Of a stretch of 32,000 bases of DNA, positions 1 through 32,000 are shown one piece after another. The notes under the pieces were generated by a model, which was not told the origin of the DNA, did not search any database, and saw only the letters and a program-made list of their open reading frames with translations. Each line of letters starts with the position of its first letter. Position 1 is the first letter of the stretch. Origin of the DNA: Thermoproteus tenax Kra 1. GTDB lineage: Archaea > Thermoproteota > Thermoprotei > Thermoproteales > Thermoproteaceae. Both the position numbers and the translations under genes were made by a program. The stretch spans positions 1,170,001-1,202,000 of the forward strand of contig NC_016070.1 in NCBI RefSeq assembly GCF_000253055.1, in the 5' to 3' direction.

Positions 1-95
1 CGCTCTTCACCAACTCCTTCGCAACTTCTAGAAGTCCCTCGGCGATGTCTCTGGCGTATCTATGCGGCAGGTGTAAAATTATAAGTTAAATAACT

Positions 96-480
96 TCGGG
101 CCGGTTTCCGGCTTCTGGTTCGGGGCAGTTGAATTTGGCGCCGCGCGGCGGAGCCTTGGGGCACCGCCTAGGGCCTTGAGCTGTGCAGTTTGGCCGGCTT
201 AGGTCGCGCCGACCGTTGAGGTGTTTCGGATGCAGCGAAGTCCGTCGATCTCCGCCGGCTTTTCACGGGCCTTTGTCCCCACCGGCTTGTTCTACTATGT
301 GGGGCAGCTCCCGCGAGGCTATGGGTCCGATCTCCTGCGTAACCTCGTGGCCTGTAGCAGGCTCGCGTCTGCTGTCGCTAGGATTATGCGGCTTTAGTTG
401 TGGGTTGCCAAGACGGCGGTCGCCGTGTGGCGTCCGCAACCCCGCCCGAGGAGGGAGACGAGGGTGCGCCCGTTTGATTT
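96..480 (+). other. GC-rich block without credible ORF, carrying 4 same-strand copies of CCGGCTT; candidate structured RNA or regulatory region
   Basis: AT-rich TATA-like stretch at 75-95 (AAAATTATAAGTTAAATAA) upstream and a T-run (GATTTTC, about 474-482) downstream. CCGGCTT at 108-114, 194-200, 255-261 and 282-288, plus CGGCTTT at 389-395. ORFs on both strands are Arg/Pro/Gly-rich, compositional artefacts. Confidence 0.3.
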
Positions 481-511
481 TCATCGGCTCTGTAGGGGTG
501 GGATGAGGGGA

Positions 512-1489
512 TTATAGGGTTTTAGCCACCGCGTCCCTCAACGCCGGCCAGTGCCAGGCGTAGCGCTCGCCGATGCCGATAACGGGGTCCCTCGGCGGCT
601 TCCCGCCGGCGATTGTCTCCGTCAGCTCCAGCACCTTGTTGTACTTGTAGAGTAGCCTTTCTAGTCTCTCGGCCCCCGGCTGGTCGAGGACATCTGGGTC
701 CTCCGTCGCGCGTCTGAGCAGTTCGACAGCTCCGAGCTTGGCGGCTTCTCTCGCCATCTTGTCCACCCTCTCCCTCTTGACGATGGCCTTAATGTACCTC
801 TCCACGTCCCAGCCCAGCTCCATCAAGTCGCCCGCGCACCTCGGGTTTCCTCCGCACGTGCGCCACAGCGCCTCGAAGTCTATAGGCGGGCTCAACGCCT
901 CGTGGAGCTCCCTGAACTCCTCCCGCGCCAGGTTCCAGACCATGTACGGATCGGCGTAGCCCTTGGGGAGTATCCTCTCAACGGCGGTGTACTCAGAGGT
1001 TATGAGGACGACGTTGTATATCTTGTCCCTCAACCCCTCGTCCCTCATCGTCGGGTGCTCCATTAGGTCCATGAAGTATTTGACCCAGCCGACCGGGTCC
1101 TCTCTATACGCGCGGTGGAACTCGTCCACGATGAGGAGTATGTCCTTGGAGGTCTTCTCCGCAAAGTATAGGGCTATGTCCACCGCGGTTCTGGCCAGGA
1201 ACTCGCCTACTTCGCCGGCCACCGCCTTCGCGAATATCGAAAGCGCCTCCTTCAGCCACTGCACCGCGTTTGTGAAGAGGGCGTTCTTAGCCCTCTTCGC
1301 TCTCGCGTTTATGTAGAGGACCACTACGTCTCCGCCGAAGAGCTCCTCCGCCCTCTCGGCCACTCTCTGCGCCAGCGTCGTCTTGCCGCAGCCGAGGGGG
1401 CCGTAGAGGAGGAAGGGGTAGGTGTGTTGCATGCGCATGACGTCCCTAAACCACCCGAGCTCGCGGGAGCGGCCGACGAAGATGTGCAC
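512..1489 (-). CDS. Archaeal AAA+/P-loop ATPase (Arch_ATPase-like)
   Basis: 325-aa ORF. N-terminal FVGRSRELG, Walker A GPLGCGKT, Walker B LLIVDEF. GTG start with a TATA-like box 18 nt upstream. Confidence 0.85.
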   Translation of the reverse strand: MHIFVGRSRELGWFRDVMRMQHTYPFLLYGPLGCGKTTLAQRVAERAEELFGGDVVVLYINARAKRAKNALFTNAVQWLKEALSIFAKAVAGEVGEFLARTAVDIALYFAEKTSKDILLIVDEFHRAYREDPVGWVKYFMDLMEHPTMRDEGLRDKIYNVVLITSEYTAVERILPKGYADPYMVWNLAREEFRELHEALSPPIDFEALWRTCGGNPRCAGDLMELGWDVERYIKAIVKRERVDKMAREAAKLGAVELLRRATEDPDVLDQPGAERLERLLYKYNKVLELTETIAGGKPPRDPVIGIGERYAWHWPALRDAVAKTL

Positions 1490-1499
1490 GTCTCCTCCT

Positions 1500-2380
1500 G
1501 TAGCTTGTTTTAAATTTGTATAACGTTTTACTTATGCCAAGGATGGTGTGGGGTCTCGCGTTGTGGCGGTCTACGGCCCTTCCGACGGCTGTTGGACCTT
1601 TTTAGCCCGCTCCTGGCCTTCTGGGCGAGGTGCCTTATGTCTCTTTCGACGTCACGTATGTCTGTGTAGCGGCTTGCGACCCCCTCTGGGTCTAGCCCGC
1701 TGTATTGGAACTCGCGGTTATCGCCAGGTCTGTAAGATACACTATCTACACGCCGTATATGTCTGCCAAGATAGATGCGACTTCTCTCGTCCGGGTCGTC
1801 GGCATATATGCGATGATTATATCCGACTTTTGCCTGGGTTCTCCTGTTTTATCTTTCACAATTCCGCCGAATCCGTCGGCGATCGCATCTCTGTTTTGTG
1901 CCGCGGCGGCCGCCAGAAGCGCCTTCCAAGCCTACCACGCCTTGCCTGCGGCGTTTCTCGCAAGGCCCTGCTCCAGTTGATGGCGAGCTCCGCCTCTAAC
2001 ACGGCCTCCTCCGTCCTCAACTTTGTATATAGCGCCACGGATTCGGAGCTTTCTTAAAACGTCAGACACAATGAGACAGCCGGCGGTGATTATGTCTTGT
2101 TGTAGCCGTTTCGCAGACGGCGGCGCGTGGCTTGGCCGCGTTGGTTTTCAACGGTCTGTCGTGTGGAGAGACCTCTGCGGTTTATTAGGATAGCCGGCGG
2201 GCTTCACGTGGCTGCTGTTATGGCACATCCCTTTACCTGCCCGGGCAGATATTCTATTCCTCTGCGGCTGAAGCCCCCAGCCGTATATGCAGGATAGCCC
2301 GGCGGTTTTGAGGAGTAGGAAAGCCATTCCACATCGGCGATAATGCGTGCAAGATATGTTCTGAAGGCAGACTCCGCCAT
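1500..2380 (-). pseudogene. Decayed coding region(s): protein-like reading hops between frames
   Basis: Minus-strand pieces without continuous frame: MAESAFRTYLARIIADVEWLSYSSKPPGYPAY (ATG 2380), then KPAGYPNK in another frame. MALYTKLRTEEAVLEAELAINW (from 2038), then ...AQNRDAIADGFGGIVKDKTGEPRQKSDIIIAYMPTTRTREVASILADIYGV, then ...YRPGDNREFQYSGLDPEGVASRYTDIRDVERDIRHLAQKA, each in a different frame with no start codon. Confidence 0.3.
1508..1515 (-). promoter_or_regulatory. TATA-like box for the ATPase gene
   Basis: Minus strand reads ATTTAAAA, then 18 nt, then GTG at 1489. Confidence 0.4.
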
Positions 2381-2482
2381 TGTGGACGGGTCTATTTATG
2401 CAGTTCGCGAGAAGCGCCCGGAGGGGCCCACGGCGCGGCGGAGGCTCGGAGGTGCTGCGTAGAGACGGCGCCTTCTACGCCG

Positions 2483-3016
2483 CTATCTTGCGCCCCCCGA
2501 GGTCGCCAACAGACCTCTCCTCCAAGCTACGAGGGCCGCCACGATCGTCTTGCCATCTCTTATCTCGCCTCTGTCGACCATCTCCAGGAGCTCCGCCGGT
2601 TTCACTTGAACCACCTCCATGTCCGCCTCCCCGGGGTCCCTGTCCCCGACGCCGACGTACTCCAGGGCGTCGGTGTAATATATCCTGATGAGCTCGTTGG
2701 AGACGCCGGGGGTCGGGTAGAGGTCGATTAGGTGCTCCAGCCTCAGCGGTCTGTAGCCAGTCTCCTCCACCATCTCCCTCACGGCTGCCTCCAGCGGGTT
2801 CTCCCCAGGCTCCAGAGTCCCCGCGGGCACCTCCAACGTCCACTGGCCCAGCGCCCCCCGAAACTGTTTGACCAACAGCACGCTGTCGCCGTTGACGGCC
2901 AACACGGCGACTGCCCCGGGATGCACGAGGTACTCGCCCCACACGACGCGGCCACCGATCTGCCTCGCCCTCCTCACAAGGGTGAACTTCCTCCCCCTGT
3001 AGATCACCTCCTCCAT
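2483..3016 (-). CDS. NUDIX hydrolase (ADP-ribose pyrophosphatase-like)
   Basis: 177 aa. Nudix box GTLEPGENPLEAAVREMVEETGY. ATG 19 nt downstream of a TATA-like box. Confidence 0.9.
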   Translation of the reverse strand: MEEVIYRGRKFTLVRRARQIGGRVVWGEYLVHPGAVAVLAVNGDSVLLVKQFRGALGQWTLEVPAGTLEPGENPLEAAVREMVEETGYRPLRLEHLIDLYPTPGVSNELIRIYYTDALEYVGVGDRDPGEADMEVVQVKPAELLEMVDRGEIRDGKTIVAALVAWRRGLLATSGGAR

Positions 3017-3035
3017 ACGCCACAGCTAGTGACGC

Positions 3036-3043
3036 TATAAAAG
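3036..3043 (-). promoter_or_regulatory. TATA-like box for the NUDIX gene
   Basis: Minus strand reads CTTTTATA, then 19 nt, then ATG at 3016. Confidence 0.4.
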
Positions 3044-3222
3044 CTTTGATGGGCAAGGGCGATGCCTCCGGCTGTACGGAGGCTTGACGGCGATGGGCGC
3101 GCAGAGGATCCGCCCAGAGCACACAACGGGAGCCTTGAAAACGTGGCTCTGCGGCTGGCGTAGGGCGGCGGGGCGCTGGCACGCGGAGGGGGCCAAAGGC
3201 GGCAGGGCTTGTAGTCGTCAGT

Positions 3223-3627
3223 CTAGACTCTGCCGGTCTTAGCCGCCAACTCTATCAAGAGGCGCTGGATCTCCAGCAGAGTCTTCTGCACGTCGTCTAT
3301 ACGGGCGCTTAGGGCGTCTATCCTCTGGCTCACGGCCTCAATCCTCTTGGTCAGCTCGGTCGTAACGGAGTCTATGCGTTTGTTTGTGTCGTCGATCCTC
3401 TGGTTTGTGGCGTCGATCCTCCTGTTCAGGCTTTCGGCCAGCGCGTCCACCCTCTGCTCCAGCCGCGCGACCTCGCCCCTTATCCCTCCCAGCTCGTTCA
3501 CTATGGTGCCGAGGTACAATAGAAAGATGTCCTCCGTGGTGAGCTTCTTGCCCTCCTTAAGCTTCTCCACGACTCTGTCCACGGCCACTCTGAGGGCCTC
3601 CTGCGCGATAGGCGCGATGGAGTCCAT
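3223..3627 (-). CDS. Coiled-coil protein with xRIDxxx heptad repeats (hypothetical)
   Basis: Start moved to the internal ATG at 3627 (MDSIAPIAQEAL...) because a TATA-like box lies 20 nt upstream and the upstream ORF extension is low-complexity. C-terminal half reads RRIDATN QRIDDTN KRIDSVT ...KRIEAVS QRIDALS ARIDDVQ. Confidence 0.7.
   Translation of the reverse strand: MDSIAPIAQEALRVAVDRVVEKLKEGKKLTTEDIFLLYLGTIVNELGGIRGEVARLEQRVDALAESLNRRIDATNQRIDDTNKRIDSVTTELTKRIEAVSQRIDALSARIDDVQKTLLEIQRLLIELAAKTGRV
3290..3430 (-). repeat. Imperfect 21-bp periodic repeat encoding the heptads
   Basis: Units such as TCGTCGATCCTCTGGTTTGTG (3389-3409) and GCGTCGATCCTCCTGTTCAGG (3410-3430) match at 14 of 21 positions. 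Neighbouring units (3368-3388, about 3313-3333) are similar. Confidence 0.5.
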
Positions 3628-3647
3628 GGTATACCTCCCACGGCCAC

Positions 3648-3655
3648 ATATAAAC
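3648..3655 (-). promoter_or_regulatory. TATA-like box for the coiled-coil gene
   Basis: Minus strand reads GTTTATAT, then 20 nt, then ATG at 3627. Confidence 0.4.
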
Positions 3656-4527
3656 ATAACGCCGAGGCGGCGGCTAGATGCGGAGGCCGCCTTAGGCCGC
3701 TGTAGGACCGGGCTGGCGCGGAAGCCGGAAGGGCCAAGCGCGAGGCCTAGGAGGGGGCGGGCGGTCGACGCGGGCGCCAGGGGACCGGCTTGGGAGCACG
3801 TATGCGGCACAGAGCCGACGACCTCGTCTGCGCGATCTGTAGGCGCCGGGCGACGCCCTTGACGCCGTCTTTACGGCAGCCGGACCGGAGCCGCTTCTCC
3901 GCCAAGAACAAGGCCGTCCTTAGGGCTTACGTCCTCTATAAAGCGAGGCTACGTAGACGCCGCCGCTGCAGTGCCCGGAGCCCCAACGCTGTCGGCCATA
4001 CTCACCACATCGCCCGAGCCGGCCGCGCCCCTACAGGCGCGTCTGCACGGCCACCACTCCTCACGCCACCGTCGACAGCTCGAAAACCCGCGCAGGCGTC
4101 TATGTGAGGCATTCCCAAAGAGCGCCAAACGCTATCCAGAGCCCACAAGCCCCCGGGCGCCTTTAAACCAGCCGACCGACAAAGCCTCAGACTCCGCCCC
4201 CCGCCAAACCCCCACTTAAAAACCTCGCCTCCATCTGCCTCAAAGCCCCTCCGATCATTGGCTCCCGCTGAAGAAAAACGAAGCAACTTCGCCGTCACCT
4301 AGAGAAATGCCGGAGATGGGCTTGCCCCTCCCCAAGATGCTGTTTTGGACCACTCCTATAGGCGCATCTACAAGGCATCTCCGCAATTCACCAACCATTA
4401 GAGGTGGTGAATAGAGCGCTCCCCGCCAGCGGCCCTATGTAATCCACAACAGGCCTGATTGCGTTGGACGCGATCACCACAGTAGCCCCCTCCCCGCCCT
4501 AAAGGGCTGGGCTTGTTGTCTGCTCTG

Positions 4528-5091
4528 TCATATGGGGTATTCGAAGTTGGTCTCGGCCTCCCTAAGCGGCGGGCACCTCCGGTCCTTCTCGCTGAGGATT
4601 GCGTCTCCTATGGGCCAGGGGATGCCCACCTCGGGGTCGTCCCACCTCACGCAGCGCTCGTGCTGCGGGCTGTACTCCTTAGTCATGAGGTACATGAAGA
4701 GGGTGTCGTCCTCCAGCGCCTGGAAGCCGTGGGCGAAGCCCGGCGGAATCCACAGAAGCCTCGGCTCGTCGGCAGACAGCTCCACCGCCACGTACCTCCC
4801 AAACCAAGGCGACCCCCTCCTAACGTCGACGGCCACGTCCAGAACCCGCCCCCTGAGGACGGCCACCAGCTTCCCCTGCTCAGCCGGCTTAAGCTGGTAG
4901 TGGAGCCCTCTCACCACCCCCCGCCGCGACATGCTCACGCTCACCTGCACAAAGTCGTAGGGCACTCCCCCCGCCAGGAAGTCGGTGCGCTTGTAAAGCT
5001 CGGCGAAGAACCCCCTGTGGTCGGGGAAGACCACAGGCTCTATGAGAATTACGTCCGGGATCTCTAGCCTCTTGAAGCTCCTAAACGGCAT
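4528..5091 (-). CDS. rmlC: dTDP-4-dehydrorhamnose 3,5-epimerase
   Basis: 187 aa. DHRGFF, RGLHYQ and WIPPGFAHGF motifs. Last gene of the rml operon. Confidence 0.92.
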   Translation of the reverse strand: MPFRSFKRLEIPDVILIEPVVFPDHRGFFAELYKRTDFLAGGVPYDFVQVSVSMSRRGVVRGLHYQLKPAEQGKLVAVLRGRVLDVAVDVRRGSPWFGRYVAVELSADEPRLLWIPPGFAHGFQALEDDTLFMYLMTKEYSPQHERCVRWDDPEVGIPWPIGDAILSEKDRRCPPLREAETNFEYPI

Positions 5092-5094
5092 ACT

Positions 5095-5928
5095 TCACGA
5101 AGTGCCTAAGGGCTCCCTCAGCGAAGGCAGGGACAGCCCCATAGACGCCGCCCTAGATGTGTCCAGGCTCGAGTCCCGAGGCCGCCTAGCCGCCAGCCGC
5201 GCCTCAGACAGCCTCGCCGGCTTCACAAGGCTTTTGTCCACCCCCAGAGCCTCCGCCAGAGCCACCGCGAACTCAAACCGGGTGGCGGGCTCCCCAGCGA
5301 TGTGGACAATCCCCTCCACATCCCGCTCCAGAAGATCCGCGAGGCGCTCCGCCAGAAACGGCACATACGTCGGCGAAAGCCTCTGATCCACGAAAGCCCT
5401 CACCTCCTCCCCCCACCTAAGCCTCAGAAGAGCCTCAACCCCAAAGTTCCTCTTCCCATGGGGGCTCACCCCAAAGAGCCCGCTCACCCTCACCACCACC
5501 CCACCCCTCGCCAGCACAGGCCCCTCCCCCAGCAGCTTAGACAAGCCGTAGTAGTTCACGGGGTTGGGGACGTCCTCCTCCCTATACATCCCCCTCTCCC
5601 CGTCGAACACGTAATCCGTCGAGATGTACACCACCCGCCTAGCCGCCCTAGCCACCGCCAACGTCGCCAGGAAGTTAGCCCTATACGCCCTCGCCCGATC
5701 CACCTCACACCCGTCCACGTCCGTGTAGGCGGCCGCGTGGACCACCACGTCGGCCCGACGCACCACCTCCGGAACCCCAGCCTCAAGGTCAGCCCTCACC
5801 CACTCCACCCCCTCCAGCCCCCCGCCTCTCTCCCGGTACACCCCATACACCCTATACCCCCTCTCCGCCAGCTCCCTCGCCACCCACCACCCCAGCAGCC
5901 CCCCAGCCCCCGTCACCACTACCTCCAT
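5095..5928 (-). CDS. rmlD: dTDP-4-dehydrorhamnose reductase
   Basis: 277 aa. VTGAGGLLG Rossmann motif and YGLSKLLGE (YxxxK). Overlaps the rmlB stop by 10 nt. Confidence 0.9.
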   Translation of the reverse strand: MEVVVTGAGGLLGWWVARELAERGYRVYGVYRERGGGLEGVEWVRADLEAGVPEVVRRADVVVHAAAYTDVDGCEVDRARAYRANFLATLAVARAARRVVYISTDYVFDGERGMYREEDVPNPVNYYGLSKLLGEGPVLARGGVVVRVSGLFGVSPHGKRNFGVEALLRLRWGEEVRAFVDQRLSPTYVPFLAERLADLLERDVEGIVHIAGEPATRFEFAVALAEALGVDKSLVKPARLSEARLAARRPRDSSLDTSRAASMGLSLPSLREPLGTS

Positions 5929-6881
5929 GGCTCATCCGCAAGCACGTACTCGTCCAGCAGGGGGCGCCACCACCACTCGTTCTCCCTATACCACTCCACA
6001 GTCCTCCTAAGCCCCTCCTCCAGAGACACCTCAGGCCTCCACCCCAGCCCCCTCAACTTGTCACAACGCATGGCGTACCTCATATCCTCCCCCGGCCTCC
6101 CCCGCACGTACTTCACAGAACCACCCAGCGCAGAGGCGATCCTCTCCACCACCTCCCGCACAGACGCCGGCTGCCCCGCACAGACGTTGTAGATACCCCC
6201 GTCCACCCCCCGCTCGATGACCACCTCCAGCGCCCGCACGAAATCCCCCACATAAAGCCAATCCCTCACCTGCCGCCCGTCCCCATAGATCGTGGCGGGC
6301 CTACCCAACAGGAGGCGCACAATGGTGCGGGGGATGAGCTTCTCCGGATGCTGAAACGGCCCGTAGTTGTTACAAGGCCTAACAATCCTAAACCTAACCC
6401 CATACGTCCTCCCATACGCCTGCACCAGGAGGTCCCCAGCAGCCTTAGAGGCGGAGTAGGGGCTACTGGGCCTCATAGGCCAAGACTCGTCGGCCTCGCC
6501 GCCGCTTGCCAGGTCCCCATACACCTCGTCCGTAGAGATGTGGACATAGAGAAAGCCAAGCTTCCGCGCCGCCTCCAGAACCGAGTGCACCCCCCAGACG
6601 TTAGTCGTAAGAAAAGGCGCCGGGTCGTTAATAGACCGGTCCACGTGCGTCTCCGCCGCGAAGTTAACCACCACATCCGGCCTAAACCGCGACAGGACAT
6701 AGAAGAGAAGCTCGAAGTTCGCCACGTCCCCCCTCACAAACTCCACCTCCACCCCCCTGAGGTTCTCGAGGCGCCCCGCATACGTCAGCTTATCGTAGAC
6801 AAGCACCTCGCCGCGGCCCGCCATATGCCTCACGAAGTTACTCCCCATAAACCCAGCCCCCCCGATGACGGCCACCCTCAT
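5919..6881 (-). CDS. rmlB: dTDP-glucose 4,6-dehydratase
   Basis: 320 aa. IGGAGFMGSNF and YSASKAAGD (YxxxK). 4-nt overlap with rmlA. Confidence 0.92.
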   Translation of the reverse strand: MRVAVIGGAGFMGSNFVRHMAGRGEVLVYDKLTYAGRLENLRGVEVEFVRGDVANFELLFYVLSRFRPDVVVNFAAETHVDRSINDPAPFLTTNVWGVHSVLEAARKLGFLYVHISTDEVYGDLASGGEADESWPMRPSSPYSASKAAGDLLVQAYGRTYGVRFRIVRPCNNYGPFQHPEKLIPRTIVRLLLGRPATIYGDGRQVRDWLYVGDFVRALEVVIERGVDGGIYNVCAGQPASVREVVERIASALGGSVKYVRGRPGEDMRYAMRCDKLRGLGWRPEVSLEEGLRRTVEWYRENEWWWRPLLDEYVLADEPWR

Positions 6882-7936
6882 AGCTCCACCCGGCTGAAGT
6901 CCGAGATTATAAGCCTTGCCTCCCCCCTAAGATCCCGCCGCGACCTTACGACGCTACGCCTACCCAACACGCTGTCCACAAGCCTAAGCCCGCCCACCTC
7001 CACCTCCGCCTCGTTGAGAAGAAGGGAGCGCGACGCGCCGCCCGAGGCCAGGCGCGCCCCCGACTCCAGCGACACGTAGTGCTCCACCACCGCCCCCCGC
7101 CCCACGTACGCCCCCGGCCCCACGTAGGCCGGGCCAAACACCCTCCCCTCAACCACGGCGCCCTTCTCCACGACGACGCGCCCAACCACCTCCCCCCGGA
7201 CCTCCCCCTCCACCCTTGCCTCGGCGTGGTCTAGGAGAAGGTACACCGCCTCCAGAAGGCCCTCCGGCGTCCCCACGTCCTTCCACCAGCCGTCAACGAA
7301 GTCAAACCCCACCCTCCTCCCTCGGTCGATAAACCACTGGATGAGGTCCGTCACCTCGTACTCCCCCCTCCACGACGGCTTAAGCGACGAGAAGGCCCTC
7401 GCCACGTCCTCAGGATCCCTAAACATATACACGCCGACTACCGCCAGATCCGAGACCGGCTCCCTAGGCTTCTCCACCAGCCTAACCACCCGGCCGTCCC
7501 TAAGGACGGCCACCCCAAACCGGCTCGGGTCGGGCACCCTCGCCAGGAGGATGTAGACGTCGAAATCCCCCTCCAAAAAGGCACGCACGTGGCGCTTGAT
7601 GCCGCCCGCCAAGATGTTATCCCCCAGATAAACCACGAAGGGCCCCTTTATTTCGGGCAACGCCAGGCTGATGGCGTGGGCGATGCCCAGCCGGCGCTCC
7701 TGCCAGAAGTAGCGCACCCGCACCCCCAGGCGAGAGCCATCCCCCAGATGCTCTTGAATCAGATGCCCCATATACCCCACAACCACCCCCACCTCCGAAA
7801 CCCCAGCCTCAGCCAGGTGGACGATGGGGTATTCGATCATCGCCCTACCCAGAAGCGGGATCAAGTGCTTCGGAGTAGAAAACGTAAACGGCCGGAGACG
7901 CGAGCCCTCGCCGCCGGCAAGAACAAGACCAAACAT
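6878..7936 (-). CDS. rmlA: Glucose-1-phosphate thymidylyltransferase (long archaeal form with C-terminal left-handed beta-helix region)
   Basis: 352 aa. LAGGEGSRLRPFT nucleotidyltransferase signature. C-terminal part has a hexapeptide-repeat-like character (GxVVxxG repeats). Confidence 0.9.
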   Translation of the reverse strand: MFGLVLAGGEGSRLRPFTFSTPKHLIPLLGRAMIEYPIVHLAEAGVSEVGVVVGYMGHLIQEHLGDGSRLGVRVRYFWQERRLGIAHAISLALPEIKGPFVVYLGDNILAGGIKRHVRAFLEGDFDVYILLARVPDPSRFGVAVLRDGRVVRLVEKPREPVSDLAVVGVYMFRDPEDVARAFSSLKPSWRGEYEVTDLIQWFIDRGRRVGFDFVDGWWKDVGTPEGLLEAVYLLLDHAEARVEGEVRGEVVGRVVVEKGAVVEGRVFGPAYVGPGAYVGRGAVVEHYVSLESGARLASGGASRSLLLNEAEVEVGGLRLVDSVLGRRSVVRSRRDLRGEARLIISDFSRVEL

Positions 7937-7956
7937 TGGCTAATAGAGGGAAGCTG

Positions 7957-7964
7957 TATTTAAC
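7957..7964 (-). promoter_or_regulatory. TATA-like box for the rml operon
   Basis: Minus strand reads GTTAAATA, then 20 nt, then ATG at 7936. Confidence 0.45.
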
Positions 7965-8461
7965 TTGTTGTGGCATGTACCCCAGATAATTGCTTGGTAT
8001 ACATAGCCAGCGATTCTGCTATGAATATGTTGCATCTCATCTTTGCTAGGGTCTAATAGTTACGATAGATCTCGATAGATACTCTAGGTACTTCTCTCTA
8101 GCCCCCCCTTCGCGGCGCCCGGCCTCCTGGGGGACTGAAACACAGCCGGCACCAGAAAGTATGCCGTAATTAGCGCAAACCCTAGGCCTTCCATTGTATA
8201 GACTTCTCCGCCTTTGTCTTCCAGAACTTGTCTGAGAAGGCTCTGTTGCGTTGTCTGCTCTCCTTTCTCCCGTCGGCACCTTAATTCGCCTTACACTCGG
8301 CCTCCTCTAACACGATAGGACGTAAGTAAGAACCGAGTTTGTCATCGTCGATCTCTGGCTGTAGACCCCACCCAGCGTCCCCCTTGGCCTATAGCCGGCC
8401 GCCTTTTTCGCAGAAGATCGGTTTCTGAGAGTGTTGTCTACTACACTTTGCAGATAAGTAC

Positions 8462-9406
8462 CTAGGCCATCCACGTCAGCTCTTTCACTAGCTCTGCCGC
8501 CGCCCTTTTCGCCGTCTCGAGGCTGTTCAGCCTGGGCCTCCAGCCGGTGAGCTCCACTATCCTTCTGATGGAGAGGAGCATGTACTTCACGTCCCCCGGC
8601 CAGCCCCTCCCGTCTGAGGTCGCCGGCCTCAGCTTGATCTGTGGAGAGAGGCCCATGGCCTCCGCCGCGGCCCTCGCGAGGTCTAGGACGGAGGCCGCGT
8701 CGAAATTGCCCACGTTCAGCGCCAGGTACGGCTCCCCCGTCTCCTCGAACTTCCTCCAGGCCCTCAGCGTCGCCTCCACAGCCTCTTCGACGTGTAGGTA
8801 GCTCTTCCTCTGTGTGCCGTCCCCCAGAACCTCCAGCTCCTCCGGCCTCTTCCTCAGCTTCATGAGGAAGTCGTAAAGCGCCCCGTGTCTCATCCTCGGC
8901 CCCACCACGTTGGCGTACCTCAGCGCAAGGCACCTAACGCCGTAGAGCCTGGCATACGCGGCACACATCGTCTCGCCAGCCGCCTTAGCCGCGCCGTAGA
9001 CGCTTATCGGCTCCAGCGGGTGATCCTCCGGAGTCGGCATAACCCTAGCATCGCCGTAGACGGTTGAAGACGAGGCAAACACGACAGTCCTAACGCCGGA
9101 GGCGCGGGCCCACTCCAGCACGTTAAACGTAGCCACCATATTCTCCTCAAAATGGACGCGGGGCTCCGTAGTGGAGACCCTAACCTCGGGGTTCGCGGCG
9201 AAGTGGAAGACGACGTCCGCCCTCAGCCCCGCGCCCCAGCCGGGCTCCTTTAGATCCCGCCTTATGAACTCGGCGCGGGGGTTCACGTTCTCTTTCCTGC
9301 CTGTGGAGAGGTTGTCCACGACCACTACCTCGTACCCCTCCTCCACAAGCCGATCCACCAGGTGGCTGCCGATGAAGCCGGCTCCGCCTGTCACCAAAAC
9401 CCTCAC
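8462..9406 (-). CDS. NAD-dependent sugar epimerase/dehydratase (SDR, UDP-glucose 4-epimerase-like)
   Basis: 314 aa. VTGGAGFIGSHLV and YGAAKAAGE (YxxxK). GTG start. Confidence 0.88.
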   Translation of the reverse strand: MRVLVTGGAGFIGSHLVDRLVEEGYEVVVVDNLSTGRKENVNPRAEFIRRDLKEPGWGAGLRADVVFHFAANPEVRVSTTEPRVHFEENMVATFNVLEWARASGVRTVVFASSSTVYGDARVMPTPEDHPLEPISVYGAAKAAGETMCAAYARLYGVRCLALRYANVVGPRMRHGALYDFLMKLRKRPEELEVLGDGTQRKSYLHVEEAVEATLRAWRKFEETGEPYLALNVGNFDAASVLDLARAAAEAMGLSPQIKLRPATSDGRGWPGDVKYMLLSIRRIVELTGWRPRLNSLETAKRAAAELVKELTWMA

Positions 9407-9424
9407 GGAGGAGCTCTAGAGGTC

Positions 9425-9434
9425 TGTATTAAGC
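9425..9434 (-). promoter_or_regulatory. TATA-like box for the epimerase gene
   Basis: Minus strand reads GCTTAATACA, then about 18 nt, then GTG at 9406. Lies in the AT-rich divergent intergenic region 9407-9683. Confidence 0.35.
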
Positions 9435-9657
9435 ATTTACGCGCGTTTTCGCCCTACCGAGCGAGTCATTCGCAAACTTCCTCCTTCATGCATTGCTATA
9501 TATTCGAGACGGCGCCCTTCAGCCTGGCTCGCTCCTTTCCAATATCTCTTCAAAAAGATAGTATTTTTAATTAACAGTATATTAACAACATTATATCCAG
9601 ACTTGTTATCTTTAACTAGATCTATACAAATCAAAAGAACTCTACCAAGGTCAATAC

Positions 9658-9664
9658 TTAAAAA
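9658..9664 (+). promoter_or_regulatory. TATA-like box for the plus-strand two-gene unit
   Basis: TTAAAAA, then 19 nt, then ATG at 9684. Confidence 0.4.
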
Positions 9665-9683
9665 GAACTTTCTTACAAGTTTC

Positions 9684-9941
9684 ATGCACAGAGATAAGGC
9701 TGTCGGCGCTGCGCTCGTGGCCTTGGGCGTCGTGGGCATCTTGTTGTACGGATGGCTCGTCTTCCTCTCGCCGTGGTCCCTAGCGGTGTTGCGGGCTACC
9801 GCCTTCGTGGCCGTGGCGGCGGTCTTGGGCATTCTGGCCTGGGTGGGATACGCCTTGGCCACAACGCCGCCTCCCAAGCCTATAGAGGAGATCGAGAAAG
9901 AAATAGAACAAGAGCTGAAGAAGTTGGAAGAATCCAAATGA
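9684..9941 (+). CDS. Small 2-TM membrane protein (85 aa) with acidic/lysine-rich tail
   Basis: Start taken at the internal ATG 9684 (MHRDKAVGAALVALGVVGILLYGWLVF...). Two hydrophobic helices. Its stop overlaps the next ATG in ATGA (9938-9941). Confidence 0.6.
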   Translation: MHRDKAVGAALVALGVVGILLYGWLVFLSPWSLAVLRATAFVAVAAVLGILAWVGYALATTPPPKPIEEIEKEIEQELKKLEESK

Positions 9942-10837
9942 ACTATGTCGTCGTAATCCCCACGCTCAACGAAAGAGAGGCTATAGGTCGTGTAATAGAG
10001 GAGATAGCGAGCTCGGGCATACCCCTAGAGCGCATAATAGTGGTAGACGGAGGCTCTACAGACGGCACGTGCGAAGAGGCAGAAAGGCTTGGGGTAAAGT
10101 GTATGTTACAAGAGGGCAAGGGGAAATCCGACGCTATACGCACGATAGTTAGACGAGTTGACGCCGACATATATGTCTTTTTAGACGGAGATTGGACGTA
10201 CCCCGCCAAACATATACCGGAGCTCTTAAAGCTGGCAGAGGAGTGCGACGAGGTTATCGGTGCGAGAAAAAACGTTGAGCCAGGCGCGCAGAGGCTGATA
10301 TACAGGCTGGGCAACTGGGCACTCACGAGGGCGTTCAACCTCATCTTCGGCACAAGACTCACGGACGTCTTGAGCGGGATGTATGCAGTAAGACGAGACG
10401 CCGTGATAGACGCCGAATTTAACACCAAAGGCTTCAGCGTAGAGGCGGAGGTGGCCGCCCACGTGGCTTCGACTGGGAGGACGATATGTGAAATCCCTAT
10501 AACATACAGGAGGAGACTGGGGAAGAAAAAACTAAAGCCGCTACACGGCGTTCAAATATTCAAAGACATGATCCTCTTAGCTTGGCGCTACAACCCAGTC
10601 TTCTTGATTTTCACAGCGGCGGCTTCGCTACTAGTGCCCGGCCTATCGTTGGGGATATGGGTACTGTACGAGTGGATCTTCTTCGACGTGAAGCACTACG
10701 TCTGGGGACTAGTAGCGTTCATACTCAGCACCAGCGGCGTAGTATCGGCGGCTCTGGCCTTGATGGCCGTATATTTAAAGAGGATGGAGATCAGACTTCT
10801 AAGGGCAATAAGGCGCGATAGAAGGCCATGCGGTTAG
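9938..10837 (+). CDS. GT2 polyprenyl(dolichyl)-phosphate glycosyltransferase, GtrB/Dpm1-like
   Basis: Start at ATG 9938 (MNYVVVIPTLNEREAIG). IIVVDGGSTDGT and FLDGDWTYP motifs. Two C-terminal TM helices as in GtrB-type enzymes. The upstream part of the tracked ORF (9752-9937) is Gly/Arg-rich and overlaps the previous gene. Confidence 0.85.
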   Translation: MNYVVVIPTLNEREAIGRVIEEIASSGIPLERIIVVDGGSTDGTCEEAERLGVKCMLQEGKGKSDAIRTIVRRVDADIYVFLDGDWTYPAKHIPELLKLAEECDEVIGARKNVEPGAQRLIYRLGNWALTRAFNLIFGTRLTDVLSGMYAVRRDAVIDAEFNTKGFSVEAEVAAHVASTGRTICEIPITYRRRLGKKKLKPLHGVQIFKDMILLAWRYNPVFLIFTAAASLLVPGLSLGIWVLYEWIFFDVKHYVWGLVAFILSTSGVVSAALALMAVYLKRMEIRLLRAIRRDRRPCG

Positions 10838-10855
10838 CAAACGCGCCGCGAGAAA

Positions 10856-11720
10856 TTAGACCAACTTCGATAAAAAAAGACGGCCGAACCTTGTGCCAAC
10901 TCTGGCTAAGTTGGGCAGAGTGGCCGCCGTCAGCCTAAATGAGACGACACGCTCCATTAGGGCGAAGGCCCACAGCCCCAACGGTATCCTGCTGGGCAAC
11001 TCGGCGACGCCCCTCGCCACAGCTAAATGTAGAGACGCAATATAGCGCATCGCCGGAGCTACCCCCAGCTCCTCCAAGATCCCCCTGTCGAGCCACTTAT
11101 CGACGGTCAGAAAATCGTTGAGCGTGTAGATCCGCTCTTTATAAACGGCGTGCGCTACCGCGAGGGCCGCCTCCGCGCCTAGGGAGAGGGCAGGCAACTT
11201 GACGCCGCCAAAGTCGGCCACTTTCCACGTGTTTAAAAAGCCCCTCGGCATCCAGATACGCGACGCCGCCCAACGTGGGCAAGACGTAGAGATCCACGAT
11301 GTCGACGCCGCGAGCCATAGTCACACAGTACGGATCCTTCACGGCGACTGAGAAGCCCCTCTTCCTCAACTCAACGACGGCGAGCCCCACGTCTCTCCGG
11401 TCGACCAACACATCGACGTCGGAAGGCACATAGGCGACAGGCCTCCTGAGCTTAATGAACACGTGGCGGACCCCGCGCAGAGCCTCCGCCACCTCTCTGA
11501 GGGTCTTGAGAAATCGGGCATACCTCGCCTCTTCTCTGAGCCTCAACGGCCCCTCCACGCCTGCCGATCTGAGGAAGTGCAGAAGGACTTTATTTCTCGC
11601 CGCAACTTCGACGCACTCCCCAGCAGATCTGGCGTCGACGCCGGCGCCGCGCGTAATTACGTCAAATACGAGGCGGAAGCAGTTCACAGCCCCAAGAGGA
11701 GGCGAGCCCTCTCGGCGCAT
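10856..11720 (-). pseudogene. Uncharacterised nucleotidyltransferase (NTP_transf_5-like), frameshifted
   Basis: Two ORFs in different frames (11139-11720 and 10856-11251). The N-part has the PSDVDVLVDRRD nucleotidyltransferase-type motif. The reading switches at GGGGCTTTTTAAAC (about 11231-11244): ...AYLDAEGLF then LNTWKVADFGGVKLPALSLGAEAALAVAHAVYKE... Confidence 0.7.
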
Positions 11721-12361
11721 TTGTCAACAGAGCACGACGTAGTATCCAAGACCGGCGCCCCTATGGCTTGGGCGAGCTTGTCGTAGACAGCCAACTCAAC
11801 GTCTAACAGGCCTGCCTCGGGCGACCCAGCCCTCCTCGCCCTCAAGACGTCTAAGTCGGCTCTAACGTAGAGAGAGCGGGGACAGGCCATTTTGTGGAGA
11901 GCCAGGGCCAGCCGCGCAACAGGCCCGCTCAATATTTCTGCGTCTCGCAAAGTGAGAACTAGCCAGACTAGAAGATCAACGGGCGACCTCTCTCCCACTA
12001 CGCGACGGCCCGCGGCCTTAGGAAAGACGTACTTGAGAAGAACCACGGGAAACGCTGAGAGGAGCTCCAGCCAAACCCAAAGCGGCTTCAGAGGAGGGGG
12101 CACACAGATGCCGAAATACGGATTACAACCGCCGCGGAAGACCCTAAAACGCGAGAGAAACCTCGCCAGAAGAGAGACAAACGTGTGAGAGCCCCTCATC
12201 CAGGCTATGCTGACGTCCTCCGAGACTAAGCTGCGCGCCAATGTAGATTTGCCAGAGCCGTCGGGCCCGAAAAGACAGAGCACGGCTCCTCGACGTGTCA
12301 GTGCGGCCGCGGGGAGTCTGTCTGAGAGCAGGCGCTCGGCGCTTCTAGGGGCTTGCACCAC
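11684..12361 (-). CDS. P-loop kinase-like protein (thymidylate-kinase-like layout) with hydrophobic insert, GC-rich paralog
   Basis: Walker A LFGPDGSGKST. Colinear with 18555-19253 (see findings). Start placed at GTG 12361 because a TATA-like box lies 18 nt upstream and the longer extension to 12550 is low-complexity. The start is uncertain. Confidence 0.6.
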   Translation of the reverse strand: MVQAPRSAERLLSDRLPAAALTRRGAVLCLFGPDGSGKSTLARSLVSEDVSIAWMRGSHTFVSLLARFLSRFRVFRGGCNPYFGICVPPPLKPLWVWLELLSAFPVVLLKYVFPKAAGRRVVGERSPVDLLVWLVLTLRDAEILSGPVARLALALHKMACPRSLYVRADLDVLRARRAGSPEAGLLDVELAVYDKLAQAIGAPVLDTTSCSVDKCAERARLLLGL

Positions 12362-12377
12362 GGCTCGTATGAAACGT

Positions 12378-12385
12378 ACTAAAAT
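12378..12385 (-). promoter_or_regulatory. TATA-like box for the P-loop gene
   Basis: Minus strand reads TATTTTAG, then about 17-18 nt, then GTG GTG at 12361/12358. Confidence 0.35.
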
Positions 12386-12853
12386 ACGTCTACCGTTAGA
12401 GGGGCCCTCCGCGGCGCTGGCCCTCCCCGGAGCTCGTGGCACGCCCCAAGTCGCGCTCGGAAACCCGAGATGAGGGACTTGGGTCATAGAGGGCCGGCTC
12501 TGCCCCAGATTGCACCCCCAGGGCCCGGTATCGGCTGTTTCCAATGGCACTTCTTCGTCCCCAACAACGGTGCGTGGCCTCTGAAGTTCAGGGGGGATAC
12601 AATTCCCTCTACAGCTCTTGCAGTTTCACACCGCAACGAGGGCTGACGGTGCTAATTTACAAACCGCGCTCGGGGGACATCCCGTCGATTATCCTGTGCG
12701 CCAACTCCCGCTCGTCGGGAGCGGGCGGGCGCTCTTGGCCGCGAGTCTCGGCTCCTCCCGCCCCGTCAACTTCTTCAACAGCCTCCCGGCGTACTCCCCT
12801 GCGGCGAGCCTCGGTATGGCTAGGAGGATGCCGGGTCTCTCCTCAATGGCCCG

Positions 12854-14407
12854 CTACGACATCAACATCACGATCCTCCTCTCGGCCTTAAGCAGAAACA
12901 CAAGGGGCCTCGTCAAGCCGCCGGCCCGTCTGAAGACCTCTATGAGCAACTCCACATCTCTTGCGTCCAAGGCCTTAAGCAGAGGGAGGGCCACTGCATA
13001 AGATGTAATATAGATCGGAATCCCCAGCGCGAGGGCCAAGACATTCTGCGCGCCCGCCTCAAACAGGGCCAGCGGCGGGAGAGCCGCCAGAAGAGAGGCC
13101 AGGTATATTCTGGCTATACGGGGCGCCCCTAGAGACACTTTGGCGACCTTCCTCGCCCTTATCAGCAGATATAGGGTGGAGGCGTAGCCCCCGGCGAGCC
13201 CCGCCAACACGTTCCCCAAGACTCCCAACGCCGGGACTAGAGCGAGCGTAAGCGGCAGAGACACCGCTGTGGAGACCGCCCACGACTTAAGGAGCTCCTT
13301 AGTCATCCCAAGCCCGGCGAACAAGCTACTGAGGGCGTAGCCGCCCAAGCCGACGCTGAGGGTCCCCAACGCCGCCAGCGATAGGTAGAGCGGCGCCGAC
13401 GCGTAGCTTGCGCCGTATATGAGGGACACCAAGTCCCTTGAGAACAAGATCAACGCGACGGCTACAGGCACTACAACGATCGAGCTGAGCTTGACAGACT
13501 CCCTAAAGATCCCGGCCGCGGCCTGGCCCCCAGCCCTCGAGAAGGCCGCGAAGAGCGTCGAGCTGATAGAGGACGTCAATAGGGCAAGAGCCGAGGCTAT
13601 GTTATTGGCGGCGGAGTAGTTGCCCAAGTCGTAGTTGTTTACGAAGTGGGCCGTGTAGACGAACAAGGTGTTGCTCAAGACGAAGCCCGCCAACGTGGGC
13701 ACGTAGGTGGGGTAGCTGTACGAGACCATAGACCTCAGAGACTCGAAGAAGCCGACGTCCTCCGCTCCGCCGCTGGCCAAACCTCTGTAGAGCCTAAAAA
13801 AGAAGTACAGAGCCAAGGCAGTCGCCACGGCGTAGCTCACGACGTGTCCCACAACGGCGCCCAGAACTCCTAGGTACAACGTCAACGAGAGGGCCAACGC
13901 CAGTTTCGAGGCAGCTTGAACTAGGTTGACGAGAGCCCCGTAGTCTGTCCTCAATGTGGCCAAGAAGAGGGCGTTACAGACGTCTAAAACCATGGAGGTC
14001 AACATCAGCGCCGAGGCCACTCTGACTAAACTGGACAGCTCGGGCCTGGCGAGAAAATAGCGGGCGACGGCGCCGGAAAACGCCGCTATCGTCAAAACCG
14101 CCCCGAGCCCCACGGCGGCTCTAAAAAGCAAGGCGTTTCTCGCGTAGAGCGCAGCCGCCGAGCCTCTGCCGCGAGCCGCCAGAGAAGAGACGTAGTAAGT
14201 CACGGCCCCACTCAAGCCGAGACTCAACAGAGGGCCAAATATGGAGGGTATGCTCAAAACGAGGGAGTAGATGCCGTAGCCGCTGGGCCCCAGAAGTCTG
14301 GCGATGATTATCGAGGCGGCCGCCAAAACAGCGGTGGATGCGAAACCGCCAGCGAAAAGGAAGAGCCCGCCCCTAGCAACTCTAGCAGCTTCGTCGACAT
14401 AGCCCAT
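12854..14407 (-). CDS. Wzx-like polysaccharide/oligosaccharide flippase (MOP superfamily, polysaccharide biosynthesis protein)
   Basis: 517 aa, hydrophobic throughout with many predicted TM helices and a typical N-terminal ...IARLLGPSGYGIYSL motif. An intact paralog of the broken copy at 24820-26381. Confidence 0.85.
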   Translation of the reverse strand: MGYVDEAARVARGGLFLFAGGFASTAVLAAASIIIARLLGPSGYGIYSLVLSIPSIFGPLLSLGLSGAVTYYVSSLAARGRGSAAALYARNALLFRAAVGLGAVLTIAAFSGAVARYFLARPELSSLVRVASALMLTSMVLDVCNALFLATLRTDYGALVNLVQAASKLALALSLTLYLGVLGAVVGHVVSYAVATALALYFFFRLYRGLASGGAEDVGFFESLRSMVSYSYPTYVPTLAGFVLSNTLFVYTAHFVNNYDLGNYSAANNIASALALLTSSISSTLFAAFSRAGGQAAAGIFRESVKLSSIVVVPVAVALILFSRDLVSLIYGASYASAPLYLSLAALGTLSVGLGGYALSSLFAGLGMTKELLKSWAVSTAVSLPLTLALVPALGVLGNVLAGLAGGYASTLYLLIRARKVAKVSLGAPRIARIYLASLLAALPPLALFEAGAQNVLALALGIPIYITSYAVALPLLKALDARDVELLIEVFRRAGGLTRPLVFLLKAERRIVMLMS

Positions 14408-14425
14408 AGAGCCCAGAACTAAGCC

Positions 14426-14433
14426 GTTAAAAT
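14426..14433 (-). promoter_or_regulatory. TATA-like box for the flippase gene
   Basis: Minus strand reads ATTTTAAC, then 18 nt, then ATG at 14407. Confidence 0.4.
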
Positions 14434-14448
14434 GCTCTACGGCGCCGA

Positions 14449-14871
14449 CTAGTGCAAGAGCCAGCCCTGCAGATATATCGCCTTAAGCCGAGCGATGCTC
14501 CTTATTGCGTCTGCCGGAGTCTCCACGAGGGGTTATTCAGCCACTGAACCTCGTGCTTGGCATCGCCCCTTTATTTGTGCCGTTTCCCGAGCACTTTGAT
14601 GGTGTTATGAGGAGGCCATGGACATTACGTGGCTTGGCCCATTGGGCCTAAACAGCGATGGTATATCGTGGATGCCGTAAACTACGGGGACGCCGAATGT
14701 ATTTACATCCTTAATGCCAAGGCCCAGTAACTTACCGACGTAAACAACATCAAACCCTCCAAGGTCTAGGGATCCGCCACTAGGCTCAAGGAAAGAAACC
14801 GCGTAGCCCATCCTAGAGAGAGCAACGCCCAAGCCCTCATCGAACCAATTAACAAAAAGAACCCTATACAT
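14449..14871 (-). pseudogene. GT4-type glycosyltransferase remnant (N-terminal about 88 codons plus a 27-codon C-terminal scrap)
   Basis: MYRVLFVNWFDEGLG...FDVVYVGK...PVVYGIHD ends prematurely at 14605. A separate frame at 14449-14532 reads PLVETPADAIRSIARLKAIYLQGWLLH-stop, a GT-like C-terminus. The catalytic C-domain is missing. Confidence 0.45.
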
Positions 14872-15643
14872 ACACCACACCGATGCCGAAACCTCCCTGC
14901 CTCCAGTCCTTGACCAACTCCATGTATTTATCCCTCGGCAGTCTTTGCTTTAGCTCGCTCCAAAACCTAGGGACGCCGCCGACGTACTCCGGCGGCCCTG
15001 GCACTATGTCGTGGAAGGCGATTATGCCGCCTTTCCTAACCAGCGGCGAGTACATCTCGAAGTCTCTCTTCACTCCCTCGTAGGTGTGGTCTCCGTCGAT
15101 AAACAAGAAGTCCACCTTCCTACCGCCGAGAGCCCTCTCCACTCTCTCGAGAGTACGCTGGTCGTGGCTGTCGCCTCTAATGAGGACGACCCTCTGCCTT
15201 CCTCTCGCAAACGATCTGTATAGAAAGCCTTTGAGCCAGGGGTATCCGCCGCCAAACAGCCCGCCGGGGAGGTCTACGCTTATAAGTAACGCGTCGTCGG
15301 TAGCCGCCCAAGTCCAGAGGAACAAAGTGCCGCCTCTCGCCGTGCCAATCTCAAGAACAACCGAAGGCCTAACCCCAGCCACAAGTCTCACCAACTGCTC
15401 GACCTCCTCTCTAATCTGCATAGGCGTAATAAGACGGGCGATAGTGTCGCTAGAGAATAAGAAGTCAAGTGCTTTCTCCCAACTGCCAACTTTTCTAAAT
15501 TTGAAGCGTGCATATGGTGACAACAAAAAACTTACAACCCCCACTCTCTCAAGTCTCCGAAAACTAAATCTCAAAGCCACATAAAACAAAGACCCAACAC
15601 CCCCACTCTTAACAACTTCCGCAACTCCCCCCAACAACCCCAT
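14864..15643 (-). CDS. Class I SAM-dependent methyltransferase (CmcI / Methyltransf_24-like, sugar O-methyltransferase candidate)
   Basis: 259 aa. VVLEIGTARGGT (motif I) and FLFIDGDHTYEGVKRDFE. Confidence 0.8.
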   Translation of the reverse strand: MGLLGGVAEVVKSGGVGSLFYVALRFSFRRLERVGVVSFLLSPYARFKFRKVGSWEKALDFLFSSDTIARLITPMQIREEVEQLVRLVAGVRPSVVLEIGTARGGTLFLWTWAATDDALLISVDLPGGLFGGGYPWLKGFLYRSFARGRQRVVLIRGDSHDQRTLERVERALGGRKVDFLFIDGDHTYEGVKRDFEMYSPLVRKGGIIAFHDIVPGPPEYVGGVPRFWSELKQRLPRDKYMELVKDWRQGGFGIGVVYV

Positions 15644-15709
15644 AAAACCTAATTCACAACACTTTTTAAGGATTTTGTAGAGTGATTTGCCAACAGGAAT
15701 AATACGAAT

Positions 15710-16216
15710 TTATGTATAGCTTTGAGCAAATAATGCATAGTCTATATAGATGTTTGTACATGCCAAGAAGCCGAACCTTAATATAGTACCAGGGTCGTCT
15801 CTCTTGATCCTCGGCTTGCTACGTTTATTTGCAATATGGCGAAATACGCCGCGTCTAAGTTTCAGCCCCAGCCTTATTCCATCGACGTAAGACCTTATAC
15901 GCAATCTTTTCATATTGGGGAACAACGCCATGAAACGAATCATTGCATTTAAAGGCCAATGGCTATCATAAGCTATAGGTACTGCCGTACCGCTCACCCC
16001 CGACCAATACTCAAGGACCGCGTTTAACTTACGTCCTATCGTCGCACTTCTGAAGTGCTTACCTACAATTATTGGTACAGCGACTAAGGCGTAGCCGCTT
16101 CTCCAAAGTCTTATGCCCAATTCGTAGTCGTCGCCCCACATGAAGAAGTAGAACAGGGATAAGCCGTAACAAGGACCCCTAAATGATCTGAGCCTGCTGA
16201 CAAGTAAGCTATCTTT
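15710..16216 (-). pseudogene. GT2 glycosyltransferase C-terminal remnant
   Basis: The open frame begins right after TGA TGA. It reads ...LFYFFMWGDDYELGIRLWRSGYALVAV, matching ...YFFWFDDVDYSLRVWSAGYRVVCV of the intact GT2 at 17553-18554. The whole N-terminal catalytic half (DxD region) is absent. Confidence 0.65.
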
Positions 16217-16410
16217 TCATCAGAACATTGGTATTGGGATGTTTATAGATTACATCCGTGTAGCTTGGTAAAAATAAAGTATCTACAGGGTGGCTAATGT
16301 AGAAGAGCCAGACTTGTAAAAGTCGCGTAGGTTATTAACTATAAACTGAAGCTAAACATTGCAATGGTAATGAGTATTACACAAACATTAACTATAGTGT
16401 AAACTTACAA

Positions 16411-17004
16411 TTAGTCCTCCTCGCGTTTGTTCGTCACTTCATTAAATAGTACGGCAAGATTTGATGCCATATCAGTCAAAGGGTAACGCTCAGCAAGTCT
16501 TCTAGAGCTAAGGCTTGGAACTACGTAAGAATTGTCCTTTTTCCAAAGCATATAATATTTCAAGACTCCCCTTGTTAGACTTCTGAGATCAAATGGCCTA
16601 GTTATATGGCCGCAGAGCTCACCCTTGGATACGGCTGGCTTCAGAATATCTCTGGGAGCTCCGGGAATGTCAAACGCGACTACAGGTGTACCGCAAGCTA
16701 GGGCTTCGAGAACTATTAGACCGAAAGTTTCATACCTGCTTGGAAAGAGTAAGAGATGTGCTTGAAGTAGTTCCCTGAGAAAGTCTCTTCTAGATAGCCA
16801 ATGAAATATTTCGACCCTGCTTGGGAACTTGCTAGCGAGATCTTGGAGATATCGTACGGGAACTGGAAGTATACCATGACCAAGAAATATCTTAGCTTGT
16901 ATGTCTGGGAAACGCGAAAGGAGAGAGCTTATAACAGATGCTGCGATATCTGCACCTTTTCCATACCGGGCACCAACAAATTCAGGAGTTAAATAAAGAG
17001 TTAT
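16411..17004 (-). pseudogene. Split GT4 glycosyltransferase, piece 3 of 3 (C-terminal domain)
   Basis: ITLYLTPEFVGARYGKGADI...FPSRYETFGLIVLEALACGTPVVAFD (GT4 E-x7-E region). The 13 codons upstream (to 17043) are antisense of piece 2. Confidence 0.75.
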
Positions 17005-17459
17005 TGAAACGCAGGATAAAAACAATTGCTGTACCATCAACATACGAGTTCCCTCTAAGCCGTTTGGATCCCCGATTCTTCGCAGAGTTTGACGTAATTT
17101 ATTTCGTCAATTTGTTTTTTCCTACTGACGAACTTCGCTATCTCTTAAGACTTTCTCATACCCTAAAGACAAAGCCCATAGTATATGGTGTACACGCACT
17201 AGTAATTATGCCTGGATTTAGAGGGTATAGGCCACGTAATTACTTATATAGTGTATTATCTCTTCTTCGGCTAACTGTTGAAAAGGTATTTATAAACAAA
17301 CAAATCAGAGTCGTTCATGTTTTAAACAGCTTTGATCTCTCTGTGTTTAAAACTCTAGAGTTTCGTCGGACGGCGTATATCCCATGGGGTATTCCCAATA
17401 CGATACTAGAAAGATGTCAGCCGTATTCTAATAAAAAACAAAGCAATAAGTTTACTATT
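17005..17459 (+). pseudogene. Split GT4 glycosyltransferase, piece 2 of 3 (N-domain segment, inverted relative to pieces 1 and 3)
   Basis: The plus-strand frame reads KRRIKTIAVPSTYEFPLSRLDPRFFAEFDVIYFVN...KPIVYGVHALV...RVVHVLNSFD...AYIPWGIPN...NKFTI, colinear with N-domains of the intact GT4s. No GT4 C-domain follows it on the plus strand. Confidence 0.7.
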
Positions 17460-17514
17460 GAAAGTATTCATCCGATGGCTTCCAATTTACGAATGCTACC
17501 TTAATAAATTCCAC
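17460..17514 (-). pseudogene. Split GT4 glycosyltransferase, piece 1 of 3 (first 18 codons)
   Basis: GTG at 17514, then EFIKVAFVNWKPSDEYF. In the present arrangement it runs into Q-stop. It resembles MYRVLFVNWFDEG of the remnant at 14871. Confidence 0.6.
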
Positions 17515-17535
17515 CGATTTAATACTACCTAGGAA

Positions 17536-17543
17536 CTTATAAA
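17536..17543 (-). promoter_or_regulatory. TATA-like box for the split GT4 gene
   Basis: Minus strand reads TTTATAAG, then 21 nt, then GTG at 17514. Confidence 0.4.
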
Positions 17544-17552
17544 CACACGTGC

Positions 17553-18554
17553 TTATCGTAAAAGGTGTAAATTTTTTGCTGTCAAATGTGGATATGCGAC
17601 AGCACGATACGTATTTATTGAAAGCCTAATTTTACTCGTATAAAGCTTTCGGCCTATGGCTCTCTTTACGAAGTGTTTTAAGCCTATAAACGAGTAAAGA
17701 AGCCCTAGCGTGTCCAAATGCCTTAGATAATGTAGTATTGATACGTATGTGTACTCAATTATAGCGATCGGCAATATCGCGACAAGAGATGTGACAGGTA
17801 ACTTCATCAGCAGAGACATAAAATTCCTTGAGAAGTAATATTGTAACTTTGGGTTCGTTTTGCCAAATGTAGCACTACCGATGTGGTATACAAAGTGTCT
17901 GAGTACGCAGACTACTCTATACCCTGCTGACCAAACCCTCAAGCTATAGTCAACATCATCAAACCAGAAAAAGTAGTCTTCGTCAAACATGCCAAGCTTA
18001 AAGAAAAGATCTGATCTTGTCATAAGAGCCGCGCCAATTGCATACGATACATCTAACAAGTTTTTGTGCATTTTATGAGTATATATCGCATCGGCTGTTA
18101 TGGGAGAGGGTATGAGACCCAGACTCAAAGCAAACCCAAGGTTATGTGAACCATCTAGGTTTATCACTACAGGTTGGGCAACTCCTACATCGGGGTTGCT
18201 CTCCATGATCTCGACTAGTCCAGAAACCAAGTCAGGCTTTATAAATACGTCATCATTCAAGAATAATATATATTTACTATCTCTAAGGAGTACTGCAGCC
18301 CTATTGTTGCCCCCGGACCACCCATAGTTCTTCCTCAACCTCAAGATCTCAACATTACACTTGGAACTTCTTGTATTAAAGAACTCGGCCACAAAGTCTG
18401 GGGTTCTATCTCTCGATCCATTGTCGGCTATCACAACCCTACAGTTATCGTAATCTATAGAGGACAGTCGTGTCAATATCTTTTGAAATACTTCCTCGCC
18501 AATTTTGCTAAGAGTGTTATACGTCAACATTACTATACCTACTCTTGGCTTCAT
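17553..18554 (-). CDS. GT2 glycosyltransferase (rhamnosyltransferase-like architecture, C-terminal TM segment)
   Basis: 333 aa. VGIVMLTYNT, VVIADNGSRDRT, LFLNDDV and WFDDVDYSLRVWSAGYRV. Confidence 0.88.
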   Translation of the reverse strand: MKPRVGIVMLTYNTLSKIGEEVFQKILTRLSSIDYDNCRVVIADNGSRDRTPDFVAEFFNTRSSKCNVEILRLRKNYGWSGGNNRAAVLLRDSKYILFLNDDVFIKPDLVSGLVEIMESNPDVGVAQPVVINLDGSHNLGFALSLGLIPSPITADAIYTHKMHKNLLDVSYAIGAALMTRSDLFFKLGMFDEDYFFWFDDVDYSLRVWSAGYRVVCVLRHFVYHIGSATFGKTNPKLQYYFSRNFMSLLMKLPVTSLVAILPIAIIEYTYVSILHYLRHLDTLGLLYSFIGLKHFVKRAIGRKLYTSKIRLSINTYRAVAYPHLTAKNLHLLR

Positions 18555-19253
18555 CTATTTAACTTGGGAAGTTATGAGATTCGAAACTATGTTAAAGACA
18601 GCCTTTATGTCTAAAGAGGATGTATCTATATAATATGTTTCTATATATGTAGCAAAAGATAACAGACTCTTAGAGAGAGTTCGATAAAACTCGATCCAAC
18701 CCCTTGGCTCGGTATAAGAACCCCTCTTTCTATACCGAGCTAGTAATGAGCTGTAGCCTGCATCTAAGTATATGATAATACTATGTGCTGAGAAAAGACG
18801 TAAGAGCAGGCGTGTGATTATAAGATGCGTACGCGTAATCTTATGGCTTGAGAGGCCTATTGCATACATATCAACCAGAAAGTCTATGACATGCCTCGTC
18901 ACAATTACTGTATAACCCATTAGTCTAAATAGCAAAACTTTGAGAACGTGAGCTGTCAAGAAGGCCGCGGTTTCTAGTATTAACCATGTATTAATAATTC
19001 TACCTATAAATAGCCTATCTACTCTGGAGATGTATACATCTGGATAACGATAGTACTCTGCACGTCCACACCAAATTAGGAACTTTATCAAAAGGTACAT
19101 GAAGAGATTATTACTCCTAACTTCTGTAATTACCACAGGCAACCTATACCTCTTTTCTAGATATCGCTTAACTAGATACGCTTGAGTAGTCTTACCAGCG
19201 CCTTCGGGCCCCAGAATGTATATCAATAACCTATTCCGCATTCCGTTTCCCAA
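18555..19253 (-). CDS. P-loop kinase-like protein (thymidylate-kinase-like layout) with hydrophobic insert, AT-rich paralog
   Basis: 232 aa. Walker A ILGPEGAGKTTQ, VTRHVIDFLV (DR-motif position) and IIIYLDAGYSSLLARYRKRG. Abuts the next gene with no spacer. Confidence 0.65.
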   Translation of the reverse strand: MGNGMRNRLLIYILGPEGAGKTTQAYLVKRYLEKRYRLPVVITEVRSNNLFMYLLIKFLIWCGRAEYYRYPDVYISRVDRLFIGRIINTWLILETAAFLTAHVLKVLLFRLMGYTVIVTRHVIDFLVDMYAIGLSSHKITRTHLIITRLLLRLFSAHSIIIYLDAGYSSLLARYRKRGSYTEPRGWIEFYRTLSKSLLSFATYIETYYIDTSSLDIKAVFNIVSNLITSQVK

Positions 19254-20344
19254 CTTCTGTAGAGAATTTATGGAGTATCTCTTTCATAACCCTTAATAGC
19301 GATAACCTAAAGACCTTAAAGGTATAGTTTCTCTCTATAAGTCCTCGGAATTCTGACGCGATAGACCGCCAACTCTCACGCGGTAGACTATTGTTGACAA
19401 AGTCTTCTATAGGGATATAGTGTTTTCTGGGAATCGCCGGCAGGTGTAACATGCCCGTGGCAGTTGTGATTATGGGTATTCCACAGTAGCCGGCCTCTAG
19501 TATTTTGTTCCTTATACCACCGCATATGGCATTCTTAGGATAAGGTAGTATTGCAGCATCTGACGATATTATTAACGCCACGTACATCGGATATGATAGG
19601 TAGCCTGTATACACAATATTTCTATGTATCTTGTCCTTAACCTTAAGACCTGTTACAAAGATCACAAAATCCTGTGACAGCATAGATGTTATCTTCAACA
19701 ACTCCTCATACGCAAGTATGTTAGATGCAAAAATGTCAGGCAGAGGGGCCACAAATATTTTCTTTCTATGACAGTCAAATACTTCTAAAGAGGTACACAG
19801 CGTCCTACGTATGTTCTCAATGCTAATATTCTTTAATTTTGTTACTATATTTTCAAAAATAGGAGTCAAAGCATTCTCTATAACAAACACTTCCCCAATA
19901 GAAAAGTACTTATTAAGCACCATAGCTAGATATCTTGAGGCTACTATAATGTATTTAGCGTGTTTGTAGGTAATATATTCACTAATAAATAACAACAATT
20001 TAGAAATGGTATTAGCTTTGCCCATAGCCAATGTCTCAAGCCAAGAAGAGCCGTGCACATCAACGATTATGGGTCTCCTGACGGTCTTTCTTTACAAAGA
20101 CGACTAGTGCAGCAACCCAGGGATTGACACCACTGACTATAACTAAATCTGCCCCTACCAGACTCGATAGAATACTAGGCATAAGTATATAAACGACACT
20201 TGTAACAGGTATATAGATCAGCTGTATAGAGCTCAGATCCCTCAGTGAGTAGTATATGTTAAGTGGCCTGAGAAGAGAGCCAGAGATATTATTAGCAGAA
20301 GGACCTATTACAACAAGACGCCATTTCGTAGACCAGGTTTGCAT
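19231..20344 (-). pseudogene. GT4-like glycosyltransferase with one frameshift
   Basis: ORFs 20060-20344 and 19231-20058 are in different frames. The reading ...PWVAALVVFVKK then (R)KTVRRPIIVDVHGSSWLE switches within GTAAAGAAAGACC (about 20065-20090). The C-part has NKILEAGYCGIPIITTATG. Confidence 0.65.
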
Positions 20345-20572
20345 AGAGACTAGATTCCCCTTAAACCTGAATATACTAGCTACGTAATGCTTGATACCCT
20401 GAGTCTAGGCTCAGCATACACGGGCTTGTGGATAAATTATTCCAAAACAATCCAGTAGCCAAAGCATTAAATTAAGCGACTCCCAATAGAGCCAACACCA
20501 CTACAACAAAAGTCCTCAACGACCTCACAACAACCCACACTTAAGTGAGATGTCCTCATATGTTAAAAGATA

Positions 20573-21763
20573 TCATATGTTAAACACTTTAAGAAGCCGA
20601 TTTTTAATCATATCATAACCAAGTCTCTTAAGAACAATCTCTCTGAGTTCAGCAACAACATCAAGAATTTTTTTCCTAGACATGGACAGAACGGTCTCCA
20701 TCCTATCCACAAGGCCATCAACATCGCCGGGCTCAAAGAGGAGCCTCTCAGCGAAGGTCCCCTCGACGATCTCAGGGACGCCCCCCACCCTAGATGCAAT
20801 GGGTAGAGTGCCGGCGAGCATAGACTCGACAACGGCGTAGGGCAAGGGCTCCTCCCAAACCGATGGGAAAACCATCCCATAGGCCCTACTGTGAAGACTC
20901 AAGACATCCTCGTACTTAAGATGGCCGAGCATCACGTAGGCATTATCAAACACGGCATTCAACTTACTCAACACGCCTCTACTTGAATCGGAAAAATTTT
21001 TAGTTAGTAGGAAAACCGCACGGCGCCTACGCAGGAGGCTTGCTGAGGCCTTAAGAAATATGTGAAAGCCCTTGATGAAACTATCGCCGCCAAGGTAGAG
21101 AAACGAGGGGGGTTCAGTGGGCTCTTTCTTAATGACGGGTATGTCGGGCAGCGGATTATAGATTACTGAAATCTTACTGCTGAGCTCAGGAACATGCTTA
21201 ACGATAAGCTCGGCCTGTCTCTTCGACACACATATCACCTCGTCGGCCATTGAGACCCACGACCTGGCCAAAAGCCAGGTAGGCGCCGACAAAGTGCCGA
21301 GCAACGCCCTAGTTAAGCTACGGTGCTCAAACAACTCAAAAGAGGCAACCTCGCTTGGGCTATTGAGCGATTTTCCATCGCGAAGCACGGAGGCCGTGTA
21401 GGAGATTGGTTGATAGTCATGCAGGTGGACGACAACTCTTTTGCCGAAGCCCTTGGCCGTGGGTATTATGGGGTACGCGTAGCGGGGAATATAAACAACG
21501 TCGGCCCACCTAAGCAACTTAACAAACCAAGGCTCCCTAGACAGCAAAATAGAGTTAATCCATAGAGACGCCTTATCCCTACGCTTAAGCAACGGCGTAA
21601 ACATATACTCAACGCCACGAACGCGCTCAGGATACTCGGTGCCCGCAACGACGGTGATGTTAAAACCCTCACGGGCCAATAACTTAGTTATCAAGTGAGT
21701 AGCCAAGGTACCTCCACCGCCTTCAGGCCAGTACTGCTCAGCTATGATCAGCAATTTTGTCAT
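20573..21763 (-). CDS. GT4 glycosyltransferase
   Basis: 396 aa. EQYWPEGGGG at the N-terminus and FPSVWEEPLPYAVVESMLAGTLPIASRVGGVPEIV. Confidence 0.9.
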   Translation of the reverse strand: MTKLLIIAEQYWPEGGGGTLATHLITKLLAREGFNITVVAGTEYPERVRGVEYMFTPLLKRRDKASLWINSILLSREPWFVKLLRWADVVYIPRYAYPIIPTAKGFGKRVVVHLHDYQPISYTASVLRDGKSLNSPSEVASFELFEHRSLTRALLGTLSAPTWLLARSWVSMADEVICVSKRQAELIVKHVPELSSKISVIYNPLPDIPVIKKEPTEPPSFLYLGGDSFIKGFHIFLKASASLLRRRRAVFLLTKNFSDSSRGVLSKLNAVFDNAYVMLGHLKYEDVLSLHSRAYGMVFPSVWEEPLPYAVVESMLAGTLPIASRVGGVPEIVEGTFAERLLFEPGDVDGLVDRMETVLSMSRKKILDVVAELREIVLKRLGYDMIKNRLLKVFNI

Positions 21764-22817
21764 TGATATAGTCCGTAAATAGAGATATGTTATATCTCAT
21801 AAGTTCGTTTGCTGCATAAGCAATCAATTTTCTCTCATTCAAGTAGAGAGGGGTTCTTGTCATTAACTCCTCACGTATTTTTGAGAACCCCATTCTGAGC
21901 GTATGCGCACGTATGAGGAATTTCAATGTATATGAGAGTCCCACTATGAATGGTGTTATCGAGAGTCTTCTTCGAAGCGCCATGTTCTTAACCCAAAGCG
22001 CTATCTCAAAGATAAGTCTGCCGACTAAAGAGCCAAACAGATACTTTCTCGGCATGTATAGTATGATGAATACAAACTTATTGGCAATGGCGTGAGGTAC
22101 TAGGTCTTTCCTTCGGCCCAACGAGGGACCATACTTGTGATAAATCACGGAATTTGGTACGCACACGATCTTGTACCCCCTCGCGTAGATCTCAGTTGCT
22201 AGCGCTAGTTCTTCGTGCGAGAAGTAAAGGTATGGATTAAAGCCCTTTATCTCCTTCAAAAGCTCAGCACGTACCGCTACGCACGCACCTAATGGGCGAT
22301 AGATTTTGAGCGCTACGTTATGCCTTACGGCTATCTCCACAAACCTCTCTGCTATTTGTGAACCACTGATAGAGCCAAGAGAGGGGCTTCTGCCTAACTT
22401 ATCAACGAAGCCTCCTAGGAACTGTATCGTGCCATTAAAGTTCATTATCAGCGGTTGTGCCGCTCCAACATTTGGATCTTTAAACGCCTCAATTAATTTC
22501 CTCAGCCAGTCTCTCTTCACAATGGTATCGTTATTTATAAAAACGATCACGTCGGGCTTGAACCTCATTGCATAGTTGAGGCCAATGTTGTTAGCTATTG
22601 CAAAGCTGTAGCTCCTGGATAATCTTAGGATCTTTAGACGCGGATCTCTGAACTTACCCTGTATGTAATCTGGCGTCCCATCCTTTGACCCGTTGTCCAC
22701 TATTAAGACTATGAAGTCATCGTAATCTGTGCCCAACAGCGAAGTTATATGAGCGTCGAGAAGTTCTCCGAGAATGCTCTTGCTGTTCCAGTGCAAGCTT
22801 ACGATAGCAACGCGCAT
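21738..22817 (-). CDS. GT2 glycosyltransferase
   Basis: 359 aa. VAIVSLHWNS, VLIVDNGSKDGT, VFINNDT and SHEELALATEIYARGYKIV. Confidence 0.88.
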   Translation of the reverse strand: MRVAIVSLHWNSKSILGELLDAHITSLLGTDYDDFIVLIVDNGSKDGTPDYIQGKFRDPRLKILRLSRSYSFAIANNIGLNYAMRFKPDVIVFINNDTIVKRDWLRKLIEAFKDPNVGAAQPLIMNFNGTIQFLGGFVDKLGRSPSLGSISGSQIAERFVEIAVRHNVALKIYRPLGACVAVRAELLKEIKGFNPYLYFSHEELALATEIYARGYKIVCVPNSVIYHKYGPSLGRRKDLVPHAIANKFVFIILYMPRKYLFGSLVGRLIFEIALWVKNMALRRRLSITPFIVGLSYTLKFLIRAHTLRMGFSKIREELMTRTPLYLNERKLIAYAANELMRYNISLFTDYINDKIADHS

Positions 22818-23758
22818 ATTAACTTGTTCAGCGTCTCCTTGGCCACGCCGTAGGATAGGGCTAGTCCTATCAATATGTTACTCTTCACCCACGTCATTAG
22901 CCCATATCTCAGCCCCCTCTCCCTGACCACTAAGTATGCCGAGGAGAGCATATAAGCTAGGGGCAGAGATGCAAGCGTCGGCGAGCTTAGTATTAAATAC
23001 GCTGTCAGCGCTATCGCCCACGGCCATGACAGCCAGTAGAGGATTCTAGCCTTGAGGAACTTTGGAAGTGAGTTCCACGCCGTGTAGTACTCCTTCGCGC
23101 GGGTTGTGAAGTTATACTTAAGCCATTCAATAACCGATTTCCTCAAGTCTTCAGGTCTCTTGATGTGCGCAACGGGCTTGGGGGCCCACATAACCTTGCA
23201 CCTGGCCCTCTCTCTAACCTTTATGCAGAACTCAGTGTCCTCACCGCTACTCAATATCTCGTTAAATGTGCTAACAATCTTGAAAACGTCCCTCCTTACA
23301 AGGGTGAAGCCCATGTAGACCGCCACAGCCTCCTTATTGACCACAGGCTTGTACTTAATGCCCAACTCTTCGTCATATACGTAGTCGGCGCCCATGATGC
23401 ATATCCTGCGGTCTCGCTCCATCAGCTCGACCATGGTCTTCAACAGGTCTCTAGGAGGCACTACGTCGCTATCCCAGAACAACAAGTAATCGCCAGAGGT
23501 CCGCTTAACACACTCATTGCGGGCTTGCGATATATTTGTCTTAGCTCTAATGAGCTCAACTCTCCTAAAGCCTATGGCCCCATCGCGCCACTTAGCCAAC
23601 ACCTCGTATGACCCATCTTGCGAGTACCCATCGACAAAGACTAGCTCGAGATAGTCCCTTGGATAGTCCAACTCCTCGATGGCCCTCAGCACCTTATTGA
23701 GATGCCAAGCTCTATTCTTAACGGGCATACATATCGTGATTAGTGGATAGTCGATCAT
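22799..23758 (-). CDS. GT2 glycosyltransferase with multi-TM C-terminus
   Basis: 319 aa. ITICMPVKNRAWHL, VFVDGYSQDGS, LLFWDSDV and SGEDTEFCIKV. Hydrophobic C-terminal third. Confidence 0.85.
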   Translation of the reverse strand: MIDYPLITICMPVKNRAWHLNKVLRAIEELDYPRDYLELVFVDGYSQDGSYEVLAKWRDGAIGFRRVELIRAKTNISQARNECVKRTSGDYLLFWDSDVVPPRDLLKTMVELMERDRRICIMGADYVYDEELGIKYKPVVNKEAVAVYMGFTLVRRDVFKIVSTFNEILSSGEDTEFCIKVRERARCKVMWAPKPVAHIKRPEDLRKSVIEWLKYNFTTRAKEYYTAWNSLPKFLKARILYWLSWPWAIALTAYLILSSPTLASLPLAYMLSSAYLVVRERGLRYGLMTWVKSNILIGLALSYGVAKETLNKLICALLS

Positions 23759-24816
23759 TATATGTCCCTCCCGACTAAGAAGAACTGGCCCTTAAACGCC
23801 AGCTTAAGGGAATCTGGACTGTGAGCTAGGTAATAAGCTATTGCGCTACCCCGCTCCTTCAGCCAAGCCCTCGTGAACTCACGCACGCGGCTTAGAAGCT
23901 TTCCATCGCCTCTATCTCTATATATGCGCACGGTCAGGGCTATGTAGTTCAGGAACATTGCGACGTCGCACGCAGAGCCATTATTTAAGTATTTGGAGTT
24001 CATGTAGGGGGTTCTGCCCATCATCGTGTTCGCGAGCCATAGCGCCAAGTGATAGGCGATCCACACAACTAGTTTCAACCATCTGAGCCCCCTCACGTAG
24101 TACCCCTCTCTCACTATCCTAGTTGGCGTGTAGCCAAGAGCCCTCACGGTGTCTAACTTATTCCTCAACTCCCTCCTCAGGTAGTGTAGCAACGATTTTA
24201 CGTACCTCCTCTCGCTCACAAACGTCGTTACGAAAAACCTCAGGCTAACCCTGAGCTCCAAGCTCCTCATGAGTCTCGAGAGGGGTATTGACTCGTAGCT
24301 CCTGCTCAGTATGGGGAGCATCACGCAGTTGGAGGCGACCCTTGACGCGAACTCCACATCCTCAGCCCTATTCAAATCGCGCAACCCACCCGCTCGAAGC
24401 GCCGCTGATTGCGGCGTGATTAGTATGTAGAGACATTTGTCGTTGAGAAGCTCGTCGGACACATAGTTAGTTATCAAATCCGCCAAGAGCTCGTGGTCAT
24501 AGGCGACGTCAAAGTCGCTAACGAAAATGAGGTAGTCGCCTCTAGCTAGTCTCATCGCTAAGTCCCTGCCAAGGCCTCTCGAAGATCTAAGCCTAGCCAA
24601 CCTAACGGTTACGCCGAACCTCGCGAAGGCTCTAGCCAACTCCCTAGCCAATTCGTAGGTCCCATCGGTTGAGTAGGCATCGACCACAACGACCTCGGAG
24701 GGCAGCCCGTAAATGCGCGAAAGCTTCGCCGCTGTGAGACATACGCTGGCCAGCGACGCCCTTATGTACGAGGCGCTGTTGTAAACCGTTCCGTAGAAGG
24801 AGATTGAGGCTCCCAT
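23758..24816 (-). CDS. GT2-like glycosyltransferase
   Basis: 352 aa. VVVVDAYSTDGT, LIFVSDFDV and RAEDVEFASRV. Confidence 0.75.
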   Translation of the reverse strand: MGASISFYGTVYNSASYIRASLASVCLTAAKLSRIYGLPSEVVVVDAYSTDGTYELARELARAFARFGVTVRLARLRSSRGLGRDLAMRLARGDYLIFVSDFDVAYDHELLADLITNYVSDELLNDKCLYILITPQSAALRAGGLRDLNRAEDVEFASRVASNCVMLPILSRSYESIPLSRLMRSLELRVSLRFFVTTFVSERRYVKSLLHYLRRELRNKLDTVRALGYTPTRIVREGYYVRGLRWLKLVVWIAYHLALWLANTMMGRTPYMNSKYLNNGSACDVAMFLNYIALTVRIYRDRGDGKLLSRVREFTRAWLKERGSAIAYYLAHSPDSLKLAFKGQFFLVGRDI

Positions 24817-24819
24817 GGC

Positions 24820-26381
24820 TCAGCGGCTTAGGAGGTTCACAACGCGCCTCTCAACCGCGAGCAAGGCGACGAGGGGCTTAGCCGCTGGCCCTACCTGTCT
24901 CAAAACCTCCGTGAGAACCTCCACATCCTTACCATCGATGGCTTTTAGCAGCGGGAGCGCAACTGCGTAGGCCACTACATACACAGCAGCCCCAACCGCG
25001 AGGGCCAGCGCGTCGTGCGCCATCACCGCCGTCGCCGCGAGCGTTGGGAAGGCAGACACGAGGGACGCCGCGTATACCCTAGCGACGCGAGGCACGCCTA
25101 TGGATACGCCAACAGCTCTTTCAGCCCTAGCCAGTAAGTAAGCGATCGATGCGTAGCCGCCGACTAGCCCAGCCATCATGGCGCCGAGAACTCCGAGAGC
25201 GGGCACGAGGGCTAGCGTAAGCGGTAGCGATACAGCGGTTGAGACAAGCCACGACCTCAGGGCCTCCCTCGTCATCCCAAGCCCGGCGAATAAGCTACCG
25301 AGGGCGTAACCTCCTACGCCGACGCCGAGGGCTCCGAGCGTCGCCAGCGATAGGTAGAGAGGAGCTAGCGCGTAGCCCTCGCCATAGACGACGCGTACCA
25401 TGTGCTTAGAGAGCAGTATTGTCAGCACAGCGGCGGGTAGCACCACGATTGAGCTAAGCCTAACGAACTCCCTAAGACCACAGCCACACCACACCCATCG
25501 GCGCCGAGCCTCGAAAAGACTGCGAACAACGTCGAGCCTATGGACGACGTTAGTAAGCTAAACACCGAAGCTAGGTTCATAGCGACTTAGTAGTTGCCGA
25601 GGTCGTAATCGCTCACGAAGTGGGCCGTGTAGGTGAACAACGCCCTATCAACGACGAAGCTGACTAACATCGGCACGTAGAGGGGGTAGCTGTAGAGGGC
25701 CATAGACCTAAGCGACTCAACGAAGCCAACACCCCCCGCGTAATCACCGCCTAAAGCCCTGAAGAGCTTTATGAGGAGGGCCAGCGCCAGGGCCGCCGCC
25801 ACGACGTAGCTCGCGACATGCTCCAGAACAGCCCCGAAGACCCCTATCCACAGCACGAGCGGCACGGCGAGCGCCAGCTTCGAGGCAGCTTGGGATACCT
25901 TGATGAGGGCCCCGTAATCAGTCCTCAGCATAGCTAGGAAGAAGCCATCGCAAACGCCTATAACCAACGAGGTTGTGATCAAGACGGAGGCCACAGAGAC
26001 TAAGCTGGAAACATCGGGCCTGGCGAGGACGTAGCGCGCGACCGCGTCGGCAAACACCACCACGGCTAGGGAGGCCGCAAGCCCCAAAGTAGCCTCGAGG
26101 AGGAGCGCGTTCCTAACGTAGAGCACAGCCACAGAGCCCCTACCACTAGCAACGAGCGAGGAGGCGTAGTAGGTCACGGCATGCCCAATGCCGAGGCTAA
26201 GCAATGGGCCGAACACAGCGGGGAGGCTCAGGACGAGCGAGTAGACGCCGTAGCCATCAGGCCCCAAGAGCCTAGCAATGACTATCGAGGACGCGGCTGA
26301 GATGAGCATAGTAGCAAGCCCACCAACGAATAGATGAAGCCAACCCCTAGAGGCGCTCACAGCAAAATTACCAAACCTCAT
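24820..26381 (-). pseudogene. Second Wzx-like flippase copy, inactivated (premature stop plus frameshift)
   Basis: The N-part 25587-26381 ends ...FVSDYDLGNY-TAA where the intact copy reads ...FVNNYDLGNYSAANNIAS. Homology continues after the stop (VAMNLASVFSLLTSSIGSTLFAVFSR), then shifts frame near 25475-25500 into the C-part 24820-25494 (LREFVRLSSIVVLPAAV...). Confidence 0.85.
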
Positions 26382-26402
26382 AGACCTAAAGCGATATCAT
26401 CG

Positions 26403-26410
26403 ATTAAATA
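26403..26410 (-). promoter_or_regulatory. TATA-like box upstream of the dead flippase copy
   Basis: Minus strand reads TATTTAAT, then 21 nt, then ATG at 26381. Confidence 0.4.
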
Positions 26411-26460
26411 GCCCAGCTGTATGTATGTCTCTCATTTTTGTCGGATTATCTTGTAATGCT

Positions 26461-27489
26461 TCATTCCTTAATGGCCTTGACTAATCCAACTCTTCCTAAG
26501 TTGTTACTACTTATTAATGGGCTCTTAATTTTCACGATATATTTTGATAAACTGTTAAGCCTATCTTTCCAAGTCTTCCTTATGCTTAGTTCTCTCTTTA
26601 AATTCTTCATAATGTGCATTAATATTCTTATGATCAATATTGCCCTTAATCTATTGCTTCTCTTCAGCGACTTAAGTATATTGGTAATTATTTCAAATGA
26701 TAGATATAACGTTAGTGTAAATATAAGGAGCTTGGTTGGTAGGTAACGTATTGATGTAAACCATTTATTGCGGTTTGCGAAGTACCAAGATACCCAATTA
26801 ATGCCCTTCGTCTCAGCCATACCCCTCTTATGGTAGTAAACAGCACCGGGATAAGCAACAACCTTGTAGCCCATGAGTATAGCTCTTGAGCACAAGTCAA
26901 TCTCATCGTGGTACATAAAGAACTCCGAAGGAAAACCGCCCAACGCTTCAAATACCTCTCTTCTAACAATCATAGCCGAACCAGAAGCCCAAAGAACCGG
27001 AAGCGCTATATTCAATTTCATGACCTTATCCTCAAGGCCTGTTACATCGACTTCCACAGCCCTACCATAGGAGTCGATGAAGCCACCAAGGCTTGAGAAA
27101 GAGCCGTTGAGCGACCTCTGGAGGCCTTGGGCAATGGCAATGCGCTTGTCCCTCTCCATGATGCTGACCAACTTGGCAACGTAATCCCTCTCTAATATAG
27201 CATCGGGGTTCATAAAGAGAATGTACCTCACGTCACGTGGTAGGTGCTTAACGGCTAAGTTATTGCCGAGGCAGAATCCGTAGTTCTCGCCTAAACTAAC
27301 AACCTTAACCCTACCGCTGTACTTAGCAGTGACATATTCAACACTGTCGTCTGTTGAGCCATTGTCGGCGAACAAAACCTCGACCTTGCCATAACTCTGA
27401 TTAATAGCGGACTCAATGGCTCTATCCAAAAGCTCGCCAAGAAACCTCCTGCCATTATAATTTAAAATCACAATGCCGACTTTAGGCAT
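26461..27489 (-). CDS. GT2 glycosyltransferase
   Basis: 342 aa. VGIVILNYNGRRFL, VLFADNGSTDDS, ILFMNPDA and YHDEIDLCSRAILMGYKVV. Confidence 0.88.
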   Translation of the reverse strand: MPKVGIVILNYNGRRFLGELLDRAIESAINQSYGKVEVLFADNGSTDDSVEYVTAKYSGRVKVVSLGENYGFCLGNNLAVKHLPRDVRYILFMNPDAILERDYVAKLVSIMERDKRIAIAQGLQRSLNGSFSSLGGFIDSYGRAVEVDVTGLEDKVMKLNIALPVLWASGSAMIVRREVFEALGGFPSEFFMYHDEIDLCSRAILMGYKVVAYPGAVYYHKRGMAETKGINWVSWYFANRNKWFTSIRYLPTKLLIFTLTLYLSFEIITNILKSLKRSNRLRAILIIRILMHIMKNLKRELSIRKTWKDRLNSLSKYIVKIKSPLISSNNLGRVGLVKAIKE

Positions 27490-27586
27490 TTCTACAAATT
27501 ACATCTCTTTTGCAAAACATTATTAACTTAGGAATAACTTTTTCCCAACAAAACCTTAACATTGTAGTTGAGGACTATTACATATA

Positions 27587-28537
27587 CTAATGGCTCTTCC
27601 TCCAATGCCATATGTTCGTTCTACGGGCTTCTGTTCCGTACATCACTCCCTCTATTACTCCCTTTACGCCGTATATCAATACCTTCGGCTTTCTTGTCCT
27701 TAACGCCCACGTCGTCGCCTCTATCGTCCTGTATATTATGTGTGGTATTAGGTATGGCCCCACCATGTTTATGTTCTTCGTTAGGTAGTATATCTCGCTC
27801 CTGTATATCCCCTCTAGGTGGCTTGGGTCCCTAGCTAGTTTAATCGCCCTCTTTGTCGCCTGTCTTGTGAAGTGGTAGGATACTGCCCTCGGGTTCATGA
27901 TTATTTTGAAGCCAGACGCCCTTATTCTCAATGCCAAGTCGAAGTCCTCCCCCTGTATTGGCTCCTCGAGGGCCTCGTCGTATAGCCCTGCCCTAACTAG
28001 CACCTCCTTCTTGCACGCAACGCTCATTGTGAACACCGGCACCTCGTAGAGGCCGTCGCCCAGGTATTTCACCTGCCTTGGGAATAACGCCTCGTGTACC
28101 GTCAACTTGCTTAGCAACCTGGCCGCGAGACCCGCCAGCCCTCCTCTTTTCTTTAGGCCCTCTTGGTGTACCCATATGCAGTTTGTGTATACACATCCTG
28201 CGTCCTTATGCTCGTCGAACGTCTTCACTACCTCCTCTACGAAGTTTCTCCTGAGCACTAGGTCGTCCTCGAGTAAGAAGATTATGTCTCCCTTGGCCTC
28301 AGCTATTGCCTTGTTGGCCGTCTTCCCCTTGTGCCAGTAGCCCGTCTCTATGACTCTGTGCGGCCCGCCGCCTAGGTGTTCGCTCAGCAATTGTCTCAGC
28401 TTCGCTCCGCTTGTCTCCGTCGCTATTATGACTTCGTCTGGCTTCACCGTCTGTTTAGCTATGGACTTCAAGAGTGCGTCTATGTATGTTAACCTATCGC
28501 TTGTCCCCGCCGTAAGTATTATGACGCTTATGGTCAC
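27587..28537 (-). CDS. GT2 glycosyltransferase
   Basis: 316 aa. ISVIILTAGTSDRL, IFLLEDDLV and GEDFDLALRIRASGFKI. Confidence 0.85.
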   Translation of the reverse strand: MTISVIILTAGTSDRLTYIDALLKSIAKQTVKPDEVIIATETSGAKLRQLLSEHLGGGPHRVIETGYWHKGKTANKAIAEAKGDIIFLLEDDLVLRRNFVEEVVKTFDEHKDAGCVYTNCIWVHQEGLKKRGGLAGLAARLLSKLTVHEALFPRQVKYLGDGLYEVPVFTMSVACKKEVLVRAGLYDEALEEPIQGEDFDLALRIRASGFKIIMNPRAVSYHFTRQATKRAIKLARDPSHLEGIYRSEIYYLTKNINMVGPYLIPHIIYRTIEATTWALRTRKPKVLIYGVKGVIEGVMYGTEARRTNIWHWRKSH

Positions 28538-28949
28538 GAATTGGCGCAGCGCTCTAAGAGTTTTTCGTACGCCTCGACTTGGTTTAGTAGCAGTTCTGCA
28601 TCTAGCGCGTCTACGCCCTTGATGTAGTTGATGAACGCCTTCACGTTGTACGCAATGGCGTCTCTGGGAGTTTTCCCAACGGCGGCTTCAAGAGCTAGTT
28701 TTAGGTACGGCGTTAAGCTCAACAAGTTCTTGACGTATCTCCTACTCTTGCCCAACTTTAGCAACGTCTTGCCTGTCGGGTTTACGAGCAGATAGCCGCG
28801 CTCGCCCTCTACTATCCTTAGGGCGAATTGCTTGGCTCCTTCCCGGTTGATGTCGACCACAGCTACTATTTTGGCTTTGTTCCTCTTCCATGCCCGGCGT
28901 GGTGCTCGGCGGCGAATCCTGCTCCGATTATCCCGACTTTAAGCGGCAT
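28534..28949 (-). pseudogene. Gfo/Idh/MocA-type sugar oxidoreductase remnant (frameshifted and internally shortened)
   Basis: ATG at 28949 gives MPLKVGIIGAGFAAEHHAG... (Rossmann start) and stops after 27 aa. A 1-nt shift near 28890-28900 continues AWKRNKAKIVAVVDINREGAKQFA...LSLTPYLKLALEAAVGK. The total is only about 138 codons, whereas full-length members of this family are, from memory, roughly 300-350 aa. Confidence 0.55.
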
Positions 28950-30157
28950 TATAGCTTTGACAACGCTCTGTTGAAATCTTTTACGAAGGAATGCCACGAA
29001 AAAACTTTGTATGCCTCACTCCTTATATGCCATGGATCGTAGTCGTTAATATTGTCTATTACGTACTCCAGCTTCCTCAAAAATATCGCTAGATCCCTCT
29101 CCGTGTTTATGTAGGGCGCCGCCACCGCGCCGATACTCGGCATCGTTTCTCTAGGCATTTCGAGAAATGTCGAGGCCACTACGGGCTTTCCCAGGGCCAT
29201 GGCTTCCATCACAGCCACGCCCGGCCCGCCGTAGTAGCCCGGAGTCGCCGGCAGTATATATACGTCTGACGCCTTCACTATCTTTATGAACTCTGCGTGA
29301 GGTAGATAGGGGTAGGCCGTTATGCCCAGCCTCCTGTAGAGCTCCAAGCTCCTCCCCGAGACGCCCGTGACGACCATGGCCGCTTTGTCTCCGTATCTAT
29401 CCCTCAGCCACCTCCATATCAATGGCGCCAAGCGGGCCCCTTTAATGTAGCCGGCCTCCTCTCCGAAGACTCCCATGTAGCTCGCCACAACGACGGCATC
29501 TTTAGGCATCTTGAGCTCTTCTCTTATCCTCTCCTTTTCCTCAGGGCTCGGCGGCTTTAGTCTGTCAAAGTCTACTGCCATCGTTCTGAACACAACCTCG
29601 GCATCTACGCCGAGTATGTCCTCTAAGTATTCCTTCTCTCTGATGTTGACGACGAATATCACCCCCTTCACCTTCTTCAACAGACTCTCCCTCTTCAGTT
29701 TTGAGACCTCTTTGATCATATCTATTGGGCTTAAGCCTAGTCTCCTCGTCGGCGGCCTCGCCCCGTGGTGTTGCAGTATCAATGGGCGGTCTATTAAGCT
29801 CCTTATTATCAGTTCTGAGTTCAACGCTCTATACTCATGTATGTATGGCACGTACTCCTCCCTAAGGGCCTTATGCACAACATACTTGACGAGGGCGGGG
29901 GACACCTCATCCCACTTCCAAAGTCTTCCGCTGGGCGAAAGCCTTGCGGTCGGCGTCAAGATCAGAGGCACGTCGTCGATAATTTTAACTAGGCAGTATT
30001 TGCCCCCGCTCGGCCTAACCGCCTCAACTGTGTATTCGCCGAGAGTTCTCAACGCCTTTGCCGATCTGAAGTGCCACCCCTGCCCGTCCTCCTCAGCCAA
30101 CTTGCCGTTTATCATCGGCAAAGAGTGGTGTAATACGCTGATCACTCTGCGCTCCAC
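28949..30157 (-). CDS. GT4-like glycosyltransferase
   Basis: 402 aa. C-domain ILPATPGYYGGPGVAVMEAMALGKPVVAS. The stop overlaps the downstream ATG (TAATG). Confidence 0.8.
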   Translation of the reverse strand: MERRVISVLHHSLPMINGKLAEEDGQGWHFRSAKALRTLGEYTVEAVRPSGGKYCLVKIIDDVPLILTPTARLSPSGRLWKWDEVSPALVKYVVHKALREEYVPYIHEYRALNSELIIRSLIDRPLILQHHGARPPTRRLGLSPIDMIKEVSKLKRESLLKKVKGVIFVVNIREKEYLEDILGVDAEVVFRTMAVDFDRLKPPSPEEKERIREELKMPKDAVVVASYMGVFGEEAGYIKGARLAPLIWRWLRDRYGDKAAMVVTGVSGRSLELYRRLGITAYPYLPHAEFIKIVKASDVYILPATPGYYGGPGVAVMEAMALGKPVVASTFLEMPRETMPSIGAVAAPYINTERDLAIFLRKLEYVIDNINDYDPWHIRSEAYKVFSWHSFVKDFNRALSKL

Positions 30158-30756
30158 GCCCCCCTTAGCGCCTTCTCCAGCGTTGTAAACCTCAGCCCGA
30201 GCGCCCTTAAGAAAAATACCGCCGTCTTGACTACCGGAGGTTTTTCCTGATGCATGGCCAACACCACCATCCTTGCTCTTTTTAGTTTTAGCGGAACCTT
30301 GGGCAGGTGTCTGATGCCCATGCTGCCTATCGCATATGGGTTAATCGCGTCGTTCCATCTGTTCACTCTGCCCATAGTTCTGCCGTAGGCATAATACCTT
30401 TTGACCACCTCGACTACGACGTCGTTGAACGAGCCGTACGGGTATGCGATTCCGCCGACCTCGCGCTTGGCCACCTCTTCGAGCTTCCGCTTCGACTCGG
30501 AGACCTCTCGTTCGACCTCCTCGATGGACAGCTCCGTCAAGTCTCTATGGCTCACTGTGTGCGACCCGATCTCGTGCCCCATATCTGCCATCTCTCTGAT
30601 GAGCTCAGGCCTCGTCGTCAACAGCCTCCTCCCCCTGTACTGAGTAAGCCCCGTAATTATGAAGAAGGTCGCAACGATGTCCATCTTATAAAGCATCTTA
30701 GCTATCTCGTAGTGTTCGATATAACCGTCGTCGAACGTCAATACGGCGTATCTCAC
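30142..30756 (-). CDS. Polysaccharide deacetylase (CE4 / NodB family)
   Basis: 204 aa. TFDDGY and GHEIGSHTVSH motifs. GTGA overlap with the upstream gene. Confidence 0.9.
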   Translation of the reverse strand: MRYAVLTFDDGYIEHYEIAKMLYKMDIVATFFIITGLTQYRGRRLLTTRPELIREMADMGHEIGSHTVSHRDLTELSIEEVEREVSESKRKLEEVAKREVGGIAYPYGSFNDVVVEVVKRYYAYGRTMGRVNRWNDAINPYAIGSMGIRHLPKVPLKLKRARMVVLAMHQEKPPVVKTAVFFLRALGLRFTTLEKALRGAWSAE

Positions 30757-31919
30757 ACGCCCGCCGCCTCCTTATAGACCTTTATGTAGCCCTCGGCGGT
30801 CTTGCCTATGTCGAAGTGCTCCTCGGCCGCCGCAAGGGCCCTCTGGCTGAACCTTTTATACAAGCCGTCGTCTGTCAACAACGTCGTTAGCGCTTCTGCG
30901 TATTCCCGCTCGTTGAACGTGTTCACCGCTAGGCCCGACCCAAAGCCTTCGACGAGCTCTATGGAGTAAGGCGCTCTATGGGCGACCACGGGCTTTCCCA
31001 AGGCGTAGGCCTCGGCTATCACATAGCCGAAGGACTCGTAAAGGCTTGGGTGTGTTAACAGCCTAGATCTGGCCATGATCTTAAGCGCGTCGACCCTCTT
31101 CAGCCAGCCGTGGAACACCACTCTATTATTTAGTTCAAACTTGGCGGCCAGCTCCTTGAGCACGGGCTCCTCGGGGCCGGAGCCAACTATGTGGAGTTTC
31201 GCGTCCTTGATCTCCTTGGCTACGTGTCGAAACGCCCTAATGAGTCTGGCGCCGCCCTTATACTCCATCAACCTGCTAACGAAAACAATATCCGGAGAGT
31301 CTCCCTTGACCTCGCCAACCTGTCTGCGTATCTTCCTCACAGATAAGCCGTTGTAGATGACCGTAGTCTTACTCTTAAGCTTATCCCTATCCTCAGGCGG
31401 TGTGTGGACCAGCGCATCGGCTAGGCAACTCTTGGATACGAAGACCAGCTTGTCGACCCTAGGCTTGGCGATCAACGATGCAAGAGCGCCGGGGAGCCTA
31501 TGTGTGATGTCGAAGAGCCTAAGCCAAATCCAGTCTCTGAGGGAGCCATAGACGCTCCTTAGGACTCCCAAGGATGGGCAACCGTGTATAGTAGCCACAG
31601 TAGAGGCGTGTCCGCTTAAGTGAGGCAGTAAGGCGAGTGCCCCGGTTGAGTCATGGATTACATCGAAACCATTCCTCTTGACAAGGCTCGTTATCTTGTT
31701 TGCATTGAGCATGAAGAACGTAACATCCTTAGGAGGAATCGACGGACTCCTGAATGTATTAATCTCAAGTCTGCCGTACTTAACGCTACTATCCTTATCG
31801 CCTCTAATGATAACCGTAACCTCAACACCACGTCGAGCGAGTTCTGTGGCTAGCTCATAATTAAAGGTGCCGACGCCGCCATATAATCCAAAGTCAAAGG
31901 CTAGTAATAATATTTTCAT
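30753..31919 (-). CDS. GT4 glycosyltransferase
   Basis: 388 aa. MKILLLAFDFGLYGGVG N-terminus and HPSLYESFGYVIAEAYALGKPVVAH. Confidence 0.9.
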   Translation of the reverse strand: MKILLLAFDFGLYGGVGTFNYELATELARRGVEVTVIIRGDKDSSVKYGRLEINTFRSPSIPPKDVTFFMLNANKITSLVKRNGFDVIHDSTGALALLPHLSGHASTVATIHGCPSLGVLRSVYGSLRDWIWLRLFDITHRLPGALASLIAKPRVDKLVFVSKSCLADALVHTPPEDRDKLKSKTTVIYNGLSVRKIRRQVGEVKGDSPDIVFVSRLMEYKGGARLIRAFRHVAKEIKDAKLHIVGSGPEEPVLKELAAKFELNNRVVFHGWLKRVDALKIMARSRLLTHPSLYESFGYVIAEAYALGKPVVAHRAPYSIELVEGFGSGLAVNTFNEREYAEALTTLLTDDGLYKRFSQRALAAAEEHFDIGKTAEGYIKVYKEAAGV

Positions 31920-31938
31920 CTCTTTTAAACAGTTGACT

Positions 31939-31950
31939 AATTATATTATT
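31939..31950 (-). promoter_or_regulatory. TATA-like box heading the 31919-to-27587 gene string
   Basis: Minus strand reads AATAATATAATT, then about 19 nt, then ATG at 31919, within an AT-rich intergenic region. Confidence 0.4.
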
Positions 31951-32000
31951 AAACTTGGATAAAAACACAAAAGGAGATAGTTCTTTGTCAAATATGGTCT

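Follow-up and report, generated by a model that had tools for sequence, protein, structure and literature searches.

A candidate family of archaeal thymidylate-kinase-fold P-loop proteins associated with surface-glycan biosynthesis, with two divergent members in a glycan locus of Thermoproteus tenax

One functional parallel to the proteins described here is WbdD of Escherichia coli O9a, a bifunctional chain terminator at the cytoplasmic membrane that adds a phosphate to the terminal mannose of the O-antigen on its polyprenol carrier and afterwards methylates this phosphate, coupling a glycan kinase to a SAM methyltransferase (PMC3482155). In distant relatives of the T. tenax proteins a SAM methyltransferase is likewise fused to the kinase, either after it (P0146) or before it (P0205), whereas the T. 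tenax proteins themselves are unfused. The WbdD kinase domain has a eukaryotic-protein-kinase fold, unlike the P-loop proteins considered here, and WbdD acts in an ABC-transporter-dependent pathway while the T. tenax locus contains a Wzx gene. The resemblance would be one of function, by analogy and not by homology. A second parallel is the bacterial pseudomycoidin lasso-peptide cluster, in which the kinase PsmK installs a phosphate and PsmN, from an uncharacterised nucleotidyltransferase family and with an essential D-x-D motif, is needed to attach a hexose to it; the resulting phosphate-hexose resists phosphatase (PMC6993621). Kinase genes of the copy-1 type described below similarly precede a gene for an NTP_transf_5-like protein whose D-x-D motif is invariant, but PsmK, a bacterial protein of the HPr-kinase family, acts on a serine in a peptide, while the present proteins are archaeal. 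The same domain-type pairing occurs in the Ppm neighbourhood 'GCF 540' of a phosphonate-biosynthesis survey (PMC8942020), as judged from its description; unlike that neighbourhood as described, the loci surveyed here showed no PEP mutase. Literature searches gave no paper combining 'thymidylate kinase-like', glycosyltransferase and archaea, and none linking HprK-related kinases with nucleotidyltransferases. In a 2024 review of archaeal N-glycosylation the word 'kinase' is absent and no archaeal dolichol kinase is named.

The window analysed was a 32,000-nucleotide stretch of the T. tenax Kra 1 genome (NC_016070.1, positions 1,170,001 to 1,202,000), and positions below refer to this window. It contains two kinase-like genes, copy 1 and copy 2, whose features are given in Table 1. 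The initial annotation had placed them in open reading frames at 11684-12361 and 18555-19253. Both frames exist on the minus strand, but their starts are better put at 12283 and 19241. The maximal frame of copy 1 extends to 12550, and the best gene model, based on homologues and the database gene call, begins at GTG 12283 (VLCLFGPDG...). A TATA-like element, TATTTTAG, lies approximately 17 nt upstream of the GTG at 12361, which makes that codon a possible alternative start of copy 1. For copy 2 the ATG is the most likely start, rather than an alternative TTG at 19253.

Table 1. Positions of the two kinase genes, their predicted motifs and their neighbours in the window.
Feature	Position	Strand	Remarks
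NTP_transf_5-like partner of copy 1, C-terminal half	10856..11251	-	another frame; hmmsearch E 7.9e-26
NTP_transf_5-like partner of copy 1, N-terminal half	11139..11720	-	hmmsearch E 3.8e-50; D-x-D motif (PSDVDVLV)
Copy 1 kinase gene, family 1	11684..12283	-	199 aa, GTG start; predicted TK-fold P-loop kinase
Copy 1 RSPVDLLVW	11963..11989	-	R99, equivalent of the thymidylate kinase DR-motif arginine; also D103, W107
Copy 1 long hydrophobic helix 3, PPLKPLWVWLELLSAFPVVLLKYVFPKA	12014..12097	-	contains W69 and superfamily-invariant E73
Copy 1 Walker A, GPDGSGKST	12242..12268	-	acidic residue typical of thymidylate-kinase P-loops
Wzx-type flippase (Polysacc_synt)	12854..14407	-	upstream of copy 1, 570-nt gap between
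GT2 glycosyltransferase, conserved downstream partner of family 2	17553..18554	-	abuts copy 2 stop codon
Copy 2 kinase gene, family 2	18555..19241	-	228 aa, ATG start; predicted TK-fold P-loop kinase
Copy 2 hydrophobic helix 3, INTWLILETAAFLTAHVLKVLLFRL	18921..18995	-	contains invariant Glu
Copy 2 Walker A, GPEGAGKTT	19185..19211	-	
Split gene directly upstream of copy 2	19231..20344 (19231-20058 + 20060-20344)	-	the two halves hit a single 352-aa protein from locus L012

Pairwise BLASTP between the two copies was weak, giving an E value of 4e-4 over 54 residues that span the P-loop and RGSHT/RSNNL. Family profiles were built from 53 sequences for copy 1 (A1, family 1) and nine for copy 2 (A2, family 2), and their comparison with hhalign gave a probability of 99.7% and an E value of 5.2e-26 over 201 columns with 21% identity. 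The homology that had been noticed by eye is thereby borne out, and all five motif pairs on which it rested were recovered in the profile alignment: GPDGSGKST/GPEGAGKTT, RGSHTFVSLLARFL/RSNNLFMYLLIKFL and WVWLELLSAF/WLILETAAF in the N-terminal part, followed by ERSPVDLLV/TRHVIDFLV and YVRADLDVLRARR/YLDAGYSSLLARY. Residues G6, G9, G11, K12, E73, R99, D103, R150 and Y167 are invariant in both families, copy 1 keeps all 20 residues invariant in its family, and copy 2 all 39 invariant in alignment A2. Both Walker A motifs match the pattern G-x-[DE]-G-x-G-K-[ST]-T. By these alignments the copies are true but distant homologues and both are intact P-loop proteins. They are not a local pair: with 21% identity, and a GC content of 0.59 (native) for copy 1 against 0.38 for copy 2, a tandem duplication of one gene was ruled out. 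Copy 2 and its GT2 lie within an island of 38–40% GC, which the T. tenax genome paper calls 'low G+C region 3' and with which this module arrived; copy 2 was therefore acquired separately and is no local duplicate of copy 1.

The AF2 models of both proteins were confident, with pLDDT values of 93.2 (copy 1) and 89.9 (copy 2). The PDB matches listed by Foldseek (best 50 per model) were thymidylate kinases except for one Giardia deoxyadenosine kinase, and the matches listed for both models had TM scores of 0.51–0.74 over approximately 205–243 aligned columns. As modelled, both copies have a thymidylate-kinase/NMP-kinase fold, in agreement with the resemblance first suggested from the motif layout. 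They share with thymidylate kinases (PF02223/TIGR00041; for example PDB 2pbr, 4tmk and 2plr) the fold, the P-loop, the DR-equivalent arginine after strand 3 and an arginine in the LID region. The order of secondary structure elements is the same, and the Walker lysine precedes the arginine of the (E/D/T)R motif by 87 residues in copy 1, 99 in copy 2 and 84 in E. coli thymidylate kinase. The segment between the P-loop and the DR position is indeed hydrophobic, but it is not replaced as had been proposed, and an insert in place of the NMP-binding region was ruled out by the unchanged spacing and topology. The differences from thymidylate kinases are a helix 3 that is approximately 11 residues longer, far more hydrophobic and carries the invariant Glu, and a β-hairpin with an NPYY motif in place of a thymidylate kinase loop.

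The residues predicted to bind ATP and transfer the phosphoryl group are intact, comprising Walker A, R30, R99, R150, D103 and the invariant E73 of the hydrophobic helix. R99 aligns with R100 of E. coli thymidylate kinase and W107 with Y108, R150 is the invariant arginine of the LID helix, and the residue before the DR-type arginine is Glu or Asp in family 1 and Thr in family 2. R30, R99 and R150 are presumably the counterparts of the arginines that bind the acceptor phosphate in thymidylate-kinase structures, so that a phosphate acceptor (nucleotide, sugar-phosphate or dolichol-phosphate) would be as compatible with the site as a hydroxyl acceptor. Alignment of the profiles with single thymidylate-kinase sequences by hhalign was only partial; global hhalign was run against the validated E. 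coli, human and M. tuberculosis enzymes. In a low-confidence stretch of this alignment, E. coli F74, the thymine-stacking Phe, falls at a non-conserved position and R78, which binds O4, at a Leu.

Identity to thymidylate kinases is 13–22%, and matches to curated profiles fell below threshold. Copy 2 gave 23.8 bits against PF02223 (thymidylate kinase, cutoff 27; residues 15–43 in the P-loop region only), 23.6 bits against TIGR00041 (thymidylate kinase, cutoff 83.25) and 14.4 bits against PF01712 (deoxynucleoside kinase, cutoff 27; E 0.033), and copy 1 matched none of the three. The HPr-kinase-related profile TIGR04352 (PsmK type) matched copy 1 at the P-loop only, with 15.5 bits against a cutoff of 200. 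PDB sequence searches with the family profiles gave P-loop-level matches and weak C-terminal ones to thymidylate and adenylate kinases only. Matches in PADLOC and PHROGs were no more than P-loop level, and a defence-system or phage origin was rejected. A bona fide thymidylate or deoxynucleoside kinase was rejected on the curated thresholds and the aligned pocket residues, and none of these searches gave a confident match to a characterised family. Both copies are members of an uncharacterised superfamily of TK-fold P-loop phosphotransferases.

A nucleotide kinase (for dTMP or another NMP), recycling or supplying nucleotides for NDP-sugar use including dTDP-rhamnose, is highly improbable. It could draw on the thymidylate kinases that are the closest structures among the matches listed, on the TK-type P-loop with its acidic residue and the retained DR and LID arginines, on the rmlABCD genes present in the window and the epimerase/dehydratase genes that recur near the kinase in 16 loci, and on the GT2 partner, whose best NCBIfam match, below threshold, is a rhamnosyltransferase subfamily. 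Set against this are the failure of both proteins at the curated thymidylate-kinase thresholds, the F74 and R78 positions in their low-confidence stretch, and a poor fit with the methyltransferase fusions, the multiple paralogues per locus and the hydrophobicity. GT2 enzymes, moreover, release NDP and not NMP. The dTMP/dTDP recycling once suggested is the least supported of the roles then listed, given the methyltransferase fusions, the paralogues and the lack of thymine-binding residues at the aligned positions.

The superfamily is sizeable, with 143 clusters at 50% identity having E<=1e-30 and 1218 having E<=1e-10. The organisms given in source names are all archaea, and the superfamily looks archaeal, having so far been seen only in archaea, where its distribution is patchy and not universal. 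Loci were collected by scanning metagenome DNA for a purpose-made motif (W-x-R-G-[ST]-H, 20 aa, N-P-Y-[FY]). All five of the Pfam-annotated loci inspected were glycan clusters with GT2, GT4 and methyltransferase genes, one of them with a Wzx gene. Across 93 non-redundant metagenome loci the recurrent neighbours were NTP_transf_5-like genes (41 loci), FkbM-type methyltransferases, GT4, GT2 and epimerases, nearly all on the strand of the kinase, and a second kinase paralogue was present in 16. The glycan-cluster context, which the initial annotation had put forward for checking, is thus kept in other archaea, and unlike thymidylate kinases the family sits with dedicated partner transferases and not in nucleotide metabolism. 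These conserved partners, NTP_transf_5-like after copy 1 and GT2 after copy 2, had been missed earlier. Clustering of clades against partners was too coarse to reveal anything beyond partner adjacency and paralogue counts.

An NTP_transf_5-like gene adjoins the copy-1-type kinase in 38 of the 55 non-redundant loci with enough flanking sequence, downstream in 37 and upstream in one, and often overlapping it. PF14907 matched 28 of 33 partners at E<=0.01 (best 1.1e-10; first member 26.3 bits against a cutoff of 31.2), the D-x-D...D residues are invariant (D98, D100, D140), and no PDB sequence match was obtained; the partner is read as a distant PF14907 member on the basis of these profile matches. 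PsmN probably belongs to PF14907 as well. A kinase followed by a nucleotidyltransferase has the logic of a classical salvage or activation pathway, in which the kinase would turn a free precursor into a sugar-1-phosphate (or other alcohol-phosphate) and the partner would convert this product to an NDP-activated donor for the glycosyltransferases of the cluster. The frequent directly 3' position of the partner fits such a scheme, and several paralogues per locus could each serve a different sugar. Pol-beta-type nucleotidyltransferases, however, normally nucleotidylate hydroxyls and form no NDP-sugars; family 2 and the L001/L003 clade have a GT2 and not a nucleotidyltransferase-like gene adjacent (in L001 such a gene lies approximately 2.9 kb upstream); fusions join the kinase to GT2 and methyltransferases and not to the nucleotidyltransferase; and strong hydrophobicity would be unexpected if the substrate were a soluble sugar. 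Sugar activation is consequently judged improbable.

The best 19-residue Kyte-Doolittle window reached at least 1.6 in 32 of 53 family-1 and all nine family-2 proteins, with maxima of 1.65 in copy 1 and 1.83 in copy 2, and GRAVY values were +0.2 to +0.4 compared to -0.20 for E. coli thymidylate kinase. In the models the segment responsible, which contains the invariant Glu, forms helix 3 of a globular fold and is predicted with high confidence. It may dock at the membrane; as part of that modelled fold it could instead form a dimer or partner interface and not a membrane anchor.

Wherever the sequence of a family-2 locus continues beyond the kinase, a gene follows directly downstream, an annotated GT2 in the window and in three other loci, and a 348-aa gene in L006, which lacks Pfam data. 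Kinase and GT2 are fused in P0119, P0142 and P0212, which are 33–43% identical across both domains and form a single lineage. P0207, whose GT2 fragment meets the kinase within the P-loop, is probably an artefact of assembly or gene calling and was left out of the fusions. A separate Methyltransf_11 gene directly follows family-2-like kinases. Adjacency with and fusion to membrane-bound GT2 enzymes, a hydrophobic helix lining the acceptor-pocket position of the thymidylate-kinase fold, and the silence of the 2024 review on any archaeal dolichol kinase could all be accommodated by a carrier-lipid kinase that phosphorylates dolichol, polyprenol or dolichol phosphate and feeds the carrier to the GT2. 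The partner GT2s nevertheless resemble glycan-elongating enzymes (sub-threshold rhamnosyltransferase, EpsD, HpsE) and not dolichol-phosphate sugar synthases, and a general carrier kinase would not readily account for two to three paralogues per locus or for methyltransferase and nucleotidyltransferase partners. The distribution among archaea is also patchy, and this role is decidedly improbable.

The description of the T. tenax locus as full of pseudogenes is accurate, five disrupted genes being counted. The partner of copy 1, whose N-terminal half overlaps the end of the kinase gene by 37 nt, carries a single frameshift near 11218–11225 (GTGGAAAGTGG), so the copy-1 module is probably crippled. 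The gene upstream of copy 2 is also broken, and its 19231-20058 part gave a weak GT4 (Glyco_trans_1_4) match. Because both neighbours are disrupted, selection on the kinases cannot be concluded from their being intact, as had been done. The gap upstream of copy 1 gave no tblastn and no Rfam match, and a remnant gene or RNA there was rejected. It is very improbable that the proteins are non-catalytic or regulatory nucleotide-binding subunits of their partner transferases, or in T. tenax non-functional remnants: the disrupted genes, and overlapping start and stop codons and fusions compatible with a stable complex, point that way, but Walker A and the catalytic-type Arg, Asp and Glu are invariant superfamily-wide and both copies keep every invariant residue. 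Such invariance would argue for catalysis at the family level.

The best explanation, to which we give a probability of roughly 0.4, is a TK-fold kinase family dedicated to surface-glycan biosynthesis and working with a transferase in two-gene, sometimes fused, modules. Copy-1-type kinases would pair with the NTP_transf_5 nucleotidyltransferase-fold protein, copy-2-type kinases with GT2, and other subfamilies would pair or fuse with SAM methyltransferases. The substrate is most likely a membrane-bound glycan intermediate later elaborated by the partner: the kinase, docked through helix 3 at the cytoplasmic face of the membrane, would use ATP to phosphorylate a dolichol-linked glycan intermediate, and the partner would then add to, cap or require the phosphate. 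Possible products would be a methyl-phosphate cap with the methyltransferase and a phosphate-linked sugar with the NTP_transf_5 protein. Against this explanation, the frameshifted partner of copy 1 means that at least one module is possibly non-functional in T. tenax, and we know of no phosphate-containing glycan in Thermoproteus.

It is rather unlikely, though worth stating, that the proposal extends to an unrecognised step in archaeal surface-glycan assembly, in which TK-fold kinases at the membrane act on dolichol-linked oligosaccharides and each is tied to a partner that uses the phosphate. The NTP_transf_5 enzyme might then form a phosphodiester-linked substituent, the methyltransferase a methyl-phosphate cap, and the GT2 might depend on the phosphate for recognition. 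In that case undescribed phosphate-based decorations or chain terminators would be present on many archaeal glycans, in Thermoproteota and Bathyarchaeia and, to judge from MAG annotation, in DPANN groups. Since the 2024 review gives kinases no role, a family of at least 143 clusters in glycan contexts, coupled or fused to transferases, points to missing chemistry of archaeal glycans or their lipid-linked precursors, possibly phosphate esters, phosphodiesters or methyl-phosphate caps. For NTP_transf_5 (PF14907), still listed as 'uncharacterised' in Pfam, the scheme would offer a first lead to function. In genome annotation the genes of this family should not be labelled 'thymidylate kinase', a label that several metagenome pipelines already give them.

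Direct BLASTP comparison of the two P-loop proteins, copy 1 (family 1) and copy 2 (family 2), aligned just 54 residues with an E value of 4e-4. Copy 1 drew a family of 65 matches and copy 2 one of 9; the two family profiles align across 201 columns (21% identity) with a probability of 99.7% and an E value of 5.2e-26. The profiles show that the copies are homologous, as the initial annotation had claimed from sequence alone, and all of its motif pairs were recovered in the profile alignment. Residues G6, G9, G11, K12, E73, R99, D103, R150 and Y167 (copy 1 numbering) were invariant across both families in the merged alignment, and T14, R30, P55, W69, A142, D180 and T181 were nearly so; both copies keep all invariant residues of their own family. 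A second, divergent paralogue was present in 16 of 93 non-redundant loci elsewhere, so that the presence of two copies, pointed out in the window from the start, is a recurrent trait of these clusters.

Profile-HMM searches for a characterised family returned sub-threshold, P-loop-level matches for both proteins in Pfam and NCBIfam. Copy 2 scored 23.8 bits against Pfam Thymidylate_kin (threshold 27, 29 residues covered) and 23.6 bits against NCBIfam TIGR00041 (threshold 83.25), while copy 1 had no thymidylate-kinase match in either database. PDB profile searches gave the P-loop and, towards the C-terminus, weak similarity to thymidylate and adenylate kinases, and PADLOC and PHROGs gave no match aside from the P-loop. 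The AlphaFold models were both confident, with pLDDT values of 93.2 (copy 1) and 89.9 (copy 2), that of copy 1 despite 6–7 residues missing, relative to all homologues, from the connection of helix 1 and strand 2 (residues ~20–24, LVS------EDVSIAW). Foldseek comparison with the PDB bore out the suspected resemblance to thymidylate kinase, the best 50 matches per model being thymidylate kinases with the sole exception of a Giardia deoxyadenosine kinase (TM-scores 0.51–0.74, identity 13–22%, ~205–243 columns aligned).

The structural elements follow the thymidylate kinase order of strand 1, P-loop, helix 1, strand 2, helix 2, helix 3 and strand 3, then the (E/D/T)R motif, helices, strand 4, a LID helix with R150, a helix, strand 5 and a helix. 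The Walker lysine lies 87 aa (copy 1) or 99 aa (copy 2) from the arginine that follows strand 3, the E. coli thymidylate kinase having 84 aa there, so the segment between the P-loop and the DR position is not replaced, contrary to the first description. Global hhalign against three thymidylate kinases, with sequences validated against the PDB, gave a probability of 96.5% over 198 columns; R99 was paired with the DR arginine, and the AYQ tyrosine with W107. It also showed helix 3 to be ~11 residues longer than its thymidylate kinase counterpart. The Phe that stacks on thymine and the Arg that binds O4 in the E. coli enzyme pair with non-conserved or Leu positions, in a stretch where the alignment is of low confidence. 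The models and alignments point to a distinct family with the thymidylate kinase fold and not to a bona fide dTMP kinase, for which copy 2 missed the curated thresholds (23.8 vs 27; 23.6 vs 83.25) and copy 1 gave no match; a nucleotide kinase role, for all the shared fold, is quite improbable. The scaffold is that of an ATP-binding phosphotransferase with invariant residues of the phosphoryl-transfer type, and hydroxyl and phosphate acceptors may both be compatible with the conserved arginines.

Among the database proteins P0006, P0021, P0030, P0031, P0036, P0053 and P0073, members of this family, several public pipelines use the name 'thymidylate kinase', while the remaining labels are 'EcfA2' or 'DNA polymerase III delta prime'; these names look like annotation transfer from the P-loop alone. 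A small P-loop family (DGPPASGKST..., ~215–224 aa) directly precedes GT2 genes in loci from other archaea or metagenome contigs (L058:4367-5041(-), L063, L092, L129); it matched family 2 with 92% probability over 84 columns in hhalign, the hydrophobic-helix Glu included, and possibly represents an additional branch of this superfamily.

The impression of hydrophobicity proved essentially right. The best 19-residue Kyte-Doolittle window reached at least 1.6 in 32 of 53 family-1 and 9 of 9 family-2 proteins, and whole-protein GRAVY was +0.2 to +0.4 compared to -0.20 for E. coli thymidylate kinase. The hydrophobic stretch corresponds to helix 3 (residues 63–90 in copy 1, 83–107 in copy 2), which bears the superfamily-invariant Glu and is preceded in family 1 by a β-hairpin with an NPYY motif. 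This helix may contact the membrane, a lipid substrate or a partner protein. A role as kinase of the carrier lipid is unlikely.

Homologues and database gene calls (P0010, P0001) place the start of copy 1 at a GTG at 12283 (199 aa) and that of copy 2 at an ATG at 19241 (228 aa). The start at 12361 first proposed for copy 1 is without support from homologues, but that at 12283 is taken only as probable, since a TATA-like TATTTTAG precedes the 12361 GTG by ~17 nt. This element falls within the GC-rich gap that separates Wzx and copy 1 (12284–12853, 570 nt, GC 0.64), in which neither a protein remnant nor an Rfam match was detected.

Features of the locus (window coordinates)
Feature	Position	Strand	Remark
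rmlC-rmlD-rmlB-rmlA (dTDP-rhamnose)	4528-7936	-	complete set
Further epimerase/dehydratase	8462-9406		
NTP_transf_5-like partner of copy 1, split	11139-11720 + 10856-11251	-	directly downstream of copy 1
Maximal ORF of copy 1	11684-12550	-	288 aa
GT2 C-terminal fragment	15797-16171		tblastn
GT4 C-terminal half	16423-16980	-	tblastn
GT4 N-terminal fragment, inverted	17085-17411	+	tblastn
ORF of copy 2, as initially annotated	18555-19253	-	232 aa
Split GT4-like gene	19231-20058 + 20060-20344		just upstream of copy 2; tblastn
Second Wzx/Polysacc_synt-like flippase, split	24820-25494 + 25587-26381	-	pieces match residues 308-524 and 18-304, respectively, of one 532-aa protein of locus L017

The two copies have different histories in the window. 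Copy 1 resembles the native genes on either side, with a GC content of 0.59 and GC3 of 0.67; copy 2 (GC 0.38) and its GT2 partner (0.40) lie, with several GT fragments, within a low-GC island at ~16000–20000 (GC 0.38–0.43) that tapers to ~23000 (0.45–0.48) between flanks of 0.55–0.64. A low-G+C 'region 3' with abundant glycosyltransferase genes has been described in the T. tenax genome (PMC3189178). Using neighbour proteins of related loci as tblastn queries, five disrupted genes were found, confirming the decay noted initially. The inverted GT4 N-terminal fragment beside the C-terminal half indicates rearrangement after acquisition of the island. The NTP_transf_5-like partner is broken by a single frameshift near 11218–11225 (GTGGAAAGTGG, beside a short A-run), which may be genuine or may stem from a sequencing error in the 2011 assembly. 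Both kinases are intact, yet each has one broken neighbour, so intactness alone does not demonstrate the selection that had been argued from it; a non-catalytic or decaying role is very improbable. Homologues of the rml and epimerase genes recur near the kinase in other loci (e.g. L035, L047, L020).

The kinase family has a dedicated glycan-cluster context. The gene-neighbourhood survey identified 5 of 5 loci with Pfam annotation as glycan clusters, containing genes for GT2, GT4 and methyltransferases and, in one locus, for Wzx. Metagenome contigs scanned with a family-specific DNA pattern, of zero chance expectation in the window, gave 120 loci with 104 complete kinase ORFs (94 clusters at 90% identity). 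Of these clusters, 55 had 700 nt or more downstream of the kinase; in this set, a 285–350-aa partner gene lay directly downstream on the same strand in 37, often overlapping by 15–24 nt, directly upstream in 1 and elsewhere in the locus in 5. The NTP_transf_5 model (PF14907) was matched by 28 of 33 partner proteins (best 1.1e-10), in which K87, D98, D100, D140, H187 and E192 are invariant, suggesting a distant member of that family. That kinase and nucleotidyltransferase form a sugar-activation pair is rather unlikely. An FkbM-type methyltransferase gene was found in 18 loci, usually just upstream of the kinase; GT4, GT2 and epimerase/dehydratase genes also recur, nearly all co-directional.

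No NTP_transf_5-like partner was found in family 2 loci. The gene directly downstream of the family-2 kinase was identified in the window and in L005, L134, L135 and L006, and is annotated GT2 in all except L006, which is without Pfam data. The best NCBIfam match of the copy 2 GT2 was sub-threshold and to a rhamnosyltransferase subfamily, not to dolichol-phosphate sugar synthases. In L067 and L094 the gene directly after a family-2-like kinase is a separate Methyltransf_11 gene. A profile search run exhaustively over 1.84 billion representative proteins gave 143 clusters at E<=1e-30 and 1218 at E<=1e-10. The best matches included three kinase-GT2 fusions, which represent one old lineage since they are 33–43% identical across both domains, and one kinase-methyltransferase and one methyltransferase-kinase fusion, whose opposite domain orders imply independent events.

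The kinase is tightly coupled, fusion included, to three kinds of transferase. The common denominator of the GT2, SAM methyltransferase and NTP_transf_5 enzymes would be the growing lipid-linked glycan, which we propose as the substrate. In the simplest unifying reading, with a probability of about 0.4, the kinase would act at the cytoplasmic face, phosphorylating a lipid-linked glycan intermediate, after which its partner enzyme would work on, or beside, the phosphate so added. The same kinase-then-partner logic is known from experimentally studied systems: WbdD adds a phosphate to the terminal mannose of polyprenol-linked O-antigen and subsequently methylates it (PMC3482155), and PsmK phosphorylates while PsmN, described as belonging to an uncharacterised nucleotidyltransferase family, is needed for hexose attachment to the phosphate (PMC6993621). 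In a survey of phosphonate clusters a 'thymidylate kinase' adjoins a PF14907 protein (PMC8942020), a likeness by domain types. A 2024 review of archaeal N-glycosylation makes no mention of any kinase, and literature searches for thymidylate-kinase-like proteins with glycosyltransferases in archaea, and for HprK-related kinases with nucleotidyltransferases, found no report. The fold and kind of chemistry are already known; we found no earlier description of the family, of the partners it has or of its occurrence in archaeal glycan clusters.

Some kinase clusters also contain DSPc (dual-specificity phosphatase-like) and HAD-type hydrolase genes (L007:3812-4375(+); L032:4547-5182(+), L047, L082), which would fit a transient phosphate mark. 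In L035 (4968-5894(+)) and L125 the family-1 kinase is immediately preceded by a gene for an APH-type (PF01636, protein-kinase-like) phosphotransferase, a further kinase of unrelated type within these clusters.

Follow-up and report, generated by a model that had tools for sequence, protein, structure and literature searches.

How did a glycosyltransferase gene of the hyperthermophilic archaeon Thermoproteus tenax come to carry its middle part on the opposite strand, and could such an arrangement serve as a switch? The window analysed here, a 32-kb stretch of DNA from T. tenax Kra 1, includes a GT4-type gene that runs on the minus strand from a GTG codon at position 17514 to a stop codon at 16411, with an internal segment in the opposite orientation. 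A preliminary description had read the locus as one gene in three pieces, interrupted by an inversion of 455 bp, and had proposed an ON/OFF switch. An intact ortholog in Desulfurococcus mucosus bears out the three pieces and the inversion, but neither the breakpoints nor the size that had been assigned to it. In our view the gene has very probably become a pseudogene through a single, recent and spontaneous microhomology-associated inversion within a decaying glycan cluster.

The pieces of the gene and their product

When the three pieces (Table 1) are joined in one orientation, they form an open reading frame of 367 codons with zero internal stops. At present, the frame from the GTG covers 19 codons (MEFIKVAFVNWKPSDEYFQ) and then reads TAG TAA, that is, codon 18 of piece 1 is followed by a glutamine and two stops. 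Residues 2–19 of the D. mucosus protein map to 17514–17461 with 89% identity (tblastn). The remainder is visible as two ORFs that overlap around 17000, one of 188 aa on the plus strand (16938–17504) and one of 210 aa on the minus strand (16411–17043). The latter is identical to the T. tenax RefSeq protein WP_167828096.1, whose residues 1–21 are antisense of the inverted segment. In the original GenBank annotation nothing is assigned between CCC81981 and CCC81982 (TTX_1344 and the GT2 gene at 17553–18554); as these accessions are consecutive, the interrupted gene received no protein there. The GT2 gene lies upstream of the target gene, with its stop codon at 17553–17555.

Table 1. Features of the interrupted gene and its surroundings, in window coordinates.
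Feature	Position	Strand	Description
TATA-box-like element TTTATAAG	17536-17543	-	21 nt 5' of the GTG; read directly from the sequence
Piece 1	17461-17514	-	GTG and codons 1-18 (MEFIKVAFVNWKPSDEYF); beta-strand 1 of the N-domain
Right junction microhomology TGAA (reverse complement of TTCA)	17459-17462		within arm 17449-17468
Inverted segment	16983-17460	+	codons 19-177 and base 1 of codon 178; most of the N-terminal Rossmann-like domain
Left junction microhomology TTCA	16981-16984		within imperfect inverted-repeat arm 16975-16994 (AACAAATTCAGGAGTTAAAT)
Piece 3	16411-16982	-	last 2 bases of codon 178, codons 179-367, stop; C-terminal Glycos_transf_1 domain, E262-x7-E270
TTX_1344 ORF	15710-16141		short weak match to GT2 C-part
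91-aa ORF	14605-14880		GT4 N-terminal fragment, same GT subfamily (hhalign, 97%)
Frameshifted NTP_transf_5-like gene	11720-10856		tblastn with D. mucosus proteins
Frameshifted GT4	20344-19231		tblastn with D. mucosus proteins
Frameshifted second flippase	26381-24820		tblastn with D. mucosus proteins

The upstream element, its spacer, the GTG start and the present 19-codon peptide are found in the sequence as the preliminary description had given them. In a nucleotide alignment, D. mucosus carries the counterpart TTTATGAT at the matching position. Judged from its position, TTTATAAG would act as the promoter, and it is presumably active. A scan for sigma-70 promoters and terminators gave nothing above shuffled sequences, its model being bacterial and not applicable to an archaeon, and Rfam scans at and near the breakpoints returned zero RNA genes. 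In the observed state the reading frame is lost: promoter and first 18 codons now lead into two stop codons, the N-domain sits antisense without a promoter, and the C-domain lacks its native start, so that the enzyme is null.

What did the gene encode? Compared with the GT4 profiles, the rebuilt protein exceeds the thresholds in its C-domain, where residues 180–316 match PF00534 (Glycos_transf_1) with 55.4 bits (cut-off 26.4) and PF13692 with 57.6 bits (cut-off 27). Piece 3 also matches by itself (Glycos_transf_1, 7e-15; Glyco_trans_1_4, 2e-15), and between the two overlapping ORFs it is the 210-aa one that holds all Pfam matches. For the N-domain families Glyco_transf_4 and Glyco_trans_4_4, both the rebuilt protein and the 188-aa ORF gave zero matches; the N-domain is divergent and recognisable at the profile or structure level only. 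Before testing, this missing match was the sole support for the idea that two or three unrelated remnants, never part of one gene, abut here by chance.

Such support no longer exists, and the idea now appears extremely improbable. In an alignment of 15 family sequences the rebuilt protein is colinear with its ~14 further homologs across both junctions, with FTIxFV-ARY-KGADI conserved at junction 2. The same alignment holds an E-x7-E motif (Y261-E262-TFGLIVL-E270) in which E262 is invariant. The family profile matches solved GT4/GT-B enzymes, several of them over both domains (BshA 5d00, BA1558 2jjm, PimA 2gej), and its positions 1–291 and 18–336 align to BshA-type GT4 chains. The fragment at 14605–14880, which had been described as colinear with the rebuilt N-terminus, does align with residues 3–106 and thereby spans junction 1.

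Structure prediction points in the same direction. The AlphaFold2 model of the rebuilt protein (pLDDT 86.1, pTM 0.87) shows a single GT-B fold of two Rossmann-like halves with alternating beta and alpha elements, and Foldseek places it at TM 0.68–0.72 to MshA (3c4q), PimA (2gej), BshA (5d00/3mbo) and an archaeal glycogen synthase (2bis). Junction 1 follows beta-strand 1 and junction 2 lies within the strand that opens the C-domain, so that the inverted piece corresponds to nearly the entire N-domain. With the profile match in the C-domain, the colinear full-length alignment and the predicted fold, the assignment to a single GT4/GT-B gene stands, and its product is predicted with confidence to be a two-domain enzyme of this class.

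A balanced inversion and its exact breakpoints

The inversion can be traced through an ortholog, the D. mucosus DSM 2162 protein annotated as glycosyl transferase group 1 (ADV64750.1 / WP_245526509.1, 370/371 aa). Its gene lies at 10001–11116 of the locus CP002363.1:412688–433803 and is intact and uninverted, in the same single orientation in 5/5 D. mucosus assemblies (the reference genome and four independent Logan read-set assemblies). A blastn comparison of this locus with the window returned three blocks that adjoin within 1–2 nt: locus positions 9204–10057 match 18329–17461 on the minus strand (E 6e-96), 10057–10535 match 16981–17460 on the plus strand (74% nucleotide identity, E 7e-82), and 10534–11081 match 16984–16437 again on the minus strand (83%, E 3e-162). 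Together, the intact ortholog and the three-block match prove the inversion event.

For a finer placement, the ORF was rebuilt with every combination of left and right breakpoints around the junctions, and the versions were scored one by one against the ortholog. A single family of optima emerged, in which left positions 16981–16985 pair with right positions 17462–17458 (five equivalent pairs), giving an inverted segment of 474–482 bp, nominally 478 bp. The corrected junction peptides read ...DEYF/QELNKELLKRRIKT... and ...KFTI-E-FVGARYGKG..., and the corresponding nucleotide sequences ...TACTT/TCAGGAG... and ...ACTAT/TGAATTTG.... The rebuilt protein shares 77% amino acid identity with the ortholog over all 367 residues with zero internal gaps, the sole gap being the 3 extra C-terminal residues of the ortholog, and the nucleotide alignment of the re-inverted DNA across promoter, gene and both joints is gapless within the gene. 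The inversion is therefore balanced and base-perfect, with no base lost or gained. The reading as unrelated remnants is refuted by these protein and DNA alignments.

The earlier breakpoints do not survive this comparison. A left breakpoint at 17004/17005, and with it a segment of 17005–17459, falls 22–24 bp short of the actual one at 16981–16985, and the resulting joints need two compensating gaps of 7 residues against the ortholog (BLASTP), one per junction and in opposite senses. The peptides ...DEYF-L-KRR... and ...KFTI-ITLYLTPEFVG... are accordingly not the true junctions, ITLYLTPE being antisense of QELNKELL. The sum of 55+455+594 = 1104 nt, or 367 codons, had been taken as evidence, but this total is identical for any breakpoints because the GTG at 17514 and the stop at 16411 share one frame of the minus strand; the informative frame in the rebuilt ORF is that of the middle piece only. 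The claim that the gene has no other lesion does hold, with zero further stops or indels. An OFF-state switch, for which the inversion would likewise be the sole lesion, would look identical.

Could the inversion have been introduced during sequencing, with the genomic gene intact and the rearrangement stemming from plasmid clones in E. coli or from Phrap assembly and finishing? The genome was built from Sanger reads with a mean of 616 nt at 8x coverage, obtained from TOPO plasmid clones and finished by primer walking (PMC3189178). The arrangement is documented from one T. tenax assembly, and the original annotation left the interval without a protein, which would fit such an origin. We nevertheless regard it as very unlikely. 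Since the mean read is longer than the 478-bp segment, reads would cross both junctions and a mis-assembly is improbable; an inversion cannot arise during assembly unless the junctions are present in some of the reads, and ~8 independent clones would need to carry the identical rearrangement. In addition, the stated error rate is < 0.4e-4 (PMC3189178), and both junctions are base-exact within microhomology, as is typical for biological events.

Outside D. mucosus, the relatives of the rebuilt protein are remote. About 15 metagenomic homologs with 31–39% identity cover most of its length, and no close homolog besides the D. mucosus protein was found in the protein collection searched. Two distant homolog loci are colinear without inversion, so the inverted architecture recurs neither there nor in the five D. 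mucosus assemblies. A scan of genome contigs with the ortholog returned distant GT4 genes of Lentisphaerota/Victivallaceae only, with neither T. tenax nor D. mucosus among the hits. Metagenome scans, run with proteins and with a degenerate DNA pattern for YIPWGIPNTI, gave zero T. tenax-like loci, and exact look-ups of three T. tenax window proteins in the contig index gave zero records.

Age of the inversion and decay of the glycan cluster

When did the gene break? Compared with the ortholog, the three pieces have dN/dS values of 0.13, 0.17 and 0.14, and these low values throughout indicate that the divergence built up under purifying selection. Given that 4.1% of single-base changes produce stops, and with indels assumed to make up 0–20%, the neutral divergence since inactivation has a 95% upper bound of ~1–7%, a figure that depends on rough assumptions. 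The signature of purifying selection in a gene without a further stop or indel means that the inversion is recent; from the lack of any other lesion, the preliminary description had judged it recent or reversible. It has possibly arisen in culture.

The window as a whole is a large cluster for glycan biosynthesis, with rmlABCD-type genes at 4.5–7.9 kb, many GT2 and GT4 genes, a CmcI-like methyltransferase, a polysaccharide deacetylase and Wzx-type flippases. Between ~16 and 20 kb the GC content drops from ~60% to 38–43%. Both genomes share a gene order of GT4, dTMP-kinase-like gene, GT2, target GT4 and, further on, a methyltransferase, and the D. mucosus block has a GC content of ~40–42% against a background of ~53%. 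The ortholog (GC ~41–42%) resembles its T. tenax counterpart in having the GT2 immediately upstream, the dTMP-kinase-like gene and GT4 further up and the methyltransferase downstream, and differs in being intact where the T. tenax gene is inverted. The neighbouring GT2 is split in D. mucosus too. The same gene set and low GC around the ortholog show that this ~4-kb block of ~40% GC shares its origin in both organisms, and horizontal acquisition is the best reading of it. For this low-GC region, the T. tenax genome paper had seen no evidence of a common lateral origin (PMC3189178).

Further signs of decay surround the gene. Three genes of the cluster appear frameshifted (Table 1), with the shifts near 20072–20091 in the GT4, 11217–11239 in the NTP_transf_5-like gene and 25434–25476 in the second flippase. 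The weak match of the TTX_1344 ORF suggests a GT2 remnant, and the 91-aa ORF adds a second fragment. Three frameshifted genes and two fragments make the inversion one lesion among several, which points to a glycan locus under relaxed selection. No paper on TTX_1344, TTX_1345 or TTX_1346 was found in the literature. As the preliminary description had stated, the window holds no recombinase gene: recombinase, integrase and transposase domains are absent from the sizeable ORFs scanned in its 32 kb. A recombinase could be encoded beyond the window.

Junction sequences, mechanism and known systems

What do the junctions tell us about the cause? Their perfect inverted homology is limited to the 4 bp TTCA and TGAA; when 100,000 breakpoint pairs were drawn at random from the same low-GC block, 2.0% showed microhomology of at least 4 bp. 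The two surrounding arms match at 12/20 positions in the best imperfect register. Over a wider in-register surround 23/54 positions match, compared with a background of 14.0 ± 3.2, a value reached by ~0.6% of random pairs. This likeness could mean a degenerate recombination site, or simply homology that made an illegitimate event easier. When the two junction regions are aligned locally without a fixed register, the score does not exceed background. A longer inverted repeat bracketing the segment was not found; the repeat pairs that bound invertons are typically at least 10 bp. Copies of the junction motif AANANNTTCANNAGTNAA are confined to the two source arms and one site with 1 mismatch at 19972, in a search that is circular as the motif was derived from the arms. 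The direct repeat TATTGAAA, once described at the breakpoints, has its left copy inside the inverted segment, away from the true left junction. It was rejected as a breakpoint feature; more copies of 8–9 nt of this word occur at 17615–17624.

These sequences fit a one-off event. About 478 bp (16983–17460) would have been excised and rejoined, or re-copied, in reverse orientation, with the exchange points lying within the inverted microhomology TTCA...TGAA. Such exchange points are the mark of replication template switching or of illegitimate repair associated with microhomology, not of site-specific recombination. The pathway may have been microhomology-mediated break repair or break-induced replication on the one hand, or a double template switch on the other, and the inversion is presumably irreversible. 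An inversion balanced with respect to an intact ortholog, with short inverted microhomology exact at both junctions, is what such an origin of a pseudogene entails. We know of no characterised repair pathways for such inversions in hyperthermophilic crenarchaea. Schofield, Agbunag and Miller reportedly described, in 1992, E. coli inversions between short inverted repeats.

Surface-glycan genes are classic substrates of phase variation. A reversible intragenic inverton would be a different matter: a recombinase whose gene lies elsewhere in the genome would flip codons 19–177, turn the glycosyltransferase ON and OFF and thereby vary the surface glycan. We consider this reading unlikely, and equally doubt its premise that the 4-bp core within a degenerate inverted repeat of ~20 bp forms an inverton site in a crenarchaeal hyperthermophile. 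The base-perfect inversion, the otherwise undamaged gene with dN/dS ~0.16, the glycan target and the above-background likeness of the junctions in inverted register would all agree with a switch, and intragenic invertons are known in bacteria and once in a haloarchaeon (PMC10028968). On the other side stands a perfect inverted homology of 4 bp, whereas the thiC example has 11 nt (PMC10028968), together with zero recombinases in the window. The authors of the T. tenax genome paper count no more than five ORFs or fragments of transposases, and the TTX numbers of these are not close to TTX_1344; their 8x Sanger assembly shows one orientation, with the inversion unmentioned (PMC3189178). Furthermore, the ortholog keeps one orientation in its five assemblies and has TGTA in place of TGAA at junction 2, the more distant family members examined are colinear, and the neighbouring genes are frankly decayed. 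The proposed ON/OFF switch thus lacks repeats of invertase length, a recombinase in the window and a second orientation in the ortholog. If it were nevertheless true and cultures contained both orientations, Crenarchaeota would have their first intragenic phase switch, with a bearing on the variation of archaeal surface glycans; the present findings give no hint of this.

With a one-off inversion as the preferred reading, the value of the case lies mainly in annotation and in evolutionary detail. The RefSeq 'glycosyltransferase' WP_167828096.1 is the end part of a gene of 367 codons that an exact inversion of 478 bp has inactivated, and the low-GC block of ~4 kb around it shares origin and gene order with D. 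mucosus.

How does this lesion compare with known systems? Intragenic invertons as described by Chanin et al. (PMC10028968) are similar in that a short segment lying entirely within a single coding sequence is found turned round, with a truncated product in the flipped state; their one archaeal case places a premature stop in the adenylosuccinate synthase of Salarchaeum. They differ in having been called from detectable inverted repeats and reads in both orientations, with invertases assumed (PMC10028968), whereas T. tenax offers 4 bp, no nearby recombinase and one documented orientation. The invertible promoters of Bacteroides capsular polysaccharides (for example PMC3090145, PMC11685472) likewise affect glycan genes, in clusters that contain a Wzx-type flippase and numerous glycosyltransferases. 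There, however, dedicated recombinases of the serine or tyrosine type flip promoters between conserved inverted repeats, and a culture contains both states, while in T. tenax it is coding sequence that is flipped, and none of the defining features of the Bacteroides systems were found.

A third likeness is to the microinversions that separate human and chimpanzee, which are base-perfect and carry inverted repeats of 3–8 nt exactly at their edges (PMC8755829), a pattern that TTCA/TGAA fits. Pure inversions of this kind have been documented as a class of spontaneous mutation, and the causes proposed for them are a double template switch and break-induced replication mediated by microhomology (PMC8755829). 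The primate events span 17–33 bp (PMC8755829), in contrast to ~478 bp in T. tenax. The type of lesion is already known and the T. tenax gene is a further instance of it: a clean natural case, from a hyperthermophilic archaeon, of a balanced inversion flanked by microhomology.

Divergence and left junction of the rebuilt gene

When the rebuilt GT4 glycosyltransferase gene is compared with its intact ortholog in Desulfurococcus mucosus, dS is 1.17 in the inverted N-domain segment (16983-17460), 0.67 in the C-part (16411-16982) and 0.54 over the first 18 codons. The inverted segment thus has about twice the dS of the flanking parts, with a similar dN/dS; this higher value may stem from differing codon bias or from a mosaic produced by recombination.

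At the left junction of the inversion lies one arm (16975-16994) of a 20-nt inverted repeat of 80% complementarity (AACAAATTCAGGAGTTAAAT / ATTTATTTCGTCAATTTGTT), while the other arm (17097-17116) falls within the inverted segment. The repeat is probably a product of chance in AT-rich DNA, and it could be relevant to a fold-back or template-switch intermediate.

Split genes and gene fragments in the window

Besides the inverted gene, the window contains further split genes and fragments, which are collected in the table.

Split genes and gene fragments in the window
Feature	Window position	Strand	Remark
NTP_transf_5-like gene, frameshift-split	10856-11720	-	frameshift near 11217-11239
91-aa ORF, gene fragment	14605-14880	-	hhalign 97%
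TTX_1344, gene fragment	15710-16141	-	weak match to GT2 C-part
GT4 gene, frameshift-split	19231-20344	-	frameshift near 20072-20091
Second Wzx/Polysacc_synt-type flippase, split	24820-26381	-	break near 25434-25476

What is left of the split GT4 gene is a 94-aa ORF (20060-20344) and a 275-aa ORF (19231-20058), which match residues 9-95 and 89-373 of its ortholog, a 381-aa gene at 7714-8859 of the D. mucosus locus L006, in different frames. Likewise, the NTP_transf_5-like gene is divided into two ORFs (11139-11720 and 10856-11251) and is orthologous to a 294-aa gene of D. mucosus. The second flippase consists of a 264-aa and a 224-aa ORF in different frames, and its 517-aa paralog at 12854-14407 is intact.

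As for the fragments, the 91-aa ORF is an N-terminal piece from the GT subfamily of the inverted gene. The sole match of TTX_1344 is a weak one, to the C-part of a D. mucosus GT2 (L006 9392-9979, residues 56-102).

Outside the window, at L011, the locus of a distant homolog of the inverted gene, the stretch 840-1926 holds the 273-aa metagenomic protein P0014 and, preceding it on the same strand, an 84-aa ORF. A stop or frameshift, rather than an inversion, seems to have split this family member.

A low-GC block common to T. tenax and D. mucosus

Both organisms were isolated from Icelandic solfataras. They have in common a block of low GC content (about 38-43%), located at about 16400-20400 of the T. 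tenax window and about 7000-11100 of L006, within which the proteins are about 50% to 77% identical and the GT4 and the dTMP-kinase-like gene stand in a different order. According to the T. tenax genome paper (PMC3189178), nothing indicated that the low-GC region was of common lateral origin. In D. mucosus, the GT2 gene directly upstream of the intact GT4 (L006 8952-9979) is split into ORFs of 139 and 195 aa, whereas its 333-aa T. tenax ortholog (17553-18554) is intact; therefore, each genome has lost a different gene of the common block.
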